A stretch of 39,401 nt of DNA, from UHGV virus genome UHGV-0067872; one strand, 5' to 3'. Positions 1 through 39,401 of the stretch are shown here, piece by piece. The notes under the pieces were generated by a model. It ran no database searches, was not told the DNA's origin, and worked only from the letters and a program-made list of their open reading frames with translations. Numbering within the stretch: the stretch's first letter is position 1; the number at the start of each line of letters is the position of its first letter. The position numbers and the translations under genes are program-made. The DNA is from a virus.

Positions 1-113
1 GGATTTTGCGGACTGGTACGGATTGGAGCGAACTGATAAATGGTGTCCCCTGCAGACATCTACTTGACGAGGCAGGGGATTGATTGGAATGGTGTTTTTT
101 AGATGTGAAAAAT

Positions 114-137
114 ATTTTACCCGCTATTTTACCCATT
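114..137 (+). repeat. Tandem 12-bp direct repeat ATTTTACCC(G/A)(C/T)T x2, each containing TTTTACCC
   Basis: Read directly: TTTTACCC at 115-122 and 127-134; the same octamer recurs three times near the int start at the other window end. Confidence 0.6.
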
Positions 138-329
138 GGCGCGGCTTAAGAGCTTATTTTTGAATTCACAATGGTCACGATATAACCATCTTGCTCGTCC
201 GTGGATAACTTTGGCTTTTGGCAGGTCGCCGGACTTAATCCGGTCGTAGATGAAGGTTTTACCGAAGCCAGTATCGGCCATGATGAATTTCAAATCAACC
301 AGTGAATCAGGCTGTAGTTCATGTTGCAT
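129..329 (-). CDS. AlpA/Xis-family excisionase-like small DNA-binding protein
   Basis: 66-aa ORF; segment IMADTGFGKTFIYDRIKSGDLPKAKVIHGRARW resembles the AlpA/phage excisionase HTH as I recall it; same strand as int across the window junction. Confidence 0.6.
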   Translation of the reverse strand: MQHELQPDSLVDLKFIMADTGFGKTFIYDRIKSGDLPKAKVIHGRARWLYRDHCEFKNKLLSRANG

Positions 330-374
330 GAGTGCTATCTCCGAATAGGGAATCGAACCTGCAAATCAGGCAAT

Positions 375-394
375 AAAAAACCGCCATCAGGCGG
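375..394 (-). terminator. Putative rho-independent terminator (minus strand)
   Basis: Minus-strand transcript forms CCGCC-UGAU-GGCGG followed by U6; stop codon of the 387..554 ORF lies in the loop. Confidence 0.4.
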
Positions 395-554
395 CTTGGT
401 GTTCTTTCAGTTCTTCAATTCGAATATTGGTTACGTCTGCATGCGCTATCTGCGCCCATATCATCCAGTGGTTATGGCAGTCGTTGATGTCCTCTGCTTC
501 GATAACCCTGTCGAATGGCTCTCCATTCCATTCACCTGTGACTCGGAAGTGCAT
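387..554 (-). CDS. Small hypothetical protein (55 aa), absent from the ORF track
   Basis: Hand translation MHFRVTGEWNGEPFDRVIEAEDINDCHNHWMIWAQIAHADVTNIRIEELKEHQAA; GGAG 7 nt upstream of ATG; ends in terminator hairpin. Confidence 0.3.
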   Translation of the reverse strand: MHFRVTGEWNGEPFDRVIEAEDINDCHNHWMIWAQIAHADVTNIRIEELKEHQAA

Positions 555-661
555 TTATCATCTCCATAAAACAAAACCCGCCGTAGCGAGTTCAGATAAA
601 ATAAATCCCCGCGAGTGCGAGGATTGTTATTCACATTTGACGGCAAGTTGCAGGTTAGCCA

Positions 662-922
662 TTACCGCACCTCCAGTCTCCATACCGCCTGACCAATCCG
701 GCTGGCATATGTATCTTTGGATACTGCTCCGTCTTTAGCCAGCTCCATAAGAATTTTGCGCAAATCTGCCGAACGCCATTCTTCATCAGGAAATTCCTTC
801 TCCATTGCCAACCGCAAATTCCAGGTTGCCATCCTGAATGGATATTCCCCGCCGAGAGCTTTATCTTGCAGGGCAGCCCGGGAACGCATCACCTGCAAAA
901 CCTTCTCTTTTACATCCATCAC
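662..922 (-). CDS. Hypothetical early-region protein (86 aa)
   Basis: ORF with ATGA start/stop overlap to the upstream gene (translational coupling); no recognised domain. Confidence 0.5.
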   Translation of the reverse strand: MMDVKEKVLQVMRSRAALQDKALGGEYPFRMATWNLRLAMEKEFPDEEWRSADLRKILMELAKDGAVSKDTYASRIGQAVWRLEVR

Positions 923-1779
923 TTCACCTCCTGCTGTGGTGCTGCTGGCATTTCACGCCAGTGCGTAACTGAGTGCGGATCCGGATATTCGGTGCCATCA
1001 TCCCAGCGATTGCCATTCCACATTGCAGACCACATCTCACCGTCTTCATACATGACCATTACCGGAATTAACTTATCCGGCATTCGATCACTACAGCTTA
1101 TCCAACTATCCGGAGTTACCGGAACTTGCGGAATGGCTGTCTGCTCTCGAACGTCATTAGGCGCTATAGGTTCTGCTGCCAACTGACTGGCATATTTGTT
1201 AATGGTAACGATAAGCTCTTGCTCAGCCTCATCCAGACAATCACCGATACCTCGCCTGTCACCGTCAAAATCATCGAAATCGGCACGAATCTTGGCAACC
1301 TTCTGGATTGCGGACAACACCTCACTAGGAATTACCGGATAGTTGGTTGACGTTTCCGCGATTTCACGAAAATTATTGGTTGACGAATTCTTGTTTTCCC
1401 GAAAGTTTCCGGACTGAAGCATGGCTGCGCGATAGGCGTTCCAGCCGACAGCTTTTCCGTGTTCAAACGCGCTGTCAAAGTCATCATCCATTTCCATCGC
1501 ATCAGGCACAGATACCGTCTCTGGAGGAGCGGCGTAAAGCGGAGTTACGGTAATTTCGTACTCGTTTATATCCTCGTCGCTGATATTTGCGAAATAGCGA
1601 AGGATGCCTTTCTCTCCACGACTACGAGCGTCAGAGTCCTGAATGATATACGCCACAGGCTCTGCTTCCAGCGATTCCAGCGTAATCCGTGCAAGTTCCA
1701 TTTGTTCACCACGGGTAAGCCCGTTTTCAAGCGGATTTTTAATGAACAATTCAATACGTTCTTTGGTAATAGTGGTCAT
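919..1779 (-). CDS. Phage protein with C-terminal DUF551-like domain
   Basis: 286-aa ORF; C-terminal W-rich segment (WSAMWNGNRWDDG...VTHWREMPAAP) matches my recollection of DUF551. Confidence 0.55.
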   Translation of the reverse strand: MTTITKERIELFIKNPLENGLTRGEQMELARITLESLEAEPVAYIIQDSDARSRGEKGILRYFANISDEDINEYEITVTPLYAAPPETVSVPDAMEMDDDFDSAFEHGKAVGWNAYRAAMLQSGNFRENKNSSTNNFREIAETSTNYPVIPSEVLSAIQKVAKIRADFDDFDGDRRGIGDCLDEAEQELIVTINKYASQLAAEPIAPNDVREQTAIPQVPVTPDSWISCSDRMPDKLIPVMVMYEDGEMWSAMWNGNRWDDGTEYPDPHSVTHWREMPAAPQQEVK

Positions 1780-1985
1780 GTGTTAATCCTCAAAACTTTA
1801 TGCCCGGGCGCAAAAGTACGTGTTTTGTCTTTGCTTATTCGCCACCCGTCTTTACGGGCCTCTTTTGCACAACCAGACCATGACGTACCGATATACTCAC
1901 CGAAGTCTGGCACTGGATATACACCTTCCGTACACTGGCGGCAGTCACAATAGAGATGCATGGTGTAACTTGCGGCAATAGCCAT
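1776..1985 (-). CDS. Small Cys-containing hypothetical protein (69 aa)
   Basis: ORF overlapping neighbours by 4 nt; CDCRQC and GC motifs; function unknown. Confidence 0.45.
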   Translation of the reverse strand: MAIAASYTMHLYCDCRQCTEGVYPVPDFGEYIGTSWSGCAKEARKDGWRISKDKTRTFAPGHKVLRINT

Positions 1986-1986
1986 A

Positions 1987-2526
1987 TCAGTCTCCTTTGA
2001 TGCCAGTGTTTACAACCTGACAAGCCTCTTTGAGCACCCAGTAAACAGCGTCTTTCCATGCTCCGGTTTCGGCTGGCGGATTCTCACGTTTTACCTGCTC
2101 ATAGAAGCGCACTGCTTTAACCAGTCCTTCCGGCACTACTGGCGATGGCTGTTTAGCTTCTAAATCAGCAATTCTGTCAACCACGGCATCGACAGCATCT
2201 GAAAAACTGAAACAGTTACTCCACTCAGACCTATCCCCGGTTGCTGCAAAGTACATATCAGCTAAAGCATACTCAGCATGGTCACGCTCGTTGATGAGTT
2301 GCTCTTCGCTTTTCTCCAGTTCAGCAATACGCTTACTCCCATCCGAGATAACGCCCTCGTAATACTCACGCTGCTCGTTGAGTTTTGATTCAAGTTCACC
2401 GAACTTACGGACAAGATATTCAGCGTTTGTTTCGTTAACCTTTAAATCTCGTGGGATGCATTTACCTTTCAGAAATCCATCCATCTCAATTAGTGTCATT
2501 TGTTTCATTTTTTTCCACTCCGCCAC
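1987..2526 (-). CDS. Ead/Ea22-like early protein (coiled coil)
   Basis: 179-aa ORF (GTG start in track; an internal ATG is also possible); acidic coiled-coil protein typical of lambdoid ea22-type genes; weak recognition. Confidence 0.4.
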
Positions 2527-2665
2527 ATCGCATTCAGATATTTGTTTTGATTCACTGATGGAAAAGAATTTCTCTTAAGCAATTCCTCTCTCGATGGCAT
2601 TGGCTTTACGCGTTGGCGAATAATCATTTCTGCCGGAAGAATGCCGGGATTGTATGCAAGTCCTC

Positions 2666-2947
2666 TCATGATTTACTCTCCGCGAACTGGTCAACAGCCG
2701 TGCTAAGTGATACACCTAAAGTCTCGATATGCTGCTGAATATCCTGTAGTGTCTGCGCCTGAGATAACAGGATTTCACGGTTGCATAACTCTTTAACCAG
2801 ATGCTCAAACTTGCTGTAATAACCGATACGACTTAGTGTTTCTTTCCCTGCATTCTCGCCTTCTTTGATAATTCCTCTTTCACTAAGAATCAGGTCGTGT
2901 TTGGTTCCGGTAATAACGTATTTTCCAAGGTCGATGTTTAGCTTCAT
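2666..2947 (-). CDS. Hypothetical protein (93 aa)
   Basis: ORF in the co-directional early gene string; no recognised motif. Confidence 0.45.
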
Positions 2948-2963
2948 TGTTAATTACTCCATG

Positions 2964-3278
2964 TTAATTTATTCGTATGCCTGCTCTTTCTTCATCGAGT
3001 TTTTTTAGCTTGTATCGCATAGCTCTTACTGAATAAATTGAGCGGCAGGTTGCAATTGCTATTTCTTCTGCGGAGAACTTACCGAAAAGTGATACTTCGG
3101 CTCTTGTCCATCGTCTTCCACGAAGTCGGCTAACAATGTCAGCGCCAATCCTTGTTGCTTTCGCCATTACTGCTTTTTCAGTCCTTTCCAGTTTTTCTGC
3201 GATAACTTCAACTGGCATTGTCGCCGCTACCTCGCGCAAGAAATCTACTTCCCATTTCTCCCATGGAGTCTTTTTCAT
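2964..3278 (-). CDS. Hypothetical protein with two internal Myb/SANT-like repeats (putative DNA-binding)
   Basis: Two internal repeats of the form W..EV.(F/L)....E.IA....R...V (residues ~6-45 and ~57-95). Confidence 0.45.
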   Translation of the reverse strand: MKKTPWEKWEVDFLREVAATMPVEVIAEKLERTEKAVMAKATRIGADIVSRLRGRRWTRAEVSLFGKFSAEEIAIATCRSIYSVRAMRYKLKKLDEERAGIRIN

Positions 3279-3289
3279 AGGCGATACCG

Positions 3290-3772
3290 TTATTTGATAA
3301 GAAGTGAAGGTTTCCCAACTTTGAGTTGAGCGCCGGGGATATTTATTCCTGCTTTTAGTTGGTGTTTGATTGCCAGTTTGTCGGCTTTAATTGTCGTTTC
3401 AAACTCAACGTATTCAGGAGGAAGGGCGCTTGAGTCGATGATTTCTACAGTTTCTGACGGTTTGCGGATTGTTACCTGGTGAATACCTGCTCTAATCTTT
3501 TTCTTGCCAACCATTTCAAGCGATGAGGCTATATATGCCATAATGCTGTCAATCTTATTTTGAATTACTGCGGCTCGCTCATTCAGTGACTTTGCCTCTT
3601 CCTTGAGGCGTTCAGCATAACCAGATTCATTTTTAATAATGGCAAGAAGTTGCTCTATTTTATCGGTAAATTCTCCTTCCATGCCTTCTATTGTGTCAGC
3701 AATCATCTCTGGTTCTAAATCTGAATCCATCAATTTTGCGTATTCATTGGCAATTTCATACAGTTTGCTCAC
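3290..3772 (-). CDS. Gp157-like coiled-coil protein adjacent to recT
   Basis: ORF track gives 3290..3805; I prefer the GTG at 3772 because GGAGG sits 6 nt upstream; family assignment from memory only. Confidence 0.4.
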   Translation of the reverse strand: MSKLYEIANEYAKLMDSDLEPEMIADTIEGMEGEFTDKIEQLLAIIKNESGYAERLKEEAKSLNERAAVIQNKIDSIMAYIASSLEMVGKKKIRAGIHQVTIRKPSETVEIIDSSALPPEYVEFETTIKADKLAIKHQLKAGINIPGAQLKVGKPSLLIK

Positions 3773-4667
3773 TGGCAACCTCCAGTTTCGCTTTGCATTC
3801 TGCATAAATGGCTTGTACGTTCTGCTGCAATTTCATCCCAGATGTCAGGCGATATGCTTCTGCAAAATATCGCTTCAAATCATCCATGTTTTCTGCCTGA
3901 GCCATTTCATCACAAAGAAGTTGTGCTTTTTCCATAATTTCCTGCTGGCGTTTCCGTTCATCTTCGCGGATATCTTCCTCTGATTTGTGCGGCATAACTG
4001 GTTCAGTCCACACACCTTCTTCTTCGTTTAGTACGTGAATAGCACTATCAAGACGTGATGCCTTAGGCCAATACTTGCTTGCACGCTTTACGACCGTCTT
4101 TCGCGCCATCTCATTCCAGTGATTTACCCATGGTCCTTTATCGCTGAATGCCGCCTTGCTTGTTTTCCTTACAGCCTCAATTTCAGCCAGACTCATCTCT
4201 TCCGTTAGATAATCACCTGCTGGCGTCTTAACTGTGCAGTAAACGCCAACGATATCACCACGATCACCGAAGGCGTTGTATTTATGGGTTGGTGCTTTAT
4301 CAAGCCCGTTTGACTCATAGGTATCGTTAGCATGAACAAGTTTTGCCTGACCCCATGAGATAACACCAGACTCCATTGCAATATGGAGCAATCCCATATA
4401 ACTGATATCAAGGCACACCATGCCGTCGCGCGGAACCAGATAAGCCAGTTTGCTAGCCGGGTTTAAGGTGATGCCGATCGCCGCAACATTGATGATGGCG
4501 TTCTGTGCGCTGGTTGGATTTGCCAGTGCCGTTTTAGCCAGGTAATCATTTTTCTGGAAATACTGAATTGCAAACTGGCTTTCCTTAGCCCATGTCACCG
4601 TCTGTTCAGTCAATGCTCCGCAGAATAACTGCTCCTGCTGTTTAACGAATTCAACGATATTGCTCAT
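3756..4667 (-). CDS. recT: RecT-family single-strand annealing recombinase
   Basis: 303-aa ORF with the RecT-like core as I recall it; position matches a lambdoid recombination module. Confidence 0.85.
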   Translation of the reverse strand: MSNIVEFVKQQEQLFCGALTEQTVTWAKESQFAIQYFQKNDYLAKTALANPTSAQNAIINVAAIGITLNPASKLAYLVPRDGMVCLDISYMGLLHIAMESGVISWGQAKLVHANDTYESNGLDKAPTHKYNAFGDRGDIVGVYCTVKTPAGDYLTEEMSLAEIEAVRKTSKAAFSDKGPWVNHWNEMARKTVVKRASKYWPKASRLDSAIHVLNEEEGVWTEPVMPHKSEEDIREDERKRQQEIMEKAQLLCDEMAQAENMDDLKRYFAEAYRLTSGMKLQQNVQAIYAECKAKLEVASEQTV

Positions 4668-4975
4668 GCTGCTTCTCCATAAATGTGTCTGCGTTTGAAT
4701 ATTGCGAAGGCATATTCAGCCTTAACTCTTTCGGTTATTGCATCCCAGAACCATTCAGCGGCTTTTTCCTGATAGTTACAGTCATCATCTTCCAGCCAGT
4801 CGATAGCGTCCTTAGTGTGTTCATCTGGTTTATATGAGCGAAGCATTTCGCTTATTGGGTCGCAACGTTTGCAGAGGCGATCAACTTCACTGTTGATTCG
4901 CTCGTAATCTTCATCAGTAAAACTTGCGATTATTTGCGATATTTCACGCTTATCATTCAGAGTCAGAATCATCAT
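4664..4975 (-). CDS. Hypothetical protein (103 aa) upstream of recT
   Basis: ORF coupled to recT (ATGA overlap); acidic; unknown. Confidence 0.5.
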   Translation of the reverse strand: MMILTLNDKREISQIIASFTDEDYERINSEVDRLCKRCDPISEMLRSYKPDEHTKDAIDWLEDDDCNYQEKAAEWFWDAITERVKAEYAFAIFKRRHIYGEAA

Positions 4976-5060
4976 CTTTCTCCTGTTCTTTGTGCTGATT
5001 GAGCATTTTGTTCATCTGACTAATGAATTCTTCGTCTGACCAGTTATCTGTAAAACTCAT
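4953..5060 (-). CDS. Small acidic ORF (35 aa) in the kil position
   Basis: Hand translation MSFTDNWSDEEFISQMNKMLNQHKEQEKDDDSDSE; ATG overlaps the cIII-like stop; too short for certainty. Confidence 0.2.
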   Translation of the reverse strand: MSFTDNWSDEEFISQMNKMLNQHKEQEKDDDSDSE

Positions 5061-5227
5061 GGACGGCCTTGTTGTTTCAAAATATCCCAAAGCTTTTCGA
5101 GCAAGCTTTTCATTCTTGGTTGTTTAAAGTCTGCTCCGGTTAAAATATTTTTTCGTGAATGCTGTACCGATAAAATCGGGTTGAAAGGGCGAACCGATGC
5201 CGCCCCTGCAATAGCGAACTGTTGCAT
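5057..5227 (-). CDS. cIII: cIII-like protease inhibitor (56 aa)
   Basis: Hand translation MQQFAIAGAASVRPFNPILSVQHSRKNILTGADFKQPRMKSLLEKLWDILKQQGRP; shares MQ.AIAG and SLLE...DIL.Q.G with lambda CIII as I recall it; correct map position. Confidence 0.4.
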   Translation of the reverse strand: MQQFAIAGAASVRPFNPILSVQHSRKNILTGADFKQPRMKSLLEKLWDILKQQGRP

Positions 5228-5317
5228 AGGATGCTCCTTCTGTTTGATTGCATAACGAAAACGCCTCGAGTGAAGCGTTATTGGTATGCGGTAAAGCCGC
5301 CAACAGGCGGCTATTTG

Positions 5318-5551
5318 CTATTGATTCTTTTCAAGAACATCAATGATGTCGTCCGGGTTGTCTCCGTTGTCTTCACAAAATGCTTCGAATTCAGCCCATT
5401 TCGCGCTGATAAAATCAATTACTCTCATTAATTCGTATTCCATATTTTTCTCCAGACCAAAAGAATGCCGCCCATATAGAGCGGCAAGACTATCAAGGAA
5501 TGATTTCCAATAATCAGAACAAGTCGGCTCCTGTTTAGTTACGAGCGACAT
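5318..5551 (-). CDS. Acidic hypothetical protein (77 aa)
   Basis: ORF between cIII-like and N; D/E-rich C-terminus; no recognised domain. Confidence 0.5.
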   Translation of the reverse strand: MSLVTKQEPTCSDYWKSFLDSLAALYGRHSFGLEKNMEYELMRVIDFISAKWAEFEAFCEDNGDNPDDIIDVLEKNQ

Positions 5552-5599
5552 TGCTCCGTGTATTCACTCGTTGGAATGAATACACAGTGCTTACTCGTA

Positions 5600-6070
5600 C
5601 TAATAAAATACCCAATTTTCTGTTTCTTGGTTGTGCCCAAAGTTATATTCAATATCTGGTGTTGATGTATCAATATTCTTCATCCCATCAACAAGAGTTG
5701 ATACAACAGCCAAATCTTGTTTGATTCTCATTAAATGGTATTTCTTCCGGCGCAATAAACTTTCAATGGCAAGTTTCTTCGTTGGGAATGCAAAAGATCT
5801 TTCTGCATTTTTTGCTACTTTCTTAATTGCATATCTATTTCTCCTTTGTTTCCATTCCTGTAACCACTGATTTGGTGCTGGTTTAAAATTAACAATCCAA
5901 TGCGCAGGAACCAACCATGCATAATGCTCTGTCTGATGAAAAGCTATATATTGAAGTGCGAATATTTTTATCCCATCTTCTTCAACTGTCGCCTGGAATC
6001 TCCAGAAAACAGGCATTCCATCATGTTCAGTTTCTGATTCAGGAAAAGGTACGCTCCATGATTTTGTCAT
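5600..6070 (-). CDS. Basic hypothetical protein (156 aa), AT-rich moron
   Basis: ORF directly downstream of N; markedly AT-rich DNA versus flanks; K/R-rich centre; no recognised domain. Confidence 0.5.
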   Translation of the reverse strand: MTKSWSVPFPESETEHDGMPVFWRFQATVEEDGIKIFALQYIAFHQTEHYAWLVPAHWIVNFKPAPNQWLQEWKQRRNRYAIKKVAKNAERSFAFPTKKLAIESLLRRKKYHLMRIKQDLAVVSTLVDGMKNIDTSTPDIEYNFGHNQETENWVFY

Positions 6071-6078
6071 ATCTCACC

Positions 6079-6378
6079 TCAAATAAGTGGTTTGCTGCCT
6101 AATTTCATTTTCTGGCGACCAACACAAGTCACACCCATTTCACTGCGCGGCTTGCGGTAGTAAATACGGTTCTGTTTACGCTCGACTTCTTCTGCCTTCT
6201 TGCAGCGAAGGCTTCCGAGTGATGCTGCTTTATCTGCTCTGACGCAACCAGAGAGCTTTAGCGCAATTTTTCGCGCCAGTCGCTGCTCTTGCATTGCCTG
6301 TTCACGTTGAGTCTGTCTGCGTGCTCTGCGGCGATTTCTGGCGTTATCGTCAGCCAGATATGTAATGACTACTGTCAT
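6079..6378 (-). CDS. N: N-type transcription antiterminator
   Basis: Arg-rich motif NARNRRRARRQTQREQ near N-terminus; C-terminus YYRKPRSEMGVTCVGRQKMKLGSKPLI parallels lambda N as I recall it. Confidence 0.75.
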   Translation of the reverse strand: MTVVITYLADDNARNRRRARRQTQREQAMQEQRLARKIALKLSGCVRADKAASLGSLRCKKAEEVERKQNRIYYRKPRSEMGVTCVGRQKMKLGSKPLI

Positions 6379-6571
6379 GTTGACCTCCGATGATTGACTT
6401 TGGTGATTGGATGGCCGGTGCTGAATTCCGGCTTACTGGTTAGAGCGCCCGCACTACCAGTGACGCTGTCTTGAGGCGCAGATTGGTTACTGCTTGCCAT
6501 GAGCGCTGTTTATACATTGGTCGAGCATCAGCCTGCTCATTCATCCAATCCCAAAGCCAACTACTCTTTGG

Positions 6572-6614
6572 TTCCCGCATTTCGGCGGGACAATCACATC
6601 AATGTTAAAGAGCC
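6572..6614 (-). promoter_or_regulatory. nutL (boxA-like GCTCTTTAA plus boxB hairpin)
   Basis: Minus strand reads TCCCGCCGAAATGCGGGAA; the same hairpin recurs on the plus strand at nutR. Confidence 0.5.
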
Positions 6615-6661
6615 TGCCAATCTGTTCCGTTTGGCTTCCAGCGTCCTGCTGATGGCTAAAG

Positions 6662-6746
6662 AATACTGTAGGTATTTTATTGTGTAAATACCCAAGGTAT
6701 TTGTTTTTGGTGAAATAATGATAAGCAAATGAATACAAAGGATATT
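6662..6746 (-). promoter_or_regulatory. OL operator cluster / PL region
   Basis: Palindromes AATAC-N5-GTATT at 6662-6676 and 6687-6701 and a weaker copy at 6732-6746; same consensus as the OR sites. Confidence 0.5.
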
Positions 6747-6832
6747 TATTTTTTCGCTGTCTGCTTGTTCAGTGATTTTTATGCGGGATATGTGAAGTGG
6801 ATCCCGATAGCTATTGCTGCCGGGATTATGGG

Positions 6833-7201
6833 TTAGTCAGCGAAGGTTAAGACGAGAATTACCTTAATGATGTCTGCTACAACAGACACGGCCATAGATA
6901 AACCAAAGACGATCCAAGCCACAGTGATGTCTTCACTACCATCGTATAGAGTTCCGTAATCACTGGTGTAAGGCGTAAATGTCGCGCCTTGATACAATAG
7001 GTATAAGCTTGATCCATAGAGGATAAATGCAGATATCCCTTGTATTGCTATGATCACAAGAATCATGAAACGAGCTGATCTATGCGCCCAAGCCTGGCTT
7101 ATTTTTTCTGATAGAGATTTCGCAATAAAAGCATGCGCTAAGCCGTAAATTGTCGAGATTGCCAACATCCCAAAAAAGCTTGCTATAGCGGTTCCAACCA
7201 T
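6833..7201 (-). CDS. Small polytopic membrane protein co-transcribed with cI
   Basis: ORF track 6833..7222 (TTG start overlapping cI stop); I prefer ATG at 7201 with AAGGGG SD; three predicted hydrophobic helices. Confidence 0.55.
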   Translation of the reverse strand: MVGTAIASFFGMLAISTIYGLAHAFIAKSLSEKISQAWAHRSARFMILVIIAIQGISAFILYGSSLYLLYQGATFTPYTSDYGTLYDGSEDITVAWIVFGLSMAVSVVADIIKVILVLTFAD

Positions 7202-7218
7202 AATCGCCCCTTGCGTGA

Positions 7219-7935
7219 TCAAACCAGCCTTAGTTTTGTCTCAATTGCAACGCCTATAATCTTGCAGTTTCCATTGATTGGCACGAGAGGCCATGCAGGA
7301 TTAAGTCCCTTGAGGTATTTATTTCCGCCGTCGATTATCAGCTTCTTGAATGTTGCTTCGTTAGAGTCAGAAAGTTTTGCTATGACCAAGCTGCCGTTGA
7401 TCGCCTCCCTTCCGGTATCGAAAAGAACGAATGTTCCCTCTGGAATGCTTAACCCAACCGGTGCCGTCATTGAATCACCTTCCACTTTAAGCCAAAACGC
7501 ATTACCTTGAATATGCGCGTCAGACTCAAGCCAAACATCTATGTCTTTAATGGTGTATGGTTCGCATGCTTCACACCACGAGCCAGCCTGGATACTGCTT
7601 AACACCGGATACCTCTTTCCTGCTCTGTATTCCCCTGCATACCTTACGTTGGCATCGCTCTTAAGGCTTTCTGCCTGTTCTGCAACCTTGGCAGCAATTG
7701 ACTGGCTAAAATCAGCAATTGAGACTTGCAACAATCGTGCAAAACCAGATGCAACCTCAACGTTTAGCGCGTTTCTGCCATTAAGATAATGCCCTACCGC
7801 TCCTTGGGTGATACCCAGTTCATCAGCGATTGAGTATTGGGTTATTCCCAATTCTTTCTTTTTTGACTCATACAAAGCCTTAAGCCGCTTAGCGTCTTCG
7901 AGCTGTTCTGTCGTCAGTGATTTTTTATTTTCCAT
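7219..7935 (-). CDS. cI: cI-type repressor (HTH + S24 LexA-like autopeptidase domain)
   Basis: N-terminus LTTEQLEDAKRLKALYESKKKELG resembles lambda cI; C-terminal domain with AGSWCEACEP and VEGDSM motifs of S24 peptidases; divergent from cro. Confidence 0.9.
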   Translation of the reverse strand: MENKKSLTTEQLEDAKRLKALYESKKKELGITQYSIADELGITQGAVGHYLNGRNALNVEVASGFARLLQVSIADFSQSIAAKVAEQAESLKSDANVRYAGEYRAGKRYPVLSSIQAGSWCEACEPYTIKDIDVWLESDAHIQGNAFWLKVEGDSMTAPVGLSIPEGTFVLFDTGREAINGSLVIAKLSDSNEATFKKLIIDGGNKYLKGLNPAWPLVPINGNCKIIGVAIETKLRLV

Positions 7936-7946
7936 AGCCTAATTCT

Positions 7947-8010
7947 AATAGCTAAGGTACTTAAACTAAAAATACCCTGAGTATTGATTGCTTTGAATAC
8001 CTGTAGTATT
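7947..8010. promoter_or_regulatory. OR operator cluster (three sites) with PRM/PR
   Basis: AATAC-N5-GTATT palindromes at 7971-7985 and 7996-8010 plus a degenerate copy at 7947-7961, about 25 bp apart. Confidence 0.55.
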
Positions 8011-8041
8011 CTTTGTTCATGGTTAATAACGGAGAGTGCAT

Positions 8042-8236
8042 ATGATTCGAATGACACTTGCCGATTACGCCAAAATCCATGGACAGGCTAAAGCAGCCAG
8101 TGACTTTGGTGTAATCCAGTGCGCTATCAGCAAGGCCATTCTGGCAGGCCGTAACATCATGGTTACGGTAAAGCCTGATGGCAGTGTGATTGGAGAGGAA
8201 GTTCGTCCTTTCCCAAGCAACAAGAAAAACAAATAG
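8042..8236 (+). CDS. cro: Cro-like repressor
   Basis: Track begins at GTG 8036; ATG 8042 has GGAG upstream; sequence parallels lambda Cro (DYA..GQ.K.A.D.GV.Q.AI.KAI.AGR...PFPSNKK). Confidence 0.7.
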
Positions 8237-8242
8237 TAACAC

Positions 8243-8287
8243 CGCTCTTTAACAGTCATGGTCATCATTCCCGCCGAAATGCGGGAA
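8243..8287 (+). promoter_or_regulatory. nutR (boxA CGCTCTTTA plus boxB hairpin TTCCCGC-CGAAAT-GCGGGAA)
   Basis: Read directly between cro and cII; hairpin identical to nutL. Confidence 0.55.
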
Positions 8288-8344
8288 TACAACGCGCATA
8301 AGTTGATGCGCATAACTTCTTATTTGTTAAGGAAATACTTACAT

Positions 8345-8638
8345 ATGGTTCGTGCAAACAAACGCAACGAGGCTCTACGAATAGAGAGTGCGTTGCTTAA
8401 CAAAATCGCAATGCTTGGAACTGAGAAGACAGCGGAAGCTGTGGGAGTTGATAAGTCGCAGATCAGCAGGTGGAAGAGGGATTGGATTCCAAAGTTCTCA
8501 ATGCTGCTTGCTGTTCTTGAATGGGGTGTCGTCGACGACGACATGGCTCGATTGGCACGACAAGTTGCTTCGATTCTCACCAATAAAAAACGCCCGGCGG
8601 CAACCGAGCGTTCTGATCAAATCCAGATGGAGTTCTGA
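8345..8638 (+). CDS. cII: cII transcriptional activator
   Basis: From ATG 8345 the protein MVRANKRNEALRIESALLNKIAMLGTEKTAEAVGVDKSQISRWKRDWIPKF... matches lambda CII as I remember it; the track ORF 8258.. is an upstream extension. Confidence 0.9.
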   Translation: MVRANKRNEALRIESALLNKIAMLGTEKTAEAVGVDKSQISRWKRDWIPKFSMLLAVLEWGVVDDDMARLARQVASILTNKKRPAATERSDQIQMEF

Positions 8639-8670
8639 GGTCATTACTGGATCAATCCACAGGAGTCATT

Positions 8671-9516
8671 ATGACAAATACAGCAAAAATACTCAACTTC
8701 GGCAGAGGTAACTTTGCCGAACAGGAGCTAAGAGTGGCTGATATCGATGATGGTTACACCAGATTCGCTAACGAGCTGCTGGAAGCTATCGCAAGTGCCG
8801 ATTTAACCGCTCGCCAGTTGAAAGTTATGCTGGCCTACGTCCGGAAAACATATGGCTTCAATAAGAAAACAGATCGAATAGCCGATGAGCAAATTGCTCA
8901 GTTAACAGGACTGTCAAGGCAGAATGTTAACAAGGCTAAAAAAGAACTGATTTCAATGAATTGCCTGTTTATGGATGGAAATAAAATCGGTGTAAACAGG
9001 GAGGTATCTGCGTGGCAATTCAGCAAGTGTCTCCAAGTTAGCAACTTTGTCTCGAAGTTAGAGACAAAAAATGTCTCCAAATTAGAGACACTCAATGTCT
9101 CGAAGTTAGAGACACACAAAAGACATTCTTTAAAGACAAAAGAAAATATTAATAAACCCCCTATATCCCCCAAAAAAGTTTCTCAGAAGTTCGACCCGCT
9201 AGAAACAGAGTTACCTGATTGGTTATCAGCAGAAACATGGTTGTCGTGGGTTACCTATCGCAAGGAGATAGGTAAGTCGATCAAGTCTAAGCAAAGTGTC
9301 ACTCAGGCTATCAACGTTCTAAGCAGAAGTCTGGAGAAGGGATATACACCTGAAGAAATTATAAACCAGAGCATCGCCAGTGGTTGGCAGGGGATTTTTG
9401 AGCCCAAGACTCCAAAGGGGAAACCTCAACCGAGGCCGCAGCATCGAGCTATGCAGGAAAACTTTGCCGCCAAAGATTACGGACAAACTGAAATGCCTTC
9501 ATGGGCGCAGGAGTGA
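8671..9516 (+). CDS. O: Replication initiator O
   Basis: N-terminus MTNTAKILNFGRGNFA as in lambda O; iterons embedded mid-gene. Confidence 0.85.
   Translation: MTNTAKILNFGRGNFAEQELRVADIDDGYTRFANELLEAIASADLTARQLKVMLAYVRKTYGFNKKTDRIADEQIAQLTGLSRQNVNKAKKELISMNCLFMDGNKIGVNREVSAWQFSKCLQVSNFVSKLETKNVSKLETLNVSKLETHKRHSLKTKENINKPPISPKKVSQKFDPLETELPDWLSAETWLSWVTYRKEIGKSIKSKQSVTQAINVLSRSLEKGYTPEEIINQSIASGWQGIFEPKTPKGKPQPRPQHRAMQENFAAKDYGQTEMPSWAQE
9028..9115 (+). repeat. Origin iterons: four copies of palindromic TGTCTC-N7-GAGACA, followed by an AT-rich tract
   Basis: Copies at about 9028, 9049, 9072 and 9097; AT-rich stretch 9130-9175; encoded peptide repeat VSKLET. Confidence 0.7.
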
Positions 9517-9518
9517 AT

Positions 9519-10412
9519 ATGAATACGACAAATGGTTACAACCTGGCACTGCAAAGGCAACTTGTAGACTCAAAAATCAATGACATTTCTGATCTGAAAC
9601 AGAAACTTGAGTTTAGCAAAATTGGATCAGCATCAGATGGAATGTCAGTTACCAGCACAGTGGAAGAGTGCGAGAAACACGGTAAATATACTTCCTATGA
9701 GAAATATCTGACCATCTCAGGAAAAAGAATTACTTCAAGTAAATCTGAGTGCCCACAGTGCCTTGAGGAGAAAATTCGTAAGAAAGAGATTGAACGTGAG
9801 CAGGCAGAACAAAGAGCAAGACAATCAAAAATTGAATACTTGTTGAATTCTCTCAATATTCCAGAGAGGTTCAAAAATTGCACTCTTCAGAATTATGAGC
9901 CTGTTAACGATGATGCAAAGCGAGTTCTTAAGGTATGCCAGGCATATGCCAGTAAGTGGCCTGAACGCCTTCAAAAAGGTGGCGGACTGGTCATGTGTGG
10001 TAAGCCTGGAACTGGAAAGAACCATCTTGCACTGGCTATCGCTAGGCACGCCATTATCGAGCATCAAAGCTCTGTGATATTTACCACTGCGTTGAAAATT
10101 GCCAGAGAGTACAAATCAACATGGTCTAAGGCCGCAACCAGAACTGAAGAAGAAGTCATTAGGCAATTTACGCATCCTGACTTGTTAATAATCGATGAGG
10201 TTGGCGTGCAGTTCGGCAGTGATGCTGAAAAGCTAATCATGTTCGAAATTATCAACACCAGATATGAATACATGAAGCCAACAATCCTGATTAGTAATCA
10301 GAGCAAAGATGAACTTTCGGCATTCATTGGTGAGCGTGTTATTGACAGAATGAATGATGGCGGCGGGTGCACTCTTGCGTTTACATGGGATAGTTACAGG
10401 AGCAGATCGTGA
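9519..10412 (+). CDS. DnaC/IstB-like AAA+ helicase loader
   Basis: Walker A VMCGKPGTGKNHLALAIA; ATG 9519 with GGAG upstream (track start 9501 is an extension). Confidence 0.85.
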   Translation: MNTTNGYNLALQRQLVDSKINDISDLKQKLEFSKIGSASDGMSVTSTVEECEKHGKYTSYEKYLTISGKRITSSKSECPQCLEEKIRKKEIEREQAEQRARQSKIEYLLNSLNIPERFKNCTLQNYEPVNDDAKRVLKVCQAYASKWPERLQKGGGLVMCGKPGTGKNHLALAIARHAIIEHQSSVIFTTALKIAREYKSTWSKAATRTEEEVIRQFTHPDLLIIDEVGVQFGSDAEKLIMFEIINTRYEYMKPTILISNQSKDELSAFIGERVIDRMNDGGGCTLAFTWDSYRSRS

Positions 10413-10699
10413 CTGGAAAAGAAATCATCCTGGAATATCTGAAAACTCATGAACAATTCTCCCCACATGAATTAGCACTGATCACAGGAATACCAAATAA
10501 CAGAATCGCTCAAGCAGCAAGGCATATGGTGAAACAAGGGCATTTGAGTGTTGTTGAGCGTAAGTGGAAGACGGTTATTTATGCAAAACGCAAAGTGAAG
10601 AAGGAGCCAATTAAAAGAAATCCAGATGGTACGGGGTGGGGATGTGCAAATCCAATGACGGCGTTTATTAATAGGGCGCTTATGGAGGTAAGGCAATGA
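10409..10699 (+). CDS. Hypothetical protein (96 aa)
   Basis: GTG start overlapping loader stop; no recognised domain. Confidence 0.4.
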   Translation: MTGKEIILEYLKTHEQFSPHELALITGIPNNRIAQAARHMVKQGHLSVVERKWKTVIYAKRKVKKEPIKRNPDGTGWGCANPMTAFINRALMEVRQ

Positions 10700-10771
10700 C
10701 CATCTACATCACTGAGCTAATAACAGGCCTGCTGGTAATCGCAGGCCTTTTTATTTGGGGGAGAGTAAATC

Positions 10772-10978
10772 GTGGCTGAGTTGATTTTCTCTGCATTGAG
10801 GCTTCTCGGTGCTCTGTGGATGGTGGCGACGTTCATTGTGGTTGCTGGCTGTTTTGTCCGGTTGGTAGGCGAAGGTAAAGACCTGGGGAATATGCTTTTA
10901 GGTAGCATTTTCCTGTGGGGGATTATCGGTGTTATGCCTGTCGCTGTAGCAAAAATGGCGTGGCGTTTTGTGAGTTGA
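10772..10978 (+). CDS. Small hydrophobic protein (68 aa)
   Basis: Two hydrophobic helices; GTG start; weak. Confidence 0.35.
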   Translation: MAELIFSALRLLGALWMVATFIVVAGCFVRLVGEGKDLGNMLLGSIFLWGIIGVMPVAVAKMAWRFVS

Positions 10979-10995
10979 ACTGAGGGTAAGTATCG

Positions 10996-11307
10996 ATGGA
11001 CGAATCAAGAAAGCAGTTTGAAGAATGGTTTGAAAATTACACCGGATGTGATCCTAAAAATAAAATATACGCCAATATGGTTGAGATGTATTGGCAAGCG
11101 TGGCAGGCATCGCGAGCAGCTATTGAACTGGATATCGACTGGCCCGAATCGAATGACGACTTTTGGAAAGATGGTGAAGAAGGTGCTTATGCGATGGGGC
11201 ATGAGGATGGGAAGGACAAAACGGTAATTGCAGTAATGAAAGCTATCAGAGCCGCTGGAATTAAAGAGAAGAATTTCGATGAAGCAAACAATCTTCCTCC
11301 GAACTAA
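10996..11307 (+). CDS. Hypothetical nin-region protein (103 aa)
   Basis: ORF upstream of ninB; acidic; unknown. Confidence 0.45.
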   Translation: MDESRKQFEEWFENYTGCDPKNKIYANMVEMYWQAWQASRAAIELDIDWPESNDDFWKDGEEGAYAMGHEDGKDKTVIAVMKAIRAAGIKEKNFDEANNLPPN

Positions 11308-11689
11308 GCAACAACAGCAAGCTGCAATAAATGCCATCCTCGCAACACCACTCGATAAAGACAAGCCAGTCACCATCCGCATTACTGACTACAAGCGCAA
11401 CCTTGACCAGAACGCAAAATTTCACGCGATGGTCGCAGATATCGCTAGGCAAGTTAAGTGGCGCGATAAATGGTTAAAACCGGAACAATGGAAGGTTTTG
11501 TTGATCAGCGGTCATGCAGTGGCTACAAAGCAGGAAGCTGATGTTTTGCCCGGCCTTGAAGGCGAATACGTCAACATTCGCGAAAGTAGCGCGCAGATGA
11601 GTGTGAAGCGTATGGCAAGTCTGATTGAGTACACGACAGCATGGGCTATTGGTCAGGGCGTCAGATTTACCGACAGGAGGTACGAATGA
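11279..11689 (+). CDS. ninB: NinB (Orf) recombination mediator
   Basis: Motifs [22 protein letters not shown] and order before ninE/ninF match lambda NinB as I recall it. Confidence 0.8.
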
Positions 11690-11862
11690 GACGACAGCGA
11701 CGAAGTATCACCGACATAATCTGTGAAAACTGCAAATACCTTCCAACGAAACGCTCCAGAAATAAACGCAAGCCAATCCCGAAAGAATCTGACGTAAAAA
11801 CCTTCAACTACACGGCTCACCTGTGGGATATCCGGTGGCTAAGACATCGTGCGAGGAAATGA
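11686..11862 (+). CDS. ninE: NinE-like small protein
   Basis: Internal ATG at 11686 (ATGA overlap with ninB) gives [30 protein letters not shown]..., matching my memory of lambda NinE. Confidence 0.5.
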
Positions 11863-12224
11863 CAATGGATTATTCACAGTTAAGTGATTTTGAAATTAAC
11901 GTGGCGGTATTCGAAGCCATTCATAACGGATCACCGGATTACAAAGAAGGTGAGAATGGCGCGATGGTGTTTATCTCATTTGAGGGAGACATTGTAAACG
12001 GAGACGCAGTTGAAGTAGAAGTTGAGCGCGGATCATTTAACCCATGCGTAAACCCAGCAGACGCATGGCCGATTATTGAAAAATACAGGATTAGCATTAT
12101 CAATCTCGATGAAGACGAGTGGGGTGCACGCGGTGCGGCCTACTGTAAATCTAAGCGAGCTATACATGAAAATCCCCTCCGCGCCGCCATGATTGTCTTT
12201 CTCATGATGCAGAGAATCCAATAA
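11859..12224 (+). CDS. Hypothetical nin-region protein (possibly DUF2591/NinX-like)
   Basis: ATG 11859 overlaps preceding stop; family assignment tentative. Confidence 0.45.
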
Positions 12225-12403
12225 TGCTTAGCCCATCCCAATCCATTCAATACCAGAAAGAAAGCGTCGAGCGGGCTTTAACGTGCGCTAACTGCGGTCA
12301 GAAGCTGCATGTGCTGGAAGTTCACGTGTGCGCCGATTGCTGCGCAGAACTGATGAGCGATCCGAATAGCTCAATGTACGAGGAAGAAGACGATGGTGAT
12401 TAG
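12224..12403 (+). CDS. ninF: NinF-like zinc-ribbon protein (59 aa), absent from the ORF track
   Basis: Hand translation [59 protein letters not shown]; CxxC...CxxCC motif. Confidence 0.55.
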   Translation: MLSPSQSIQYQKESVERALTCANCGQKLHVLEVHVCADCCAELMSDPNSSMYEEEDDGD

Positions 12404-12785
12404 CCGATACGGACAAATAACGTTTAAACATTTTCAAGACAATCCAACATGGGCTGCTGCGGCTGGATATGACTTTAATTATTTTGATTGTCTGTCAGTC
12501 GCATGTATTGCAACTACCAATGTTGCTAACAACATAATCGATGAATTCTTGGATTTTCCAGACTATCAGGTCAGAGAGTTGCCTGCATTTTTTGTGAAAG
12601 TATCTGTTGCTACAGCTCTGTTATTTATTTTGTTATTCGCATATCCATTGCTTGCCGTATTTGTTTATGTGAGATGCAAACACTCACAAAAGGAATACAG
12701 CGGAGAGCATACCGATATTACCAGCCAAAATATGCGAGTGTGGTTGAGGAGATGCCAAGAGAAATGGGGGAGACGTCATGGCTAA
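12393..12785 (+). CDS. AT-rich membrane-anchored hypothetical protein (130 aa)
   Basis: Coupled to both neighbours by overlaps; one strong hydrophobic helix (ATALLFILLFAYPLLAVFVYV); AT-rich relative to flanking nin genes. Confidence 0.45.
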   Translation: MVISRYGQITFKHFQDNPTWAAAAGYDFNYFDCLSVACIATTNVANNIIDEFLDFPDYQVRELPAFFVKVSVATALLFILLFAYPLLAVFVYVRCKHSQKEYSGEHTDITSQNMRVWLRRCQEKWGRRHG

Positions 12786-13068
12786 CCTACGCAAAGAAGC
12801 GCGCGGCAGAGAATGCCAGGTACGTATTTACGGCGTATGCAATGGTAATCCTGAAACTACAGTTCTGGCACATTACCGGATGGCTGGAATTTGCGGAACG
12901 GGAATGAAACCTGACGACCTGATCGGCGCATGGGCTTGTAGTGACTGCCACGCGGAGATCGACCGACGCACAAGGATTCTCGACAACAAAGACGCCAGAC
13001 TTTACCACCTCGAAGGCGTGATAAGGACGCAGGCGATACTGCTGAAGGAGGGGAAGATTAAGCCATGA
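12778..13068 (+). CDS. YbcO-like (DUF1364) putative nuclease
   Basis: MANLRKEARGRECQVRIYGVCNGNPETTVLAH...CSDCHAEIDRR resembles E. coli DLP12 YbcO as I recall it. Confidence 0.65.
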   Translation: MANLRKEARGRECQVRIYGVCNGNPETTVLAHYRMAGICGTGMKPDDLIGAWACSDCHAEIDRRTRILDNKDARLYHLEGVIRTQAILLKEGKIKP

Positions 13069-13427
13069 ACGAATATCAGTTTGTGCTTCCATACCCGCCG
13101 TCGGTGAATACCTACTGGCGAAGACGGGGAAGCCAATACTACATCAGCGATAAAGGCCAGAAATACCGAAAAGACGTTCAGCAAATCATCCGCCAACTTA
13201 AGTTAGACATTTTCACCAAATCACGACTCCGCATCAAAGTCATCGCAGACGTTCCAGACTCCCGCCGCCGCGACCTCGATAACATCCTGAAAGGTTTACT
13301 CGACTCCCTTATCCACGCCGGATTTGCGGAAGACGACGAGCAATTCGATGACATTCGCGTAATTCGTGGTGTGAAAGTACCAGGCGGACGGCTTGGAATA
13401 AAAATCACCGAACTGGAGAACGTATGA
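13065..13427 (+). CDS. rusA: RusA Holliday-junction resolvase
   Basis: RusA-like motifs (RRRDLDNILKGLLDSL, GGRLGIKITE) and size. Confidence 0.85.
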   Translation: MNEYQFVLPYPPSVNTYWRRRGSQYYISDKGQKYRKDVQQIIRQLKLDIFTKSRLRIKVIADVPDSRRRDLDNILKGLLDSLIHAGFAEDDEQFDDIRVIRGVKVPGGRLGIKITELENV

Positions 13428-13612
13428 ACGCCACAATTCAAACGATACCAGAGCTTCTTATCCAGACACGAGGCAATCAGACCGAAGTGGCGAGGATGCT
13501 TTCCTGCGCAAGAGGAACAGTGCTCAAGTACAACCGAGACAGCAAAGGCGAGCGTCACGTAATAGTTAACGGCGTCCTGATGGTCAAACAGGGCAAGAGG
13601 GGAAGACCATGA
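13424..13612 (+). CDS. ninH: NinH-like protein
   Basis: TIPELLIQTRGNQTEVARMLSCARGTVLKY parallels lambda NinH. Confidence 0.65.
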   Translation: MNATIQTIPELLIQTRGNQTEVARMLSCARGTVLKYNRDSKGERHVIVNGVLMVKQGKRGRP

Positions 13613-14232
13613 GACTCGAAAGCGTAGCTAAATTTCATTCGCCAAAAAGCCCGATGATGAGCGACTCACCACGGGCTACGGCTTCTGACTCTCTTTCCGG
13701 TACTGATGTGATGGCTGCTATGGGGATGGCGCAATCACAAGCCGGATTCGGAATGGCTGCATTCTGTGGTAAGCACGAACTCAGCCAGAATGACAAACAA
13801 AAGGCTATCAACTATCTGATGCAATTTGCACACAAGGTATCGGGGAAATACCGTGGTGTGGCAAAGCTCGAAGGAAATACTAAGGCAAAGGTGCTGCAAG
13901 TGCTCGCAACATTCGCTTATGCGGATTATTGCCGTAGTGCCGCGACACCGGGCGCAAGATGCAGAGATTGCCACGGTACTGGCCGGGCCGTTGATATTGC
14001 CAAAACAGAGCAGTGGGGGAGAGTTGTCGAGAAAGAGTGCGGAAGATGCAAAGGCGTCGGTTATTCAAGAATGCCAGCAAGCGCTGCATATCGCGCTGTG
14101 ACGATGCTAGTACCAAACCTTACCCAACCCACCTGGTCACGCACTGTTAAGCCGCTGTATGACGCTCTGGTGGTGCAATGCCACAAAGAAGAGTCAATCG
14201 CAGACAGCATTTTGAACGCGGTCACACGTTAG
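13609..14232 (+). CDS. Q: Late antiterminator Q
   Basis: 207-aa protein MRLESVAKFHSPKSPMMSDSPRATASD... matches lambda Q as I remember it. Confidence 0.9.
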   Translation: MRLESVAKFHSPKSPMMSDSPRATASDSLSGTDVMAAMGMAQSQAGFGMAAFCGKHELSQNDKQKAINYLMQFAHKVSGKYRGVAKLEGNTKAKVLQVLATFAYADYCRSAATPGARCRDCHGTGRAVDIAKTEQWGRVVEKECGRCKGVGYSRMPASAAYRAVTMLVPNLTQPTWSRTVKPLYDALVVQCHKEESIADSILNAVTR

Positions 14233-14274
14233 CAGCATGATTGCCACGGATGGCAACATATTAACGGCATAATA

Positions 14275-14317
14275 TTGACTTTTTGAATAAAGTTGGGTAA
14301 ATTTGACCCAAGAATGG
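14275..14317 (+). promoter_or_regulatory. PR' late promoter with qut element
   Basis: -35 TTGACT (14275-14280), 17-bp spacer, -10 TAAATT (14298-14303), then AAGAAT pause-inducing -10-like element. Confidence 0.6.
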
Positions 14318-14995
14318 CAGATTTATATCCGTTCACATTCTTTCAGCTTTTACCCACCTCATCTTTAAGTTCTAAGCGCACTGACATGCGCATCATAAAC
14401 TCGAGAGCACATAGGAATAGAGCCTGAGAAATATCGCTTTTGGCGACTTCTCTCGTGGTGATATTTCTATGTCAGCAGGCTCTAATATCTATGTGGTTCG
14501 CCTATGTTAAAACGTGAAGATGCATTGAGACTTTTTAATTACAATCCAGATACTGGAATTCTTACATGGAAGAATCCACCTCGGTCCTCTAGATTTATCT
14601 ATGGCGCTGTTGTTGGCTATAAAACAAATGGATATCTGCAGGTAAAACTTTATGGAATGCGGCTATATGTCCATAGAATTGCATGGCTGATGGTTTACAA
14701 TGATTGGCCAACCGATGTTATTGACCATATTAATGGTGATAGGTCTGATAACCGGATAGCCAATCTTCGTGTTGTTACTAACACTCAAAACTCATGGAAC
14801 AGCAAGATGAGGAAAAACAATTCATCTGGTGTGAAGGGGGTGACTTTTAATTCTGCTGCAAACAAGTGGGTTGGAAGAATTAGAGTTAATGGTAAAAGGA
14901 TTCATGTAGGGTGTTTTGACGATATCGAGGAGGCTAGAAAGGCAATGGAAAATGCCAGGATAAAATATCATGGTGAATTCTCCAGTATGGGATAG
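14318..14995 (+). mobile_element. Freestanding homing-endonuclease cassette inserted into the PR'/6S leader
   Basis: AT-rich block between the PR' initial transcribed region and the 6S-like sequence resuming at 14996; ATGG microhomology at both junctions; contains the HNH ORF ending exactly at the right junction. Confidence 0.5.
14504..14995 (+). CDS. HNH endonuclease with AP2 DNA-binding domain (homing-endonuclease-like)
   Basis: HNH motif HINGDRSDNRIANLRVVTNTQNSWN; AP2-like GVKGVTFNSAANKWVGRIRVNGKRIHVGCFDDIEEARKAMENARIKYHGEF. Confidence 0.85.
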   Translation: MLKREDALRLFNYNPDTGILTWKNPPRSSRFIYGAVVGYKTNGYLQVKLYGMRLYVHRIAWLMVYNDWPTDVIDHINGDRSDNRIANLRVVTNTQNSWNSKMRKNNSSGVKGVTFNSAANKWVGRIRVNGKRIHVGCFDDIEEARKAMENARIKYHGEFSSMG

Positions 14996-15125
14996 ATGGG
15001 TTAATTCGCTCGTTGTGGTAGTGAGATAAAAAGAGGCGGCGCTTACTACCGATTCCGCCTAGTTGGTCACTTCGACGTATCGTCTGGAACTCCAACCATC
15101 GCGGGCTGAGAGGTCTGCAAAATGC

Positions 15126-15186
15126 AATCCCGAAACAGTTCGCAGGTAATAGTTAGAGCCTGCATAACGGTTTCGGGATTTTTTAT
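15126..15186 (+). terminator. tR'-like rho-independent terminator (end of 6S-type RNA)
   Basis: Long hairpin AATCCCGAAAC...GTTTCGGGATT with nested GCAGG/CCTGC stem, followed by T6. Confidence 0.7.
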
Positions 15187-15210
15187 ATCTGTGCAACAGG
15201 TAAGAGCATT

Positions 15211-15609
15211 CTCCCTTATGGGGCTTGGCTTAAATGCACTGAGTGCTCTTATCGTTGTGGCAGCACAACGATAGTTTTCGTCAGAGTTGGCGACTTTGCG
15301 GGTTTTTAGAAACTGACCACAAAGATAAATGCAAACGATGATTTGATGTTGATGGCGGCCTAAGAAACCAAAATCACGGGGTCTTCCGACTCCCCGCTAC
15401 CAAATTCGGCGCACTGGCCCGGTGTGATTAATAATGGGCACCCATTCAAACGTACCCTCGGCAGGTTCGATTCCTGACTAGACCCAGATGGCGACGGGGA
15501 GGGTCCAATTGAGTGGGTAACAACGGGCATGTCGCCTTAGTAAATCCCTCAAGGGTGCGACGCATAGACCGGTACTAGCGTCGCCGTTAGCTCCACGAAA
15601 CGGAGCGCA
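15211..15609. other. ORF-free, GC-rich, hairpin-dense segment bounded by a 17-bp direct repeat
   Basis: Direct repeats CAACAGGTAAGAGCATT (15194-15210) and CAACAGGTAAGAGTATT (15610-15626); no ORF of 60 aa or more except one implausible minus-strand frame; perfect 10-bp-stem hairpin at 15250-15273. Confidence 0.3.
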
Positions 15610-16017
15610 CAACAGGTAAGAGTATTTGTAGAGTTCGACTCTCTACCGTGGGCTTTTTCCCGCGATGCGAGCCATAAATGCTCTTTCCGTTGTGCTGAAT
15701 TAAGCGAATGCCGGAAGCAGAACCGGATCACCAAATGCGTACAGGCGTCATCGCCGCCCAGCAACAGCACAACCCAAACTGAGCCGTAGCCACTGGTTAT
15801 CCTGAACTCATCAGTGATAGTTACGCTGCGGCCTTCTACACATGACCTTCGTGAAAGCGGGTGGCAAGAAGTTGCGCTAACAACCTCCTGCCGTTTTGCC
15901 CGTGCATATCGGTCACGAACAAATCTGATTACTAAACACAGTAGCCTGGATTTGTTCTATCAGTAATCGACCTTATTCCTAATTAAATAGAGCAAATCCC
16001 CTTATTGGGGGTAAGAC

Positions 16018-16341
16018 ATGAAGATGCCAGAAAAACATGACCTGTTAGCCGCCATTCTCGCGGCAAAGGAACAAGGCATCGGGGCAATCCTTGCGTTTGC
16101 AATGGCGTACCTTCGCGGCAGATATAATGGCGGTGCGTTTACAAAAACAGTAATCGACGCAACGATGTGCGCCATTATCGCCTGGTTCATTCGTGACCTT
16201 CTCGACTTCGCCGGACTAAGTAGCAATCTCGCTTATATAACGAGCGTGTTCATCGGCTACATCGGTACTGACTCGATTGGTTCGCTTATCAAACGCTTCG
16301 CTGCTAAAAAAGCCGGAGTAGAAGATGGTGGAAATCAATAA
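16018..16341 (+). CDS. S: Holin S (dual-start S107/S105)
   Basis: [34 protein letters not shown]... matches lambda S; tandem starts ATG-AAG-ATG. Confidence 0.95.
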
Positions 16342-16801
16342 TCAACGTAAGGCGTTCCTCGATATGCTGGCGTGGTCAGAGGGAACAGATAACGGACGAC
16401 AGAAAACCAGAAATCATGGTTATGACGTCATTGTTGGCGGAGAGCTATTCACTGATTACTCCGATCACCCTCGCAAACTTGTCACGCTAAACCCCAAACT
16501 CAAATCAACAGCAGCCGGACGTTACCAGCTTCTTTCCCGTTGGTGGGATGCCTATCGCAAGCAGCTCGGACTGAAAGACTTCTCTCCGAAAAGCCAGGAC
16601 GCTGTGGCACTGCAACAGATTAAAGAGCGTGGCGCTTTACCGATGATTGATCGCGGTGATATCCGTCAGGCAATTGACCGTTGCAGCAATATCTGGGCTT
16701 CACTGCCTGGCGCTGGTTATGGTCAGTTCGAGCATAAGGCTGACAGCCTGATTGCAAAATTCAAAGAAGCAGGCGGAACGGTCAGAGAGATTGAGGTATG
16801 A
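16325..16801 (+). CDS. R: Endolysin R (lytic transglycosylase)
   Basis: [26 protein letters not shown]... matches lambda R. Confidence 0.95.
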
Positions 16802-17235
16802 GCAGAGTCACCGCGATTATCTCCGCTCTGATTATCTGCATCGTCGTCTGTCTGTCATGGGCTGTTAATCATTACCGTGATAACGCCATCGCCTACAAAG
16901 ACCAGCGCGATAAAGCCACATCCATCATCGCTGACATGCAGAAGCGTCAACGTGATGTAGCAGAACTCGACGCCAGATACACAAAGGAGCTTGCTGATGC
17001 TAACGCGACTATCGAAAGTCTCCGTGCTGATGTTTCTGCTGGTCGTAAGCGCCTGCAAGTCTCCGCAACCTGTGCAAAGTCAACGACCGGAGCCAGCAGC
17101 ATGGGCGATGGAGAAAGCCCAAGACTTACAGCAGATGCTGAACTCAATTATTACCGTCTCAGAAGTGGAATCGACAGGATAACCGCGCAGGTTAACTACC
17201 TGCAGGAGTACATCAGGACGCAATGCCTTCGATGA
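16798..17235 (+). CDS. Rz: Spanin inner-membrane subunit Rz
   Basis: N-terminus [31 protein letters not shown] as lambda Rz; C-terminal half divergent. Confidence 0.85.
16991..17182 (+). CDS. Rz1: Spanin outer-membrane lipoprotein Rz1, nested in +1 frame within Rz
   Basis: Signal peptide plus lipobox-like LVVSAC, Pro-rich mature part; embedded like lambda Rz1. Confidence 0.65.
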
Positions 17236-17410
17236 TAGCGATAATTTTACTCATCATCCTTCACATCTGGCTCTGTAGACAGGGTGGTGATCACTTCTGG
17301 AGTAAATCCAGATTAAACATCTCATTGCTGATGCTTGATATTGAGCATCTGGCGCGCAGTAAGGGGCTGCGTTGAGATAAGAGCCAGTCATTACAAACAC
17401 CAGGATTTAG

Positions 17411-17435
17411 CCTCGCATTCGCGGGGTTTTTTATT
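17411..17435 (+). terminator. Putative rho-independent terminator after the lysis cassette
   Basis: CCTCGC-ATTC-GCGGGG followed by TTTTTTATT. Confidence 0.5.
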
Positions 17436-17456
17436 CCCAACTCCATAGGTAATTTT

Positions 17457-17936
17457 ATGACCCAGCATATTGGCGTAAAACTGATTAACGCCTTTCCGAT
17501 GACGAGACAGGCATATAACGATTTTCGTGGCTGGCAGCTTCCTGCCGGAGAAAACGGCGAGGACGAAGGCTATCTGGTTGAATATCTGGATGGCGGAAAA
17601 CCTAACACCGATCGCTTTGATGGCTACGTTAGCTGGAGTCCAAAAGAAGTATTCGAAAAGGCTTATCGTCCGGTATCAGGACTAAGTTTCGGCCTTGCCA
17701 TGGAAGCGTTAAAACAGGGCAAAAGTTTGCAGCGGGCAGGATGGAATGGGAAAGACCAGTTTGTTTATCTCGTGAAAGGGGAAAAATTAGCGTCTGCGTT
17801 GGGTTATGGCTTTGGCGAATATGTTGGCGAGCCAACTTTCAATGACACGCTTGTATTGAAAAACTCACAGAACCGCCTTGCTACATGGGTTCCATCCATT
17901 GGCGACCTGATGGCTGAAGACTGGCAAATCATTTAA
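17457..17936 (+). CDS. Hypothetical protein with C-terminal DUF2829/Tad2-like domain
   Basis: C-terminal half has AMEALKQGKSLQRAGWNGK...FVYLV...WVPSIGDLMAEDWQII, matching my recollection of the DUF2829 consensus; N-terminal 75 aa unassigned. Confidence 0.5.
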   Translation: MTQHIGVKLINAFPMTRQAYNDFRGWQLPAGENGEDEGYLVEYLDGGKPNTDRFDGYVSWSPKEVFEKAYRPVSGLSFGLAMEALKQGKSLQRAGWNGKDQFVYLVKGEKLASALGYGFGEYVGEPTFNDTLVLKNSQNRLATWVPSIGDLMAEDWQII

Positions 17937-18169
17937 CCATGTAGTCATTACAAAGCCCATCAACGGGTGGGCTTGATAATGAAACCGGAATTTATTCTAG
18001 GCAACCAGTTACGGCAGTACCACGAAACAACCCAAGCCAGTAAGTGGGGAAATAACACTGGCAGCCACTGAAAGATGAACCTCCTGCCTTATGGCAAAAA
18101 AGATTCTTTGTGGTGGCGGACTGATGGAAAGACATCCTAATCAAGCAACCACTCCACAGGGTCATAATT

Positions 18170-18550
18170 ATGAACGACCAGCAAATCGAAAAAGAAATCG
18201 TTGAGAAAGGCAAAACGGCACCGCGAATCACCCCGCAGCACATCGAAGACGTGATTAAAAGCGAGCATTACTTTACTGCTTATGATGGACGAAATGGTGC
18301 CATTTCCAGCAACGAATATTGTGGCAGGGAAAAACCAGAAGAAGGCGATCGTGATTTATCACCATTGAAGTTGCTCACTTTCTGCGTACTGGTGCTGAAG
18401 AATGGCTTCACCGTCACCGGAGAGAGTGCCTGTGCAAGCCCGGAAAACTTTGATGCAGAAATTGGTCGGAAGATTGCCCGGCAAAATGCTGTAAACAAAA
18501 TCTGGATGCTCGAAGGTTACTTGCTGAAGCAGAAGCTAAGCGAACAGTAG
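18170..18550 (+). CDS. Conserved phage protein, possibly Gp49-like
   Basis: 126-aa ORF; motif GESACASPENFDAEIGRKIARQNA recalled from phage Gp49-like proteins; tentative. Confidence 0.4.
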   Translation: MNDQQIEKEIVEKGKTAPRITPQHIEDVIKSEHYFTAYDGRNGAISSNEYCGREKPEEGDRDLSPLKLLTFCVLVLKNGFTVTGESACASPENFDAEIGRKIARQNAVNKIWMLEGYLLKQKLSEQ

Positions 18551-18606
18551 TTATTACAAAAGCCATTCCCTACAGAGTGGCTTTGATAATGGCTTATACC
18601 CTACAC

Positions 18607-18633
18607 GGGATATCTTAACTGATATCCCTTTTA
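18607..18633 (+). terminator. Putative terminator hairpin
   Basis: Perfect inverted repeat GGGATATC-TTAACT-GATATCCC followed by TTTT. Confidence 0.5.
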
Positions 18634-18653
18634 ACGGATAAACGGAGCCAACA

Positions 18654-18896
18654 ATGGCAGAGATTATTCCCATGACTGAAGAACAGAAATTCCAGTTAGA
18701 GATTTACAAACTGGTCATGAACCAGAACGCAGCCGCAGAAGAAGCATTTCAGTTCATTGGCACTGACGAGCTGAAGCTTGAGCTATTCAAAATTCACTTC
18801 CAGTCAGGTGGCGCTAATTCAGATATCACGACGCGCACTATCGAAGCGGTGCGTAAATCTAAGGAAGCGTTAGACCTGTTCACTACCGGAGCATAA
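18654..18896 (+). CDS. Hypothetical protein (80 aa) preceding terminase
   Basis: ORF with SD GGAG; position like small ORFs before TerS in P22-like phages. Confidence 0.45.
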   Translation: MAEIIPMTEEQKFQLEIYKLVMNQNAAAEEAFQFIGTDELKLELFKIHFQSGGANSDITTRTIEAVRKSKEALDLFTTGA

Positions 18897-18898
18897 AC

Positions 18899-19339
18899 AT
18901 GGCGCGCCCAACAAAGTATCAAGAGGCGTATGCCGAACAGGCACGCAAACTGTGCTTGCTGGGCTACACCGATGCAGAGCTTGCTGATTTCTTCGAAGTC
19001 AGTGAGTCAACTATTAACAAGTGGAAGCTTGATTATCCTAAGTTTTCGGAGTCCATAAAAAAGGGTAAGGCCGTCGCTGATGCAGAAGTTAGTGATCGTC
19101 TTTATCAACGCGCTATGGGCTTCGTGGCTCCAGACATCGATATTCGTGTTATTGAAAACAGAATTGTCGAAACTCCGCTTGAGAAGTATTACCCGCCTGA
19201 TACAACAGCTGCCATCTTCTGGCTTAAGAACCGACAGAAGGATAAATGGCGCGACAAGGTTGATCACGAGCTAACAGGCAAAGACGGCGGCGCAATTCAG
19301 ATTGAAACATCACCGATGAGCACTCTATTCGGAAAATGA
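18899..19339 (+). CDS. Terminase small subunit (Sf6 gp1-like)
   Basis: C-terminus ELTGKDGGAIQIETSPMSTLFGK matches my recollection of Sf6 small terminase; N-terminal HTH-like segment. Confidence 0.75.
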   Translation: MARPTKYQEAYAEQARKLCLLGYTDAELADFFEVSESTINKWKLDYPKFSESIKKGKAVADAEVSDRLYQRAMGFVAPDIDIRVIENRIVETPLEKYYPPDTTAAIFWLKNRQKDKWRDKVDHELTGKDGGAIQIETSPMSTLFGK

Positions 19340-20751
19340 CCACGATTAATCCTATCTTTGAACCGTTCATTGAGGCGCATCGCTACAAAGTCGCCAAAGG
19401 CGGTCGAGGTAGCGGTAAGTCATGGGCAATTGCGAGGCTGCTTGTTGAAGCGGCGCGTCGGCAGCCTGTGCGCATACTTTGCGCTCGTGAGCTGCAAAAC
19501 AGTATCAGCGATTCGGTAATCCGGCTGCTTGAAGATACCATCGAGCGTGAAGGGTATTCGGCTGAGTTTGAAATTCAGCGTTCCATGATTCGTCATCTCG
19601 GAACGAATGCTGAGTTCATGTTCTACGGCATCAAAAACAACCCGACGAAGATTAAATCGCTAGAAGGTATTGATATCTGCTGGGTGGAGGAAGCGGAAGC
19701 GGTAACGAAGGAATCATGGGATATCCTGATACCAACCATCCGCAAGCCGTTTTCCGAAATATGGGTGAGCTTTAACCCTAAGAACATCCTCGACGATACC
19801 TATCAGCGATTCGTTGTAAATCCTCCCGATGATATTTGTCTGCTGACGGTGAACTACACCGACAACCCGCACTTTCCTGAAGTTCTCCGTCTGGAGATGG
19901 AAGAGTGTAAACGCAGAAATCCGACACTGTATCGTCACATCTGGCTTGGTGAGCCAGTGAGCGCAAGTGATATGGCAATCATCAAACGTGAATGGCTTGA
20001 AGCCGCAACCGATGCGCACAAGAAACTCGGATGGAAGGCGAAAGGCGCTGTTGTCTCTGCGCATGACCCGTCAGATACAGGACCGGATGCTAAAGGTTAT
20101 GCATCGCGCCACGGTTCGGTAGTTAAGCGCATTGCCGAAGGCCTGCTGATGGACATCAATGAAGGTGCTGACTGGGCAACTTCGCTGGCGATTGAAGACG
20201 GCTCTGACCACTACCTGTGGGATGGTGATGGTGTTGGTGCCGGGCTACGCAGACAGACAACGGAAGCGTTCTCCGGCAAGAAAATCACCGCCACGATGTT
20301 CAAGGGCAGCGAATCGCCATTCGATGAAGATGCGCCATATCAGGCCGGAGCATGGGCTGATGAAGTCGTACAGGGCGACAATGTTCGCACTATTGGCGAT
20401 GTATTCCGCAATAAGCGAGCGCAATTCTATTACGCGCTGGCTGACAGGCTGTATCTGACATATCGGGCGGTTGTTCACGGTGAGTATGCAGACCCAGACG
20501 ACATGCTGAGTTTCGACAAAGAAGCGATAGGCGAGAAGATGCTGGAGAAGCTGTTTGCAGAACTGACGCAGATTCAGCGCAAATTCAATAACAACGGGAA
20601 GCTGGAGCTTATGACTAAGGTCGAAATGAAACAGAAGCTCGGGATTCCATCTCCTAACCTGGCTGATGCGCTGATGATGTGTATGCATTGCCCGGAGTCG
20701 GCTGCGCAACCCGACTATTCCAGTTACTCAATTCCTTGTGGTGTAGGTTGA
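19336..20751 (+). CDS. Terminase large subunit
   Basis: Walker A KGGRGSGKS near N-terminus; size 471 aa; follows TerS with 4-nt overlap. Confidence 0.9.
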   Translation: MTTINPIFEPFIEAHRYKVAKGGRGSGKSWAIARLLVEAARRQPVRILCARELQNSISDSVIRLLEDTIEREGYSAEFEIQRSMIRHLGTNAEFMFYGIKNNPTKIKSLEGIDICWVEEAEAVTKESWDILIPTIRKPFSEIWVSFNPKNILDDTYQRFVVNPPDDICLLTVNYTDNPHFPEVLRLEMEECKRRNPTLYRHIWLGEPVSASDMAIIKREWLEAATDAHKKLGWKAKGAVVSAHDPSDTGPDAKGYASRHGSVVKRIAEGLLMDINEGADWATSLAIEDGSDHYLWDGDGVGAGLRRQTTEAFSGKKITATMFKGSESPFDEDAPYQAGAWADEVVQGDNVRTIGDVFRNKRAQFYYALADRLYLTYRAVVHGEYADPDDMLSFDKEAIGEKMLEKLFAELTQIQRKFNNNGKLELMTKVEMKQKLGIPSPNLADALMMCMHCPESAAQPDYSSYSIPCGVG

Positions 20752-20752
20752 T

Positions 20753-22951
20753 ATGGCAGAAAAAAAGATGACTGACTGGCATCGCAAGGTGCTGTGCAAC
20801 TTTGATAATGCCTGGTCAGCAACGCAGGATATGCGTGAGCAGATTATTGAGGCTCAACGTTTCGTCCGGGTATCCGGCGCACAGTGGGAAGGCAGCACAA
20901 ACGCTGGTTACTCATTTGATGAAGGCAGGTTTGAGCATTACCCGCGCTTTGAACTGAATAAGATTGCCCGTGAATGTGATCGCATCATTGGCGAGTATCG
21001 ACAGAATCGCATCAGCGTTAAATTCAGGCCGAAGGACGATAAGGCATCGGAAGCGTTAGCCGAAAAAATGAACGGCAAATTCCGCGCTGACTATCAGGAA
21101 ACATCCGGTGGCGAAGCGTGTGATAACGCATTTGATGATGCCGTAACGGGTGGATTCGGTTGTTTCCGCATGTGTGCCGATTACGAAGATGAAATGGATC
21201 CGAGTAACGAGCAGCGACGCATCAGTCTTCTTCCTGTTTACGACCCGGCGACATGCGTCTTCTTCGATCAGGACAGCAAGCAATATGACCGCTCTGATGC
21301 TATGTGGGCTATGGAAATGTTCTCCATGACGCCTAAAGCGTTCGAAGCTGAATACCCTGATTCCATCGTTGCAAGTCTTTCTCGTGATGACACTGGCACT
21401 CAATATGACTGGTCAACTCCTGATGCTATCTATGTTGGTCGCTACTATGAAGTCCGCATAGAGAAGGTAAAGCTCACGGCGTGGCGCAACCCTGTTAGCG
21501 GAGAAACGGCAATCTATGATGAAGAGCAAATCAAAGATATTGTCGACGAGCTAACCGATGGTGCATTCGAACTGATCGGTGAGCGAACGGTGAAGAAACG
21601 CCGCGTTTATTGCGGTCTTCTGTCTGGCGCTGAATGGCTGGAAGAACCGAAGCGCATTCCGGGCGAACATATTCCTCTCATCCCGGTATATGGGCGTCGT
21701 TCATTTGTTGGTAATCAGGAGCGAATCGAAGGCCACGCAGCAAAAGCGATGGATGCACAGCGTCTTGAGAACCTGATGGTTTCCATGATTGCAGATAACG
21801 CTACTCAGGCTGGCGGTGATGGCATTCCTGTAGTTGATGTTGACATGATTCCTGGTCCTCTCGCCACTCATTGGGCGGAGCGCAACAAAAAGCGCCCGGC
21901 GTTCCTGCCGATGGTCAGTCTGAAAAACAAAAACGGAGATATTACTGCGCAGGCTCAGGTCAGCAGTTATACGCCTCCGACACAAATGCCTCCAGCTCTT
22001 GCCGGGCTATTGCAGTACACCGGAACGGCTATTCAGCAAATTACAGGTGCGTCGCAGCTTGAGAACATGCCGAGCAACGTCGCCACCGATACCGTTGATA
22101 GCATCTTTAACCGGATGGATACGCAGTCCTATATCTACATGGACAACATGGCTAAATCCATGCGTCGCGCTGGCGTTGTGTGGCTTTCTATGGCGCGTGA
22201 GGTCTATGGCAGTGATACGCCGATGCGTATCGTTAATGAGGACGGCAGCGATGACGTGGCGCTGATGACTGGTGAAGTGGTTGACCGTCAGACAGGGCAG
22301 GTTATCGCGCTTAATGACCTTTCGCAGGGCAACTATGAAGTGACTGTCGATGTCGGTCAGTCGTTCGCTACTCGCCGTGATGCAACGGTTAAGTCGTTAC
22401 TTTCCATGCTGGCACTTATCCCACCAGGAACGCCGAAGCACGACCTTGTATCGTCGATGATTCTCGACAATATGGACGGCGAAGGGATGGACGACCTTAA
22501 AGAATACAACCGCAATCAGTTGCTTCTGTCTGGAGTTATCAAGCCGAGAACGCCTGAAGAACAGCAGATGGTTGAACAGGCGAAACAACAACAGGCCAGT
22601 CAGCCAGATCCGGCTATGGTTGCAGCGCAAGGTCAGCTTCTTGCAGGTCAGGCTGAATTGCAGAAAGCGCAGAACGAACAGGCAGCCATTCAGGTTAAAG
22701 CATTCCAGGCACAGACTGATGCTCAGGTTGCAGCGGCAAACGTTGTGAAAATCCTCGCATCTGCCGATAGCCAGCAGAAATCTGATATCCGCGAGGCTCT
22801 GAAACTGCTCGGACAGTTCCAGCAACAGCAAGGAGACAATGCCCGTGCTGATGCAGAGCTTGTCCTGAAAAGTCAGGCACAGGGTCATGCGCAGCGCATG
22901 GACATCAGCAGCATCCTGCAAAAATCAACTCAGCAACAACCACAGCAGTAA
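20753..22951 (+). CDS. Portal protein (P22 gp1-like)
   Basis: 732-aa protein; segments GEHIPLIPVYG and C-terminal QAKQQQASQPDPAMVAAQGQLLAGQAELQKAQNEQ parallel the P22 portal barrel as I recall it. Confidence 0.9.
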   Translation: MAEKKMTDWHRKVLCNFDNAWSATQDMREQIIEAQRFVRVSGAQWEGSTNAGYSFDEGRFEHYPRFELNKIARECDRIIGEYRQNRISVKFRPKDDKASEALAEKMNGKFRADYQETSGGEACDNAFDDAVTGGFGCFRMCADYEDEMDPSNEQRRISLLPVYDPATCVFFDQDSKQYDRSDAMWAMEMFSMTPKAFEAEYPDSIVASLSRDDTGTQYDWSTPDAIYVGRYYEVRIEKVKLTAWRNPVSGETAIYDEEQIKDIVDELTDGAFELIGERTVKKRRVYCGLLSGAEWLEEPKRIPGEHIPLIPVYGRRSFVGNQERIEGHAAKAMDAQRLENLMVSMIADNATQAGGDGIPVVDVDMIPGPLATHWAERNKKRPAFLPMVSLKNKNGDITAQAQVSSYTPPTQMPPALAGLLQYTGTAIQQITGASQLENMPSNVATDTVDSIFNRMDTQSYIYMDNMAKSMRRAGVVWLSMAREVYGSDTPMRIVNEDGSDDVALMTGEVVDRQTGQVIALNDLSQGNYEVTVDVGQSFATRRDATVKSLLSMLALIPPGTPKHDLVSSMILDNMDGEGMDDLKEYNRNQLLLSGVIKPRTPEEQQMVEQAKQQQASQPDPAMVAAQGQLLAGQAELQKAQNEQAAIQVKAFQAQTDAQVAAANVVKILASADSQQKSDIREALKLLGQFQQQQGDNARADAELVLKSQAQGHAQRMDISSILQKSTQQQPQQ

Positions 22952-23041
22952 TTAACCCATAACGTGCAATGGCTGTCTTTATGAGGCCTGGCACCCTATT
23001 GCCTTCCGATGGGCTGAACATCGAGTAAACAGGGGTAACAA

Positions 23042-23935
23042 ATGGACCAGATGGCAGAAAACACACCAGAAGTTGAAATCGAAACCGACGCGTCAGAGCA
23101 GATTCCTGATGATGTCGAACTGGCTGAAGAAGTCGAAACAGAAGATGGCAGTGAGTCCTCCGGCAATGATGCAGAGGAAGCTACTGAAACTGATGACGAC
23201 GAATCAGAACAGGAATTCTACTTTGGTGACGAAAAGCTGGATTCGCCAACCAGCGAAGATGGCGCAGAGCATGGACTGGTAAAACACCTGCGCAAGACGA
23301 TTAAAGAGAAAGACCGCGAGCTGAAAGAGCTGATGCGTCAGTCTCAGAAACCAGTCGAGCAGCAGTCGGTAATCACTCAACCACCGCGAATGCCAAAACT
23401 GGATGATGAGGACATCGGTTTCGATGAAGAAATCTACCAGCAACGCATGGCTAAGTGGGCAGAGGATAACGGCAAGTACCAGCAACAGGAGATGGCTCGC
23501 AAGCAGAAGGAGCAGGAGCTTCAGGCTGCCTATCAAGAGCGATTATCCAAATATCAGCAACGTGTTAAGGCTCTCAAAGTTCCTGGCTATCAGGAAGCAG
23601 AACAGGCCGTACTCGAGGAAATCCCCATCGAGACACAAAACGCGATCCTGTTTGAGTCAGAGAAGCCGGAAATCGTTGTTCTGGCGCTCGGTCGCAACGC
23701 TGAACTGCGCAAGCAACTGGCAGAAGCTACCAACCCCGTAGCAATTGGTCGTCTGCTGGAACGTATCGAATCGAAGGCCAGAATCATGCCAAAAGCAAAA
23801 ACCACGGCAGCCACAACCCCGACAGTTAAGGGGAGCAACGGCGCAGTAATCAACAACCTCGACAAATTGAAAGCCAAGGCGCTGGAAACTGGTGACTGGA
23901 CGCCGTATTTCGCCGCTAAAAAGGCAAAAAAATAA
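23042..23935 (+). CDS. Scaffolding protein (gp8-like)
   Basis: Highly charged, helical, 297 aa, between portal and coat. Confidence 0.7.
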   Translation: MDQMAENTPEVEIETDASEQIPDDVELAEEVETEDGSESSGNDAEEATETDDDESEQEFYFGDEKLDSPTSEDGAEHGLVKHLRKTIKEKDRELKELMRQSQKPVEQQSVITQPPRMPKLDDEDIGFDEEIYQQRMAKWAEDNGKYQQQEMARKQKEQELQAAYQERLSKYQQRVKALKVPGYQEAEQAVLEEIPIETQNAILFESEKPEIVVLALGRNAELRKQLAEATNPVAIGRLLERIESKARIMPKAKTTAATTPTVKGSNGAVINNLDKLKAKALETGDWTPYFAAKKAKK

Positions 23936-23953
23936 CCTATCGGAGCATTAAGC

Positions 23954-25207
23954 ATGGCTAACCAATTAGCAAAAGACCTTGAAATCATGTTCGAAAACTA
24001 CGTTGAAGGCTTTGAGGCCGCCTGCGTAGTTTCCCGTAACGCTAAAAAATTCCGTCCCGGTGATACAGCAATGCAGCGAGCAGGTGATGTTCTGTATCGT
24101 CCGCAGCATTACCACATGAACATTGAGGAAGGCCTAGACCTCAGCGGCAAAACGCCAACAGCACTGGTTCAGCGCCTTGTTCCTTCCGTGTTCAAGGAGC
24201 CGAAAAACATTCTGTACACTCTGGATGCGCGTGAAATGCGTGACCCGGAACATAAAACTGAAGCTGGTCGCGCCGCAGGTATGCGCCTTGCTGCACAGAT
24301 TGACTCTGACCTGATTTCCATGGTTACGCAGCGTGCTACTAACGTGATCACGATGGCTGACTCAACCACAGGTTCACAGGGCCGTGATTTGTGGAACTGT
24401 GCGGCAGGTATTGATGCCACTATGACGGCGATTGGTGTACCGCAGGGTATCAACCGTCGCTCTTTCTGGAACCCCTTCAACTACAAAGACCTTGCTGGCG
24501 AGCTTGGTCACCGTGCCTATGCTCAGGGCGCAACCCTGACAGCATACGAAAAAGCGCAAATCCCTCCGGTTGCGTCCTTCGATAGCTACAAGACCGATAT
24601 TTCTGGTCGTGTTCCGAAGGGTACAGCAACTTCCATTACGCTGGCAGCAGCACCTGCGCACAAGGTTGAAGCGAAAGATGCTAACGATATGCCAGTGGAT
24701 AACCGACAGGGGACCATTACGGTATCTGCTGAAGGTTTGCAGGTTGGCGATGCGTTTACCATCGCAGGGGTGAATTCCGTACACCAGATCACCAAAGATA
24801 CCACCGGGCAGCCGCAGGTATTCCGCGTTCTGGCAGTTAGCGGAACGACAGTAACTATCTCCCCGAAAATTCTGCCGCCTGACAACGCGGATGTCGCCAG
24901 CCGTCCATATGCAAACGTTGATGCTAATGCGGCAAGTAGCGCAGCAATCACCATTCTCAACAAAAATGCCGCACCGGCTAACCTGTTCTGGGCTGATGGT
25001 TCTGTTGAACTGATGTACGGCAAACTGGCGTTCCCGACTGGTCAGGGTCCACAGGTAATGACAGCAACCACCGAGCAGGGCGCTACGCTGATCATGTCTT
25101 ATGCCTTCGACCACATCAAAGGCGTAACCACTGCTCGTTTCACCACTCTGTACGGTTGCTCTGTACTTGTTCCTGAATATACGGGCATCGTTATTGCCGG
25201 GCAGTAA
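23954..25207 (+). CDS. Major coat protein (P22 gp5-like)
   Basis: 417 aa; position and scattered similarity to P22 coat; followed by terminator. Confidence 0.85.
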   Translation: MANQLAKDLEIMFENYVEGFEAACVVSRNAKKFRPGDTAMQRAGDVLYRPQHYHMNIEEGLDLSGKTPTALVQRLVPSVFKEPKNILYTLDAREMRDPEHKTEAGRAAGMRLAAQIDSDLISMVTQRATNVITMADSTTGSQGRDLWNCAAGIDATMTAIGVPQGINRRSFWNPFNYKDLAGELGHRAYAQGATLTAYEKAQIPPVASFDSYKTDISGRVPKGTATSITLAAAPAHKVEAKDANDMPVDNRQGTITVSAEGLQVGDAFTIAGVNSVHQITKDTTGQPQVFRVLAVSGTTVTISPKILPPDNADVASRPYANVDANAASSAAITILNKNAAPANLFWADGSVELMYGKLAFPTGQGPQVMTATTEQGATLIMSYAFDHIKGVTTARFTTLYGCSVLVPEYTGIVIAGQ

Positions 25208-25214
25208 TTTTGGT

Positions 25215-25236
25215 GGGGCTTCGGCCCCATTTTTAT
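25215..25236 (+). terminator. Rho-independent terminator after coat gene
   Basis: GGGGC-TTCG-GCCCC followed by ATTTTTA. Confidence 0.55.
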
Positions 25237-25248
25237 TGGGAGAAGACA

Positions 25249-25437
25249 ATGGCACGAACAATGCTCTATAAGCCGGGCAACATGATCACCTGTGGTCAGT
25301 TTGCTGTCGATTACATCATTGTTGATGACGAAGAAGTTAAATCTCACCTGAAAAAAGGCTGGGTAAAAACTCCTGAAGAAACCGCAACGAAGCATAAAGT
25401 GGCTAAGGCGGAAGAAGATGGCGAAAACGAAGGGTGA
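25249..25437 (+). CDS. Small hypothetical protein (62 aa)
   Basis: Internal ATG 25249 with GGAGA upstream (track ORF 25210.. starts earlier, inside the terminator). Confidence 0.3.
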   Translation: MARTMLYKPGNMITCGQFAVDYIIVDDEEVKSHLKKGWVKTPEETATKHKVAKAEEDGENEG

Positions 25438-25879
25438 TCTCGTTCTTAAGGCTTTACGAAAAGCCGGGCTGTATTCCAATGCCACGTTGACAGATGCTGA
25501 CCCTCAGGCAATTGAAGATGCCATTAATGACCTCGAAGACATGATGGCAGCATGGCAGGCGAAAGGTATCGAGCTTGGGTATCAGTTTGCTGATACAGAA
25601 AACGGCATCATGCCGTTACCTGACGATGATTCAGGTATCCCTGCATGGGCAAATGATGGCGTCGCTTTGAAACTCGCTGTGCAAGTGTGCATGGATAACG
25701 TCATTCAGCCGTCGGATGCTCTCCTGACCGCTGCTGACAGCGCATATCAGACAATTTGCATCGCTTTAACCAAAATACCACCACTTGAGCGGCGAAATGA
25801 CATGCCTCGCGGTAGTGGTAACAAAAGCGCGTTTACGTGGAATCGGTTTTACATCGAGAAAGATGATCCGAGTACGTGA
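25418..25879 (+). CDS. Head-completion / tail adaptor protein (gp4-like)
   Basis: Position and size as P22 gp4. Confidence 0.6.
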   Translation: MAKTKGDLVLKALRKAGLYSNATLTDADPQAIEDAINDLEDMMAAWQAKGIELGYQFADTENGIMPLPDDDSGIPAWANDGVALKLAVQVCMDNVIQPSDALLTAADSAYQTICIALTKIPPLERRNDMPRGSGNKSAFTWNRFYIEKDDPST

Positions 25880-25888
25880 GGTGAATAA

Positions 25889-27307
25889 ATGCCGATTCAG
25901 CAACTTCCGCTTATGAAAGGTGTCGGCAAAGACTTTCGAAACGCCGACTATATCGACTATCTGCCAGTGAATATGCTGGCTACACCCAAAGAAATCCTGA
26001 ACAGCAGCGGATATCTTCGCTCATTCCCGGGCATTGCCAAACGTTCTGATGTGAACGGTATATCGCGCGGCGTCGAGTACAACATGGCGCAGAGTGCTGT
26101 TTATCGCGTGTGTGGTGGCAAGCTGTATAAGGGCGAAAGTGAAGTCGGTGATGTTGCCGGAAGTGGTCGTGTATCAATGGCGCATGGTCGGACATCTCAG
26201 GCTGTAGGCGTTAATGGTCAACTGGTCGAGTATCGCTATGATGGCACGGTTAAAACCGTCTCAAACTGGCCTACAGACAGCGGATTCACGCAGTATGAGT
26301 TAGGCTCAGTCCGCGACATTACGCGCTTACGTGGGCGTTATGCGTGGTCAAAAGACGGTACTGATTCATGGTTTATCACTGATCTTGAAGACGAATCGCA
26401 TCCTGACCGCTACAGCGCACAATATCGGGCAGAATCACAGCCTGACGGCATCATCGGCATCGGAACATGGCGAGACTTCATCGTCTGCTTTGGCTCATCG
26501 ACGATTGAATATTTCTCCCTGACTGGTGCAACCACCGTTGGTGCTGCTTTGTATGTCGCACAGCCATCACTGATGGTGCAGAAAGGCATTGCCGGGACCT
26601 ACTGCAAAACGCCGTTTGCTGATTCGTATGCGTTCATCAGCAATCCGGCAACAGGTGCGCCGTCTGTGTACATCATCGGTTCCGGTCAGGTATCACCAAT
26701 CGCCAGCGCGAGCATTGAGAAAATACTACGCTCCTACACTGCTGATGAACTGGCTGATGGCGTGATGGAGTCTCTGCGATTTGATGCGCATGAGTTGCTG
26801 ATTATCCACCTTCCGCGCCATGTCCTCGTGTACGACGCATCTTCAAGCGCCAATGGTCCGCAATGGTGTGTGTTGAAAACAGGCCTGTATGACGATGTGT
26901 ACCGCGCTATCGACTTCATTTACGAAGGCAATCAGATAACGTGCGGCGATAAGCTGGAGTCCGTGACCGGGAAATTGCAGTTCGACATCAGCAGCCAGTA
27001 TGGTCTTCAACAGGAACACCTGCTGTTTACTCCTCTGTTCAAAGCGGATAACGCCAGAGTTTTCGACCTTGAAGTTGAATCTTCAACTGGCGTTGCGCAG
27101 TACGCTGACCGCCTGTTCCTCTCTGCAACCACTGACGGAATCAATTACGGACGTGAGCAGATGATTGAGCAGAATGAACCGTTCGTTTACGACAAGCGCG
27201 TTTTGTGGAAGCGAGTCGGGCGCATCAGGAAAAATGTTGGCTTCAAATTGCGCGTTATCACGAAGTCACCTGTAACTCTGTCTGGCTGCCAGATAAGGAT
27301 TGAGTAA
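25889..27307 (+). CDS. Tail hub protein (gp10-like)
   Basis: 472 aa, same length and position as P22 gp10. Confidence 0.75.
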
Positions 27308-28260
27308 TGGCTGATTCGAATCTCAATGAGCCAGTAATCATCCAGGCTACGCGGCTCGATACATCAGTCCTTCCACGCAATATCTTCTCTCAGTCGTATC
27401 TGCTTTACGTTATTGCACAGGGTACTGATGTTGGTAATGTGGCTAACAAGGCCAACGAAGCAGGGAAGGGGGCTTATGATGCACAGGTGAAGAATGATGA
27501 GCAGGATGTCACCCTTGCAGACCATGAATCCAGAATTGAAACTGCTGAAGCAACTCTCATCAATCATGAACATAGAATCTCAGCAGCGGAAAGCACTCTT
27601 GCAGATCATGAAACAAGGATTACGGCTGCCGAAACAGAGCTGGCTGATCACGAGACGCGAATTGCTGCCAATGAATCTGAGTTAGCAAACCATGATGCGC
27701 GAATAACTCAGAATACAACCGATATCAACGCACTTGATACCAGGCTCACAGCGGCAGAGGGAAGTATTTCGACGCTACAAAGCACAGTTGGTGATCACTC
27801 AACAAGAATATCTGCGCTTGAGTATGCCACCACGCGCAAGAAATCAGAGGTTGTTTACTCAGGAGTATCTGTAACCATCCCGACAGCGCCGACTAACCTT
27901 GTTAGCCTGCTGAAAACGCTCACGCCGTCATCCGGCACGTTGGCACCATTCTTCGACACCGTTAACAACAAGATGGTTGTGTTCAACGAGAACAAAACCT
28001 TGTTCTTCAAGCTGTCGATTGTTGGGACGTGGCCCAGCGGAACCGCCAACAGGTCAATGCAGCTAACATTCTCCGGTTCTGTTCCTGACACACTGGTAAG
28101 CAGTCGCAACTCGGCGACAACAACCGATAACATCTTGTTAGCTACGTTCTTCAGCGTGGATAAAGACGGATTTCTTGCCACAAATGGCAGTACGTTAACC
28201 ATCCAGTCAAATGGTGCGGCGTTTACTGCCACAACCATCAAGATAATCGCGGAGCAGTGA
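27307..28260 (+). CDS. Tail needle (gp26-like) with extended C-terminal domain
   Basis: N-terminus [43 protein letters not shown] matches P22 gp26 as I recall it; heptad repeats ADHE(S/T)RI. Confidence 0.8.
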
Positions 28261-28715
28261 TGATTCAGTTCAAACCAACGCGAAACATCGACCTGATCGA
28301 AGCAGTCGGAAATCACCATGACATTATCGCCGGGAGCAATAACGGTGATGGATACGACTACAAACCTGATTGCCGTTACTTTGAGGTGAACGTGCACGGG
28401 CAGTTCGGCGGCATTGTTTACTATCAGGAGATTCAGCCTTTGACCTTTGATTGCCACGCCATGTACCTGCCAGAGGTTCGTGGATTCAGCAAGGAAATCG
28501 GGCTGGCGTTCTGGCGATACATTCTGACTAACACTACTGTTCAGTGTGTCACATCGTTCGCTGCACGCAAATTCCGCCACGGGCAGATGTACTGCGCAAT
28601 GATTGGCCTTAAGCGTGTAGGAACCATCAAGAAATACTTCAAAGGCGTGGATGACGTGACGTTTTACAGCGCCACACGCGAAGAACTAATCGACTTCCTG
28701 AATCACGGGAGATAG
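28257..28715 (+). CDS. gp14-like virion protein
   Basis: Position between needle and ejection proteins; 152 aa. Confidence 0.5.
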
Positions 28716-28717
28716 CC

Positions 28718-29410
28718 ATGTTATATGCATTTAAGCTGGGCAGAAAACTGCGCGGCGAGGAACCTTATTGCCCTGAAAAAGGCGGGAAAGGTGGCAGTTC
28801 TGATAAAAGTGCAAAGTATGCCGCAGAAGCTCAGAAGTATGCCGCAGACCTGCAAAATCAGCAGTGGCAGACGATCATGAAAAACCTTGCTCCGTTCACG
28901 CCTCTTGCGGAGCAGTATGTTAACCAGTTGCAGAATCTTTCCAGTTTAGAAGGTCAGGGGCAGGCACTTAATCAGTATTACAACTCTCAGCAGTATAAAG
29001 ACCTTGCAGGTCAGGCGCGTTACCAGAGTCTTGCTGCTGCGGAGGCGACGGGTGGACTTGGTTCGACAGCCACAAGCAATCAACTGGCTACGATCGCGCC
29101 GACACTCGGTCAGTCTTGGTTATCAAACCAGATGAGCAATTACAACAATCTGGCAAACGTTGGGCTTGGTGCGCTGCAAGGTCAGGCAAACGCCGGGCAG
29201 ACGTACGCCAACAACATGAGCAGCATTGCACAGCAAAGCGCAGCACTTGCCGCTGCTAATGCCAATAAACCATCAAGTCTTCAGACTGCAATTAGCGGTG
29301 GCACGTCTGGTGCGATTGCCGGTGCAGGTCTTGCCAGCCTTTTGGGAACATCAACGCCTTGGGGCGCTGGCATTGGTGCTGGTATCGGATTGCTTGGCTC
29401 GTTGTTTTAA
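28718..29410 (+). CDS. Ejection protein (gp7-like)
   Basis: 230 aa, Q/A-rich with Gly-rich hydrophobic C-terminus; position. Confidence 0.7.
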   Translation: MLYAFKLGRKLRGEEPYCPEKGGKGGSSDKSAKYAAEAQKYAADLQNQQWQTIMKNLAPFTPLAEQYVNQLQNLSSLEGQGQALNQYYNSQQYKDLAGQARYQSLAAAEATGGLGSTATSNQLATIAPTLGQSWLSNQMSNYNNLANVGLGALQGQANAGQTYANNMSSIAQQSAALAAANANKPSSLQTAISGGTSGAIAGAGLASLLGTSTPWGAGIGAGIGLLGSLF

Positions 29411-29419
29411 GGGGTAATC

Positions 29420-30826
29420 ATGGCTACTTGGCAAGGAATAAACGGCGGATTGTTGGCTGGTATCGGCGGCGTCAACTCAAACGCTCCGAGCGTAAATGAC
29501 ATCGGCAATACGCTTCAACTTATCAGGCAGAACAATGATATTGAGCGTTCAGGCGCTAACAATGTTGGGCTGACTGCTTTGCAAGGCCTTTCAGGTATTG
29601 CGGGGGTGTTTCAGCAGGAAAAGCAGGCTCAGCGGCAGAAAGAATTTCAGCAGGCGTACGCTAATGCTTATGCGTCTGGTGATCGCGGTGCTTTGCGTCA
29701 GTTGGCTACTCAATATCCAGACCAGATTGAATCTGTTCGCAAAGGCATGGGATTCATTGATGAAGACCAGCGCAATTCTATCGGCACCTTAGCGGCTGGC
29801 GCACGCCTTGCGTCATCGTCTCCAGAAGCAATGCAATCATGGCTGCAAAACAACGCCAAGGAACTGACTCGCGTCGGTGTTGACCCTAACAGCGTTGCTC
29901 AGATGTATCAGCAGAATCCTTCAGGATTTGGTGAGTTTGTTGATCACCTTGGGATGGCTGCGCTTGGTCCGATTGATTACTTCAATGTTCAGGACAAGAT
30001 GGCTGGTCGTGAAATTGACCGAGGCAGGCTGGCAGAGACAATCCGCAGCAATCAGGCTGGAGAAGCACTTCAGGCGAGAGGGCAAAACCTTTCCTATCAG
30101 TCAGCAATGACTGGACACAATATCGCAGCACAACGCTTGGCTCTGGATCAGCAAGAGTTCGGGTTTAAGATGCAGCAAGCACAGGAAAAGGCTCAGCAGT
30201 TGATTAGCGAAGCACCTAAGCTGTCAGTAAACATGGAAAAAGGCATCGAGACGGCTGTAAACAATGCTACAGCATCATCAAACTCAGCCAATTCTATGAG
30301 TGCGCTTGCTCAACAGTTCAGAGCAGAAAAACCAACGACAGGTTTGTTCGGTAACGCACAGAACATGTTCGCAAAACTTACCGGAAGCGATACAACATTG
30401 CGTGATTTGCGCATCCGCCAAAATGCCCTTGTTAACAGTCAGGTTCTTAAATTCCTACCTCCCGGCCCCGCAACGGATAAAGACGTTGAGATCGTTCGAC
30501 AGGGTGCTCCAACTGACATGGATAACCCTGAGACGGTAGCAAGATGGCTTGATGCAATGGCAAACCTTGAGCGACGAAACGCGCAGTTTAATGAGTTTAA
30601 AGCCGAGTGGATGAGCGCGAATGGCAACCCTGGACAATCGCGTAATGGCGGTCAGATATTGGGGTTGGATGTTAAAAAAGGTGAATCATTGGGGAGTGCC
30701 GTTAAGCGGTATATGTCAATGAATACTGACGCAGCGCCAGCACAAGATTCGACACCTTCAGGAGAACCACGGAATCAGGTTGGATCATATACCTCAAAAT
30801 CAGGCATTCAATTTACGGTGGAATGA
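29420..30826 (+). CDS. Ejection protein (gp20-like)
   Basis: 468 aa; position and size. Confidence 0.7.
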   Translation: MATWQGINGGLLAGIGGVNSNAPSVNDIGNTLQLIRQNNDIERSGANNVGLTALQGLSGIAGVFQQEKQAQRQKEFQQAYANAYASGDRGALRQLATQYPDQIESVRKGMGFIDEDQRNSIGTLAAGARLASSSPEAMQSWLQNNAKELTRVGVDPNSVAQMYQQNPSGFGEFVDHLGMAALGPIDYFNVQDKMAGREIDRGRLAETIRSNQAGEALQARGQNLSYQSAMTGHNIAAQRLALDQQEFGFKMQQAQEKAQQLISEAPKLSVNMEKGIETAVNNATASSNSANSMSALAQQFRAEKPTTGLFGNAQNMFAKLTGSDTTLRDLRIRQNALVNSQVLKFLPPGPATDKDVEIVRQGAPTDMDNPETVARWLDAMANLERRNAQFNEFKAEWMSANGNPGQSRNGGQILGLDVKKGESLGSAVKRYMSMNTDAAPAQDSTPSGEPRNQVGSYTSKSGIQFTVE

Positions 30827-32829
30827 TGAAAGTAACTGCAAACGGTAAGACATTTACCTTTCCTGATGGTACGAGCACCGAAGATATTGGCACCGCCATT
30901 GATGAGTATTTTGCTGGTCAGTCAGCACCAACACAACAAGGTGTTCAGCAATCGCCAGCAGACAACTCACTTGCATCAGGATATGCACAGCTTGCCACTC
31001 AGCAGAAGGAAGGACTAGATCGATCTGCTGAGCAAGGGGCTGTTTTAGGTGCTGCAATGCGCGATGCCGTTACCGGTGAAAGCCGAATGACACCAGAAAT
31101 GGAGAGACTGCAAAATGTTGGGTCTGCTCCAGAGCTTAATAGCTTAAGCACTGATGCGCTGCGTGCTGGATTGGGGCAGCTATTTGGTTCCGACGCTTCA
31201 CAGGAGAAAATACTGCAAAGTATTGGCGGGAAAATCCGGAAGGATGAGAAGGGAAATTCCATAGTCACCCTTCCTTCAGGGGAATATGCACTTAACAAGC
31301 CTGGTTTGTCACCGCAGGATATAACGTCATTCTTGGCAAATGCTCTTGCATTCACTCCAGCAGGTAGAGCTGCGTCTGTTGTAGGTGCAACACTAAAATC
31401 AGGCGCTACTGATTTAGCTTTACAGGGTGCCACAAAGATCGCTGGCGGTGAGAATGTTAATCCAGTTCAAACTGCAATTTCTGCTGGTCTTGGTGGGGTA
31501 CTGAAGGGTGTAGAAAACACCGCAAGCGCAGTGTCTCGTTCTGCTATGGGTAAGATTGCTCCTGAAAAACAAGCTCAGATTGACTTTGCCAAGCAGAACA
31601 ACTTGCCACTGATGACAACAGATCTTGTGGAACCGGGAACAAATATTGGTAAGCAAGCACGAGCTATGGCTGAGCGAATCCCAATAGCCGGAACAGGTGG
31701 GATAAGAAATGCACAGCAAAAGGCCAGGGAAGATTTAGTTAGAACATTTAGCGATAATGTTGGTGGAATATCTGACGCACAACTTTACCAATCAGCTACT
31801 CGTGGTCAGCAGCAATTTATTCAGGCTGCTGGCAAGCGGTACGACAGGATCATCAGTTTGATGGGGGATACTCCTGTTGACATCACTGGAACAGTGAAAG
31901 CAATTGATGAGCAGATTTCCAAGTTAACTCGCCCAGGAGTATCGCAAGACCGCTCAGCTGTTTCTGTCCTTCAACAGTTTAGAAATGACATCACCAGCGG
32001 TCCAAATAACCTGCAATTAGCTAGAGAAAACCGTACAAACTTACGTAAGCGCTTTATGGCAGCACCTGACGAGGTCGATAGAGATACGCTGGAGAAAGCT
32101 GCGCAGTCTGTTTATAACGCATACACAACAGACATGAAAAAAGCGGTTGGCGCAAAACTAGGTGCGAAGGAAGCGCAAAACATGTCGCGTGTTGATCGTT
32201 CTTGGGCAAAGTTCAACGACATGATGAGCAATACACGTGTCCAAAAAGCTATTCAGAGTGGTAAAACAACGCCAGAAGATGTCACTAAACTAGTATTCAG
32301 CCAAAGCCCAGCGGAAAGGGCGCAACTTTATCGATTGCTTGATGATAGTGGGCGTCAAAATGCTAGAGCAGCACTTGTTCAGCGTGCAATGGATAAGGCG
32401 ACAAGCGATTCAGGAAAGCTTAGCGTTGAGAAGTTTATTAATGAAATGAAAAGGAATCGGAAGCAGGCTGAGACGTTCTTCAGAGGAGAGCATGGGAAAC
32501 AGCTTGATGGGATAATGAAATATCTTGATTCCACTAGACAGGCAGCTACTGCTGCCGCAAGCCCACTAACAGGGCAAATGGTAGCTGGTCCAGCAGCGCT
32601 GATAACAGCTCTTGCATCTGTTACAAATCCAATGTTTGCAAAAGTTGCGGCAGTTGGAGCTGGTATCGGTATGGCTGGCAGGGGCTATGAGTCACGCGCG
32701 ATGAGGAACGCATTACTAAAGTTAGCAAACACACCAAAAGGAAGTACTGCTTATGATAGAGCGATCAGACGGGTATCTGAAACTCTTACACCTCTAATTC
32801 AGGCTTCAAGTGAGAAAGCCCAGCAGTAA
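30823..32829 (+). CDS. Ejection protein (gp16-like)
   Basis: 668 aa; position after gp20-like. Confidence 0.7.
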   Translation: MMKVTANGKTFTFPDGTSTEDIGTAIDEYFAGQSAPTQQGVQQSPADNSLASGYAQLATQQKEGLDRSAEQGAVLGAAMRDAVTGESRMTPEMERLQNVGSAPELNSLSTDALRAGLGQLFGSDASQEKILQSIGGKIRKDEKGNSIVTLPSGEYALNKPGLSPQDITSFLANALAFTPAGRAASVVGATLKSGATDLALQGATKIAGGENVNPVQTAISAGLGGVLKGVENTASAVSRSAMGKIAPEKQAQIDFAKQNNLPLMTTDLVEPGTNIGKQARAMAERIPIAGTGGIRNAQQKAREDLVRTFSDNVGGISDAQLYQSATRGQQQFIQAAGKRYDRIISLMGDTPVDITGTVKAIDEQISKLTRPGVSQDRSAVSVLQQFRNDITSGPNNLQLARENRTNLRKRFMAAPDEVDRDTLEKAAQSVYNAYTTDMKKAVGAKLGAKEAQNMSRVDRSWAKFNDMMSNTRVQKAIQSGKTTPEDVTKLVFSQSPAERAQLYRLLDDSGRQNARAALVQRAMDKATSDSGKLSVEKFINEMKRNRKQAETFFRGEHGKQLDGIMKYLDSTRQAATAAASPLTGQMVAGPAALITALASVTNPMFAKVAAVGAGIGMAGRGYESRAMRNALLKLANTPKGSTAYDRAIRRVSETLTPLIQASSEKAQQ

Positions 32830-32837
32830 AAAGTTGG

Positions 32838-33158
32838 TTAGCGGTTGATGGTTGCTTTTTTCGGGTCATACCATCTCGGCCATTCTTTCAGGAATGGGAA
32901 TGAGTCGGGTGCGTGGTTCTTTTTGTACGATTTAAGCAGCCTTAACCGCTCAATCGCACACTCATAAACCTCTTGTTGCCCTGTAGTCATCTCGGTCCAT
33001 GAAAGGTGATCCATTGATAAGACAACGTTTTCAGCTTCTTTTATGAGGGCGTTTTTATTTCTCACCGCAGCAGCATGGCTGACAGAGCAATCCTGCCATA
33101 TTCTTAAAAGCCAAATAGCTAAGCAGATGAAAAAAATGGTAGATAGCGATATATACAC
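32838..33158 (-). CDS. N-terminally membrane-anchored protein (106 aa) downstream of the immI-type repressor
   Basis: GTG start with perfect AAGGAGG SD; hydrophobic helix LSTIFFICLAIWLLRIW; AT-rich; occupies the sieA-like slot. Confidence 0.5.
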   Translation of the reverse strand: MYISLSTIFFICLAIWLLRIWQDCSVSHAAAVRNKNALIKEAENVVLSMDHLSWTEMTTGQQEVYECAIERLRLLKSYKKNHAPDSFPFLKEWPRWYDPKKATINR

Positions 33159-33218
33159 ACCAACCTCCTTAGTTTTGAACAGGATACCAGATGATAATGT
33201 GTCGCTTCCTAAAGGATA

Positions 33219-33860
33219 TCAAAGCAACGGGATTTCAAGGTAAACTGCGGTTGCCAAAATACTAACATCTTCATTTCTAACAAGAATATTAGGATACATT
33301 GGGTTTAGGGATACTAGGTTTGTCTCTATTTCACCAATGTAAACCTGTTTGAAGCTCAATATTTGCTCTTTATCCAATGATGCTATTACATAATCTTTGC
33401 TTTTAGCTTTTACTAGAGGGCTGAACGTGACAACCGATCCTCTGGGAAAGCTAATACCTGAACTTGTAGTCATAGCTTCACCTTCAATAGTCAATGCAAA
33501 TGCAGAGTCACCAACATTGTATATTGCCGGATGAAATCTAGACGATGAATGTTCACCTGTGTTTAGATAATGCATAACTTCATCTAGTTTGAGGATTGGT
33601 ATTTGCTTTACCAGAACGTCAGGCATGACGTTTTTTGTTCCCGGACCCTGACCTTCACCTAGAGCTAACCACTCAGCTGTAGTACCTAATGCGTTGGCTA
33701 ATGCCTGCAATACCCGAAGCCGTGGTTTAGCCTCACCACCCTCGTATGCAGCTATTTGACGTTGAACAACACCAGCTAATTTTGACAACTGCGCCTGCGT
33801 CATACCCCTGGACTGTCTTGCCAGAGATACTCTTGATGGGAATTGATCGTCAAAATTCAT
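33219..33860 (-). CDS. Second cI/LexA-type repressor (HTH_XRE + S24 peptidase domain)
   Basis: HTH segment MTQAQLSKLAGVVQRQIAAYEGG; C-terminal S24-like domain (TIEGEAMT...); divergent from Arc-like gene. Confidence 0.8.
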   Translation of the reverse strand: MNFDDQFPSRVSLARQSRGMTQAQLSKLAGVVQRQIAAYEGGEAKPRLRVLQALANALGTTAEWLALGEGQGPGTKNVMPDVLVKQIPILKLDEVMHYLNTGEHSSSRFHPAIYNVGDSAFALTIEGEAMTTSSGISFPRGSVVTFSPLVKAKSKDYVIASLDKEQILSFKQVYIGEIETNLVSLNPMYPNILVRNEDVSILATAVYLEIPLL

Positions 33861-33959
33861 TAGTTCACCATAAAAAATTCATTGACTCATACTGAGTGTG
33901 AGTGAATAATCAAACTACAAAAAGTGAGATTATGAGTTTTTTAAAAACAGGAGTGCATA

Positions 33960-34133
33960 ATGACTGAAAAGATATCTTCCATCAAGCCGCGTCAGGTTCG
34001 TTTTACAGAAAAGGTTGATTCACATATCCGCGAATCAGCAAAAAGATGCCATAGGTCAATTCAGGCAGAGATAGCTTATCGAATGGAGTTATTGATGAAA
34101 CTTGAGGCAAAGGGCGATGTTGTCATCCAATAA
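33960..34133 (+). CDS. Arc/CopG-like ribbon-helix-helix repressor (57 aa), absent from the ORF track
   Basis: Hand translation MTEKISSIKPRQVRFTEKVDSHIRESAKRCHRSIQAEIAYRMELLMKLEAKGDVVIQ; AGGAG SD; beta-strand then two helices. Confidence 0.5.
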   Translation: MTEKISSIKPRQVRFTEKVDSHIRESAKRCHRSIQAEIAYRMELLMKLEAKGDVVIQ

Positions 34134-34206
34134 AAATAGTGAAGCCCGGCAGTGCGCGAACACAAACCGGGCCTCTATGTCAGTAACCGTATACAAGGAA
34201 ACTAAC

Positions 34207-34845
34207 ATGAACATTGTAGCAAAATCAGATTATAACTTCCAAGGATTCACTTTTAACCCTGTAACAGAGGGTGGGTCTATCTGGTTTACCTCCACCGAAC
34301 TAGCTAAGGCTCTCGGCTATAAAAAAACTGATGCCATCAGCCAAATTTATGCCCGTAATGCTGACGAGTTTTCCGACTCAATGTCATTGACCCTCAATAT
34401 GAAGGTCAACGGGATAAACAATAGCTTACGTAACAAATCGGTCAGAGTTTACTCGCTCCGAGGCGCTCACTTGGTGGCGATGTTTGCTTCTACGCCCAAG
34501 GCCAAAGAGTTCCGCCGCTGGGTGCTGGATATTTTGGATCGGCAGGCAGAATGCTCACCGATTGCAAAACAGTTTACTGATGAAGAACTGGTTAATCTCT
34601 GCTACTTACAATTGTGGATGGAGAAGAGTCAACAAATGTGCAAACACATCTACCCAGGAATGAAGCAAATTGGTTCTGAGCTTTCAGGAAGAATTTACGA
34701 TATTGCATATGAGACTCGCTATATGTCAGAAGAAACCAAGAAATCACTTCTTCGTGAAATGAAGAATCTTGATACCAACAATTTTGTCGTAAAGAACGCT
34801 CAGCCAATGCTGACAAAACTGCGCGGCGAGGAATGGATTCATTGA
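34207..34845 (+). CDS. Antirepressor with Bro-N domain
   Basis: FQGFTFNPVTEGGSIWFTSTELAKALGY...VYSLRGAHLVAMFASTPKAKEFRRWVLDIL is a Bro-N signature; ATG 34207 with AAGGA SD. Confidence 0.7.
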   Translation: MNIVAKSDYNFQGFTFNPVTEGGSIWFTSTELAKALGYKKTDAISQIYARNADEFSDSMSLTLNMKVNGINNSLRNKSVRVYSLRGAHLVAMFASTPKAKEFRRWVLDILDRQAECSPIAKQFTDEELVNLCYLQLWMEKSQQMCKHIYPGMKQIGSELSGRIYDIAYETRYMSEETKKSLLREMKNLDTNNFVVKNAQPMLTKLRGEEWIH

Positions 34846-34933
34846 TTGGTGCGCCGGACGGCGCAAAAAGAAAACCGCCAGTGTGCTGCTGGCGGCCTAT
34901 GTCACACCCTTACAACCACATAAGGAATGCCTA

Positions 34934-35659
34934 ATGACTTTGAAGAATGTAGCAAACATCGGATCCGTTGTCACGGATAAAACCATTGACAGCCAAAGTC
35001 TTCTGATGATGGTTAATGAAGCTCGCAAGTTATGTGGAGAGCCATCAGTACGTAACAACAAATTCATCGAGAAAATTGAGGATGAATTGGAGGGCGAGAC
35101 CTACACAAAAAGTGTAGGTCGGAAAAACGGGGCTGACATTGATGTTATCTCCATGACTATCAAGCAGGCGCTTCGTGTTGCTGCTCGCGAATCTAAAGCA
35201 GTTCGCCGAACACTTGTAGACAAACTTGAAAGTATGCAGGAAGCACACATTAAAAGCGGTAAATCAGCGAGTGGACTTGTTGAGTATCGTCAAGCGCGAA
35301 CATTGAAAATGACGGTTGAAGCTGTTACCAATCTGTTCGATCTGATGCCAAATCTTGCGCCTGAGGCAAAGCAGACAGCGGCAGCAAGTATAATCAACCC
35401 GCTCGTTGGTTTTAATGCAATACCTCTTCCGGCAATAGAAGAGCATTACTACTCAGCAGGGGAGGTTGCAGAGCAGCTTGGAGTAACGGCCAACAAGATT
35501 GGTCGCATTGCTAACGCAAACAACCTCAAAACTGAGCAGTACGGGAAGTTCTTCCTGGATAAATCTGCACATTCCAGCAAACAGGTGGAAGCATTCCGCT
35601 ACAATGCGGAAGGTGTTAAAGCACTACAACACCTGATTCATGGGAGTAATGTTGCATAA
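34934..35659 (+). CDS. Rha-like regulator / second antirepressor-like protein
   Basis: ATG 34934 with AAGGA SD; C-terminal HTH-like AGEVAEQLGVTANKIGRIA; family assignment tentative. Confidence 0.45.
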   Translation: MTLKNVANIGSVVTDKTIDSQSLLMMVNEARKLCGEPSVRNNKFIEKIEDELEGETYTKSVGRKNGADIDVISMTIKQALRVAARESKAVRRTLVDKLESMQEAHIKSGKSASGLVEYRQARTLKMTVEAVTNLFDLMPNLAPEAKQTAAASIINPLVGFNAIPLPAIEEHYYSAGEVAEQLGVTANKIGRIANANNLKTEQYGKFFLDKSAHSSKQVEAFRYNAEGVKALQHLIHGSNVA

Positions 35660-35880
35660 TGGCAAAGAAAAAATATGGCATTATGCCGCCAAGAATCAAA
35701 GGAAGAGCCAGGGTAAAAGGCGATGCTGGAAGGTATCACATTCTTGGAGTTCTGTGGCATGAGAGAGCTTTAATTTTAAGCAGACCTCATGGGTATATTG
35801 AAAAGGTATCTATAGATAGAATTGAGATTCTTCCCCTTACTCCTGAAGAAGAAGAAACGTACGGACTTTTTGATAACTAG
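35659..35880 (+). CDS. Hypothetical protein (73 aa)
   Basis: Start overlaps upstream stop (TAATG); followed by strong terminator. Confidence 0.4.
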   Translation: MAKKKYGIMPPRIKGRARVKGDAGRYHILGVLWHERALILSRPHGYIEKVSIDRIEILPLTPEEEETYGLFDN

Positions 35881-35891
35881 CCAATTCACTA

Positions 35892-35916
35892 AACCCAGCT
35901 TCTGCTGGGTTTTTTA
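35892..35916 (+). terminator. Rho-independent terminator
   Basis: ACCCAGC-TTCT-GCTGGGT followed by T6. Confidence 0.65.
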
Positions 35917-35973
35917 TGCCCAAAATTCACCGTGGCAATGCTGCGGCGATTCCTTGTATCTGGAGTAAATTAA

Positions 35974-38025
35974 ATGACAGATTCAATAAATGCCAATGTT
36001 GTTGTTTCACAACCAAGTCAGTTATTCACTTTAGCTCGCTCGTTTAAAGCAAATGCTAATGGCAAAATTTATATCGGTAAAATTGATACTGACCCGGTAA
36101 ATCCTGAAAACCAGATTCCGGTTTATGTAGAGAACGAAGACGGTTCTCACGTTCCTGTTTCGCAACCAATCATCATTAACGCTGCTGGTTACCCGGTATA
36201 TAACGGACAGATTGCCAAGTTCGTTACTGTACAGGGCCATTCTATGGCTGTTTATGATGCGTATGGGGCACAGCAGTTTTATTTTCCAAATGTGCTGAAG
36301 TATGATCCGGATCAGCTAAGACATGAGCTAGCGTCGGAAGCGGGAACAACTTTAATAGGGAAGGGTGATCGAACTCTTGAAGAGTACTTAGAATCAAGCA
36401 AGGAAGATTTTGATAACTCATGGAAGAGATATGTAGGTAAATCTACAACGACACAAAAAGATAGCGCATACTCTGGAGCGGCTCACTACCAACCAGTTAG
36501 CGATGATGGGAGCACAATTGGTAATTATACATTTGAATCACCGGTGATTGTTGACTTCTCATCTACATCAGATTGTGTTATGCCAGATTCTGGTGTCGTT
36601 TTCAAAATGGGAGCTAATGGACTTACAAGTGGTAATTATTTTTCTCAAGATAATTACCACTTAAAAAATGTAACGGCAATTGGCGGTACCCCTGAAATTG
36701 TTACATTTGAACCATACACAGGATTGACAGCACTAGTAGATGGTGTTCGTATTATAAATAATGGCTCTCCAGACAAGACCGCTATTAATTTTAAAGGACA
36801 GAACTGGTGGCCTACAGTATCTAATAATATATTTAAAGATTATACAGATAAAAGAGGAAATTTTTGCAAGGCAATAGATGACGGAGGAGATTCATCTATA
36901 AGAAGGAGTGGGAATAGTAGATTGCTTTTCACTGGAAATAAAGTCTACTTTGGTGGGGATGCTCTTGGTGGTACGATGTTGAAAGCCAGCGCTGTCTTTA
37001 ATATTATAAAAGATAATGCCTGTGAACACGGAGAGAACGCGATTGTGTTTGAGTACCCATCATCATTCTCAGTTATCGACGGACTTTACACAGAATGTTC
37101 TTTTGGTGGTGGTAATCAGATAGTAATTGGTGACAAAGAACCTGATCCTAATATTGCAACAATGAATATGATTGGAATAACTATTAAGAATGTTTATTTC
37201 AATAATCATTCACATTCATCAAATAGGCTAATCAAATCTGGAAATGAAACCGTAAGAATAGACAGGTTAATTGTTGATAATATAATTGTCACAAATGCAA
37301 ATGTTGCATCGCCAGTTATTGAGTTGAATGATGTTCCTGGGCAATCGATTTGTGTCGGAAATGTATACTCTGGAGTTTCACTAATAAATAAAACAAGCAA
37401 TGCTGTAAAAATAATAGATATGAATAATAATTTTATTAAATCGCTAAATGGTAATTTAGCGTCTTCGGGGGGGGACTCCGCAACAGTAAATAATTCTAGA
37501 GAAAAAGTATTTGGTAACTTTTTTATTCAATCAACAGGAAGTTTGTCAGTTAGCAGATATGCAAGTGGTAATCAGTATCAAAAAAATAGAGAGTCAAAGA
37601 ACTACGCGGCTATAACCATAGCTCCTAATACTTCGTGCGGTTTTGAGTGGCAGAACCCAAGATATTCAGACCTATCTGGATCTACAGCAACAGTTCAGTT
37701 TCTAGCCAAAGCAAGCACTACAGTGAGTGCAGTAGTTTTAGTTAAATACAAGAACAGTTCTGGAGGTGACACGCTTGCAGCATCATCAATTAGTATTAAT
37801 GGTGGTGATTTTCAGGAGTTTACTATTCCATTCTTTGCTAACCGCAATGATGATGATGATTCTGTTCTCTCTGTTGATATTAGATTTGAAAATACATTAT
37901 CAAGCATTGTTTTTTATATTTGTGCTTTTAGATTAAACAGGGGGGATACAGGACTATGCCGGTCTGCTAATGATTATACGACAGGAGAGATTGATGCAGA
38001 GATATCAAAATTCACATTTTATTAA
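35974..38025 (+). CDS. Tailspike protein with P22-type N-terminal head-binding domain
   Basis: N-terminal ~115 aa closely parallels the P22 tailspike head-binding domain; the remainder is unrelated and AT-rich. Confidence 0.9.
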
Positions 38026-38122
38026 TCTACGCAGATCTTTATAAAATCTGAGACAAGAGTTGGTGGCGGAAAAGCTTTGTACTGGATTGCAAGGCTTTGT
38101 GCTCTTCGGTAGTTAAGGTGGG

Positions 38123-39280
38123 TCACTCCACCTTTTCATCAAGCCAGTCCGCCCACCACTGCATCATTTCTCTGCGCTTATCGAGATACTGCGCATGGTT
38201 GTAAATACCGCGCACAGATCCGCCGTTGGCATGTGCCAGTTGCATTTCAATAGCATCAGCAGGCCATTCGTTCTCGTTCATAATCGTGCTGAATTCATGC
38301 CTGAATCCGTGACCGCTTTCCAGACCCTCATAGCCGATTTGTTTGATCACAAGCAATACCGCGTTCTCGCAGATTGGCTTCTTCTTATCGTTGCGCCCGG
38401 CAAAAACAAACTCTGATACTGGTTTGGTGATTGAGCTTAGCGTAGTGAGAAGCTCAACCACCTGGTCTGACATAGGAACAACATGAATCTTGCGGCCCTT
38501 CATCACACTGGCGTCGATGGTGATAATCCTGTTATCAAAATCGACGTTCTTCCATAGCATGGAACGAAGCTCTTTTGTTCTTAGGGCTGTGTAGCGTAAA
38601 ACTTTGGTCGCAATGAGCGATACGATACTTCCTGAAAATGTTGCCAGTGCTTTGTTGAATGCCGGGATCTGGTCTGCAGGAAGAAACGGGAAGTTCTTCT
38701 TGCGGTACCCCTTCATGGCGTCAGCAAGGTCAGGTGCCGGGTTATATTTAGCCCTGCCGGTGACAATAGCGTAACGGAAAACCTCGCCGCATCTTCTGCG
38801 GGCTTTATTTGCTCGCTCCATTGCACCGCGATCTTCAAATCTGCGGATTACTTCCAGCAGTTGCATCGGCTCAATCTCCTGAATTTCAAGGCCGCCGATG
38901 ATAGGTAAAATGTCGTCATCAAACATTTTTGCAAGTTCAGTCGCATACCCTACTGACCATACTTGCTTCTTGTGCTCGTACCATTCCTTGTAAATCGCAC
39001 TAAAGGAATTGTTGTTAGACGAAGCCTTTTTCGCCTTTACCGGATCGATGCCAACCGAGATGTCTTTCCTCGCAGTCCATGCCTTATCCCTTGCCTCCTG
39101 CAAAGTCATTAGCGGATATTTTCCTACGGTCAGGATTTTCTCCTTACCGTCAATCTTGTAGCGAAGCTGCCATACCTTTTTCCCGGATACAGGGACATAA
39201 AGGTACAGGCCATTACCATCGAGAAGGCGGTATGGTTTTTCTTTCGGCTTTGCTGCTTCAATCTGCTTAACAGTGAGCAT
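38123..39280 (-). CDS. int: Tyrosine integrase
   Basis: Track ORF 38123..39316 (GTG); I prefer ATG 39280 giving MLTVKQIEAAKPKEKPYRLLDGNGLYLYV; C-terminal HGFRHEF...IYNHAQY catalytic region. Confidence 0.9.
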   Translation of the reverse strand: MLTVKQIEAAKPKEKPYRLLDGNGLYLYVPVSGKKVWQLRYKIDGKEKILTVGKYPLMTLQEARDKAWTARKDISVGIDPVKAKKASSNNNSFSAIYKEWYEHKKQVWSVGYATELAKMFDDDILPIIGGLEIQEIEPMQLLEVIRRFEDRGAMERANKARRRCGEVFRYAIVTGRAKYNPAPDLADAMKGYRKKNFPFLPADQIPAFNKALATFSGSIVSLIATKVLRYTALRTKELRSMLWKNVDFDNRIITIDASVMKGRKIHVVPMSDQVVELLTTLSSITKPVSEFVFAGRNDKKKPICENAVLLVIKQIGYEGLESGHGFRHEFSTIMNENEWPADAIEMQLAHANGGSVRGIYNHAQYLDKRREMMQWWADWLDEKVE

Positions 39281-39325
39281 GGGTAAAAATCCGGTGGGTA
39301 AAATTATTTTATCCACTTTTTACCC
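39281..39325. repeat. Three TTTTACCC octamers (two on minus, one on plus) just upstream of int
   Basis: GGGTAAAA at 39281-39288 and 39296-39303; TTTTACCC at 39318-39325; same octamer as the tandem repeat at 114-137. Confidence 0.55.
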
Positions 39326-39401
39326 GTCATGGAGTGCGGCTGTCAACGATCTGACGCGAACCATTACGAACTGTGAATCTACGGAAGGCTTGATATTCAG
39401 G

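What the first reader, a model, noticed from the sequence alone, without database searches (positions are those of the whole stretch)
39281..39401. TTTTACCC octamer array spanning the window junction between int and the xis-like gene
Three copies of TTTTACCC in mixed orientation lie within 45 bp upstream of the int start (39281-39325). Two more occur as a 12-bp tandem repeat at 114-137, just beyond the xis-like gene at the other end of the window. If the two ends are contiguous in the phage, this is a five-site array in the roughly 210-bp xis-int spacer, plausibly binding sites for the AlpA-like protein or Int arm-type sites. I could not identify an attP core or tRNA 3' fragment at either end.
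Basis: seen in the sequence. Interest (0 to 1): 0.38.

Follow-up and report, generated by a model that had tools for sequence, protein, structure and literature searches.

The report
Integrase arm sites in phage attP

Summary
TTTTACCC occurs 8 times in the window against about 1 expected, and 5 copies lie in one 255-bp stretch across the window junction. A sixth, degenerate copy (TTTTATCC, 39307-39314) lies there too. The window ends are exactly adjacent in 15 related phage records.

The stretch is the attP of a P22-like phage. Its integrase is 99% identical to E. coli K-12 IntS and its excisionase is 100% identical to TorI. In 1,900 E. coli genomes the junction splits exactly there.

HK620's GenBank record already marks these repeats as attP repeats. 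Published KplE1 work defines IntS arm-type sites (all contain TAAA; P'1 overlaps the int -10 box). It also defines separate TorI sites (GTTCG-type), which I located between the octamers and the core.

In 31 diverged relatives the motif is either GGGTAAA or GGGCA, never both. It switches on both arms together, with the integrase N-terminal domain and independently of the excisionase repeats. Phage P4 has the same layout.

Verdict: these are integrase arm-type sites, which probably also act as int autorepression operators. They are not excisionase sites. The feature is already known and of low interest.

The parts
127..134 (+). Arm-type octamer TTTTACCC on the P arm (xis side). It reads GGGTAAAA in the int direction and overlaps the xis GGG-TAA stop.
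   Evidence: It lies inside HK620's annotated attP repeat 1441-1463, which maps to window 113-135. It switches to GGGCATA in phiEt88 and g341c.
115..122 (+). Arm-type octamer TTTTACCC on the P arm, 12 bp from the previous copy and 60-67 bp from the core.
   Evidence: HK620 annotation; co-variation.
73..85 (-). Near-consensus IHF-like match AATCAATCCCCTG (1 mismatch to WATCAANNNNTTR) between the P-arm octamers and the core. It contains an inverted copy of the core half-site (CCCCTGC).
   Evidence: CCCCTGC is kept in all six intact attPs. The function is inferred, not shown.
40..55 (-). attP core/identity block CTGCAGGGGACACCAT, which is the 3' end of tRNA-Arg(CCU) argW.
   Evidence: It is identical at K-12 attL and attR. 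E. coli genome matches to the junction query break at query positions 291-307, which map to window 39-55. HK620 and Sf6 annotate an 'attP core' here. Kapi1's att site is AATGGTGTCCCCTGCAG.
28..35 (-). TorI (excisionase) site I1, CAGTTCGC.
   Evidence: Mapped from the KplE1 coordinates in PMC2951348 onto K-12 and then onto the window.
8..15 (-). TorI site I2, CAGTCCGC, 12 nt from I1.
39346..39373 (-). TorI sites I3 (39366-39373), I4 (39356-39363) and I5 (39346-39353), 2 nt apart and abutting the -35 box.
   Evidence: conserved GTTCG cores in relatives.
39341..39346 (-). -35 box TTGACA of the int promoter (PintS).
   Evidence: The hexamers are given in PMC2951348. The box is invariant in 13 diverged sequences. 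It lies inside HK620's 'prophage excision' promoter 1224-1273, which maps to window 39297-39346.
39318..39325 (+). Arm-type octamer on the P' arm. It reads GGGTAAAA in the int direction and overlaps the -10 box TAAAAA (39317-39322), so it corresponds to KplE1 P'1.
   Evidence: PMC2951348 states that P'1 overlaps the -10 box and that all P' sites contain TAAA. Seven of eight columns are invariant.
39307..39314 (+). Degenerate sixth copy TTTTATCC, which reads GGATAAAA in the int direction and lies 11 bp from the previous site.
   Evidence: It aligns with a GGGTAAA- or GAGTAAA-type copy in relatives. It lies within HK620's attP repeat 1232-1253.
39296..39303 (-). Arm-type octamer on the P' arm, in the opposite orientation (reads TTTTACCC in the int direction).
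   Evidence: HK620 attP repeat 1207-1232.
39281..39288 (-). Arm-type octamer on the P' arm, directly abutting the int ATG.
   Evidence: All eight columns are invariant in 13 diverged sequences. P4 has an arm repeat at the equivalent position.
38123..39280 (-). int: a 385-aa tyrosine integrase with an N-terminal arm-DNA-binding domain, 99% identical to K-12 IntS.
   Evidence: Pfam Arm-DNA-bind_3 (residues 2-86), Phage_int_M and Phage_integrase. 381 of 385 residues are identical to IntS, and residues 1-134 are identical.
129..329 (-). xis: a 66-aa recombination directionality factor, 100% identical to TorI/HkaC.
   Evidence: PDB 1Z4H 'Tor inhibition protein'.

Best explanation
The octamers are the arm-type binding sites of the phage integrase within attP.

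The window is a whole P22-like phage genome that was opened inside its attachment site. Read in the direction of xis and int transcription, the order is:
- the end of xis;
- two direct GGGTAAAA sites (P arm);
- an IHF-like site;
- the 16-bp core, which is the 3' end of argW;
- five TorI sites;
- the int promoter;
- four arm sites (P' arm): two as GGGTAAAA/GGATAAAA and two inverted as TTTTACCC;
- the int ATG.

The N-terminal arm-binding domain of Int (residues 2-86) binds the octamers while the catalytic domain binds the core. With DNA bending by IHF, this bridges the arms to the core and builds the intasome that recombines attP with argW. After integration the two xis-side sites end up in attR and the four int-side sites in attL. 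TorI bound to its own GTTCG-type sites in attL then directs excision.

The int-side sites also cover the -10 box, the 5' leader and the start codon of int, so Int binding there represses its own promoter.

What is shown here: the sequence layout, near-identity to KplE1, the split at the core in integrated copies, and the co-variation. What is taken from published KplE1 work: the TorI sites, the P' sites, and the repression of PintS. What is inferred: Int binding to the two P-arm copies, the role of the sixth site, and the IHF site.
For: 1. Enrichment and clustering: 8 copies against 0.99 expected, with 5 in 255 bp.
2. Int carries Pfam Arm-DNA-bind_3 (E = 2e-25) plus a tyrosine recombinase catalytic domain. 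It is 99% identical to IntS, and residues 1-134 are identical. xis is 100% identical to TorI.
3. The junction DNA is nearly base-for-base the same as KplE1 attR (phage side) joined to attL, including all octamers, all TorI sites and the -35 and -10 boxes.
4. PMC2951348 reports that attL carries IntS arm-type P' sites that all contain TAAA, and that P'1 overlaps the -10 box. It also reports five TorI sites of GTTCG/GATCG/GTCCG type and repression of PintS about 5-fold by each of IntS and TorI.
5. The HK620 record annotates exactly these stretches as attP repeats and annotates the core.
6. In 1,900 of 5,426 E. coli genomes the junction is split at window 39-55, next to tRNA-Arg on the int side and torI on the other side. 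The Kapi1 paper gives the same att site and places attP between int and xis.
7. In 13 sequences with 76-87% Int N-domain identity, mean column conservation is 0.96-1.00 for the three exact int-side octamers. It is 0.80 for the degenerate copy and 0.73 for the unassigned spacer.
8. Co-variation. Across 31 loci, 22 carry GGGTAAA-type repeats and 9 carry GGGCA-type repeats, and none carries both. The split follows Int N-domain identity to the window (at least 58% against at most 57%). In intact attPs the motif switches on both arms together.
9. Independent assortment. phiEt88 and g341c share the GGGCATA arm motif. Their excisionase-type repeats differ (GTWACC against GTTCK), in line with differences in the region I take to be the excisionase DNA-recognition helix.
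10. Phage P4, whose Int is 35% identical, has the same layout annotated as 'attP arm sequence repeat'.
Against: - No binding experiment exists for this particular phage.
- I could not read the two primary mapping papers (Panis 2007 JBC; Panis 2010 Virology). The number and numbering of the P' sites, and experimental proof for the two P-arm sites, therefore rest on the HK620 annotation, the PLoS Genet text and co-variation.
- In the KplE1 reporter assays, single mutations of P' sites other than P'1 did not relieve repression, so the regulatory role of individual sites is unclear.
- The N-domain identity ranges of the two motif classes nearly touch (58% against 57%).
- The generic promoter scan did not call the published PintS hexamers, because the -10 box TAAAAA lacks the final T that the scan requires. 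It reported a weaker overlapping candidate instead.
Confidence: 0.9

Rival explanations
1. The octamers are binding sites for the excisionase (the AlpA-like protein, TorI), arranged as in lambda's Xis arrays.
For: They are short repeats, partly tandem with a spacing of about one helical turn (12 bp). They sit next to xis and within attP.
Against: TorI's sites in the near-identical KplE1 attL are GTTCG/GTCCG/GATCG 8-mers, and mutating them abolishes TorI repression. All five are present elsewhere in the window spacer. Two phages that share the GGGCATA arm motif have different excisionase-type repeats and different excisionase helix sequences, whereas the arm motif follows the Int N-domain. The octamers occur on both sides of the core and in both orientations, unlike the unidirectional filament-type arrays typical of excisionases.
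Confidence: 0.03
2. The int-proximal copies are only transcriptional operators or promoter elements for int and play no part in recombination. On this view the xis-side pair is unrelated.
For: One copy overlaps the -10 box, others lie in the leader and at the ATG, and IntS represses PintS about 5-fold.
Against: The same motif recurs as a pair about 250 bp upstream, across the core, where no promoter is annotated. That pair changes to GGGCATA in step with the int-side copies in diverged phages. P4 has the same two-arm layout, annotated as attP arm repeats. Autoregulation is better read as a second use of the arm sites than as an alternative to recombination.
Confidence: 0.05
3. The cluster is a chance or compositional effect of an AT-rich intergenic spacer.
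For: One-mismatch matches are generally in excess across the window (51 against 27 expected), so the shuffles may underestimate the background. Three exact copies lie elsewhere in the window.
Against: Five exact copies in 255 bp has a probability of about 1e-13. The sites are invariant islands in spacers that are otherwise diverged. The motif shows coordinated switching across 31 loci.
Confidence: 0.01

Closest known systems
KplE1 (CPS-53) prophage recombination module of E. coli K-12: IntS, TorI, attL/attR at argW (Panis et al. 2007, 2010; PMC2951348)
   Same: Int is 99% identical and the excisionase 100% identical. The attP reconstructed from attR plus attL is nearly base-identical, including every octamer, all five TorI sites, the core and the -35 and -10 boxes.
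   Different: KplE1 is a 10-kb defective prophage, known only in its integrated form. The window is a full-length P22-like phage genome carrying the uninterrupted attP. A few point differences lie in the spacer outside the mapped sites.
attP of coliphage HK620 and Shigella phage Sf6 (Clark et al. 2001; Casjens et al. 2004; GenBank AF335538, AF547987)
   Same: The 602-nt junction is 97.5-97.7% identical. HK620's record annotates attP repeats at positions that map to window 39280-39305, 39305-39326 and 113-135, and an attP core that maps to 40-55. Sf6 annotates the same core and an int promoter.
   Different: The rest of the genome is mosaic; the best overall match is Kapi1, at 57% coverage of the first 25 kb. 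These records call the features repeats without naming the protein that binds them.
Satellite phage P4 attP (arm sequence repeats annotated in X51522)
   Same: The integrase subfamily is the same (Arm-DNA-bind_3 N-domain; 35% identity). The layout is also the same: two tandem 12-bp repeats about 55-95 bp beyond the core, two tandem repeats plus an inverted one at the int ATG, and one more inside int.
   Different: The motif is GGGGGCAT rather than GGGTAAAA. The core and target tRNA differ (the P4 core is GAGTCCGGCCTTCGGCACCA). P4 has no sixth site next to the promoter pair in the annotation.
Phage lambda attP (P1, P2, P'1-P'3 arm-type sites; the heterobivalent Int paradigm)
   Same: The principle is the same: an N-terminal domain binds repeated arm sites on both sides of a core bound by the catalytic domain, assisted by IHF and an excisionase.
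   Different: Here attP lies between xis and int, so the two genes are separated by integration. The excisionase sites are on the int (P') arm, in attL. int has its own promoter inside attL and is repressed by Int and TorI. The arm-binding domain family and the motif also differ.

Membership tests
IntS/TorI argW recombination module (KplE1/HK620/Sf6 type) | Integrase orthologous to IntS | tested here: met
   381 of 385 residues are identical to K-12 IntS.
IntS/TorI argW recombination module (KplE1/HK620/Sf6 type) | Recombination directionality factor orthologous to TorI/HkaC | tested here: met
   66 of 66 residues are identical to TorI. PDB 1Z4H matches at E = 7e-43.
IntS/TorI argW recombination module (KplE1/HK620/Sf6 type) | attP lies between xis and int, with a core identical to the 3' end of tRNA-Arg argW | tested here: met
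   The core lies at window 40-55 and matches argW nucleotides 61-75 plus one further base. Integrated copies break exactly there. The Kapi1 paper agrees.
IntS/TorI argW recombination module (KplE1/HK620/Sf6 type) | Five GTTCG-type TorI sites in two blocks on the int side of the core | tested here: met
   All five 8-mers are present with the published spacings: 12 nt between I1 and I2, and 2 nt between I3, I4 and I5.
IntS/TorI argW recombination module (KplE1/HK620/Sf6 type) | int promoter inside attL with an arm-type site over the -10 box | tested here: met
   TTGACA lies at 39341-39346, followed by an 18-nt spacer and TAAAAA at 39317-39322. The -10 box overlaps the octamer at 39318-39325.
Heterobivalent tyrosine-integrase attP with arm-type sites (lambda/P4 paradigm) | Integrase has a separate N-terminal arm-DNA-binding domain | tested here: met
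   Pfam PF13356 Arm-DNA-bind_3 covers residues 2-86 at 89 bits, against a cutoff of 27.
Heterobivalent tyrosine-integrase attP with arm-type sites (lambda/P4 paradigm) | Repeats of one motif, distinct from the core sequence, on both sides of the core | tested here: met
   Two copies lie 60-79 bp on the xis side of the core. Four lie 131-175 bp on the int side.
Heterobivalent tyrosine-integrase attP with arm-type sites (lambda/P4 paradigm) | The arm motif co-evolves with the integrase N-domain rather than with the excisionase | tested here: met
   The 22/9 partition across 31 loci has no mixed cases. Both arms switch together, and the excisionase repeats assort independently.
Heterobivalent tyrosine-integrase attP with arm-type sites (lambda/P4 paradigm) | Direct binding of the Int N-domain to the repeats, and a requirement for them in recombination | not testable with these tools
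   This is available only by transfer from KplE1 biochemistry. The primary mapping papers are not held in the library.
Excisionase (Xis/TorI) binding array | The motif matches the excisionase's mapped recognition sequence | tested here: not met
   TorI sites are GTTCG/GTCCG/GATCG. The octamers share nothing with these and lie elsewhere.
   No Pfam family matches at E <= 0.001. An Erwinia phage homologue is annotated as COG3311 AlpA by its depositors, so the label is a loose family resemblance only.

The most novel reading that the evidence does not exclude
Elements that integrate at tRNA-Arg genes and encode IntS-type integrases use at least two discrete arm-site 'dialects', GGGTAAAA and GGGCATA. 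The second resembles P4's GGGGGCAT. All six positions of a fixed attP scaffold switch together with the integrase N-terminal domain, and independently of the excisionase and its repeats. If this holds, it gives a natural swap series from which a recognition code for the Arm-DNA-bind_3 domain could be read. It could also explain how several elements that target the same attB keep their intasomes from cross-talking, as in the tandem arrays seen in 17 E. coli genomes. The co-variation itself is observed here. Whether it is undescribed, and whether it insulates co-resident elements, is not established.
Probability: 0.35. Interest if true: 0.3.

Novelty: already known. Interest (0 to 1): 0.08.

Why it matters
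The main value is for annotation:
- It shows that the window is a complete phage genome opened 39 bp from its attachment-site core.
- It fixes the integration target as the 3' end of argW.
- It assigns each repeat class in the 249-bp xis-int spacer to a binding protein.

The finding adds no new biology beyond the KplE1, HK620, Sf6 and P4 literature. The comparative table of two arm-motif classes is a small by-product. It could guide domain-swap experiments on integrase arm recognition.

Tried and rejected
- ARAGORN and Rfam (gathering thresholds) found no tRNA or other RNA family in the window. The tRNA fragment at the core had to be found by alignment with K-12 argW.
- Pfam found nothing for the 66-aa xis. 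Identity to TorI was established by direct comparison and by PDB search instead.
- The two primary papers that mapped the IntS, TorI and IHF sites are not held in the library (JBC 2007, Virology 2010). I used the open PLoS Genetics 2010 and Viruses 2012 papers.
- My first fetch of K-12 used the coordinates printed in the paper, which belong to an older genome version, and landed on unrelated genes. I refetched using the CPS-53 feature.
- The viral-contig scan with Int returned only relatives at 98% identity or more, mostly truncated at the att site. It was uninformative about divergence. The genome-contig scan and a tblastn search of the phage collection gave the diverged set.
- The generic promoter scan did not report the published PintS hexamers, because TAAAAA fails the scan's requirement for a T at position 6.
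- I considered replication iterons and rejected them. The same sites are kept in the KplE1 remnant prophage, and they sit on either side of an att core.
- I considered that the inverted CCCCTGC copy 18 nt upstream of the core might be the second core-type site. The strand-exchange region must lie within the 16-bp block shared with attB, so this is unlikely. The element is left as an unexplained conserved feature or part of an IHF site.

Full report
**Observation.** The window holds 8 exact copies against 0.99 expected from dinucleotide-preserving shuffles, and no shuffle reached 8. Five of them fall in a 255-bp interval of the circularised sequence, with a Poisson probability of about 9e-14. 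The repeat finder extends the units to TATTTTACCC (two copies, 12-bp spacing), TGGGTAAAA (two copies, 15-bp spacing) and a 9-bp inverted pair. A sixth copy with one mismatch, TTTTATCC, lies at 39307-39314.

Four details need correcting. The octamer at 127-134 overlaps the last Gly codon and the stop codon of xis (ORF 129-329). The octamer at 39281-39288 abuts the int ATG (39278-39280). The spacer is 249 bp rather than about 210 bp. The array therefore has six sites, not five.

**Contiguity.** The last 1.2 kb and the first 0.7 kb of the window match consecutive coordinates in many phage records. Examples are HF4s 18784-19985 followed by 19986-20617, HK620 127-1328 followed by 1329-1762, and Sf6 16858-18059 followed by 18060-18497. 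A 602-nt query built across the junction aligns as a single piece at 96.8-98.0% identity in 15 phage records. The window as a whole is a mosaic P22-like genome that runs from xis at one end to int at the other. Its nearest overall relative is Kapi1, at 57% coverage of the first 25 kb.

**What the locus is.** The int product (385 aa, 38123-39280, minus strand) has Pfam Arm-DNA-bind_3 at residues 2-86, followed by Phage_int_M and Phage_integrase domains. It matches K-12 IntS of the cryptic prophage CPS-53/KplE1 at 381 of 385 residues, and residues 1-134 are identical. The xis product is identical at 66 of 66 residues to TorI, whose structure is PDB 1Z4H.

I aligned the junction, read in the int direction, with the K-12 prophage ends. 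It equals attR (the end of torI through the core) joined to attL (the core through the intS ATG), with only a few substitutions. The shared block is CTGCAGGGGACACCAT at window 40-55 on the minus strand.

Integrated copies give independent confirmation. In 1,900 of 5,426 complete E. coli genomes the junction query matches in two halves. Query positions 1-307 lie next to tRNA-Arg and intS, and positions 291/293-602 lie next to torI. The halves overlap at query 291-307, which maps to window 39-55. The Kapi1 paper reports the same duplicated att sequence, AATGGTGTCCCCTGCAG, and notes that attP lies between int and xis as in Sf6, HK620 and KplE1 (PMC8787464).

**Prior knowledge of the repeats.** The HK620 GenBank record annotates 'attP' repeat regions at 1207-1232, 1232-1253 and 1441-1463, and an 'attP core' at 1368-1383. 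These map to window 39280-39305, 39305-39326, 113-135 and 40-55, which are exactly the octamer groups and the core. It also annotates a 'prophage excision' promoter at 1224-1273, which maps to window 39297-39346. Sf6 carries matching annotations.

For KplE1, Panis et al. (PLoS Genet 2010, PMC2951348) describe the attL region in detail:
- It holds five TorI sites. I1 and I2 are 12 nt apart, and I3-I5 are 2 nt apart. Their cores are GTTCG, GATCG and GTCCG.
- It holds IntS arm-type P' sites that all contain TAAA, with P'1 overlapping the -10 box.
- The sigma-70 promoter has TTGACA and TAaAAa hexamers.
- IntS and TorI each repress PintS about 5-fold.

After converting their coordinates I found every element in the window:

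| Element | Window coordinates |
|---|---|
| TorI site I1 | 28-35 |
| TorI site I2 | 8-15 |
| TorI site I3 | 39366-39373 |
| TorI site I4 | 39356-39363 |
| TorI site I5 | 39346-39353 |
| -35 box | 39341-39346 |
| -10 box | 39317-39322 |

The -10 box overlaps the octamer at 39318-39325, which therefore corresponds to P'1. The Viruses 2012 paper states that HkaC (HK620) and P18 (Sf6) are 100% identical to TorI and that the module is conserved among argW-integrating phages (PMC3509656).

**Comparative tests run here.** A genome-contig scan with Int returned argW-adjacent homologues in Citrobacter, Dryocola, Pantoea, Edwardsiella, Rouxiella, Erwinia, Serratia, Tatumella, Mixta, Xenorhabdus and other genera. 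In 13 sequences whose Int N-domain is 76-87% identical to the window's, mean column conservation was as follows:

| Region | Mean column conservation |
|---|---|
| Three exact int-side octamers | 0.96-1.00 |
| Degenerate sixth copy | 0.80 |
| -35 box | 1.00 |
| TorI sites | 0.84-0.93 |
| Unassigned spacer | 0.73 |

The degenerate sixth copy aligns with a GGGTAAA- or GAGTAAA-type copy in relatives, and in Edwardsiella the copy is perfect.

More diverged relatives keep the same layout but replace the motif with GGGCAT(A). Across 31 loci, 22 have only GGGTAAA-type repeats and 9 have only GGGCA-type repeats. The split follows Int N-domain identity to the window, at least 58% against at most 57%.

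Five diverged phages have an intact attP: Klebsiella Chronis, Erwinia Midgardsormr38, vB_EhrS_49 and phiEt88, and Salmonella g341c. In these the xis-side pair and the int-side group switch motif together. phiEt88 and g341c share the GGGCATA arm motif but differ in their excisionase-type repeats (GTWACC against GTTCK). The region I take to be g341c's excisionase recognition helix (GMGKTFIYSEIKKG) is close to TorI's (GFGKTFIYDRIKSG), while phiEt88's (GFTSKYFYSQIKAG) is not. So the octamers track the integrase N-domain and the GTTCG repeats track the excisionase.

Phage P4, whose Int is 35% identical, has the same architecture annotated as 'attP arm sequence repeat'. It has two tandem 12-bp repeats beyond the core, two more plus an inverted one at the int ATG, and one inside int. 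Its motif is GGGGGCAT.

**Mechanism.** The best-supported reading is the standard model for a heterobivalent tyrosine recombinase. The Int N-domain binds the six arm sites and the catalytic domain binds the core. Bending by a host factor brings the arms to the core; a near-consensus IHF match lies at 73-85. Integration into argW then leaves the two xis-side sites in attR and the four int-side sites in attL. TorI bound to its own sites in attL directs excision.

The int-side sites span the -10 box, the leader and the start codon, so they also serve as autorepression operators, as shown for KplE1. The steps transferred from KplE1 or inferred are marked as such in the explanation section. No binding assay exists for this phage itself.

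**Rivals.** Excisionase binding is contradicted by the mapped TorI sites and by the independent assortment described above. A purely promoter or operator role does not explain the co-varying pair across the core. Chance is excluded by the statistics, the conservation and the co-variation.

**Verdict.** The 'AlpA-like protein' alternative is not, and the core is present at 40-55. The feature is already known and of low interest.

Noticed in passing
window 349-364 (minus strand), just upstream of the xis ATG at 329: TTGCAGGTTCGATTCC is a 16-nt exact match to the T-arm of argW (nucleotides 46-61). That segment ends at the first base of the core segment of the tRNA gene, but here it lies about 290 bp from the core. 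The 13-mer AGGTTCGATTCCC also sits upstream of xis in K-12 torI, Erwinia phage Midgardsormr38 (two tandem copies) and phiEt88. It is absent in Chronis, EhrS49 and g341c. It does not co-vary with the excisionase repeats. HK620 annotates a 'phage integration' promoter and a cII site (TTGC-N5-TTGC, window 361-373) in this region. Its function is unknown.
   Followed up: partly
window 72-79 and 73-85 (minus strand): An 8-bp inverted copy of the core half-site (TCCCCTGC) lies 18 nt upstream of the core's GCAGGGGA, inside a near-consensus IHF match AATCAATCCCCTG. CCCCTGC is kept in all six intact attPs examined, including the GGGCATA-class phages, while the spacer between it and the core diverges. 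It may be the IHF site or an extra core-type Int site.
   Followed up: partly
L161 (NZ_CP075374.1 1556165-1562766); window junction: 17 of 5,426 complete E. coli genomes carry the uninterrupted torI-attP-intS junction inside the chromosome, with additional half-matches in the same genome. This is what tandem argW-integrating elements would give.
   Followed up: partly
window 15459-15487 (+): GGCAGGTTCGATTCCTGACTAGACCCA looks like the 3' end (T-arm plus acceptor) of a tRNA and includes a 16-nt match to argW. ARAGORN and Rfam call no tRNA anywhere in the window. It is probably a decayed tRNA; the Kapi1 paper reports tRNAs immediately before its lysis module.
   Followed up: partly
window 39397-39401 joined to 1-136 (minus strand): The small ORF annotated as hkaB in HK620 and gene 17 in Sf6 runs across the window junction, the attP core and the two P-arm octamers. 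Integration would split it, so it is doubtful as a gene.
   Followed up: no
window 378-397 (minus strand): There is an intrinsic-terminator-like hairpin (AAGCCGCC-TGAT-GGCGGTTT followed by a T run) immediately upstream of the xis promoter region. Leftward early transcripts may need antitermination to reach xis and int.
   Followed up: no
window 38903-38910 (minus strand), and the whole window: A one-mismatch copy (TTTTACCT) inside int coincides with a fourth 'attP' repeat in HK620's annotation (829-839), and P4 also has an arm repeat inside int. Separately, one-mismatch matches to the octamer are in excess window-wide (51 against 27 expected). That excess is unexplained.
   Followed up: no
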